A stretch of DNA of 42,218 bases from a virus. The notes beneath the pieces were generated by a model. That model was not told the origin of the DNA. It saw only the letters and a list, made by a program, of their open reading frames with translations, and did no database searches. A program made the position numbers and the translations under genes. Location: the IMG/VR virus record IMGVR_UViG_3300021791_000004, positions 1 to 42,218 of that record; one strand, given 5' to 3'. Numbering within the stretch: the first letter of the stretch is position 1; the number at the start of each line of letters is the position of its first letter. This document shows positions 1 through 42,218 of the stretch, one piece after another.

Positions 1-149
1 CCTGCTACCAGCCACTTTGAGCGTTATTGGGTACGCATGGTGGAGGTTACTGTTAGGAGCGTGGCAGGCGGCGATTTCTACGCCAGCAGGTGATCTAACT
101 ATCCATCCTTGCACTTTCCCGCTTTGCTCGCTGCAGGTTCACTTTCATT
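1..149. repeat. Direct terminal repeat, copy at low-coordinate end (identical to 42070..42218)
   Basis: Bases 1-149 (cctgctaccagccactttgag...ggttcactttcatt) recur base-for-base at 42070-42218. The second copy ends at the window edge, so the true repeat could be longer. Confidence 0.9.
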
Positions 150-431
150 AATGCTAGCCATACTTGGGCTGTTACTAGCTGTTCACCCTTGCTATCGGGC
201 TACTGGGTCATGGTCTCTGGTTCGTATTGTTGTCTCCTTTGTTGGTGTCGGTCGTTGTCATGCTGGTATTATACTCGGCATAATGGCAATCCATCATCAC
301 TAATTTTAAAAACTTTTAACAACTTGTCATAACTCTAGCTTTATCAACACTTTGCAACAGGCAAAAAAACTTAAATTCGTAAAATAAAATTCCAAAACTG
401 ACTTGAAATTTCAATTATGCGATGTTTTAAG

Positions 432-541
432 GCTAAAAACAGCACAAAAAACAGCATAAAACACGGTAAAAACAGTCACAAACAATCAAAAACACTAAAA
501 AACCCCGCAAAAACAACTGATACACCACGGTAAAAACACAC
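432..541. repeat. Array of about 9 phased A-tracts (AAAAACA-type; TGTTTTT on the coding strand)
   Basis: A-tracts start at about 435, 446, 458, 468, 480, 488, 497, 509 and 532, mostly 8-12 bp apart. The plus strand here is almost free of G and T. Confidence 0.8.
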
Positions 542-578
542 ACTACTATAAAAGGTGTCGCCACAGTCCCACCGCTGG

Positions 579-609
579 CCAGCCCACAGCCAGCCCACAG
601 CCAGCCCCA
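579..609. repeat. Tandem 11-mer CCAGCCCACAG, about 2.8 copies, inside a GC-rich island
   Basis: ccagcccacag at 579-589 and 590-600, then ccagcccca at 601-609. Read directly from the sequence. Confidence 0.85.
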
Positions 610-753
610 CCGGCAATACAGCGTTGCCACAATCCCAATCATGGCCAGTTCCGTGGCCCGATCCGGATCAATCCAAAGGCAATCCCCATGCAGCCACAGC
701 CGTGCGAGAAGTTTTTCAGGCGAGGCCAGTCGGTCGGTGACAGAAGAAGGATT

Positions 754-774
754 GACCACCCCAAGGGGGTGATC
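754..774 (-). terminator. GC-rich hairpin downstream of the last gene (weak terminator candidate)
   Basis: The minus strand reads gatcaccccc-ttg-gggtggtc: about 9 bp of stem including one G-U, with a 3-nt loop. It lies 58-78 nt after the stop at 832. The trailing aatccttcttc is only moderately U-rich. Confidence 0.3.
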
Positions 775-831
775 CGGCCTAGTGTCGATATGAACACCTG
801 AGAAATATGTTCTACCCCTAAAGCTCCCCTT

Positions 832-1191
832 TTAGTCCTCCCCCTCCTCCTCCTCTTCTTCTGACACTGAGCTGAACCCCTCATCATCCTCTAAGCCAGC
901 AGGATGGTAAATCACGAAGACACCTTTGAGTATATCCCCATATAGGTCTACCTCTGAGTCTTCCCAGTACCTAGGGAAGCTCAAGGACCTCAAGGTTATC
1001 CTCTGTACCCCCGGTTCCTCTTTATCTTCTTCATACTTAATAACATGAATATCAGAAGCATGCTCAAGGACCCTTATAGCCCTTCCAGCCATCCCTATGT
1101 CCACCTTAGTAAAGACTGTCGCTCCATACCTCCGTAGCTTTCGGTCTGTCTCAGGGCCTTCTAGTCGCCCTATTGCTTTCCTAATAGCCAC
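832..1191 (-). CDS. Hypothetical protein with a poly-Glu acidic C-terminus
   Basis: ORF ending ...SSVSEEEEEEGED. The codon at 1191 is GTG, preceded by gaaaggga. An alternative ATG at 1092 (MAGRAIRV...) is preceded by aaggtgg. No family recognised. Confidence 0.55.
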   Translation of the reverse strand: MAIRKAIGRLEGPETDRKLRRYGATVFTKVDIGMAGRAIRVLEHASDIHVIKYEEDKEEPGVQRITLRSLSFPRYWEDSEVDLYGDILKGVFVIYHPAGLEDDEGFSSVSEEEEEEGED

Positions 1192-1505
1192 TCTATATCC
1201 CTTTCAATTGTGGAGATCTGCTTTTGGGTAGCTAAGTGACCTTGGTCAACATGCTCCTTAAACTCAGACCTAATAAACAAGCCTACCGATAAGACCAAAC
1301 CTACAGTAGCCATAACCAAGGGCCAAGATACTGACTTACCTTGAAGGACCAAGGTTTTGACCTCATCGAACCCTGTAGTCAAAGCTTTTTCTACTTGTCC
1401 TAATCGGTTATCTAGGCTATTTACATGACCTTTAAGGGATTGCACTTCTGTTTCAACAGCAGCAGTTCTAGCGTGTACATCAGAGGGATCATGGGGAATA
1501 GGCAT
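1170..1505 (-). CDS. Membrane-anchored coiled-coil protein (holin or lysis-regulator candidate)
   Basis: ATG at 1505, 111 aa. N-terminal heptad-like helix (VETEVQSLKGHVNSLDNRLGQVEKAL) and one central hydrophobic span (WPLVMATVGLVLSVGLFI). It lies directly downstream of the HExxH gene. Confidence 0.6.
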   Translation of the reverse strand: MPIPHDPSDVHARTAAVETEVQSLKGHVNSLDNRLGQVEKALTTGFDEVKTLVLQGKSVSWPLVMATVGLVLSVGLFIRSEFKEHVDQGHLATQKQISTIERDIEWLLGKQ

Positions 1506-1513
1506 CTCACATA

Positions 1514-1852
1514 TTAGCTCCTGCTCTTTTTAATATTATTATCAAATAAGAAATTAAACACTTTAAGGTTCCTAGGTTCAGTAAGGACAGTAAGGAGTCC
1601 CCCAGTTAGCCTGACTACTTGCTCCTCTGTTAGGTGAGTCCCTGAGGCCCCATAGGTGAAGTCAATTGCATGAATAATCTCATGTAGAATAGTATCAGAT
1701 AGACAGTCAGTAACCTGCTGACTATCTACCTTAATTCTGCCAGCAGTGAACAGAAGCTGACCCAAGTCATCTCCCATATTTTCACCAGAAATTTTCTCTA
1801 TTAAAAAACTACGATTACCTACCACCACCCTAGAAGGGAGCTTATTCGACAT
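1514..1852 (-). CDS. Small HExxH zincin-like protein (putative metallopeptidase)
   Basis: ATG at 1852, 112 aa. HEIIH (aa 57-61, nt 1670-1684) sits in the hydrophobic helix context TILHEIIHAIDF, with THLTEEQVV downstream. No signal peptide. Confidence 0.6.
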   Translation of the reverse strand: MSNKLPSRVVVGNRSFLIEKISGENMGDDLGQLLFTAGRIKVDSQQVTDCLSDTILHEIIHAIDFTYGASGTHLTEEQVVRLTGGLLTVLTEPRNLKVFNFLFDNNIKKSRS

Positions 1853-1872
1853 ACTCGATCCCCCTCTCTCTT

Positions 1873-2526
1873 CTATAAAGAACCCCCAAGATGCACACCA
1901 ATCTTAAGAGAGGTATTCTTAATGGCCCCTCTACCTATCCAATAGGTCATGCTGGTTGACTTAACAAAATCAGTAGATGCAGTGTAGTGAATCTTCATCT
2001 GTATGTGGTCTACTCTGGGAGAAGGAGTACTTCCTCCAGCGCGTCCCGCTGAGATCACACTGCCAAACTTAGAGCTGTTGACTGCTGCAGGGGTCAACTG
2101 GGTAGTGGCACTGAAACCCCAAAGGTCACTTGAAGAACCTCTAGTCTGAGTACTATCAGAAAAAACCCCCCATGTACCGGCTTCAGCATTCTCATCACTA
2201 CCCTCATAGGAACCTCCACCAAGAACTAACTTGATAGAGTTATCCTTAGATGCCATAGCTCCGTCACACTCGTACTGCAGTTCTACACCTGTAATAGTGG
2301 CCCCTGCAGGAATCCCAAAGTGATACTGAGAGCTGTAAAGATAAGCAGAAGGATTTGATGAGTCTATACCAGACACAGTAACTGCATCATCATTATCCGA
2401 TGTAATCAAGAGGGCAGTCAGGGACGCAGCAGAAGTACTGTCGGTATCAGGATCCTCCCATAAGCTAGTCCCAATGGAGTCGTCATTCTCCACCCTTGAG
2501 GGAGAAGTGTAGCCTTCAGTAGCCAT
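1873..2526 (-). CDS. Hypothetical Ser/Thr/Gly-rich protein (possible virion or tail accessory)
   Basis: The track ORF starts at GTG 2532. ATG 2526 (MATEGYTS...) follows gggaggtaa at a suitable distance. The composition looks beta-rich. No family recognised. Confidence 0.6.
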   Translation of the reverse strand: MATEGYTSPSRVENDDSIGTSLWEDPDTDSTSAASLTALLITSDNDDAVTVSGIDSSNPSAYLYSSQYHFGIPAGATITGVELQYECDGAMASKDNSIKLVLGGGSYEGSDENAEAGTWGVFSDSTQTRGSSSDLWGFSATTQLTPAAVNSSKFGSVISAGRAGGSTPSPRVDHIQMKIHYTASTDFVKSTSMTYWIGRGAIKNTSLKIGVHLGGSL

Positions 2527-2547
2527 GAGCACTTACCTCCCTCTTAG

Positions 2548-2856
2548 TTAGATTGTATATAGATTGACTAGACCACTACAAGTACCTGATGAATGTGTAA
2601 GTGTAGCTTGCATTTGAGGGAATAGAGCGACTCTGATAGAACCATTAGTATTTGCATATGCAGTAGAGTCTATCTCAGTCCATGAAGAGTTATCAGACAT
2701 ACGCCCTTCAATCTTGATAGTAGCAGTGCCAACTCCTACTTCAGATTGGATTAAACCTTCGTTGTTCTTTGCAAGTCTTCCACAACCAGTAGCTACCGTT
2801 CCAGTAGTTGATCCTGATGTAATATCGGCAGCATTCAGTAAATTAAAAATAGGCAT
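2548..2856 (-). CDS. Hypothetical small beta-rich protein
   Basis: Two in-frame ATGs at 2862 and 2856. The SD gaaaggaaag is better spaced for 2856 (MPIFNLL...). Product is 102-104 aa and Gly/Thr/Ser-rich. Confidence 0.6.
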   Translation of the reverse strand: MPIFNLLNAADITSGSTTGTVATGCGRLAKNNEGLIQSEVGVGTATIKIEGRMSDNSSWTEIDSTAYANTNGSIRVALFPQMQATLTHSSGTCSGLVNLYTI

Positions 2857-2890
2857 AACCATCTTTCCTTTCGTGTTGAATCAGAACTAC

Positions 2891-3070
2891 TTATTTCTTT
2901 CCTGTACGGTTCATAAGGCGGCCCATTCCCCTAACTGCCACCGTACCCGCAGTTGTAAACGCCTTCCTAAAAAATTGGTTCTTTTTATCTTCCAATCCTT
3001 GTATCTTTTTTAAAGTACTGCCTATCTCTTCAATTCTTTGACCTGCTACTTTTCTAAAAGAAGTTCCCAT
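2891..3070 (-). CDS. Small basic protein, 59-aa model (alternative: one 92-94-aa ORF reaching 3169/3175)
   Basis: ATG 3070 (MGTSFRKVAGQ...) follows aaaggg by 8 nt. The track's 94-aa ORF begins with TTG at 3175. The two models cannot be separated from sequence alone. Confidence 0.4.
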   Translation of the reverse strand: MGTSFRKVAGQRIEEIGSTLKKIQGLEDKKNQFFRKAFTTAGTVAVRGMGRLMNRTGKK

Positions 3071-3074
3071 GTCT

Positions 3075-3182
3075 TTAACCCTTTCTGTTGGTGGTTTTCT
3101 TTTTCTTCTTCCTAGCTGCAGCCTTAGCTTTAGCTTTCCCTTTAGCTGTGTACGCATAACGCTTTCCATCAACAACTGGCAT
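3075..3182 (-). CDS. 35-aa Lys/Ala-rich peptide (not in the ORF track)
   Basis: ATG 3182 is preceded by tgaaaggaacttaagg (good SD). Translation: MPVVDGKRYAYTAKGKAKAKAAARKKKKKTTNRKG, stop TAA at 3075-3077. It overlaps the 5' part of the 94-aa track ORF in another frame. Confidence 0.4.
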   Translation of the reverse strand: MPVVDGKRYAYTAKGKAKAKAAARKKKKKTTNRKG

Positions 3183-3198
3183 CCTTAAGTTCCTTTCA

Positions 3199-4902
3199 TT
3201 ATCTTGCTTGGGCCATCCTAGTTTGCCTTCGTGACTTTCCCCATCTGGGAGCTTGATCTGTACTTGCTCCTCCAGCAGCTACGACGAACTTATTCAGCTC
3301 TGCATCTAGCAAAGCCTCTCTCCTACTGCTTATAGCTTTGTCAGCGTCCCTTCTTAGCTGCTCATTGAAGTAATTAACTGCTGTAGATAAGGCATCTAGC
3401 CTATCGTCGTGCACTAAGCACCCTCTATCCCTTGTTATGTGGCTTAGTTGGTACATTAAGGAGAAAGCAGAGGTGAAATCCCCTTCTCTGTGACTAGGTA
3501 CAGTTGTATCTTCTTCAATCACAGCAGTATCAACTACCAAACGATGTTGGGTCAGGACAGGCTCTAATGTATCTATGATTCGTGCTTCTTTCTGCCCACT
3601 GACTCTTATTTCTTCTACTACACAGGGGTATTCCTTATCAAAGTAGGGTTTAAGAATAGATCCGAACATACCATCACCATAGTTACTCTCATATAGGGTC
3701 TTCTGTACCTTATATGTCTTAGCATCCTTAACTATTTGCTTAAGCACCTCCTCGTCATAGCCGTTTTGATCACCTCCAGACTTCAATAGGTACAAATAAC
3801 CGTTAAGAAACTTGATTATTATCCATGTAGTCTCATCCTTACCTCGTCCTGAGGGGTCAATTACAAGTATTGAACCTGTATATGGCAACCATTCCTCCTT
3901 AGATACCTGCATAGGCTGGTAATACCTGTCCCCATCGAACCCATAGCACTCTATATCCCATGCTAAGTCAGGAGATTTGGCCCAAACTACCTTCTGAGGG
4001 GCCACTTCATCGTTAAGATTCATGACAATCAGGTCATCTATCTTCAATGGATAGCGAACCATGTCAGATAGACGAGTATCAAGCATGAATTGGAGAGCAA
4101 AACCAGACCTACCATAGGAGATCTCCCTAGAGTTCAGCTCAAAGTCTGGAAACCTAGTGGGTTCAGTAGGAGTTCCTCTTAAACTAGGGGTATCTTTGAC
4201 TGCCTCTTTGATGTGGGGCATCAATTTGTCCCCTAGGAACTCTTCATACTCCTCATTTGGATAGCGAGCCGGGAGTAGGATTTGCTTGTACCCTCGGTTC
4301 ACCAATTCGTTATATAAAGATTGGATAGTTTGTGGTGTGCCTAGGTAAGCAATTCTCCCTCCCGGTTTAATTACTGCTTCAAACTCCTTTACCGATTCCC
4401 TTATCTTCTCTCTCATACCTTCCGTAGCTGAGTTCTTTGGGTTCTCAACATCGTCAGGGATAATCAAATCAGATCTATCACCAGTAATGTTGCCAGATAT
4501 GGATGCTGACTTCATTGACGGAGATTGATCAGACTTACAGGGACCAATATCAAACTTGACAGTCGATTGACGCTGATGGGTCTTAGGTCTTAAGTGCTGT
4601 AAGAACTCAACCTGATTAATTAAGTCCAAGCAGAAGGTTGAGAAGTTGGCAGCACGTTGCCCACTCGCAGATACCACCATAATCTTAGTGTCATAGTTCC
4701 AATACCAAGACCATAAACAGAAAGCACTTGTAATAAAGGACTTACCAACCCCTCTGAATCCTCCAAACATCAGTCTATCAGGACCGTGTTGCAGTAAGTG
4801 AGCAAGTTCATACTGATTGGTGGTAGGCTCAGGGAGATCTAAGAACTCCCAGATTCGATACAAGAAGTTTCTAAAATCTTTAAAGCCTTCTTCTTGTGCC
4901 AT
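3199..4902 (-). CDS. Terminase large subunit (T7 gp19-like)
   Basis: 567 aa. P-loop-like GGFRGVGKSF and Walker-B-like LIIPDDVEN. Size and position (after the small terminase candidate, near the genome end) match T7 gp19. Confidence 0.9.
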   Translation of the reverse strand: MAQEEGFKDFRNFLYRIWEFLDLPEPTTNQYELAHLLQHGPDRLMFGGFRGVGKSFITSAFCLWSWYWNYDTKIMVVSASGQRAANFSTFCLDLINQVEFLQHLRPKTHQRQSTVKFDIGPCKSDQSPSMKSASISGNITGDRSDLIIPDDVENPKNSATEGMREKIRESVKEFEAVIKPGGRIAYLGTPQTIQSLYNELVNRGYKQILLPARYPNEEYEEFLGDKLMPHIKEAVKDTPSLRGTPTEPTRFPDFELNSREISYGRSGFALQFMLDTRLSDMVRYPLKIDDLIVMNLNDEVAPQKVVWAKSPDLAWDIECYGFDGDRYYQPMQVSKEEWLPYTGSILVIDPSGRGKDETTWIIIKFLNGYLYLLKSGGDQNGYDEEVLKQIVKDAKTYKVQKTLYESNYGDGMFGSILKPYFDKEYPCVVEEIRVSGQKEARIIDTLEPVLTQHRLVVDTAVIEEDTTVPSHREGDFTSAFSLMYQLSHITRDRGCLVHDDRLDALSTAVNYFNEQLRRDADKAISSRREALLDAELNKFVVAAGGASTDQAPRWGKSRRQTRMAQAR

Positions 4903-4907
4903 GTAGA

Positions 4908-5129
4908 TTATTCCTCTGGCAAGGGGAATGGTAAGCTCTTAAAGTCTAGAGCCTTCTCTAAAGGGTGAAGATCTTCTGGTGTGAATCCCAGATTGGCATC
5001 TTTAAGCAAGACATAGATTGCATTAATGTCTGAAGCAGACAAAGGTTCTAGCTGATTTACCTTCTCCATTACCTTATCTAAGAACTTCTTCTTTAATTCT
5101 AGCAGTACATTAGGATCTTCAAGTGACAT
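4908..5129 (-). CDS. Small terminase subunit candidate (T7 gp18 position)
   Basis: 73-aa helical protein immediately upstream of the large terminase. The call rests on size and synteny only. Confidence 0.5.
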   Translation of the reverse strand: MSLEDPNVLLELKKKFLDKVMEKVNQLEPLSASDINAIYVLLKDANLGFTPEDLHPLEKALDFKSLPFPLPEE

Positions 5130-5144
5130 ATGTATATATCCTTC

Positions 5145-6407
5145 TTATGAGGTATCAGCACTCTCTTTCGAGAACTCTATCTGTGCATACCAGTTATTAA
5201 GGCTATCCCCATGATCTGTTGTCTCACCTAGATTACCGACTGTAGAGTTGCCCCCATCTGAAATGAACTGCAATGCACAGACGGATGTTTCTGTTAGTAT
5301 AAATCTTCCTGATCCTACATTGGTAGCACTATGCGTACTGTCATTTGAGCTGGTAGTAGCACCATATACTTTTACGGCTGTCCCGGTTTTATCGTAGAAT
5401 CTAGTCTTAACATTATTGGGACTTCTGAAGATACACCACCAATTAGTTCTCCAAGTTCCTGCACCTATTGTAAATGTAAATGTTGCTCCTGCTGTGATAG
5501 TACCATCAGAAGGAGCTTCTGAAGCAGCGAAAGTTATTCCAGTTGAAACTGCACCATGTTCAATAGCTGTAAAGGGACGATCATAATGAGTATCACTTAC
5601 AATTGGATAGGTATGCTCTTCTGCTACTCCTATTGCATAGTAAGCACGCGAATATGGAATAGACTTTAAGACGTTGGTAACTTGGGAAGCATCTATAGCA
5701 GGTAAGCCAGTAGCATCTGCTTGAACTAAGTTGTTTTCAGAAGTACCTGCAGTTAACAATGAAGCGTTGCCTAAATCAGAGTTCAAAGGAACTGCACCAG
5801 CCGCAGTACCATGAGCTTTTAGAGATGCAGTTCCTAAGTCTCCGTTTGTCGGTAGCTGTCCAGCACCAGTACCAGTAGCCAATACGGCTGCTGTCCCTAA
5901 GCCCAACCCATTTCTAGCATTAGCAGGAGATGTAGCTTCCCACGCATTGCCTGCTGCGGTTACTTGCATGATCCATTCTGCTTGATCAGATACTTCAGGA
6001 AGTTCAGTAGCTGCTGCAGATGCTAAAGCTTGAGCTGTAGTTATCGCATCTGTAGATGCATCTAAAGCTTCCTCTGCTAAGAAGATCCCTTGTCTGGTAG
6101 CCGTATCTAGATCAGCTTCAGTTAGGGTACTACCATCCGCAAAGTCAACTTCTAGAGAGGACCTTGAAGTCTTCCTCCGTATCTTGATATTGTCTGTTCC
6201 TGATGCAGGGGCTGAGTTGAATACTACTTGGTATCCATTTACTGCTGAGCCTCCTGCTTGAATCTTATAGTCAGTAGTTATAGTCTGCAGAGTGCCACTG
6301 ACAAATACCTCTACATCAGCAGAAGAGATGAACGGAATATTAGGAAAGTCAAAGGCAGTTGTACTTGCGTTTCCATTATAAAGGATAGTAGCGTAGTAAT
6401 CTGGCAT
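5145..6407 (-). CDS. Tail fibre (T7 gp17-like N-terminal adaptor domain, divergent C-terminus)
   Basis: N-terminus: FDFPNIPF...TDYKI...RRKTSRSSLEVDFADGSTLTEADLD, compared with T7 gp17 RRVTSTTDRLVDFTDGSILRAYDLN. Middle: repeats of the type GTAAGAVPLNSDLGNASL. The C-terminal half is not recognisable. Confidence 0.85.
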   Translation of the reverse strand: MPDYYATILYNGNASTTAFDFPNIPFISSADVEVFVSGTLQTITTDYKIQAGGSAVNGYQVVFNSAPASGTDNIKIRRKTSRSSLEVDFADGSTLTEADLDTATRQGIFLAEEALDASTDAITTAQALASAAATELPEVSDQAEWIMQVTAAGNAWEATSPANARNGLGLGTAAVLATGTGAGQLPTNGDLGTASLKAHGTAAGAVPLNSDLGNASLLTAGTSENNLVQADATGLPAIDASQVTNVLKSIPYSRAYYAIGVAEEHTYPIVSDTHYDRPFTAIEHGAVSTGITFAASEAPSDGTITAGATFTFTIGAGTWRTNWWCIFRSPNNVKTRFYDKTGTAVKVYGATTSSNDSTHSATNVGSGRFILTETSVCALQFISDGGNSTVGNLGETTDHGDSLNNWYAQIEFSKESADTS

Positions 6408-6445
6408 GATTTATCTCACTCTTTTTCTAAGGGGTATCAAGCTTC

Positions 6446-16722: not shown

Positions 16723-17221
16723 TTATCTGTCCTCTTCTATATTCATGGAATGCTACTGACGGATCAGTAAAAAAGTAAGGATCTCCACACTTTTCAAAAG
16801 AAGTTGCTCTCAACCATTTATGATGCTCCTTATTACGGCTATCGGTGTAGCAGACCAAGTAAGGAAACTTCAAGGAGTCTAACCACAACCGTGACCCTCT
16901 AACAAATGAAGACCTGTACTTTCGTATAAGAGGGGTAGCTAAGCACCATACACTATTACCAATACTTCCCCATATAACCCAAGGAACACCGTTAGTCACA
17001 CCTACCAGACCACCAGAATCTATAGCTATCCTTATACCATTTCTTGGGGTTTCCCCACTACAAGCTTTAATCTCTTCTTTATCCTCTGTACGCAGATGCG
17101 TAGACAAGTAATCAATATCTTCATGTGTTGCCTTACGAACCTCAAGAGCCTCTATATATTTGGGGGCTAAACCTAGCACTCCATTCGGAACTGACAATGT
17201 GGTGTGGGATGTGGGTATCAT
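16715..17221 (-). CDS. Hypothetical protein in the gp13 slot (possible acetyltransferase-like fold)
   Basis: 168 aa, ATG at 17221, overlapping the gp12-like 3' end by 80 nt. The C-terminal ...CYTDSRNKEHHKWLRATSFEKCG resembles the end of GNAT-type folds. That is a weak, motif-level impression. Confidence 0.5.
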   Translation of the reverse strand: MIPTSHTTLSVPNGVLGLAPKYIEALEVRKATHEDIDYLSTHLRTEDKEEIKACSGETPRNGIRIAIDSGGLVGVTNGVPWVIWGSIGNSVWCLATPLIRKYRSSFVRGSRLWLDSLKFPYLVCYTDSRNKEHHKWLRATSFEKCGDPYFFTDPSVAFHEYRRGQINV

Positions 17222-20141
17222 TGTGAACTACCATTCTCATCTCAGTGGAGTTAGCTCTAATAGGTATCTTAGCTGTCCCATTCTCTAACAATGCCGATCC
17301 TACTAAGGACTCTCCTAGGGTCGATCCTACTGAGTACTCATAAGGAGTAGTTGTTTTAGGTGTAGGATATACTTTAACCTTGTAGAAAGCAGAGTCTTCA
17401 TGATGAAGTAGGTATTCCATTACCTGCAGCCTAGCTCGAAGATTAGTTGCCTGCTCTTCAGCTTTAGCCACAGGTCGGCTAACTTCTAGCTCAGAGTCGT
17501 AAGTCTCTCCTATATAAAAGCCAGAAACTCTAGCAAACTTAGTACTTGAAGGACTTGCAAGCATATCAGCATCTGCTGTTGCAGAAGTTATTACAGTAGG
17601 TGTGTAGGGGAGAGTAGTAGGATCCTCATCTGAATGAGTATGAGTCCTCTGATCCCCCTGTAGAACTATTGAGCTAGTCCCTAGAGGATCTGTAGTCATA
17701 GTCAGGACGTTTCCCGGTTTATTGGTATTGGGAGTGTCAAAAGCTCTGACTACTACTTTGCTTGCAGCCCTAACCACATAATCAGTAGGAAGCACTATTG
17801 TTGTAGTATCAGCTACATTGTCATATGTCTGAGTACCACATTGAATATCATCTATACGCCTATCAAGTGAAGTCTTGTATGAAGCATTGGAATCTACAAC
17901 GCCAGAAGCAATTGCCATCTTGTATAGCTCTGGTCCTGTAGACTGGGGTTGCAGTATTAAGTACAGGGTATCTTGAAAGAAGTCTGCAGAGATTATATCA
18001 GCAGCAAAGGTCCACTTACTCCAAGAACTTTGCACCTTCTCATTGCCATGCCAGTACCACTGGTAGAAGTACAGAGTTTTAGAATCGTCATCTGTAAGGA
18101 CCACCAATGAATCAACTACAGGTGACACTGACATCTGAGTCACACTACCTTTTATATAGGTAGGGATATGTCGAGTACTCTCAGCTATGTATGCCATCTG
18201 ATCTTCACGAATGAAGTACTCTCCTATACTGGAGAACCCTCCTCTTGTAGAAGTGAACCCTAAAGCTGACCCCATATTAACAGGCTTAGCTTTAGGATTA
18301 GAGGAGTACTTAGTAGTCTCTGAAAGGCTGACACTTTGAGAAGTCAATACTCCATTAGAGCTTAAGGTATATTGACCATCAAGAGTGAAACCTATAAGTT
18401 CATCTTGAAGAACAGCTACATAGTGGAAGTCAGCTACATTATTACTAGAAGCAGCAACATCTATCCTTGAATCATCCAATGAGGTAGAGACTGTAGTTGG
18501 CCAGAAGTTGGTATAGACACCTCTTTGAGAAAGGATCAAGCTCTGCTTAGAGGCAAACCCTAAGGACTCTCTCCATTCAAAGACATCATTAATAGTACTA
18601 TCTACGAATGAAGGATCTCCTGCTGTATCTTCATCACCAACCTCCCTGTCACCCCACTTGGGACCTGTCTTGTCATCATAAAGCGTTCCCTCTGCTGGCA
18701 TGAATCTAAAGTCACCACTTGAATCCCTTAAGAGAACATGAGGCATAGTCTCAGGTTTAAACTTATACTTTATTCCACCCTTCACATCCTCTACCCACTT
18801 ACCGGGAAGTAGTCTTAGTCTTACTAACTTGGTATGTTCTGTAGAATAAGATCCGCTTACGCTATATGTAGCAGAGATGTCTCCAGTTTCATCAAAGTTT
18901 GAATTGAACTTTATTGTATCTTCAGATAAAACATCAATAAAATAGACTTGGTTGACTGCAGTATCTAAGAATAACCCGGAGGAGCTGGTAATAGTGAAAT
19001 CACCTTTCACTAACTCGACAGTCTCCCATCCCCCTTGTGATGTTTTAGCTGCTGTAGTATTCCTAGTTATGAATCGGTGTCCGTTTATTGTAATTACGCC
19101 ACTTCCCGCATCAGTAAAGGCATCTTCAGGACTACCGGCCTCATCTGCAACTACAACTTCTTCAAAGCCATCATCATTGAAACTAAACTGATCTACATTA
19201 TCGGGTACAAACTTAACCCAAAACCCCTCAGAAGAGTCATCATCTTCAGCCGCTCCTCCGACATTCACTCTCATTCCCGGTATACCCATTCTAGGAAGAT
19301 CGCCTACTCCTCCTACAGAATCCTTTATAACTGCTACAAATGTGTCTGAATAAGAATGAGTAGCTTTTAATGTAAAGTCATTTGTATTGTTCTCTATGAA
19401 TAGAATATTACCAGTACACCCTATTCGCCATCTAGCTTGTAGATTGGCAGAAATTATGTCATCGTTAAGTTTTTCGGCTAGTTTTCCTGCTACTTCTTGA
19501 AGGTTTATAGCCTCTCCTTCCATGTGATTCACTGAAAAAGTATGATCTCCTGCACCATCAGCATACTCTTCTTGGATATGAATACTGAAAGTAGAGGTTG
19601 CTGTTCCTCCATCAGCCTTAATCCACACTAATGCTTTATAAGGCCCTGTCGAGCTTAGATCATCTGCCATTTCTGTTGTAGTATTGCGATTAACAATGAA
19701 AGTAGTATCAGCAATAGTATGTGCTCTGAAGGCATCCTTTGGGGAGCTGAAAGTATCATCAGCATTCAAGTTCATATAAGATGAACCACTTCCTAGTAAA
19801 GCCGACGAAGTGCCAGTAGGAGTTACTGTCTTAACAGCTCCATCAATACCGAATACCCTTATAGAATCATCTTGCATTACAACGAAGTACTTCTCTTCTT
19901 CATCCCTATTAATGATGTGTATCTTTGCATCACTCCAGTCTTCAGTAAGAACAGCAAAATGCTCATCTTGAAGAACCTTTATAAACTCGGTAGGGAACCT
20001 CTTGGAAACCCCACTAGATAGATGTGCTAAGCAGTTGATCTGCTCTTGTACCTGACTAGGTAGCCGCAGTACTTCAGACTGTTGGCTAACTCCATTGATA
20101 AGCATAGGGACTGAATCCCCAACCAGCCTCTTAGTTGGCAT
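17142..20141 (-). CDS. Tail tubular protein B (T7 gp12-like)
   Basis: 999 aa. N-terminal LINGVSQQSEVLRLPSQ compares with T7 gp12 LKGGISQQPDILRYPDQ. It follows the gp11-like ORF with an overlap. Confidence 0.88.
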   Translation of the reverse strand: MPTKRLVGDSVPMLINGVSQQSEVLRLPSQVQEQINCLAHLSSGVSKRFPTEFIKVLQDEHFAVLTEDWSDAKIHIINRDEEEKYFVVMQDDSIRVFGIDGAVKTVTPTGTSSALLGSGSSYMNLNADDTFSSPKDAFRAHTIADTTFIVNRNTTTEMADDLSSTGPYKALVWIKADGGTATSTFSIHIQEEYADGAGDHTFSVNHMEGEAINLQEVAGKLAEKLNDDIISANLQARWRIGCTGNILFIENNTNDFTLKATHSYSDTFVAVIKDSVGGVGDLPRMGIPGMRVNVGGAAEDDDSSEGFWVKFVPDNVDQFSFNDDGFEEVVVADEAGSPEDAFTDAGSGVITINGHRFITRNTTAAKTSQGGWETVELVKGDFTITSSSGLFLDTAVNQVYFIDVLSEDTIKFNSNFDETGDISATYSVSGSYSTEHTKLVRLRLLPGKWVEDVKGGIKYKFKPETMPHVLLRDSSGDFRFMPAEGTLYDDKTGPKWGDREVGDEDTAGDPSFVDSTINDVFEWRESLGFASKQSLILSQRGVYTNFWPTTVSTSLDDSRIDVAASSNNVADFHYVAVLQDELIGFTLDGQYTLSSNGVLTSQSVSLSETTKYSSNPKAKPVNMGSALGFTSTRGGFSSIGEYFIREDQMAYIAESTRHIPTYIKGSVTQMSVSPVVDSLVVLTDDDSKTLYFYQWYWHGNEKVQSSWSKWTFAADIISADFFQDTLYLILQPQSTGPELYKMAIASGVVDSNASYKTSLDRRIDDIQCGTQTYDNVADTTTIVLPTDYVVRAASKVVVRAFDTPNTNKPGNVLTMTTDPLGTSSIVLQGDQRTHTHSDEDPTTLPYTPTVITSATADADMLASPSSTKFARVSGFYIGETYDSELEVSRPVAKAEEQATNLRARLQVMEYLLHHEDSAFYKVKVYPTPKTTTPYEYSVGSTLGESLVGSALLENGTAKIPIRANSTEMRMVVHNDTHIPHHIVSSEWSARFSPQIYRGS

Positions 20142-20742
20142 AACTTGTAGTCCTTGGCCTAAACCGTAGGGCAGCAGATCGTCTGAATCTGACTAGGTTA
20201 GCATCATTGGTATCTATCTCTTGGGATTTAAAAGAGTTCCATGCGTGCATCTGATCTTCCTGATTGAACCTATGAGTTAAGCTACCAGCCTCAACATCAT
20301 CTGCCATACGCAAAGCTGAAGTAACTGTTATATAGTTCTGAGCATGAGGAGGCAGTTCATCCCAAGGCAATAGCCATGTCACCTCTGCTTCTATTGAAGA
20401 TCCAAAAACATATGTATTACCGTATCGGTTATATAGAAAGCTTCCCCTAATAACTACATCAAGTTTAGGATATGTAAACCTATCTACTTCTACAGCTAGC
20501 ATAGTATCAGTTATAGGAATCTTATTGTCAGAGTCACCAGTTAGAGTGTACTCTTCATCTACATTAAAAGACCATCCTCTTAATTGTAGTTCTCTACTAG
20601 AGTTTCCTAGTACTCTTACTGCCATTCCAATATCCACTGAGCTGTCTGTAAGGGAGTTTACAGGACTTTGGCCTATGTTAGTCAGGACTGCATTAACTGC
20701 ATCTAGCTCAGAGTATCGAGCTGTTGGACTTATGGATGGCAT
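20131..20742 (-). CDS. Tail tubular protein A (T7 gp11-like)
   Basis: 203 aa. ELDAVNAVLTNIGQSPVNSL and RGWSFN compare with T7 gp11 [20 protein letters not shown] and RGWTFN. Confidence 0.88.
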   Translation of the reverse strand: MPSISPTARYSELDAVNAVLTNIGQSPVNSLTDSSVDIGMAVRVLGNSSRELQLRGWSFNVDEEYTLTGDSDNKIPITDTMLAVEVDRFTYPKLDVVIRGSFLYNRYGNTYVFGSSIEAEVTWLLPWDELPPHAQNYITVTSALRMADDVEAGSLTHRFNQEDQMHAWNSFKSQEIDTNDANLVRFRRSAALRFRPRTTSYAN

Positions 20743-20774
20743 AGTGTTTCAACTCCAAATCAATATAATAAATA

Positions 20775-20804
20775 CAGAGTGAACCCCGGTAAGGATCCAC
20801 TCTG
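20775..20804 (-). terminator. Hairpin plus T-rich tract downstream of the capsid gene (Tphi-like position)
   Basis: Minus strand: cagagtg-(16 nt with about 3 inner pairs)-cactctg, followed by tatttattatattgattt. In T7 the main late terminator follows gene 10. Confidence 0.4.
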
Positions 20805-20843
20805 CCAAGGAGAACGCATCACCTGAGCGGTGATAGATTCAAA

Positions 20844-21926
20844 TCAGTCGTCCAACAGAGCATAGCAAGCCTCTTCACGAAGCACGCCATGACCAACTGC
20901 CATCTTGGCGACCATCAAAGTCGCTTGCTTCTGAATCAGATACTCATCTTCATAAGTAAGATCCTGTAGCTTGACAGTACCCAAGCAAGTCGGGTGTAGA
21001 ATTAGACCTTTGAATTTAGAACAATCAACAGCATACTTGGAGTTTGTGCCAGCAGGATCAGCATCCGGTACACCGTCATCAAAGTCAGTAGTGGCATCGG
21101 TGTCGTGCTCTACGAGAGCAGTACCATTGACACTAACACCTGTAGCCGCTGCAAGGTTTAAACCGTTCGGTAGATTGTTGCTCTTCAAGATTGGGATACC
21201 CGCAATAGTCGGGACCGAACCTGAAGCAATACTACCTGAACCGCCATAATCCTTATTGATAGCAATAGTTCCTGCACCTGCCGTACCAGTAATCAAGAGG
21301 TAATACTCTTGTGGTTTAAGGATACAAACCAATCCTTCGGTAGGTACGTCATAAGTCTCTAGATTTTCCAATGCTTCATAGATCGACATGACAATGTTAG
21401 CTGGCTCTTCGAGATTTCTTGCAGTTGTCTGTCGTGCGTTTCCTGCCCATGCAGGTACATTGGTACTACTGTCATTCAAACGATCAAAAGCAGTTCTGGT
21501 TGCATTATATGCCAGTGCCATCAACTGCTTATCATACGCCTGAGCAAGAGCATTACCCATCTGCTCTGCATACATACTACGAACATCAAAGTGGTTATGG
21601 AGTTCGTCAATCTCTGACACTTTAATATCACTCATCAATACACGATCCACAGTGATTACAATCTCATCGTGACGGACCTGATTGGTTCCATCAAGATCAG
21701 TAGCATTGGGAAGGTGGTAATGAGCATTGGTCTTCCAGAATGTGGGGAATGTAGCAGACTTTCCATTAGCAATACTTCGGGATTGGGTTAAACCCGACAT
21801 AATGTTATTTTCTTGGAAAGCTTTCACCACTTCCGTTAGGTAGATGGTGCGAAATAGACCTTGCTCACCCGCTCTAGTTGTCGGGAAAGTAGTGCTATTT
21901 GCAACACCCAATCTACTATAAGCCAT
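20844..21926 (-). CDS. Major capsid protein (T7 gp10-like)
   Basis: 360 aa. NGKSATFP, HNHFDVRSMY and LGTVKLQDL compare with T7 gp10 SGKSAQFP, NHYDVRSEY and VGTVKLRDL. Confidence 0.92.
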   Translation of the reverse strand: MAYSRLGVANSTTFPTTRAGEQGLFRTIYLTEVVKAFQENNIMSGLTQSRSIANGKSATFPTFWKTNAHYHLPNATDLDGTNQVRHDEIVITVDRVLMSDIKVSEIDELHNHFDVRSMYAEQMGNALAQAYDKQLMALAYNATRTAFDRLNDSSTNVPAWAGNARQTTARNLEEPANIVMSIYEALENLETYDVPTEGLVCILKPQEYYLLITGTAGAGTIAINKDYGGSGSIASGSVPTIAGIPILKSNNLPNGLNLAAATGVSVNGTALVEHDTDATTDFDDGVPDADPAGTNSKYAVDCSKFKGLILHPTCLGTVKLQDLTYEDEYLIQKQATLMVAKMAVGHGVLREEACYALLDD

Positions 21927-22064
21927 AATAGATGCCTTTCTAATAAGTTAATTGGGAGTAAAAAAAGATACACAACACAACTGTCAGTAATCTTTGGCTA
22001 TATTGACTGACATCAGGTTGCCCCACGCATGGGACCCAATCGCCTATTAGCTAGATAGGGACAG

Positions 22065-22096
22065 AAAAGATTCCTATAGGTGTCCCCATAGGAATC
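22065..22096 (-). terminator. Intrinsic terminator between the spanin-like genes and the capsid gene
   Basis: Minus strand: gattcctatggg-gaca-cctataggaatc (12-bp stem with one G-U, tetraloop), followed by ttttctg. It begins 3 nt after the stop at 22099. Confidence 0.7.
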
Positions 22097-22098
22097 AA

Positions 22099-22365
22099 TT
22101 AATGATTTCTTATAGATCTAAGAGTGTCATTGAAGACAGCAATCTTATTGAAGTCTTCACGGACATGATCTGGCCAAGGACTATGACTCATCATCCAGTC
22201 CTTAGTTTCCTGAGTGAACTCGATAGGTTCTAACCAAGACAGGTCATCGTAAGAATGCCCTAAGCTACAGCTTGTTAACGATGTCCCTATCGTTATCAGG
22301 GACACTACAATTAGCAGTCTTACGAGCAAGTTGAAACCTTTTGATAGTCTCTTTAAGAGAGGCAT
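22099..22365 (-). CDS. Outer-membrane lipoprotein, o-spanin candidate
   Basis: 88 aa, ATG at 22365. Signal-like MPLLKRLSKGFNLLVRLLIVVSLITIGTSLTSC with lipobox L-T-S-C. Short mature part containing SPWPDH. The start is embedded out of frame in the preceding ORF. Confidence 0.55.
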   Translation of the reverse strand: MPLLKRLSKGFNLLVRLLIVVSLITIGTSLTSCSLGHSYDDLSWLEPIEFTQETKDWMMSHSPWPDHVREDFNKIAVFNDTLRSIRNH

Positions 22366-22474
22366 TCTCTTTCTCTAGCCTTCCTTTTTGCACTAAAGTT
22401 CGCTGCCCTAAATAGGAAAAGATAGCCTGAATTACAGCTAGAGCTGATCCTATTAAACTAGTTATTCCAACCAT
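22265..22474 (-). CDS. N-terminally anchored coiled-coil protein, i-spanin candidate
   Basis: 69 aa. N-terminal TM ITSLIGSALAVIQAIFSYL followed by the charged helix RLEKENASLKETIKRFQLARK. Overlaps the lipoprotein ORF across 22265-22365. Confidence 0.5.
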   Translation of the reverse strand: MVGITSLIGSALAVIQAIFSYLGQRTLVQKGRLEKENASLKETIKRFQLARKTANCSVPDNDRDIVNKL

Positions 22475-22477
22475 GAT

Positions 22478-22678
22478 TTAGCTATCACCTGTTCCATTGT
22501 TATTGGAAGTCTCTACTTTCTTGGAGATTGCTTCTAGCTTATTAAGAGCTGGAGTAAGCATTTCTAAAATCTTATCATCCTTCTTAGAAGGAGTTAGCTT
22601 AACTACTAAGCAAGCTAAACCATAAGCAGCAAGAAGAAACTCACATATGCTAGCCCAATTACTATATACCCAATCCAT
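22478..22678 (-). CDS. Small single-TM protein (holin candidate)
   Basis: 66 aa. One TM (ICEFLLAAYGLACLVV) followed by LTPSKKDDKILEML and a polar tail. It is the first of three small membrane-protein genes. Confidence 0.5.
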   Translation of the reverse strand: MDWVYSNWASICEFLLAAYGLACLVVKLTPSKKDDKILEMLTPALNKLEAISKKVETSNNNGTGDS

Positions 22679-22690
22679 ATGAATAATCTC

Positions 22691-23458
22691 CTAAGTGTTG
22701 TTTACGAAGGCTGAAGCCCCTACTTTTCGTTCCCATTCTTCTCTATATGCAGGGTCAGTATCATACCTCTTATCTCTTCGTGCTTCTACTGCTGCCTGTA
22801 GACTGGGAAAAGCTTCTACAGTATCAGTAGGTTGACTTGTCTTACCCCCTAGAAGTTTAGGATCTAGTCCTACTGACTCCTTGTACTGGTTGGATAACTT
22901 CATTACTGCTATCCGTACCTGATCTTTATCACTTCCAGTCAGTGTATCATTGATTTGTCCTATGTCTGCTTCAGATAGGTTTGAACTAGCCCAACTTAGA
23001 AGTGCTCGGTATTGGTCTTCTCCCCCTGCCATGTCAAATATTTCGTTATTAAAGGACTCCGATTCTGCTTGTCTAAAACGTATGTAGTTATCTACCTCCC
23101 CTTTTTCAAGTCCAAACTTTGAGCTTAACTCTTGATAAGTCTCTGTTGTAAGAGAGTTGTTGTTCTCTACAAACTCTTCTTCATACCTAGATAACTCAAA
23201 AGAATCGGGAGCAACCGACTCTGATGGGGTAGGCTGAGCAGGAGTTTCTGCTGGTGTCTCTGCTGGAGCCTGCCCAATCTTCTGCTCTAGTTCTAAGTAA
23301 CTTGAGAGTAGAGTAGGGGTATCCACCTCCCCTTTATCTTTATTCCAAAACTTCTCTGGTATGCCCTCAGGTCTAGAGTCTGTTTCCTGATTAGGAATGG
23401 CAATAGACCCTCCTCCGGGAGGTCCGTCCCCTGTTAATTGAACTGACTCTTCAGCCAT
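22691..23458 (-). CDS. Scaffolding protein (T7 gp9 position)
   Basis: 255 aa, acidic, with PAETPAETPAQP repeats. Immediately downstream of the portal gene. Confidence 0.7.
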   Translation of the reverse strand: MAEESVQLTGDGPPGGGSIAIPNQETDSRPEGIPEKFWNKDKGEVDTPTLLSSYLELEQKIGQAPAETPAETPAQPTPSESVAPDSFELSRYEEEFVENNNSLTTETYQELSSKFGLEKGEVDNYIRFRQAESESFNNEIFDMAGGEDQYRALLSWASSNLSEADIGQINDTLTGSDKDQVRIAVMKLSNQYKESVGLDPKLLGGKTSQPTDTVEAFPSLQAAVEARRDKRYDTDPAYREEWERKVGASAFVNNT

Positions 23459-23481
23459 TTATAAGTCTCCTATATCTAATC

Positions 23482-25110
23482 TTAAGCCTCTGGTGCAGGA
23501 GGAGCTTCAAGCTGCTCTTGTTGCATCTGATCTCTAGCAATACCACCCATCTGATTAACAGCATTAGGACCAAGCTGAGCAGTCATTGCTGCCATCTGCT
23601 CTCGGTTCTCACGTTCCATAATCTCTTCATCAGTATAGAATATATCTAGCTTATCTACACCATGACTAGTAAAGATCTGATTCAACGCTTTCCTACTGTC
23701 TACTACTTTGGACACTGCCTCTGGACCTAGCAACTGGGTAGCAACCCCAATCGCACTAGCTAGAGAGTTCATCTCATGCCCTCTATCTATAGCCTCGAAA
23801 CCTGTAACAATCAAGAGTTCAACACTATCTGGTAAAGGATCTAGTATGCCCTTAGCTGCAGCACGATTAGTTAAACGATAAGCTAAAGGTCTTTGAACCT
23901 CTGCTTCAAGGTTTGAATAAGCTCCTCCAAGGGCATCCTGTAGTTCCTGCATTACTGTCCTGATCTCCTCAGCAGTTACCCTTTCAGCATGTCTTTGAAC
24001 AGATGTATTCAACAGGAAGGCATAGCCTAAAGCAGCCCTGAGATCTCGCTGAGTCTCTAAGGCTACCCTAAAGTCTACCTGCTTGTTGGTCTTAAGAGTC
24101 CAAAGATCTCCCTCCTCCCCATCAAAGAAACCACCATTCCTAACCTTCTCTAAGTCTTTAGGAGAAGTCATAGCATTAGGACGCACACCAAATTTAGTCT
24201 GAGCAGCTATTAAACTCCCCTCCACCAATGCTTCACTCAGATCTTCACATACAGATAGATCGCCAGCATACTCTTCTACATATCCTCGACCATAGTCCTC
24301 ACCGCTAATCCTTATCATCCGTAGGGGGAACCACTTAGGATCATCTTCAGGGCTGGAACCTTCACTTCCCGGCAACTTAATTCCAGCAATCTCTTGCCAT
24401 GTATACCATCGTTTTACCTTGCTACCAACCTTAGGTTTCAAACAAATGTATGTGTATAGGTTGCAATCATTCTTATCCCCATCCATACCACTTCCAACAG
24501 CACTACTCTTAACTGCAGTTTCTAGCAGCATCTGAGTTTCCTCAGGCAAGGTTCTCCTATCTACTGTCTCTTCTAGGATTATCTCTTGGGGTTTGCCAGT
24601 ATATGGATCCCTTCTACATACATAATTAGTCAAGGGAAAGTATCTAGCTGGACCCTCATTAGGTATATGGAGCAGCACATTCCCGCTCACAAGCAAGTGC
24701 TTAAAGCACATGAACATTATGGGACGTAGCTCTGCGTCGTCTACTTGTCTAAGTACATACCTTTCATGCACCATTAAGGCACGTTCAAACTCATCCTTTT
24801 CATCAGGAGCTAGTGATCGTATCTCTTGCTCTGTGTCTGGTGAAAGACGATACTGAAAGAATCCTCTTTGACTTGGCAGTGTGACCAGTAGGAATTTAGA
24901 GGCTAAGTTATTCACTCCCCTTGATCCAATAGATTGATAGGGATCAGGCAAAGGCTGAGCACTAGACTGGCTATTAGCTGGATATAGATAGGGGATAGTC
25001 AGAGCAGCTAGATCTTTAGCTCTACCTACATAGGGTTCTCTAGCATTAGCCATACCCTTATACAGTCCAGCTAAGGTACTGTCTTCTGAACTTGAATAAT
25101 CACTTGCCAT
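23482..25110 (-). CDS. Portal / head-tail connector (T7 gp8-like)
   Basis: 542 aa. RGVNNLASKFLL and AERVTAEEIRTV compare with T7 gp8 RGLNNLASKLML and GERVTAEEIRYV. Confidence 0.93.
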   Translation of the reverse strand: MASDYSSSEDSTLAGLYKGMANAREPYVGRAKDLAALTIPYLYPANSQSSAQPLPDPYQSIGSRGVNNLASKFLLVTLPSQRGFFQYRLSPDTEQEIRSLAPDEKDEFERALMVHERYVLRQVDDAELRPIMFMCFKHLLVSGNVLLHIPNEGPARYFPLTNYVCRRDPYTGKPQEIILEETVDRRTLPEETQMLLETAVKSSAVGSGMDGDKNDCNLYTYICLKPKVGSKVKRWYTWQEIAGIKLPGSEGSSPEDDPKWFPLRMIRISGEDYGRGYVEEYAGDLSVCEDLSEALVEGSLIAAQTKFGVRPNAMTSPKDLEKVRNGGFFDGEEGDLWTLKTNKQVDFRVALETQRDLRAALGYAFLLNTSVQRHAERVTAEEIRTVMQELQDALGGAYSNLEAEVQRPLAYRLTNRAAAKGILDPLPDSVELLIVTGFEAIDRGHEMNSLASAIGVATQLLGPEAVSKVVDSRKALNQIFTSHGVDKLDIFYTDEEIMERENREQMAAMTAQLGPNAVNQMGGIARDQMQQEQLEAPPAPEA

Positions 25111-25125
25111 GTTAGACCGCCCTTA

Positions 25126-25329
25126 TCAATAGATTGTTGAGCTAGCAGTATTAGGAGTTGACTTGGGAACTGCTAGTCCAATAGTTAAAGCCCTTCTACC
25201 ACTGACTTTTCGCTTATCCCCTCTGATCTCTGCAGCCTCATCGGCTACCAGCACTTCTCCGGGCTTGTCTTCTACTGGTGTTTCCACTGGAGGTGGAGGG
25301 TCTGGGATCTTCGGACTCGAAAAGCACAT
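25126..25329 (-). CDS. gp6.7-like small virion protein
   Basis: 67 aa starting MCFSSPKIPDP, compared with T7 gp6.7 MCFSPKIKTPK. SD aggag lies 7 nt upstream of ATG 25329. Located just before the portal gene, as in T7-like genomes. Confidence 0.7.
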   Translation of the reverse strand: MCFSSPKIPDPPPPVETPVEDKPGEVLVADEAAEIRGDKRKVSGRRALTIGLAVPKSTPNTASSTIY

Positions 25330-25525
25330 GGGTGGACTCCTGCTTACTGCTTCCTACGTTCTGATCATCTAAGACCGCTTTAAGATACGAGATAACCTCT
25401 GCCGCACCAGCACGGACATACATTTCGCTTGGCTTTTCGCTAGCTTTAGGAGGGGAACAAGAGAATCTCTGCTCCAAAGCTTTAATCAAAGCCTCTGTTA
25501 TTGCTGGCATATCTTTTAAAGACAC
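25238..25525 (-). CDS. Hypothetical protein (GTG start; 3' end overlaps the gp6.7-like gene out of frame)
   Basis: GTG at 25525 lies 8 nt after ggag. An in-frame ATG at 25510 has no SD. The N-terminal 60 aa look protein-like (ITEALIKALEQRF...EVISYLKAVLDDQ). The last 30 aa or so lie in the overlap. Confidence 0.5.
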   Translation of the reverse strand: MSLKDMPAITEALIKALEQRFSCSPPKASEKPSEMYVRAGAAEVISYLKAVLDDQNVGSSKQESTHVLFESEDPRPSTSSGNTSRRQARRSAGSR

Positions 25526-25539
25526 AAGAAGTACTCCAT

Positions 25540-25561
25540 CTTAAAGGGGGGACCAGTTATT
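25540..25561 (-). promoter_or_regulatory. 22-nt motif AATAACTGGTCCCCCCTTTAAG (copy 2 of 2); phage-promoter candidate
   Basis: 19/22 identical to the minus-strand sequence at 39636-39657. Intergenic, overlapping only the stop codon of the 120-aa gene, and 15 nt upstream of the GTG at 25525. Confidence 0.4.
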
Positions 25562-25922
25562 ATTTCTTAGACGTTACATACCCATATAGTAGCACACCAT
25601 AATTAATTATATCTAGGATAGTATCCTTAAGACTCTCATCTGCAACTTGAAACTCTCCCTCTTGAGAGAAGGTAGATAGTCTAGACATCTTATCAGTCAT
25701 TCGTACTAAGAACCCTTTCTCTGTAGTAGTTATCCCCATGGATTCTACCCTTGTAAAGTTAGCAAAAGGAATATGCTCATGCTTACCACCAGCATAGTCA
25801 TGATTCTTCCTGCTCATCAGATCCCTTGCTTCCTTAGTTAAAGCATCATGAAGCTTAAGCAACTCTGCTCTATTCATGGGAGGGTTCTGCTTGTTCACAT
25901 GCATTGGCTCGGAGGATTCCAT
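25560..25922 (-). CDS. DUF1599-like all-alpha protein (nucleotide-metabolism/modification-associated family)
   Basis: 120 aa. SD aaggag lies 8 nt before ATG 25922. Pattern KNHDYAGG ... RMTDKMSRL ... ADESLKDTILDIINYG matches my memory of the DUF1599 signature (K..DYG, R..DK..R, ES..D...D..NY). Confidence 0.55.
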   Translation of the reverse strand: MESSEPMHVNKQNPPMNRAELLKLHDALTKEARDLMSRKNHDYAGGKHEHIPFANFTRVESMGITTTEKGFLVRMTDKMSRLSTFSQEGEFQVADESLKDTILDIINYGVLLYGYVTSKK

Positions 25923-26674
25923 AGTTTTATCTCCTTGTTAGATAGGTTGTAGTCATTAGATCGTAGTATGCGTGCCACTCTTGCTTGAATCAAAGCATCT
26001 TGCTTAGCCACCCCTGCTAGCTTGAAGCTGGTGAATACCCCTTTCCATCCTAAGTTCTTATCCAACAAGCGTTTAGCTCTTACCGGACCTACTCCCGGAC
26101 ATCCAGAGTATCCATCAGCAGAATCTCCTACTAGTGTCTGATACATATGATTTGTATCAGCTTCGCTTTGGGATATCTTATACACCCCCTGATCTGGCTT
26201 AGCAGGGTTGTAATGAAATCCCGGTATAGTCTTAAGGTCTTTGTCTACTGATACCAGAATAGCTGTATCAGGAACTAGATCTTTATTAGTTCCAAGTATA
26301 CCTAAGATATCATCAGCTTCTAGCTTAGGAAGTACATAGGTTATATAAGATTCTTTCATCCTATCCTTTAGATAACCTAGTAGCATTGGACCTTCTCTAT
26401 TCTTACGATTCCCCTTATAGGAAGGAAGCAAAGAATGCCTAAAGTATTTTCTAGTAGGATCAGAGAATGCAAGAATGATCTCAGGATCTTCAGTCCAACC
26501 ATCTAGGTGGACAGCTTTTCGTAGATCTTCTATGGATATCTGTATCTGATTCCAAGCTTCGTTACCATCAGCATACATGGAAAAGATTTCATCTGGCCAT
26601 TTGATTGTTCTTTGAACAGCAGTTCCTATCTGCATGACCAACGTGTCAGCATCAATTAGTAGTGTTGTTTTCAT
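25895..26674 (-). CDS. 5'-3' exonuclease (T7 gp6-like)
   Basis: 259 aa. DKDLKTIPG, GDSADGYSGCPGVG and ARILRSNDYNLSNKEIKLWNP compare with T7 gp6 DKDFKTIPN, GDITDGYSGIAGWG and ARILRFNEYNFIDKEIYLWRP. Confidence 0.9.
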   Translation of the reverse strand: MKTTLLIDADTLVMQIGTAVQRTIKWPDEIFSMYADGNEAWNQIQISIEDLRKAVHLDGWTEDPEIILAFSDPTRKYFRHSLLPSYKGNRKNREGPMLLGYLKDRMKESYITYVLPKLEADDILGILGTNKDLVPDTAILVSVDKDLKTIPGFHYNPAKPDQGVYKISQSEADTNHMYQTLVGDSADGYSGCPGVGPVRAKRLLDKNLGWKGVFTSFKLAGVAKQDALIQARVARILRSNDYNLSNKEIKLWNPPSQCM

Positions 26675-28551
26675 TAGTGTGTTTCCGACCAGTTGTTGCC
26701 CACTTTATATTCCCCTAGCAAGGGACATCTAAACTCAAAGTCATCTCTGGTTATTTTAATAGCTTCAATAGCCAACTCCCCCAGTGTATTGGCTATGCTC
26801 TTGTTGCACTCCCACTGAAATTCATCATGAACATTCACCACTAACCAATAGTCTCTCTGATGAATCAAACCTTTACGGTTAGCAGCAAGAGATACAAACC
26901 TTATCAAGGTCTGCTTCATGATAAGAGCACCAGCACTTTGAAACAATAAGTTAGTTGCACTGTGCTCGGATCTTATCCTTAACTCTCTTCCATCTAATCC
27001 TTTGAGGAACCCTACAGTCTTGAACCTATCCTTTATGTCTACCATTAACTGATCGAAGGCAGGCATATTACCCAGAAACTTTCTCTTCAATGCCCTGCCT
27101 ATAGCTACCTGCTTACTAGAGTTAGCTGAAGGATCCACTATGGATCCAAGCTTCTGGAATCCAGCACCATATATCAAAGCATATATGAACAGCTTGCTTT
27201 GATCCCTAGTAGCCAAGCCAGCAGCTTTCTGATTAGTTACATGAGGATCACCTTCGCTCACCTCTTTGACATATAGTCCTCCATCATACGGAGCAAGGTA
27301 GTGAGCAGCACACCTAAGCTCCAGACTACTAGCATCAAAGCCACAAAGGACATTACCGCTAGCTGGTATGAAAAGACTCCTACACTCTTTACCAAAAGGA
27401 TTGCCAACCCTAGGAACTGTCGCCAAGTTCGGTCTAATATGGGTGACTCTACCACTTACTGCTCCATTTGTATTGCAGCCTCCATGAAGTCTGCCACCTT
27501 TCTCTAGTCTTAGCCACGCTTGATCCCCTTCAGCCAACTGACCAATACGTTTCTCAAGTAGAAACAACTTTGATATAGCTTCTGCTGGAGGATAGGGAAG
27601 CTCCGATAAAACGGTTTCGTCCACTTTGGGATGTCCATCACCTGTAAACTCCTTAGGTTTCCAGTCAAAGTTCTTAATAAGAAGAGCCGCTACTTGCTGC
27701 CTAGATGTGGGGTTGAAGGGTATCTCCTTTACTCTAGGGGGTCCCGGAGAAAGTTCCTTTCTATCTACCCCCTGCTCCTTAGCGTCCTTAATAGTCTCAT
27801 ACAAAGTATTATCTTTAGATCTGTAATACTGAGGACGCTTAAGTTCTACTGTAGTAGCAGGTACATCTTTGATCAAAGCACTTCGGATCTTATCTCTGCT
27901 CTTGATTAAGTCAGCATACAGTTTGCCTGCTTTAGCTACATCAAAGCCAAACCCATTAACTTCCTGCTTAGCTATGATCTCTGCAAACTTATGCTCCAGT
28001 TCCAAAGCTCTATTAGAATAGTTCTTAGACTCAATCAACTTCCAAAGCTTGAAGGTTATCTCTACGTCACGCTCACAATACTCCTGCATATCAGGAGTCC
28101 ACTCAGCAAAGGAGCTAGTATCTTTATAATCTCCTTTAAGGATACCTAGTCTATGCCCCCAAGATTTGAGTGAGTGCTTACCTTGTAGTTCTTTAGGGGT
28201 TCCTTTACGGATATCCCTATCTAATATGTCAGTCCATATCAATCTACTGCATACCAATAGATCCATATGCTGTGCGTTATACACATCAGTTAGCATATTG
28301 AACTCTAATGGGTAGGCTAACTCTAGGATAGGTACATCAAACCTAATTGAATTAAACCCTATCATTAAGTCTGAGCTAGCCAACTTCTCTACACCTGCTA
28401 ATAAGCTTCTCTCTTTAGAGTATCCATGCTCTGGTTGATCGGCATAAGAGAACACCTCTTGTGTATCTATGTCTTTAATGACAATAGAATGAACCTTACT
28501 AAAGGTATCCATTAGCCCATCTGTTTCTATGTCGAATACATACTTGCTCAT
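26674..28551 (-). CDS. DNA polymerase, family A (T7 gp5-like)
   Basis: 625 aa. Exo motifs DIETDGL, FNSIRFDVPIL and YCERDV. Pol motif A FDASSLELR, motif B RDQSKLFIYALIYGAG, motif C VNVHDEF. Confidence 0.93.
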   Translation of the reverse strand: MSKYVFDIETDGLMDTFSKVHSIVIKDIDTQEVFSYADQPEHGYSKERSLLAGVEKLASSDLMIGFNSIRFDVPILELAYPLEFNMLTDVYNAQHMDLLVCSRLIWTDILDRDIRKGTPKELQGKHSLKSWGHRLGILKGDYKDTSSFAEWTPDMQEYCERDVEITFKLWKLIESKNYSNRALELEHKFAEIIAKQEVNGFGFDVAKAGKLYADLIKSRDKIRSALIKDVPATTVELKRPQYYRSKDNTLYETIKDAKEQGVDRKELSPGPPRVKEIPFNPTSRQQVAALLIKNFDWKPKEFTGDGHPKVDETVLSELPYPPAEAISKLFLLEKRIGQLAEGDQAWLRLEKGGRLHGGCNTNGAVSGRVTHIRPNLATVPRVGNPFGKECRSLFIPASGNVLCGFDASSLELRCAAHYLAPYDGGLYVKEVSEGDPHVTNQKAAGLATRDQSKLFIYALIYGAGFQKLGSIVDPSANSSKQVAIGRALKRKFLGNMPAFDQLMVDIKDRFKTVGFLKGLDGRELRIRSEHSATNLLFQSAGALIMKQTLIRFVSLAANRKGLIHQRDYWLVVNVHDEFQWECNKSIANTLGELAIEAIKITRDDFEFRCPLLGEYKVGNNWSETH

Positions 28552-30174
28552 TCAGAACTCTCCTTGTGCTTGCTGATCAAACCCTACGTCCAATACCTCT
28601 TGCAATCGGGCAGTGTCACGATCCCATTTCAAACTTCCACATACACCTGTGTCCCCGGTGTGCCTGTTCTTTAATATCCTTATAGTAGAAGTGTCCTTGT
28701 CATCATCATCCTCTGACTGCTGATTGCGTTCAGCACTTAATACTATATCGGATATCTGCCCTATCGCATGTGAACCTCTTAACAAATTAAGTGAAGGTCT
28801 ACTCAAACCCTCTTCAGTACTCCTTTCAGTTCTTCTTAGATGGCTGACCACAATCAGTCTGCATCCTACCTCTTGTGTTAAGGCCCTTAGTTCTGTCATA
28901 GTGTTATCAATCATTCGCCGCTCATCCCCATCTGCTTGTCCAGATATAAGTATAGATAAGTGGTCAATGAACACAGTCTTACAATCTAGCCCTCTAACTA
29001 GATACCTAACTTTAGCTATTAGATTGTCTGGATCCAAGACTCCATGATGATCATACAAGTACCATCTTCCAGATCCTAAGGTGCGATCATATGCTTCCTT
29101 TAGTTCTTCTAGACCTACAACAGAGCTATCTAGATGAACAGGTTTGCTAAGCTCAGTAGACAGTATGCCTAAGGCAGTTCTCTTTAAGCTTTCTTCAAGA
29201 GCTATGTAACCTATAGTCTCACCCTTGCTTGCCCAGTAGTGAGCAAGCTCTCTACATATAGTACTCTTGCCTGTACCAGTGGCAGCAGTGATGGTAACAA
29301 TCTCATGAGTTCTACATCCTAAGGTCATCTCTTGAAGCGTAGCCCAAGGATACTCAATGGCTTCAGTGTCAGCAGGTTTAGAAACTAAATCCCATAAGTC
29401 CCTACCATCTATGATCCCATCAGGTCGCCAAGGTCTAGCCTTGAATATAGCAGCTACAACCTCACTTCCCCTATCACTGACCAGCATTTCATTAGCATCT
29501 TTCAAAGGCAACGAAGCTATGAATGCCCTGCCCGGAGGTAGGACTGCTGCAGCTAAAGCTGCTGCCTCCTGTCCGGGAGTATCCATGTCAAACATTAAGA
29601 TCACTTCCTTGAATGTACTCAGCCACTCAATAGACTCTGATATAGCTCGCTCGGCATGAGCACTGCCATGAGCTATGCTAACAACCGGCCACTTGTGTGA
29701 TTGAATTTGGGACACCGACAAGGCATCCAACTCACCTTCAACTACAATCACCTTGGGTCCTCCGGGTTTCCACATATGCTGCCCATAAAGTCCTATGTTC
29801 TTAGTGTCGCCTACCCATACAAACTTCTTATCAGCTCCTCTAAGTTTCTGAGCCACTACTCTACCATCTGCACTCATGTACTGAGCAGCATGAACTGGGC
29901 TACCATTCATCTTACCTATGCCATAGCCCCATCTTCTACAAGTATCTTCTGATAGCTTTCGTTTAGGTATGTTTGCAAACTCTACTTCAATCATTCCATT
30001 TATACTCCTTTTAGAATGTGACTTTACAACTGAGTCCTTACCCTTCTCATAATACTTACAACCAAAGCAGAATCCATGTCCATCATCAAATCTAGCTAGG
30101 TTATCTCTGCTTCCACACTTAGGACATGGTTCATGCTTTACAAATACGCTGTTGCTGTTTGTTGTTGGGTTCAT
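28552..30174 (-). CDS. Primase-helicase (T7 gp4-like)
   Basis: 540 aa. Zn-ribbon CPKCGS...GHGFCFGC, TOPRIM VVEGELDALS, Walker A ATGTGKST, Walker B FIDHLS. Confidence 0.92.
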   Translation of the reverse strand: MNPTTNSNSVFVKHEPCPKCGSRDNLARFDDGHGFCFGCKYYEKGKDSVVKSHSKRSINGMIEVEFANIPKRKLSEDTCRRWGYGIGKMNGSPVHAAQYMSADGRVVAQKLRGADKKFVWVGDTKNIGLYGQHMWKPGGPKVIVVEGELDALSVSQIQSHKWPVVSIAHGSAHAERAISESIEWLSTFKEVILMFDMDTPGQEAAALAAAVLPPGRAFIASLPLKDANEMLVSDRGSEVVAAIFKARPWRPDGIIDGRDLWDLVSKPADTEAIEYPWATLQEMTLGCRTHEIVTITAATGTGKSTICRELAHYWASKGETIGYIALEESLKRTALGILSTELSKPVHLDSSVVGLEELKEAYDRTLGSGRWYLYDHHGVLDPDNLIAKVRYLVRGLDCKTVFIDHLSILISGQADGDERRMIDNTMTELRALTQEVGCRLIVVSHLRRTERSTEEGLSRPSLNLLRGSHAIGQISDIVLSAERNQQSEDDDDKDTSTIRILKNRHTGDTGVCGSLKWDRDTARLQEVLDVGFDQQAQGEF

Positions 30175-30637
30175 TTAGCCATCCTTGAGGTATAGTTTTT
30201 TCTGCCCATTTAAATCCATAGCGATCACACCACTGGGCATATGATGTATTGCTCTGTCGGCTTAACTTCTGAGAAGCTCGATTAAAAACAAACCTAACAT
30301 CTAAGTTAGGATGCTGATCTTTAATCTTTAAATGCTTGCTACGATCAGAAGGTTTAAACCACCCCTTGACTTCTATGTATATGCCATTAGCTAGGATGAA
30401 ATCGGGAATGTAGGTACGAGTACTGACATACCTGATGCGGCACGTTTCGTACTCGTAGTCTACACCCCGATCATCCAAGCTATCAGCTACGTCACGCTCT
30501 AAACGTGAACGATAAAACTGTTCGGAAGCTGGATACTTACTGCTAGAAGTCAATCGAGCTTGAGGCTTTCTCTTCGCTCGATAGTGCTTCGCTGCTTTCA
30601 GTGTCAGCTTCTGTCTCTTGGTCAGATACTTCTTCAT
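30131..30637 (-). CDS. Endonuclease I / Holliday-junction resolvase (T7 gp3-like)
   Basis: YIPDFILANGIYIEVKGWFKPSDRSKHLKIKDQHPNLDVRFVF compares with T7 gp3 YTPDFLLPNGIFVETKGLWESDDRKKHLLIREQHPELDIRIVF. ATG 30637 gives a basic extension of about 25 aa and a 95-nt overlap with the SSB gene. Confidence 0.88.
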   Translation of the reverse strand: MKKYLTKRQKLTLKAAKHYRAKRKPQARLTSSSKYPASEQFYRSRLERDVADSLDDRGVDYEYETCRIRYVSTRTYIPDFILANGIYIEVKGWFKPSDRSKHLKIKDQHPNLDVRFVFNRASQKLSRQSNTSYAQWCDRYGFKWAEKTIPQGWLNEPNNKQQQRICKA

Positions 30638-31223
30638 CTTCTAAGTCATGAACAAAACCATCTTGCTTAGTGAACCCCAATGCTTGGGCATCAGGACCAT
30701 GACCTCCTTCAACAAGCTCGATGACCTGTACGCCTACTAGCCTGAAAGTCACACCGTATAGCTTTCCAGTAGGATTACTATAAGGAGTCATAGTATAACT
30801 GACAGACATCTTAGTGCCAGAATAAGGATTGATAGACTTGTCCTTGATCCTGTTGCCTTTACTGTCAAACATCAAGATAGTCTTAGCTATCTCACGACCA
30901 TCCCTAGTTTTAAGGACAGCCACCTGCTTGAATCTAGCTACCATATTACCAGTAGCCTCTCCATCTTTATCAGTATCTTCTAGAACAGGGATGTGAAATC
31001 CCCAGTTCTTTCTAGCAGGATTCTTCTTCAGATCCTTGTCTCTGAAATCATTGGCCAACTCAATAGCCTGCTTGTTTATGTCCTTGATATTCTGTTTATC
31101 AAGAATCAAGTCAACCTTGTACACACCCCTGTCATCAAACTTCTTATCAGGTGTGACCAAGTGGGGGAACTTAGCGATTCCAACTGGCGTTACATAATGC
31201 GTATCATCTTTGCGTTCTAACAT
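30543..31223 (-). CDS. Single-stranded DNA-binding protein (T7 gp2.5-like)
   Basis: 226 aa. RGVYKVDL is identical to T7 gp2.5. The acidic C-terminal tail ends in Phe (...EEKASSSIDF), like the gp2.5 tail. Confidence 0.85.
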   Translation of the reverse strand: MLERKDDTHYVTPVGIAKFPHLVTPDKKFDDRGVYKVDLILDKQNIKDINKQAIELANDFRDKDLKKNPARKNWGFHIPVLEDTDKDGEATGNMVARFKQVAVLKTRDGREIAKTILMFDSKGNRIKDKSINPYSGTKMSVSYTMTPYSNPTGKLYGVTFRLVGVQVIELVEGGHGPDAQALGFTKQDGFVHDLEDEEVSDQETEADTESSEALSSEEKASSSIDF

Positions 31224-31224
31224 T

Positions 31225-31500
31225 CTAAACTATCTCCTGTGATAAAAACTCACATACATGATGGAACTCACGATGGACCTGACCATCAGATCCTGTGATA
31301 TCCCTCGTTACATTAACTAAGTCAGACACTGGAACATCATAGTTGTTAGCTAGATTCATAAGGATCATAGTTAAAGCTGCTATCCTTTCATGGGGATCAT
31401 ATCCCTGCATTGCACTTACTATAGCCTCGCTACAATAAGCAATCCTGTATCTGTTGGCAGATAGCAAACGCTCTTCGATCCTTTTAGAATCTAACTCCAT
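31225..31500 (-). CDS. Hypothetical protein
   Basis: 91 aa, ATG start, tightly packed between the SSB gene and the preceding ORF. No family recognised. Confidence 0.6.
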   Translation of the reverse strand: MELDSKRIEERLLSANRYRIAYCSEAIVSAMQGYDPHERIAALTMILMNLANNYDVPVSDLVNVTRDITGSDGQVHREFHHVCEFLSQEIV

Positions 31501-31501
31501 C

Positions 31502-31774
31502 TTAAAAGTCTCCTATATCAAGTGTCAGTCTCCTGATAGATGGGGTTAGTTTGTCCTCAGGTATATCGGCTATCTCCCATGTGTTCTTTAATTTCAATGG
31601 GTAAGCTACCCGATATACAATTGGGTTAGAAGGAACATACATAGATCTAAGTATTATTACATCCTTTACTGGTATGCTTTTACTACTGACTCGTCCTTTT
31701 GCAGTCGCCAGACGATATATCTCAGAGGCTACTTCACTTCCAGTTGCCCTGCCTATCTTCTTAATTTTTTTCAT
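31502..31774 (-). CDS. Hypothetical protein
   Basis: 90 aa, ATG start 5 nt after the RNAP stop. Basic N-terminus. No family recognised. Confidence 0.6.
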   Translation of the reverse strand: MKKIKKIGRATGSEVASEIYRLATAKGRVSSKSIPVKDVIILRSMYVPSNPIVYRVAYPLKLKNTWEIADIPEDKLTPSIRRLTLDIGDF

Positions 31775-31779
31775 CTCAA

Positions 31780-34173
31780 TTATCCTGCAAAATAAGGGGA
31801 GTCTAATACTCCAGCTATGTCTAAGGTTCCCATACTGGGAAGGGAAGGTAGCTTTGAATCTGTTAAAGATTGCAACTGTTCTCTTAGGTCTGACAGTACT
31901 GGCTTGCTATAGACTTCAACAAATGCTTCCCTTATTACACTCCCAAGCTTTTGAACATTACATGCATGAGCCGAGAATGAATCATGAACTACTCCTATAT
32001 CATCAATGCCTATCTCCTCAGCTTTGACCACAGCTTTAAGGAGAACAGTGGCATCTAGTGAGTGAATTACATTAGGTGCTACTCCATTAACTTGACGTAT
32101 AGCATCTGGAGAGGAGGATCCAGCAGCTACTTTAAGCGTAGACTTACAGCTTGAGCCATCCCCTAAAGATAAACGTACCTGCTTACTTACCATAGACTCA
32201 TAACCCTGATGGACAGGAAACCCTATGGGAGTTACCCACTTGATAGGCTTGCCGCTCTTAACAATTATCCTAGCCACATCTCTCAACCAATTCATACCAT
32301 CCCTTGCAGCTACAACTACCTCACCTATGGTGTCCCATACTATGTTGGCTAACCACTGAGCAGCTTCAGGAACTCTATCTCCGAAAGGATGTGACTGCCT
32401 TTTGTTTATGTCATCAACAATGAAAGTCCTATGTGAATACTTTCTACTACCATAAGGTGTAGTCATCACTATCCTTTTCAAAGTACCTCTATCTATCTGA
32501 TAGCTGAGCCACATGGCAGCCATCGGATCTCCTTTAACTTTCTTTATCTTACTAACAACTGCATCAGCTACATCTGTGTAGATATCATTGGGTTCTTTGG
32601 AGTACACTAAATTAGTAGAAGCTCCTGACACAGGATCTTTAAGTAGAGCAGCATAGTGCTGCAGACCTGAGCAAGTCTGATCCACACTGATAGGCAAGCT
32701 ACTCTCATAGTCTAAGCCGTCACTCTGAAAACCTGCCCACTCATGCGTCCATCTTAAGAATTGCCATGGGTCATCAGCCTCAGTCCACCACTTGTTTTGA
32801 TAGGGATCATGAGCACACTCTTCTATCTTTCTAGTGTTATCTTGCGCCCACTTTATTCGATCATCATATGATTCTTTATCGTACCCAAAGCAGTTGGCCC
32901 CATGTATTGCTAGCCATCCAGCAGACACCAAGTCTCCTATAGGTTTAGCTTCAGCAAATTGAAGCAAGCCTCTGCATAAGTCACTGCCTTGTACAGTCAA
33001 AGGATGTGGTACGGTATATACTCTGCTTCTAAAGTCTAGCTGATGTGGGTAATAGAATGTAGCATCTCCATATCTTCTACCAGTAGTTATGATCTGCATA
33101 GCTGCGATTCGTTTTGATCTAGATCGTATGTTTACATCCCATATTGCAGCAGCCTTACGCTTCCAAGCTACCCTAGATTCTCTATTAGTATCTATATCCT
33201 TAGGCTTAGGAGGCAGTGGCTTGTCTTCTGCAAAAGGTAGAGTCCCTACCTCTCTGCTCAGATGCCAATGTTCTTCTACGATAGAAAGGATAGGCGTATA
33301 TATAGACCATCCAACAGACTGAAGCTTGTTGATACCCTCATAAACTATGGGCATCTCGTAATTCTTTAAGCTATCTATGTAGCTCCTTGAAGTCCCTTTG
33401 ACTAACGGAATCCTATCTAGGATTTCTCCATGATATCCACCACTCAATGGGCCTACCCATTTCTTAGGCTCGACTACACATGGCAGATACTGAGGAGAAA
33501 GCAGCTCATAGTAATCATCATAAGCAAGCAGCCACTCTTTTAAGTTAACGGATGCTGCAATGATGGGTCCCTTCTTAGCACCCTTATGATGCATCAAGGA
33601 TTGCTTTCGTTCTACAATGCCCAAGTTAATTAAGATATCTAGAAGCACAGCTCCAACTCTAAGCCTTAACTCTTCAGTCCACTTGTCTCTATCCCATCCA
33701 GTAGTAGTCATGGCATGGGTTATAACTTTGTGCTTATATCCGGGGGACGTACTACTCTGTATTCTCCTTCTTATTGTTTCAAACAATCCGGGGTAATCTC
33801 TTCTAAATCTGTGATACCTAGACTCACGTTCAATCTCATTGCCTATCATTACTGATGTACGAGTGACTGATCTCATTCTTACAATTGAATTAAGAACTGA
33901 TCGCATGGTCAGGAGAGCAGCGGCTTTAGATTCTAAGAACTTAAGATGTTCTAATGCAATGGGTACACTGCCCGGCCTACCTTCCATCATTCCTATGCGT
34001 GTCTCAATCCTATCAGCTATAGTTACAAGCAGCCTTGCTGTGTATTCTCTTGCAGCATCTGTTGCCCATAGTTGAGATCTGTCTTTAGCTGTCTGCTGCC
34101 TAGCTCTGTATCTAATTAAACCTAGAGTAGACATCTCTGATTCCAAAGTCATTTGCTCTTCATGTTTATTCAT
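31780..34173 (-). CDS. Single-subunit DNA-dependent RNA polymerase (T7 gp1-like)
   Basis: 797 aa. VDQTCSGLQHYAALL (T7 DGSCSGIQHFSAML), VMTTPYGS (T7 VMTLAYGS), VVHDSFSAH (T7 IHDSFGT). C-terminus ...YFAG (T7 ...FAFA). Confidence 0.93.
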   Translation of the reverse strand: MNKHEEQMTLESEMSTLGLIRYRARQQTAKDRSQLWATDAAREYTARLLVTIADRIETRIGMMEGRPGSVPIALEHLKFLESKAAALLTMRSVLNSIVRMRSVTRTSVMIGNEIERESRYHRFRRDYPGLFETIRRRIQSSTSPGYKHKVITHAMTTTGWDRDKWTEELRLRVGAVLLDILINLGIVERKQSLMHHKGAKKGPIIAASVNLKEWLLAYDDYYELLSPQYLPCVVEPKKWVGPLSGGYHGEILDRIPLVKGTSRSYIDSLKNYEMPIVYEGINKLQSVGWSIYTPILSIVEEHWHLSREVGTLPFAEDKPLPPKPKDIDTNRESRVAWKRKAAAIWDVNIRSRSKRIAAMQIITTGRRYGDATFYYPHQLDFRSRVYTVPHPLTVQGSDLCRGLLQFAEAKPIGDLVSAGWLAIHGANCFGYDKESYDDRIKWAQDNTRKIEECAHDPYQNKWWTEADDPWQFLRWTHEWAGFQSDGLDYESSLPISVDQTCSGLQHYAALLKDPVSGASTNLVYSKEPNDIYTDVADAVVSKIKKVKGDPMAAMWLSYQIDRGTLKRIVMTTPYGSRKYSHRTFIVDDINKRQSHPFGDRVPEAAQWLANIVWDTIGEVVVAARDGMNWLRDVARIIVKSGKPIKWVTPIGFPVHQGYESMVSKQVRLSLGDGSSCKSTLKVAAGSSSPDAIRQVNGVAPNVIHSLDATVLLKAVVKAEEIGIDDIGVVHDSFSAHACNVQKLGSVIREAFVEVYSKPVLSDLREQLQSLTDSKLPSLPSMGTLDIAGVLDSPYFAG

Positions 34174-34390
34174 ACATCAATCGCCCCTTTCTCTTTGACA
34201 TCAGCATCTCATCATAACTAGGAATGGGGACACCGGAAGGACTACCCCAACGCCCTTCCGATTCCCCATAGATACGCTCAGCAGTTTCCTGCAGCTTTAC
34301 TTCTCGTAACTCATCAGTCAGATCTGTCAAAGAATTGACAGGGGGTATCCAACTAAATGTTGTAGTTCCTTTCATAGTGTTAGCGGGCAT
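34166..34390 (-). CDS. Hypothetical small protein (overlaps both neighbours)
   Basis: 74 aa. ATG 34390 overlaps the DUF932-like stop by 11 nt, and its own stop overlaps the RNAP start by 8 nt. No SD, so translation would need coupling. Confidence 0.45.
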   Translation of the reverse strand: MPANTMKGTTTFSWIPPVNSLTDLTDELREVKLQETAERIYGESEGRWGSPSGVPIPSYDEMLMSKRKGRLMYE

Positions 34391-35417
34391 ACTTAGTGAT
34401 TAACCTAAATGCCTTCTGCTTGATGGTGTTACCTGCACCCTCTTGCGTTCCCACAAAGGATGCCTCTCGTCTAGCCAAAGGATCCTTACCTTTGTAGTCA
34501 CGATGATCCACATAGTGGGTGACTGCATTGAAGGCAGCCCATTTAGTACGATCAATCTTTGTTACACCTTGTCTAGTAGGCAACTCATAGAAGTTCCAAT
34601 CCAAATCTGAATGAATCTCATGAACCTTATTGAACTTGCGGCTGGAATAATCAGCGTCAGTTAGAGCAGGGATGGGAAAGAGGAGACTCTTATAAGCATT
34701 CCATTCTGATGTAACCAACTCGTCTTTCGCCAGAGTTCTAGCTAGATCAGTGTACTTATCGAACCCATCGTTAATTAGAGCTAACTGATCTCTAACTTCA
34801 GAGAGCTTAGCCTTGGTGTCACCACTATGTCGTACCTTAAGTACGTCATGCTTACTAGCTTTATCCATAGCTAACCTAAGAGTATTAGAACACACTGTCC
34901 TAACAGATGTAGGAAAGAAATCTCCATGACCTTTCCCAGTATGATCCAGCTTGCAGCAGATGTACTTATGTTGAGTATCACCCACAGCTACCTCATCTAC
35001 ACCGGGGAGCTTAGCTAGCATCACAACCTGAGCACCTCCACGAAGGCTGAAGGCACACTCATACTTAAGCAAGCCATCCATGATTAGAGAGTCCAGCAAC
35101 TCGAAGCCTTCCCAGTTCTGGATAGTCTTGTAATTAGACCCAACCATACCAAGGACTTCTTGGTTATCACTGCGAACATTCAGCTTCCATCTAGGTAACT
35201 CTTCATAGTTGTCAACATCACTGCCCCTATAAGGATCATCATCATTTAATCTATACACAGGTACTTGCTCTACCAACCATCCCAATCCTGCCTCATGGAT
35301 AGCATCACTGCTAGTCATAACTCTATCAAAGATCTGACCAAGGCCATGCCATGCAGGCTTGATGCTGTACGCTGCCTCTGCAAAACCATCTTCACGAACT
35401 GTAATCTCATGTGACAT
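34380..35417 (-). CDS. DUF932 / TIGR03299-type phage-plasmid protein
   Basis: The track ORF begins at GTG 35456. ATG 35417 (MSHEITV...) follows aaggag by 6 nt. N-terminal KPAWHGLGQ is the signature I associate with DUF932. Confidence 0.65.
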   Translation of the reverse strand: MSHEITVREDGFAEAAYSIKPAWHGLGQIFDRVMTSSDAIHEAGLGWLVEQVPVYRLNDDDPYRGSDVDNYEELPRWKLNVRSDNQEVLGMVGSNYKTIQNWEGFELLDSLIMDGLLKYECAFSLRGGAQVVMLAKLPGVDEVAVGDTQHKYICCKLDHTGKGHGDFFPTSVRTVCSNTLRLAMDKASKHDVLKVRHSGDTKAKLSEVRDQLALINDGFDKYTDLARTLAKDELVTSEWNAYKSLLFPIPALTDADYSSRKFNKVHEIHSDLDWNFYELPTRQGVTKIDRTKWAAFNAVTHYVDHRDYKGKDPLARREASFVGTQEGAGNTIKQKAFRLITKYAR

Positions 35418-35492
35418 AATATTCTCCTTGTTGGTTGTCACATACACATCGGACACATACCAGCATGAGCATAAACAATATGAACATGCTAC

Positions 35493-35527
35493 AAAAAACT
35501 CCCCATCAGAAATTACCTGATGAGGAG
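35493..35527 (-). terminator. Strong intrinsic terminator closing the early region, upstream of the DUF932-like and RNAP genes
   Basis: Minus strand: ctcctcatcag-gtaattt-ctgatggggag (11-bp stem with one G-U, 7-nt loop), followed directly by tttttt. Confidence 0.8.
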
Positions 35528-35593
35528 CGGAGGGAAGGACGAAACCCCCATTGAAGTCGTCACTCCAATGAGAGTTATCAAGGAGTATCTAAA

Positions 35594-35734
35594 TTATCTG
35601 CCAGTTAATAGTCCCACACTGTATCCAAACACTACTATCTTACCTGTAATAAAACCAACAGCAAATACAAATATACCTGCTGATAAACCATACACAAATC
35701 CATTGAACAAGTCAACTATTCTCCTTGACACCAT
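35594..35734 (-). CDS. 46-aa hydrophobic peptide (not in the ORF track)
   Basis: ATG 35734 lies 2 nt after the upstream stop, and ggagg 9 nt upstream serves as SD. Translation: MVSRRIVDLFNGFVYGLSAGIFVFAVGFITGKIVVFGYSVGLLTGR, stop TAA at 35594-35596. Confidence 0.5.
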   Translation of the reverse strand: MVSRRIVDLFNGFVYGLSAGIFVFAVGFITGKIVVFGYSVGLLTGR

Positions 35735-35736
35735 GA

Positions 35737-35937
35737 TCATTCACCTCCATCTTGTTTATACCTAGCAGCAATGCCATCCGATGCTGCTCTCATGTCTTGA
35801 AACATACCCCTGCTAAGAACTTCAGCACCATCAATCATACCCCTGACAGTGCCACAACTTATCAAGAATCCAATAGCAATAAGAATGATAATCGTGTAAG
35901 CAATTAAACTAAACCTCTTAATAGTTTTCTTCGACAT
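35737..35937 (-). CDS. Early small lipoprotein candidate
   Basis: 66 aa. MSKKTIKRFSLIAYTIIILIAIGFLISCGT is a basic n-region, a hydrophobic core and a lipobox-like L-I-S-C. The mature part is about 38 aa. Confidence 0.6.
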   Translation of the reverse strand: MSKKTIKRFSLIAYTIIILIAIGFLISCGTVRGMIDGAEVLSRGMFQDMRAASDGIAARYKQDGGE

Positions 35938-35953
35938 GGTAGTGTCCTTTCCT

Positions 35954-36544
35954 TTAAATAATTTTACATGAACTTCCTAAGTTACTGGGTACATCATTCC
36001 AAAAGTCTATCATTGAATCAGCTAGCGACTCCTTATCTTGTACCTTTCCATATCCTGTATGTCCTCTCAGTACATGCTCTCCCTTAACATATAAGTAATG
36101 CATATTCTCTTTAAATTTTCTTATCGTATACTCCTTTAGGTTGGTTAGAGTTTCAATAGTCTTAGGCGTTTCTTTCATCAAGCTCCATCCGTACTCAAGA
36201 TCTTTGTTTATGAATCTCCAATAGGCAAGCTCATCATCTACTGCAAGCCACCCTTCATGCTCTCCCCCTCCGGGTCTGCAATGTAGGATGTGCCTTGTGA
36301 GCTGACCCTTACCATCAGTATGTCTATCGAGCTGACCAGCCAACCACTTTAATTTATCAGGGTTGTCGTAGTCATCAACCCCAATATTATACTCACTAAA
36401 CTTATGCTTTAAGAAGGCATAAGCTACATGAGGGGTTGCCCTATCAGGATCACACCACCGATCATATACCGTTTCATTCCAAGGACTATCAATCTCCAAG
36501 TAGGCAAACCCCTTACCTTTCCTACGCCATACTCCATAGCTCAT
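35954..36544 (-). CDS. Hypothetical early protein
   Basis: 196 aa. The ATG overlaps the upstream stop (ATGA). No family recognised. Confidence 0.65.
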   Translation of the reverse strand: MSYGVWRRKGKGFAYLEIDSPWNETVYDRWCDPDRATPHVAYAFLKHKFSEYNIGVDDYDNPDKLKWLAGQLDRHTDGKGQLTRHILHCRPGGGEHEGWLAVDDELAYWRFINKDLEYGWSLMKETPKTIETLTNLKEYTIRKFKENMHYLYVKGEHVLRGHTGYGKVQDKESLADSMIDFWNDVPSNLGSSCKII

Positions 36545-37017
36545 CGTGTAAACTCCTTGTGTAGATTGGGGAAGAACTTGTGACCCTTCCTGTTAACGTA
36601 GAACACACCCCTGTCTGTGTCCATTAGAACCTTTGGATGAGAGCGTACTACAGATCCCTTGCTACTTGTGATAAAAGTTGAGTGGACAAAGGGATTGTAT
36701 ATAACCTTGGTTAATGCTGTTGCATCAAACAACTCATCCCAATTAACTTTCACATTGCTTATCTCAGAATTGTAGTAGAGTGAAATGCTACCAACTACAT
36801 AGGCATGTACATTCTTAACTCCACTGGCAAGTACACGCTGCCTGCCTGCCTCTGATACCTTGAACTTAGCATGGTCTAGCATTACAAACTTAGGTCTAGC
36901 CTTTACCAATCCATCCTGCTTGACAGACCAGCAGTTTTTCCTGAGATTTTTATAGACCTTAACCTCTCTTGTATGATCTAAGTAATATCTGTCAAGGTCC
37001 TTAGATATATCCTTCAT
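36541..37017 (-). CDS. Hypothetical early protein
   Basis: 158 aa, ATG start. YKNLRKNCWSVKQDGLV...VKNVHAYVVG feels like a conserved phage family, but I cannot name it. Confidence 0.65.
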   Translation of the reverse strand: MKDISKDLDRYYLDHTREVKVYKNLRKNCWSVKQDGLVKARPKFVMLDHAKFKVSEAGRQRVLASGVKNVHAYVVGSISLYYNSEISNVKVNWDELFDATALTKVIYNPFVHSTFITSSKGSVVRSHPKVLMDTDRGVFYVNRKGHKFFPNLHKEFTR

Positions 37018-37046
37018 TCTGTGATACTCCTTGTGTTATAAACAGA

Positions 37047-37268
37047 CTACCAATAGGCATGATGCCCATTCATATACGATGCCACTGCCTTAGCAGTAGG
37101 CTTGATCTCAACTTCAGTCAGCTCACTGATCTCATACTTAGGACAAGGAGTCTCCTCCTCCATCCATTGCTTAGCTGCACCCTTAGTTGCAAAGTAGCAG
37201 AACCCTTTACCATCTCCTTTATCAATTAGAGGATCATCAGTTGGGAAAGTGACCATGTATATCTTCAT
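37047..37268 (-). CDS. Hypothetical early protein
   Basis: 73 aa. The ATG overlaps the upstream stop (ATGA). Confidence 0.6.
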   Translation of the reverse strand: MKIYMVTFPTDDPLIDKGDGKGFCYFATKGAAKQWMEEETPCPKYEISELTEVEIKPTAKAVASYMNGHHAYW

Positions 37269-37639
37269 GCCTTATCTTCTCCTTGTTGGAACCTCTTCAC
37301 ACCATTCTCATCTGCTTGCATGAAAGCAATTGCACAAGGGGAATCTTCTTGTATCCATACCAACTCATCGCCACTATCATTAGGTTTACTTAAACGATTC
37401 AAGCGTGCTGCTCTCAACCGTCTAGTATCTACCCATCCCAAGCGATTAGCCAAGGTCATTGCTGCTGTGGCATGAGCCTCTTCAATATCCTCAAAGGCAT
37501 CCGTATCCTTAGAGTAAAGCATATAAGAAACCATCTTGTTATCCTTAGTGGTATTCAAGTATGCTCGGACAAGTCCCTTGCTTAAAGCCTTGGTAACAAT
37601 CGACTGACTAAACTTAATTTTACTGGTTGCTTTTGTCAT
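37265..37639 (-). CDS. Hypothetical early protein
   Basis: The track ORF starts at GTG 37699. ATG 37639 (MTKATSKIKF...) follows aaaggaatcaaagga. 124 aa. Confidence 0.6.
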   Translation of the reverse strand: MTKATSKIKFSQSIVTKALSKGLVRAYLNTTKDNKMVSYMLYSKDTDAFEDIEEAHATAAMTLANRLGWVDTRRLRAARLNRLSKPNDSGDELVWIQEDSPCAIAFMQADENGVKRFQQGEDKA

Positions 37640-37889
37640 TATCCTTTGATTCCTTTCTTGTTTCAGTTGGTAAGCAGGACATATCTCCTGACCCTTCACA
37701 ACAGGACATTATCATTCTGCCACACACACTACATTGAGTGTGACCATGTACTTCCATCGGATGATCTTCACATATATGTGGATTCATATTCTTTGCTACC
37801 TCATGTTGAAACTCTTGTTGCGTCATCTTGCCACCACTTCTTATGAAATTTTCTGTTGCTATTTGTCTAGCTCTCTCCATATGCGTCAT
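37620..37889 (-). CDS. Cys/His-rich small early protein (possible Zn-binding)
   Basis: The track ORF starts at TTG 37892. ATG 37889 follows gggag by 7 nt. HICEDHPMEVHGHTQCSVCGRMIMSCCEGSGDMSC. Confidence 0.6.
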   Translation of the reverse strand: MTHMERARQIATENFIRSGGKMTQQEFQHEVAKNMNPHICEDHPMEVHGHTQCSVCGRMIMSCCEGSGDMSCLPTETRKESKDNDKSNQ

Positions 37890-38124
37890 CAAGGAACTCC
37901 CTTCTTACCTCATCGAATACCACATGCCAGTCTTGGTCTTCTATCTGATTAGCTATAGCACCCGCCCACTTCTGAGCGTGCTTAATCAAATCCTCTCTGG
38001 TGTAATACTCACCAAGATCAGATCCATACTCATTGGTCACATCAAGGTAGTCTGCTATGTACACAGAGATAAACTTCTTTAGTTTCTTTATGCCATACTG
38101 CTTGGAAAGCTGAAGGTCAGTCAT
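37867..38124 (-). CDS. Hypothetical early protein
   Basis: 85 aa, ATG start, acidic. No family recognised. Confidence 0.6.
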   Translation of the reverse strand: MTDLQLSKQYGIKKLKKFISVYIADYLDVTNEYGSDLGEYYTREDLIKHAQKWAGAIANQIEDQDWHVVFDEVRREFLDDAYGES

Positions 38125-38149
38125 ACTTATTCTCCTTGTTAGGTTACAC

Positions 38150-38515
38150 TTAATAATCAGAGGCGAACATCAAGGTGATACCACCTATACTATTCCTTGC
38201 TATCCATACGTCATCATTAGTAGCATTACCTTCGAGTCCTTTAGTCCAAAGGTACTCCTCAGGATCTGCCTTCACTATCATCTGGGCATCCAATAGCAAG
38301 GGTACAATTACTTGCTTGACCTCGACATCTCTACTCTTGGCTATCTCTTTACACCTTTCGTATAGTGTACTGGTCAGCAGCAAGGCTTTACCCTTTGGAT
38401 TCTCAAGGGGTCTGACCAAATATCCATCATCAATAGCCTGCTCATCGGTGTAGCTACTGACTATTTCAGAATCTTCAAAGACATTACTATCACTGTTAGT
38501 TATCATCACTGTCAT
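38150..38515 (-). CDS. Hypothetical early protein
   Basis: 121 aa, ATG start. The YTDEQAIDDGYLV motif is reminiscent of small plasmid/phage proteins I cannot place. Confidence 0.6.
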   Translation of the reverse strand: MTVMITNSDSNVFEDSEIVSSYTDEQAIDDGYLVRPLENPKGKALLLTSTLYERCKEIAKSRDVEVKQVIVPLLLDAQMIVKADPEEYLWTKGLEGNATNDDVWIARNSIGGITLMFASDY

Positions 38516-38533
38516 CTCCTTGATAGGGGTTGG

Positions 38534-38917
38534 TTAACAAGCGTAACAATTAAGGTGAGTGCCACGGCAGGGATCAATGTTATTTCTTTCTCTGTCCTTA
38601 AGGTGAAACCTAAGATCTGTGAGTGCAAACTCCATGTTCTTCCTTAAAGGAAGCTCAGTATTCTCAGGGTTGAGGCGGTTAAGTACCTGACATATAGCTG
38701 TCTGGTTGCGGGGATCATGATTGTTTTCCATAGCAGCTTGAACTGCCCACTTGTACAGTCCTTTGAATAGTACCTCCACTGCCTCTGCTTGGAGAGTACG
38801 ATGCTGCTTATGAAATGCCTCCGCAAACTCATCGGCTGCATGATCACTGAATCCCCCATTAACTACGTCACTAAGATCTTCGACCAACTGCTTAGTTGTG
38901 ATTCTCTTATACGTCAT
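38534..38917 (-). CDS. Hypothetical early protein with a C-terminal Cys/His cluster
   Basis: The track ORF starts further upstream. ATG 38917 (MTYKRITT...) follows aaggag by 9 nt. 127 aa, ending DPCRGTHLNCYAC. Confidence 0.6.
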   Translation of the reverse strand: MTYKRITTKQLVEDLSDVVNGGFSDHAADEFAEAFHKQHRTLQAEAVEVLFKGLYKWAVQAAMENNHDPRNQTAICQVLNRLNPENTELPLRKNMEFALTDLRFHLKDRERNNIDPCRGTHLNCYAC

Positions 38918-39269
38918 TGCTGTAATCTCCTTGACAATCATGGTTCCAGTAAGTTTGTATCTCATCACGTTCATACTCTAGCGTAGCCTCAGCATCCATC
39001 CTTGCTTCTGACTTGGTACTGAAGGGACCAATTACTTGAGCACGCAATCCATTCTTAAAGAATCCAGCAACAAGCTCACCATCAGGCGTGTCCCCAACGA
39101 AACAGCTATGCCAGTACCAACCAACTGCCCGACTACCCGGAAGTTTCTCTTGCAACTCCTCCAATAGGTGACTGTTCTCGGTGTACCCTACAAACAGCAC
39201 CTCTGCATCAGGCAAACAGTACTCACTTGCTACTGACTCTGGATGTGCTTCAGTGTAGACTTCAATCAT
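38907..39269 (-). CDS. Hypothetical early protein
   Basis: 120 aa, ATG start. No family recognised. Confidence 0.6.
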   Translation of the reverse strand: MIEVYTEAHPESVASEYCLPDAEVLFVGYTENSHLLEELQEKLPGSRAVGWYWHSCFVGDTPDGELVAGFFKNGLRAQVIGPFSTKSEARMDAEATLEYERDEIQTYWNHDCQGDYSNDV

Positions 39270-39275
39270 TACTAG

Positions 39276-39527
39276 CTACTCCTTTAAGTAAAGTTTCTCA
39301 GTCCATGCATCCTTATCCACCTTGAACCACTCACCATAATTTTCTAACTCCTCTATTGTTGCGATTAGATCCGGTGATATATCCAATCGGTCAGCTACTT
39401 GCCTCCTAGTCCAGCCTAAGTAACGCAACTCAAGCACCTCATCGGACCAGTCCTTATAGTCTGACCCTTGAATATCTAGCAACGTATTGAACTCATACTC
39501 TGCCATGTCTTCCATAAGCAAGCTCAT
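39276..39527 (-). CDS. Small helix-turn-helix-like protein
   Basis: ATG 39527 (MSLLMEDM...) follows aaggag by 7 nt. 83 aa. LGWTRRQVADRLDISPDLIATIE resembles a sigma region 4 / LuxR-type HTH. Confidence 0.55.
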   Translation of the reverse strand: MSLLMEDMAEYEFNTLLDIQGSDYKDWSDEVLELRYLGWTRRQVADRLDISPDLIATIEELENYGEWFKVDKDAWTEKLYLKE

Positions 39528-39620
39528 ACTGGTACTCCTTAAGGTTATGATTAGCATATAACAATACTAATCTTGTTATTGTATCATGTTCTTTACTAAG
39601 AAGGATTGAACTTGTGGTTT

Positions 39621-39644
39621 CTCTTTAAGGCTACCCTTTAAGAG
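39621..39644 (-). other. Intergenic hairpin (9 of 10 bp, 4-nt loop) overlapping the 3' part of the 22-nt motif
   Basis: Plus strand: ctctttaagg-ctac-cctttaagag. No adjacent U-tract on either strand, so it could be a 5'-leader stem or an RNA-processing site. Confidence 0.5.
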
Positions 39645-39657
39645 GGGACAAGTTATT
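39636..39657 (-). promoter_or_regulatory. 22-nt motif AATAACTTGTCCCCTCTTAAAG (copy 1 of 2); phage-promoter candidate
   Basis: 19/22 identical to the minus-strand sequence at 25540-25561. Lies in the 106-nt gap between the 114-aa gene and the HTH-like gene. Confidence 0.4.
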
Positions 39658-39663
39658 CAGATC

Positions 39664-40008
39664 CTAAAAGGAATCAGGATGGTAAATCAGGCGTTCCTTG
39701 AAGGCACTGTCGTATAACCCTACTTCCTTGCAGAAGCAGTCATGAATGTACTGCTCTTTGGTATCCTCAGGCTCCCTGCTATATCTCGGCATATCCTCAA
39801 GGTCATCGGTCCAATCGCTGTAACTCCAGTACTCCTTCCAGTCACTGTAAAGTTTCTCACATAGCTCAAGCCAAGCATTATCACGATCAAAATCATACTT
39901 GTGATAGTCGTAACCAGCAGGTCGTGCCGCTCTCAACACCATGCAAACAGTGTTGAAGTGGTCAACAAAAGGACAGTGATTCAGTGGATTACTCAGTGCA
40001 TTACTCAT
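39664..40008 (-). CDS. Hypothetical early protein (acidic, Trp/Tyr-rich)
   Basis: 114 aa, ATG start, with SD aaggag upstream. Confidence 0.6.
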   Translation of the reverse strand: MSNALSNPLNHCPFVDHFNTVCMVLRAARPAGYDYHKYDFDRDNAWLELCEKLYSDWKEYWSYSDWTDDLEDMPRYSREPEDTKEQYIHDCFCKEVGLYDSAFKERLIYHPDSF

Positions 40009-40085
40009 CGTTCATCTCCTTGTTATGTGGGCCAACCACAGAATTGATGCCAAAATTACTACACCTTGCACTACTATAAACATAC

Positions 40086-40337
40086 TCAATGACCTCCTTG
40101 CAGCTTCTCATCAACTGCTTCTCTGATAAAGGTAAGGACTTCTCCACTCATATTGAAGGAGTGACCAACTTTATTTTCACCACAAAAGCAGTCACTTGCA
40201 TGATGACATGGCCACTCATCCAGAAAGCCGTGCCTCTGCCTTGCCTCTGCCTCCAGTTGCACTGCAACATGGGTCGTCAAGCCACATAAGAACTCCTTTA
40301 CTTCTCGCATCCTAGCTGGTTCTTGCTTTTCACACAT
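40086..40337 (-). CDS. Hypothetical early protein with a Cys/His cluster
   Basis: 83 aa, ATG start. WPCHHASDCFCGENKVGH. Confidence 0.55.
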   Translation of the reverse strand: MCEKQEPARMREVKEFLCGLTTHVAVQLEAEARQRHGFLDEWPCHHASDCFCGENKVGHSFNMSGEVLTFIREAVDEKLQGGH

Positions 40338-40354
40338 GATTCATAACTCCTTAA

Positions 40355-40723
40355 TCATCCTAGGGTTGACAGTGCTTCAAAGATTCCAGTACCCTTCAAG
40401 TACACTCCAAACTCTTTAGCTTCAGCCAGTGCATTGGCTTTCCACTTACTCAGTGGCTTAGGAAACTGACTGTAGTCCATAGCAGGTAAGTCCCCTGAGT
40501 TACACCTTACTACTGCACCATTGATTAACTCAGCGTAGCAGTAGGACAAGTCCCAAGCAGGGTAGCCAGCATCACTTAGTAACCTGATACGAACCCATCT
40601 CTTCAGACTCTTTGACCTCCACAATGGCACATTGCCTGCCTCTTTGGGCAAGGGTATGTTGTTGGTAGGTCCACGCTCTTTGACTCCCCTGCCACCGTTC
40701 AGTCCGTTAGTTTCCCAGTACAT
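40355..40723 (-). CDS. Hypothetical early protein
   Basis: 122 aa, ATG start, with SD aaggag upstream. Confidence 0.6.
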   Translation of the reverse strand: MYWETNGLNGGRGVKERGPTNNIPLPKEAGNVPLWRSKSLKRWVRIRLLSDAGYPAWDLSYCYAELINGAVVRCNSGDLPAMDYSQFPKPLSKWKANALAEAKEFGVYLKGTGIFEALSTLG

Positions 40724-40801
40724 GACTAGCTCCTTGTTCAGAACACTTTACTTTACAACTACAAGTGTGGCCCAACTCGTTAGAGTAGGACCACAAAGGG
40801 T

Positions 40802-41224
40802 TTATATGGTCTGCACTGAGAAGCCAGTTCCCAACTTCTTAGCAAAGGCTGCAGCAACCTTCAGATTGACCTCGAACCCCTTGCCACTGTCGATGATTCG
40901 AGTCAAACCTCTAGCAGTCTTTGACCAGTTAGGAACTCGGTTCTTGAGATGCCAAGATTTCGAGTCATTCAACTTGTTGATCTTCACCACAGCAACTTTG
41001 GGATCACTTTTCTTATCTTCGCCCAGATCACCATCCTTTTCCAACTTGTTGAAAGTCTTTACTGCGACTCTAGTTGCTGCAGACCACCACCCCTCGACCT
41101 TTTCCCGATTTTCGTCAGAGATCCGCTTACGCTCTGCATACAGCTCCGCTTTAGTCTGGTCCCAGACCTTTTCACCGTTCGAGTCGTAGTGAAACGTAGC
41201 TGTAACTGTCTTGGATGCTGCCAT
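40802..41224 (-). CDS. Hypothetical early protein (basic)
   Basis: 140 aa, ATG start, with SD aaggag upstream. Confidence 0.6.
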   Translation of the reverse strand: MAASKTVTATFHYDSNGEKVWDQTKAELYAERKRISDENREKVEGWWSAATRVAVKTFNKLEKDGDLGEDKKSDPKVAVVKINKLNDSKSWHLKNRVPNWSKTARGLTRIIDSGKGFEVNLKVAAAFAKKLGTGFSVQTI

Positions 41225-41275
41225 GGTAATGGCTCCTTGAAAATAGAGGTATTAATTACCTCAGTGATGAGAGAG

Positions 41276-41308
41276 AAAAAACTGCAAAGGTAGCACGTTA
41301 CTACCTTT
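41276..41308 (-). terminator. Hairpin plus T6 after the third early gene (attenuator or terminator candidate)
   Basis: Minus strand: aaaggtag-taacgtg-ctaccttt (8-bp perfect stem), then gcag, then tttttt. It starts 1 nt after the stop at 41310. The 4-nt spacer weakens the call. Confidence 0.45.
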
Positions 41309-41309
41309 A

Positions 41310-41513
41310 TCAACACGCTAAATCGGTCTGGTCTAGTGCAACAGAATCTAGGACTGAGAATACAAGTATCATCTCTGCCGCTGTATGCTCACCTCTGACC
41401 CACTCTTCTGCCAAATCTGCCTTGGTGTCATTGTCGATGAGTAGTCTAATACCCTTTAATTGGATAAAGTCGCCAATCTTGGGATATTTCTGCTGCCGTA
41501 GTCTAGTACCCAT
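41310..41513 (-). CDS. Hypothetical early protein
   Basis: 67 aa. ATG 41513 follows aaggag by 9 nt. Confidence 0.6.
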   Translation of the reverse strand: MGTRLRQQKYPKIGDFIQLKGIRLLIDNDTKADLAEEWVRGEHTAAEMILVFSVLDSVALDQTDLAC

Positions 41514-41514
41514 T

Positions 41515-41776
41515 CTGAGATACTCCTTTAGAAAGAAACCGTTCGAGTCGGTAGGAAAGACGCTATATCTGAGATCTTATGGGACGTACCCTCCATCAGT
41601 CGCCTATTCTGAGATAGTTCCAAGTGACCCCCTTTTCTGACTGAGATGGAGCCGTCTTGATGATTGCAAGCTTTTCTGGAGTGGATCCTACCCGGACCTA
41701 CTCTGGGCTTGGAGAGTCCGACCATAAGTCCTTTTCTCATATGACCATATCCTCCATATCTTTTCTGAGCTGAGAT
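41515..41776 (-). repeat. Cluster of five ATCTCAG(A/C/T) motifs (plus-strand CTGAGAT at 41515, 41569, 41609, 41641, 41770)
   Basis: Read directly. Extended forms: ATCTCAGAAT(A/G)GG twice, ATCTCAGATATAG once, ATCTCAG(C)TCAGAAAAG twice. Copies fall in different reading frames and in one SD-ATG spacer. Confidence 0.75.
41528..41740 (-). CDS. 70-aa Arg/Gly/Lys-rich ORF (shortened version of the 138-aa track ORF)
   Basis: ATG 41740 overlaps the upstream stop as ATGA. Its TAA forms part of the next gene's SD (taaaggag). The composition is unusual, so coding is uncertain. Confidence 0.4.
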   Translation of the reverse strand: MRKGLMVGLSKPRVGPGRIHSRKACNHQDGSISVRKGGHLELSQNRRLMEGTSHKISDIASFLPTRTVSF

Positions 41777-41901
41777 AGACCCTGCATGGCCTTCTTGATT
41801 GAGATACCATACTTGCTGGCGATCTCCTTCGCCTCTGCTCTGAACTGGTCCTGATCCTCTTGCCACTCGATAGCGATACGTATCTGCTCTACTGTCATCA
41901 T
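41737..41901 (-). CDS. First early gene: small helical, HTH-like protein
   Basis: ATG 41901 (MMTVEQIRIAIEW...) follows aaggag by 7 nt. 54 aa. AKEIASKYGISIKKAMQGL looks like helix-turn-helix. Confidence 0.6.
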   Translation of the reverse strand: MMTVEQIRIAIEWQEDQDQFRAEAKEIASKYGISIKKAMQGLSQLRKDMEDMVI

Positions 41902-42069
41902 AACGCAACTCCTTGATAGGAAGGTACTTGACACATCGGTCCACGATAAAGCCTAGGTGGCCCCGCTAGAGCTTGCCTAGGCTAGGTTTATACCTTGATA
42001 ATCCGCTGGTTGACGTTTCATGGCAGGTCGCCCCGCTATCATTACTAGTGGCACTCGTCAACCGATTCC

Positions 42070-42218
42070 CCTGCTACCAGCCACTTTGAGCGTTATTGGG
42101 TACGCATGGTGGAGGTTACTGTTAGGAGCGTGGCAGGCGGCGATTTCTACGCCAGCAGGTGATCTAACTATCCATCCTTGCACTTTCCCGCTTTGCTCGC
42201 TGCAGGTTCACTTTCATT
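42070..42218. repeat. Direct terminal repeat, copy at high-coordinate end (the canonical left end of the phage map)
   Basis: Identical to 1-149. Truncated by the window edge. Confidence 0.9.

Follow-up and report, generated by a model that had tools for sequence, protein, structure and literature searches.

What does a 112-aa protein with an HExxH motif do at the end of a phage genome in which no lysin can be recognised? The sequence-only reading of this locus had proposed an endolysin–holin pair, formed with the membrane protein encoded next to it, and had held a regulatory or anti-host protease to be equally possible. We analysed the window, the whole 42,218-nucleotide stretch of IMG/VR record IMGVR_UViG_3300021791_000004. 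Bases 1–149 are identical to bases 42070–42218 and form a 149-bp terminal repeat, so the window represents a complete T7-like genome; the phage is a member of an uncultured marine T7-like lineage. Both ORFs described earlier (112 and 111 aa) were found on the minus strand, at 1514–1852 and 1170–1505, and their location at the genome end was borne out, this being the right end of the complete genome, beyond TerL. The gap between them was 8 nt, not 9 nt as previously given. The features at this end are as follows.

1873–3182, minus strand: block of variable genes after the terminase gene and before the zincin gene, replaced in relatives by larger Laminin_G_3 or fibre-like proteins
3075–3182, minus strand: very basic 35-aa peptide within this variable block
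2548–2862, minus strand: 104-aa protein within this variable block
1873–2532, minus strand: 219-aa protein within this variable block
1514–1852, minus strand: zincin gene, 112-aa ORF
1170–1505, minus strand: bitopic membrane protein gene, 111-aa ORF
832–1191, minus strand: third module gene, 119-aa ORF, overlapping the 111-aa transmembrane (TM) gene by 22 nt
754–774, minus strand: G+C-rich hairpin (9-bp stem, 6 GC pairs) with a T-rich tract after it, 58 nt past the last gene

The hairpin is a plausible terminator at the end of a late operon, for which the evidence is weak because the regional count of such sites equals the chance expectation. Around the zincin module, neither sigma-70 promoter-like nor terminator-like sites exceeded their frequency in shuffled sequence, and no clear phage-promoter consensus was found among the repeat families.

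The HEIIH motif occupies residues 57–61 of the zincin (H57, E58 and H61), at nt 1670–1684 as reported before. A lone HExxH carries no statistical weight: chance would give about 0.4 in the 13,375-aa proteome of the window and 0.003 per 112 aa. H57, E58 and H61 did not vary among 8 close homologues or among 67 diverse ones; in the set of 67, G31 and N95 were likewise invariant, and D53, T54 and E76 near-invariant. Homologue alignments contained no conserved His downstream of H61 that could act as a SprT-type third ligand, and a conserved Glu was found instead. E76 (nt 1625–1627), kept in at least 90% of family members, opens helix 76–91 of the AF2 model and is the putative third metal ligand, with D64 as an alternative. 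The model (pLDDT 90.3, pTM 0.83) consists of a sheet plus three helices, with HEIIH inside helix 48–67. Its top PDB Foldseek matches were all zincins, at probabilities up to 0.96 and weak E-values (0.05–0.9). Given the invariance of H57, E58 and H61 in 67 homologues together with the predicted zincin fold, we regard HEIIH as a real zincin motif. Both the zincin and the 111-aa gene carry many synonymous changes relative to their relatives and are therefore coding and under purifying selection. The very small zincin suggested earlier is thus, by invariant motif and predicted fold, a true one: a genuine, conserved, soluble and stand-alone minimal zinc protease of gluzincin type, with predicted peptidase activity.

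The nearest PDB folds were IrrE/PprI, the minigluzincins (proabylysin, selecase and projannalysin) and SPRTN, every one a protein-directed peptidase. The minigluzincins (~105–110 aa) are similar in size to the zincin and share with it a sheet, an HExxH helix and a helix with a Glu as putative third metal ligand. Structures 4jiu, 4jix and 4qhf were among the top fold matches (probability 0.66–0.91), although TM-scores were just 0.40–0.44 at 12–16% identity and a PDB sequence search detected no sequence-level kinship. Furthermore, minigluzincins are archaeal and cellular, whereas the window zincin is viral. Minigluzincins are auto-inhibited by their own C-terminus. The best PDB match, 3dti (E 0.055, probability 0.96), belongs with IrrE/PprI and ImmA (PF06114), which also combine HExxH with a downstream Glu ligand (putative in the zincin), and many BFVD neighbours were labelled ‘IrrE N-terminal-like’. 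Unlike IrrE/ImmA, the zincin has neither a C-terminal sensor domain nor an adjacent Xre/HTH repressor substrate, with no HTH/Xre neighbour found inside the module, and a Pfam search with the window zincin gave no match to Peptidase_M78, the likeness being one of fold alone. SprT-like (PF10263) was the commonest weak Pfam match of the family, and SPRTN structures 6mdw and 6mdx were among the fold matches. The third metal ligand of SprT/SPRTN is a downstream His; compared with SprT/SPRTN/Wss1, the zincin has E76 at this position and lacks a zinc ribbon or DNA-binding domain.

Pfam matches among 67 members were to SprT-like (53/67, weak, with a best E-value of 2.8e-7), DUF6782 (34/67) and M78 (12/67, weak); the window zincin itself scored 14.4 bits against SprT-like, below the gathering cut-off of 25.6. 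BFVD matches reached E-values down to 2.7e-6 and TM-scores up to 0.78, and the 22 viral fold matches below 1e-3 were all small (~100 aa), uncharacterised phage ‘SprT-like / IrrE-like / peptidase’ proteins. The zincin family is related to the minigluzincins and to the SprT-like and IrrE/ImmA (M78) peptidases. With the zincin as query, searches of Pfam, PHROGs and PDB, the last by sequence and by fold, returned zincin relatives alone and no muralytic fold (amidase_2/3, lysozyme, transglycosylase, M15, M23, NlpC/P60 or CHAP). Neither a wall-binding domain, a signal nor an HTH fusion was found in the family, and the pI of the zincin is 6.3. Domain fusions were also considered as a clue to the substrate and discarded, the longer members being tandem zincins or repeat artefacts.

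These relatives bear on two alternatives. In the first, the zincin would be a murein peptidase (endolysin) that reaches the wall via holin lesions, with its neighbour(s) acting as holin, antiholin or lysis partner. Fold neighbours that all act on proteins, the missing wall-binding domain and the pI argue against this, as does a literature search in which no HExxH zincin endolysin was found; to our knowledge, none has been described. In the second, the zincin would be a soluble anti-host or anti-defence effector cleaving a cytoplasmic host protein independently of its membrane neighbours, and the synteny would be merely historical. This draws support from the likeness to the repressor-cleaving IrrE/ImmA proteases and from the SprT-like and ArdC-like phage zincins that have been inferred to target host proteins (PMC7824862; PMC5512222), and is weakened by the lack of an Xre/HTH partner.

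Very large, virion-delivered polyvalent proteins of phages and plasmids also contain embedded zincin-like MPTase domains (Iyer et al. 2017, PMC5512222), and autoprocessing or attack on host proteins has been proposed for phage zincin domains (PMC5512222, PMC7824862). One phage MPTase clade has an Asp three residues past the HExxH (PMC5512222); the window zincin shares this Asp (HEIIHAID) and the core of sheet, HExxH helix and Glu helix. Its BFVD matches to PolyVal metallopeptidase domains were weak, and it stands alone, whereas theirs are embedded.

A second conserved HExxH (HEFGH) was observed in the window inside the 2023-aa internal virion protein, where it lies in a lineage-specific N-terminal extension. 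This segment gave no Pfam match. It may be an embedded zincin of the polyvalent-protein type (PMC5512222). Were the small zincin the endolysin, which we judge improbable, the HEFGH segment could be its counterpart at entry, replacing the usual transglycosylase domain. The sequence-only reading had overlooked this segment, as well as the third module gene and a holin/spanin-like cassette at 22.1–22.7 kb that is described below. A relationship between the two was rejected, as the motif helix alone aligns (hhalign probability 2.7%).

We further investigated the distribution of the zincin. Neither the window region nor the zincin matched any of 50,697 phage records by megablast/tblastn, and cultured phages were reached only with a more central family member (P0059) as the query. 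The family comprises at least 793 clusters at 50% identity, all uncharacterised. The window subfamily is just 24–37% identical to the wider family and has invariant residues of its own (C50, D64 and GGLL..L..PRN), so its function may differ from that of the family. In addition, H73 is His or Tyr across the subfamily and lies in a segment that is rarely present in the wider family. The family is patchily distributed over phages of both Gram-negative and Gram-positive hosts, which, with the varied neighbourhoods, fits an anti-host effector.

At least four groups of cultured phages (RSB1, RpY2, phiITL-1 and DU_RP_I, Ralstonia and Bordetella phages among them) encode a family member alongside a canonical endolysin, as does lineage L016, and an endolysin or amidase lay within three genes of the zincin in 3/35 metagenomic lineages; both observations speak against a role as the endolysin. 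In a neighbour census of these 35 lineages, the zincin turned up among lysis, tail-fibre, replication and packaging/head genes, the pattern that a floating accessory gene would give. The many members located between DNA polymerase and exonuclease, or beside terminase/portal genes, likewise count against a lysin. A family-wide pairing with membrane proteins was discarded, since a TM protein was immediately downstream in just ~3–4 of the 35 lineages.

The same census raised another alternative, a maturation protease that would trim, or help assemble, the receptor-binding or other virion proteins encoded upstream. In several independent lineages (the window lineage, RSB1, RpY2, L016 and L018) the zincin gene directly follows a tail-fibre, tailspike or Laminin_G_3 gene, tail-fibre PHROGs were present among its upstream neighbours, and in phiITL-1 it adjoins a ‘tail fiber assembly protein’ gene. 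We nevertheless consider this very unlikely. The members in replication or terminase/portal contexts do not fit, the fibre-like genes upstream are hypervariable whilst the zincin module is constant, and the membrane proteins would be left without a role. Moreover, known fibre self-processing is carried out by S74 intramolecular chaperone peptidases, not zincins.

The claim that the genome contains no recognisable lysin held up at the sensitivity of profile HMMs, with several ORFs having no assignable fold. Amidase, lysozyme, transglycosylase, M15, M23, NlpC/P60 and CHAP domains were not detected anywhere in the genome, with Pfam applied to almost every minus-strand ORF of 90 aa or more, and PHROGs to those without a Pfam assignment and to ten additional ORFs (eight shorter than 90 aa). 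Eight lysins of related phages were also used as tblastn queries against all six frames of the window, and no lysin was found. A weak alignment of the RpY2 amidase (E 0.1 over 136 aa) with the N-terminal part of the 2023-aa protein was rejected because the hhalign amidase probability was 0.09 and a PDB sequence search was also empty. Two further regions of the genome are relevant here.

30131–30174, minus strand: endonuclease I/primase overlap, the slot of the T7 gp3.5-type amidase in relatives, empty here
22099–22678, minus strand: candidate lysis cassette between the scaffold and capsid genes, holin-like plus spanin-like
22478–22678, minus strand: holin-like 66-aa protein with one TM, by architecture
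22265–22474, minus strand: i-spanin-like 69-aa protein with an N-terminal TM plus coiled coil, by architecture
22099–22365, minus strand: o-spanin-like 88-aa lipoprotein (lipobox LTSC), overlapping the 69-aa gene out of frame

The window and 5 close relatives carry nothing in the gp3.5 slot, which is filled in more distant relatives and in the cultured phages HTVC019P and CRP-804; the window lineage has specifically lost the amidase. The two amidase-bearing phages, HTVC019P and CRP-804, have no zincin, and HTVC019P encodes a lysozyme at the right-end position held by the zincin in the window lineage. All three cassette genes, their overlap and the lipobox were kept in IMG/VR relatives wherever a contig spans the region. 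The 69- and 88-aa proteins have the architecture of a two-component spanin, although both are short for spanins. No significant match to a PHROG lysis family was obtained for this 22.1–22.7 kb cassette, so its assignment rests on architecture.

This cuts both ways. The retention of holin and spanin candidates implies a continuing need for wall degradation and, combined with the lost amidase and the undetected canonical muralytic domain, favours a zincin endolysin; elimination leaves very few enzyme-like late proteins as candidates, the zincin among them. Conversely, the 66-aa protein beside the spanin-like genes is a better holin candidate than the 111-aa TM protein. With a candidate lysis cassette elsewhere, the 111-aa protein need not be the holin, which weakens the case for a lysis pair at the right end.

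The neighbours of the zincin form a fixed module. In 15/15 related right-end loci the zincin gene comes first, the gene or genes for one or two small bitopic membrane proteins come next, and that for a small acidic protein is last. The 111-aa gene starts 8 nt past the zincin stop codon and always comes next after the zincin in this lineage, so the adjacency noted earlier is constant. The coiled coil and single TM attributed to its product were also recovered: an N-terminal coiled coil (approximately residues 10–55) precedes one hydrophobic segment (approximately residues 58–80, nt ~1266–1332) and a 30-residue charged C-terminal tail. It is 73–82% identical among relatives, close to the conservation of TerL. 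No significant holin-family match was found in Pfam or PHROGs, with only weak matches to DUF7310 (E 0.0014), an XhlA-type ‘hemolysin’ phrog (0.1) and an Rz-like phrog (0.28). The 119-aa third protein, encoded in every related locus, has a conserved core (RRYGAT...LEHA...RSL.FPR.W...VD.YG...HP) and a variable acidic tail. It gave no Pfam or PHROG match, and AF2 predicted a beta-alpha-beta4 core (pLDDT 85–92). We considered whether it was a hidden lysin and rejected this, as the core models well but its best PDB fold match reached just E 0.28 and TM 0.35. By tblastn, the TM and 119-aa proteins had no hit below E 0.3 in phage records and none in IMG/VR, and are thus confined to this lineage.

The arrangement resembles phiKMV-type lysis genes (after TerL) and the T7 gp3.5/gp17.5/gp18.5/18.7 lysis genes, with a soluble enzyme encoded past TerL at the right end, followed by a small membrane protein, in a genome where no lysin is recognised elsewhere. 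Compared with phage endolysin–holin cassettes, however, it lacks a muralytic fold, a holin-family match and a lipoprotein partner. The constant right-end linkage to one or two bitopic membrane proteins, the lysozyme at this position in HTVC019P, the weakly matching XhlA-like order of coiled coil then TM, and the lack of a zincin in the amidase-bearing phages count in favour of an endolysin. Weighed against the fold, family and literature evidence above, we judge a zincin endolysin to be improbable. It is similarly improbable that this gp3.5-less lineage, with its holin and two-component spanin, degrades the wall by means of a minimal HExxH zincin and dedicated bitopic proteins. Tight spacing, gene overlaps and invariant linkage also argue for joint function and hence against a free-standing anti-host effector, for which T7-like right-end genes, being expressed last, would in any case come late for countering host defences. 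We regard this alternative as unlikely.

The reading we prefer, tentatively and at a little under even confidence, is that the zincin is expressed late and, together with membrane partners, acts as a metallopeptidase on protein. Based on conservation and fold, H57, H61 and E76 would bind zinc, E58 would activate the water, and the substrate peptide would add as a strand on the edge of the four-stranded sheet. The substrate would be a protein, of the host or of the phage, not peptidoglycan. The module genes would be the last to enter the cell and the last to be transcribed, and late in infection the membrane partner(s) may position the protease at the inner membrane, on its cytoplasmic side, or regulate it there. 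A protein substrate is favoured because the fold neighbours are protein-directed, the family coexists with endolysins, its neighbourhoods are diverse and a separate holin/spanin-like cassette is present; the fold relatives on which it rests have weak Foldseek E-values against PDB (0.05–0.9), so it is put forward tentatively. Counting against the protein-directed reading are the holin/spanin candidates coupled with an undetected murein hydrolase and a lost gp3.5 amidase, and the strict right-end linkage to small membrane proteins, which resembles a lysis cassette. Of the original proposal, the small zincin, the missing lysin and the adjoining membrane protein at the right end all stand, whilst the endolysin–holin assignment is countered by coexistence with endolysins, the lack of a muralytic fold or export signal, and the separate holin-like cassette. 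The protease alternative, previously given equal weight, is now favoured by the evidence. A protein-cutting accessory enzyme is more likely than a cell-wall lysin.

Many phages encode small stand-alone zincins of ~100 aa (at least 793 clusters at 50% identity), none of them with a known substrate. For substrate discovery this lineage is an unusually clean system, combining a three- or four-gene module with holin/spanin candidates and no detectable wall enzyme. If the zincin is the lysin, it would represent a new class of endolysin and would explain host lysis by these abundant marine podoviruses. Otherwise, the lineage must hide an unrecognised murein hydrolase, and the module would be a tractable model for a common group of phage proteases.

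The window carries a T7-like podovirus genome of ~42.07 kb plus a mismatch-free 149-bp direct repeat at its ends (1-149 = 42070-42218), so the contig represents a complete genome; the repeat may be physically present at the termini or may reflect an overlap left by circular assembly. All genes lie on the minus strand. In coding order, early genes are followed by RNA polymerase (31780-34173), SSB, endonuclease I, primase/helicase, DNA polymerase and exonuclease, and then by portal, scaffold, capsid, tail tube A, nozzle, internal virion proteins, a T7-type fibre, TerS and TerL (3199-4902). The nearest cultured phages were marine Roseobacter CRP and Pelagibacter HTVC019P-type podoviruses, with capsid and RNA polymerase identities of only 36-39%, and TerL shared ~50% identity with its counterparts in Ralstonia, Limnohabitans and Mesorhizobium podoviruses. 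The phage represents an uncultured lineage, whose relatives came from TARA Oceans and other metagenomes. A 358-aa DUF932-family protein conserved in the lineage (loci L007, L008, L137) is encoded directly upstream of the RNA polymerase gene (34380-35456, minus strand). In the early region, a lipoprotein-like 66-aa ORF (lipobox LISC) and an adjoining 48-aa TM peptide (35594-35937, minus strand) may serve in superinfection exclusion or modify the membrane.

Downstream of TerL, genes for a basic 35-aa peptide and for proteins of 104 and 219 aa precede the gene for a 112-aa HExxH protein (the zincin), which is followed by two further genes:

1514-1852, minus strand: zincin, 112 aa, HEIIH at residues 57-61 (nt 1670-1684)
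1170-1505, minus strand: TM protein, 111 aa, starting 8 nt past the zincin gene
832-1191, minus strand: third protein, 119 aa, overlapping the TM gene by 22 nt

Recomputing the ORFs and the HEIIH position confirmed the zincin/TM gene pair as located and described in the sequence-only reading, which had proposed an endolysin-holin pair. The gap is 8 nt rather than the 9 nt it gave, and the third gene had been overlooked. Elsewhere in this region, the extremely basic 35-aa ORF directly 3' of TerL (3075-3182, minus strand; MPVVDGKRYAYTAKGKAKAKAAARKKKKKTTNRKG, pI ~11) was kept in loci L005 and L006, and the 94-aa ORF overlapping it in another frame (2891-3175) is probably spurious. The non-coding right end (~417-640) contains periodic A-rich tracts (AAAAAC-type) and, after them, tandem CCACAGCCAGCC-like repeats; by analogy with T7, this stretch may be a genome-end or concatemer-junction array, and long ORFs called there (e.g. 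433-759) appear spurious.

With ~0.4 HExxH motifs expected by chance in the window proteome, the lone motif of the zincin is not, taken alone, beyond chance. It becomes so because homologues conserve it. H57, E58, H61, D64, C50 and a C-terminal GGLL..L..PRN block were invariant in the seven metagenomic homologues found initially. A profile search retrieved 145 family proteins of 90-150 aa, and an exhaustive HMM search extended the family to 793 clusters at 50% identity (E 0.001 or better). Across 67 diverse members, G31, H57, E58, H61 and N95 were invariant and D53, T54, L56, A62, E76 and L86 were conserved in at least 90%. The gene also showed many synonymous codon differences from its relatives, and is therefore translated and under purifying selection.

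An AlphaFold2 model built with the 67-sequence alignment was confident (pLDDT 90.3, pTM 0.83), with four strands (8-11, 14-21, 31-34, 39-43), the HExxH helix (48-67), a helix beginning at E76 (76-91) and a C-terminal helix (93-111). The top Foldseek matches in the PDB were all zincins (IrrE/PprI, proabylysin, selecase, projannalysin, SPRTN), with probabilities up to 0.96 and weak E-values (0.05-0.9). Among predicted viral structures, 22 matches fell below 1e-3 (TM-scores up to 0.78), nearly all of them phage proteins of ~100 aa that either had no name or were annotated as SprT-like, IrrE N-terminal-like or 'peptidase'. No Pfam family exceeded its threshold for the zincin (SprT-like, 14.4 bits against a cut-off of 25.6; DUF6782, E 0.24) and the best PHROG was phrog_1233, of unknown function (3.4e-8). 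When the 67 members were polled against Pfam, hits were to SprT-like (53/67), DUF6782 (34/67), M78 (12/67) and M76 (8/67). Phage zincin (MPTase) domains carry HExxH on one helix and a Glu third ligand on the next, and one clade has an Asp three residues past the motif (PMC5512222). The pattern DTxLHExxHA...(15)...E fits this description, with the matching Asp in HEIIHAID, and the zincin was accordingly classed as a putative minimal gluzincin-type metallopeptidase. Strictly speaking, it is a member of neither the SprT-like nor the M78 family. It adds a new member, scoring below threshold, to a known superfamily and to a large uncharacterised phage family.

The genes at the right end form a fixed module. 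In 15/15 related right-end loci (L001-L009, L133-L138), the zincin was followed by one or two small bitopic membrane proteins and then by a homologue of the 119-aa protein. The membrane protein was mostly the coiled-coil/TM protein of the window. In L001-L004 (L001:5505-6488) the only membrane protein was an unrelated one of 92 aa, whose N-terminal TM is rich in Gly and Ala and resembles a SAR-type anchor; at L134:940-2303 this protein and the coiled-coil TM protein stood, in that order, between the zincin and the third protein. Among relatives, the coiled-coil/TM protein was 73-82% identical, about equal to TerL (79-82%), the zincin 55-71% and the third protein 52-58%. The latter has an invariant polar core (RRYGAT, LEHA, RSL.FPR.W, VD.YG, HP), well modelled as beta-alpha-beta4 and matching no PDB fold, and an acidic tail. 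Searches with tblastn for the TM and third proteins gave nothing significant in GenBank phage records (best E 0.3) and nothing in IMG/VR, and no sequence or fold relative of the third protein was detected outside this lineage. The fixed order, 8-nt spacing and overlaps point to joint expression and probably to joint function.

Our best-supported reading, held tentatively, is a soluble Zn-dependent endopeptidase directed at protein and coupled late to inner-membrane partner(s). H57, H61 and E76 would bind zinc with E58 as general base, and the enzyme, cutting a protein substrate, would in this lineage be coupled to one or two inner-membrane partners and the small acidic protein. Since the right end of T7-like genomes enters the cell and is transcribed last, expression would come at the close of infection. 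The analysis establishes the gene, its fold, motif and family, the synteny and the lack of known lysins, and from these the metal ligands, the protein substrate, the membrane coupling and the timing are inferred.

The sequence-only reading had reported no recognisable lysin, and this was borne out at profile-HMM sensitivity. Neither Pfam (almost every minus-strand ORF of 90 aa or more) nor PHROGs (the Pfam-unassigned ORFs plus ten further ORFs, eight of these <90 aa) revealed a muralytic domain, and eight lysins of related phages, searched by tblastn against all six frames, brought no lysin to light. The sole weak tblastn match was ruled out by profile comparison. In HTVC019P (gp15) and CRP-804 (gp12) a gp3.5-type amidase or lysozyme lies between endonuclease I and primase, and HTVC019P has a second lysozyme directly after TerL. 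This slot is empty in the window, where endonuclease I and primase overlap (30131-30174), and the two genes likewise abut in five close relatives (primase 71-76% identical), whereas more distant metagenomic relatives (41-45% identical) retain an amidase there. Amidase loss is thus specific to this lineage. Neither HTVC019P nor CRP-804 has a small zincin. This pattern lends some weight to a non-canonical endolysin role for the zincin, and so does the retention of holin and spanin candidates, which form a separate cluster between scaffold and capsid:

22478-22678, minus strand: holin-like candidate, 66 aa, with a single TM and a charged C-terminus
22265-22474, minus strand: i-spanin-like candidate, 69 aa, with an N-terminal TM and then a coiled coil
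22099-22365, minus strand: o-spanin-like candidate, 88 aa, with a signal peptide and lipobox LTSC; out-of-frame overlap with the 69-aa gene

This is the classic architecture of a holin with Rz/Rz1-type spanins. HMM searches matched these genes to no family and the spanin candidates are short. In six IMG/VR relatives (L099-L104; capsid 66-83% identical), the three genes, their overlap and the lipobox Cys were all kept wherever the contig reached this region. The position is unusual for a T7-like phage. With a separate cassette, the membrane protein adjoining the zincin is not needed as a holin, which counts against the endolysin-holin pair.

The wider family also argued against an endolysin. 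With a more central member (P0059) as query, homologues were found in cultured Autographiviridae. RSB1 encodes one (gp39) after the tail fibre, with a canonical endolysin (gp43) and Rz spanin (gp44) after TerL. RpY2 and phiITL-1 share the order fibre, zincin, holin, TerS, TerL; RpY2 has an annotated T7-type lysozyme and endolysin elsewhere, and the sole endolysin annotation in the stretch of phiITL-1 viewed was a domain of the internal virion protein. In DU_RP_I and Bordetella phage BB8 the gene lies between DNA polymerase and exonuclease, close to an annotated endolysin in the former. On metagenomic contigs it followed a pectate-lyase-like tailspike, an M15 peptidase lying close by (L016), lay amid early or Nin-type genes (L017) or followed tail genes (L018). 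Within three genes either side in 35 IMG/VR lineages, neighbours included DNA polymerase/exonuclease, terminase/portal/head proteins and tail fibres, with an endolysin or amidase in 3/35 and a TM protein directly downstream in only ~3-4/35. Longer members were tandem zincins or repeat artefacts, none with a wall-binding domain. The family therefore accompanies canonical lysins rather than replacing them, and an endolysin role for the zincin is improbable. Such floating-accessory-gene behaviour agrees with the published view that phage zincins process phage polyproteins or cut host proteins (PMC7824862, PMC5512222). That the zincin is a soluble effector acting against the host without its neighbours is a minor possibility, slightly likelier than an endolysin but set against the fixed module of this lineage, and a protease maturing fibre or virion proteins is less probable than any of these.

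A second HExxH motif occurs in a virion component:

6446-12517, minus strand: gp16-like internal virion protein, 2023 aa, HEFGH at residue 1049 (nt 9359-9373)

The motif, its context and an EE.FA..E.W segment ~35 residues downstream were conserved in the L008/L009 orthologues. They lie in a lineage-specific N-terminal extension of ~1,240 residues; homologues in CRP-804, HTVC019P, RpY2 and phiITL-1 lack both the extension and any HExxH. The segment had no Pfam match and shared the motif helix alone with the small zincin. It may be a polyvalent-protein-type MPTase (zincin) domain in an ejected protein; T7 gp16 has a transglycosylase domain at its N-terminus.

The zincin is most likely an ordinary accessory protease, and the improbable endolysin outcome would, if true, be a notable result. 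The fixed zincin/membrane module is a new variant, found in a T7-like lineage that has lost its amidase while retaining holin and spanin candidates, and the question of the missing endolysin makes this system directly testable and the module worth testing.
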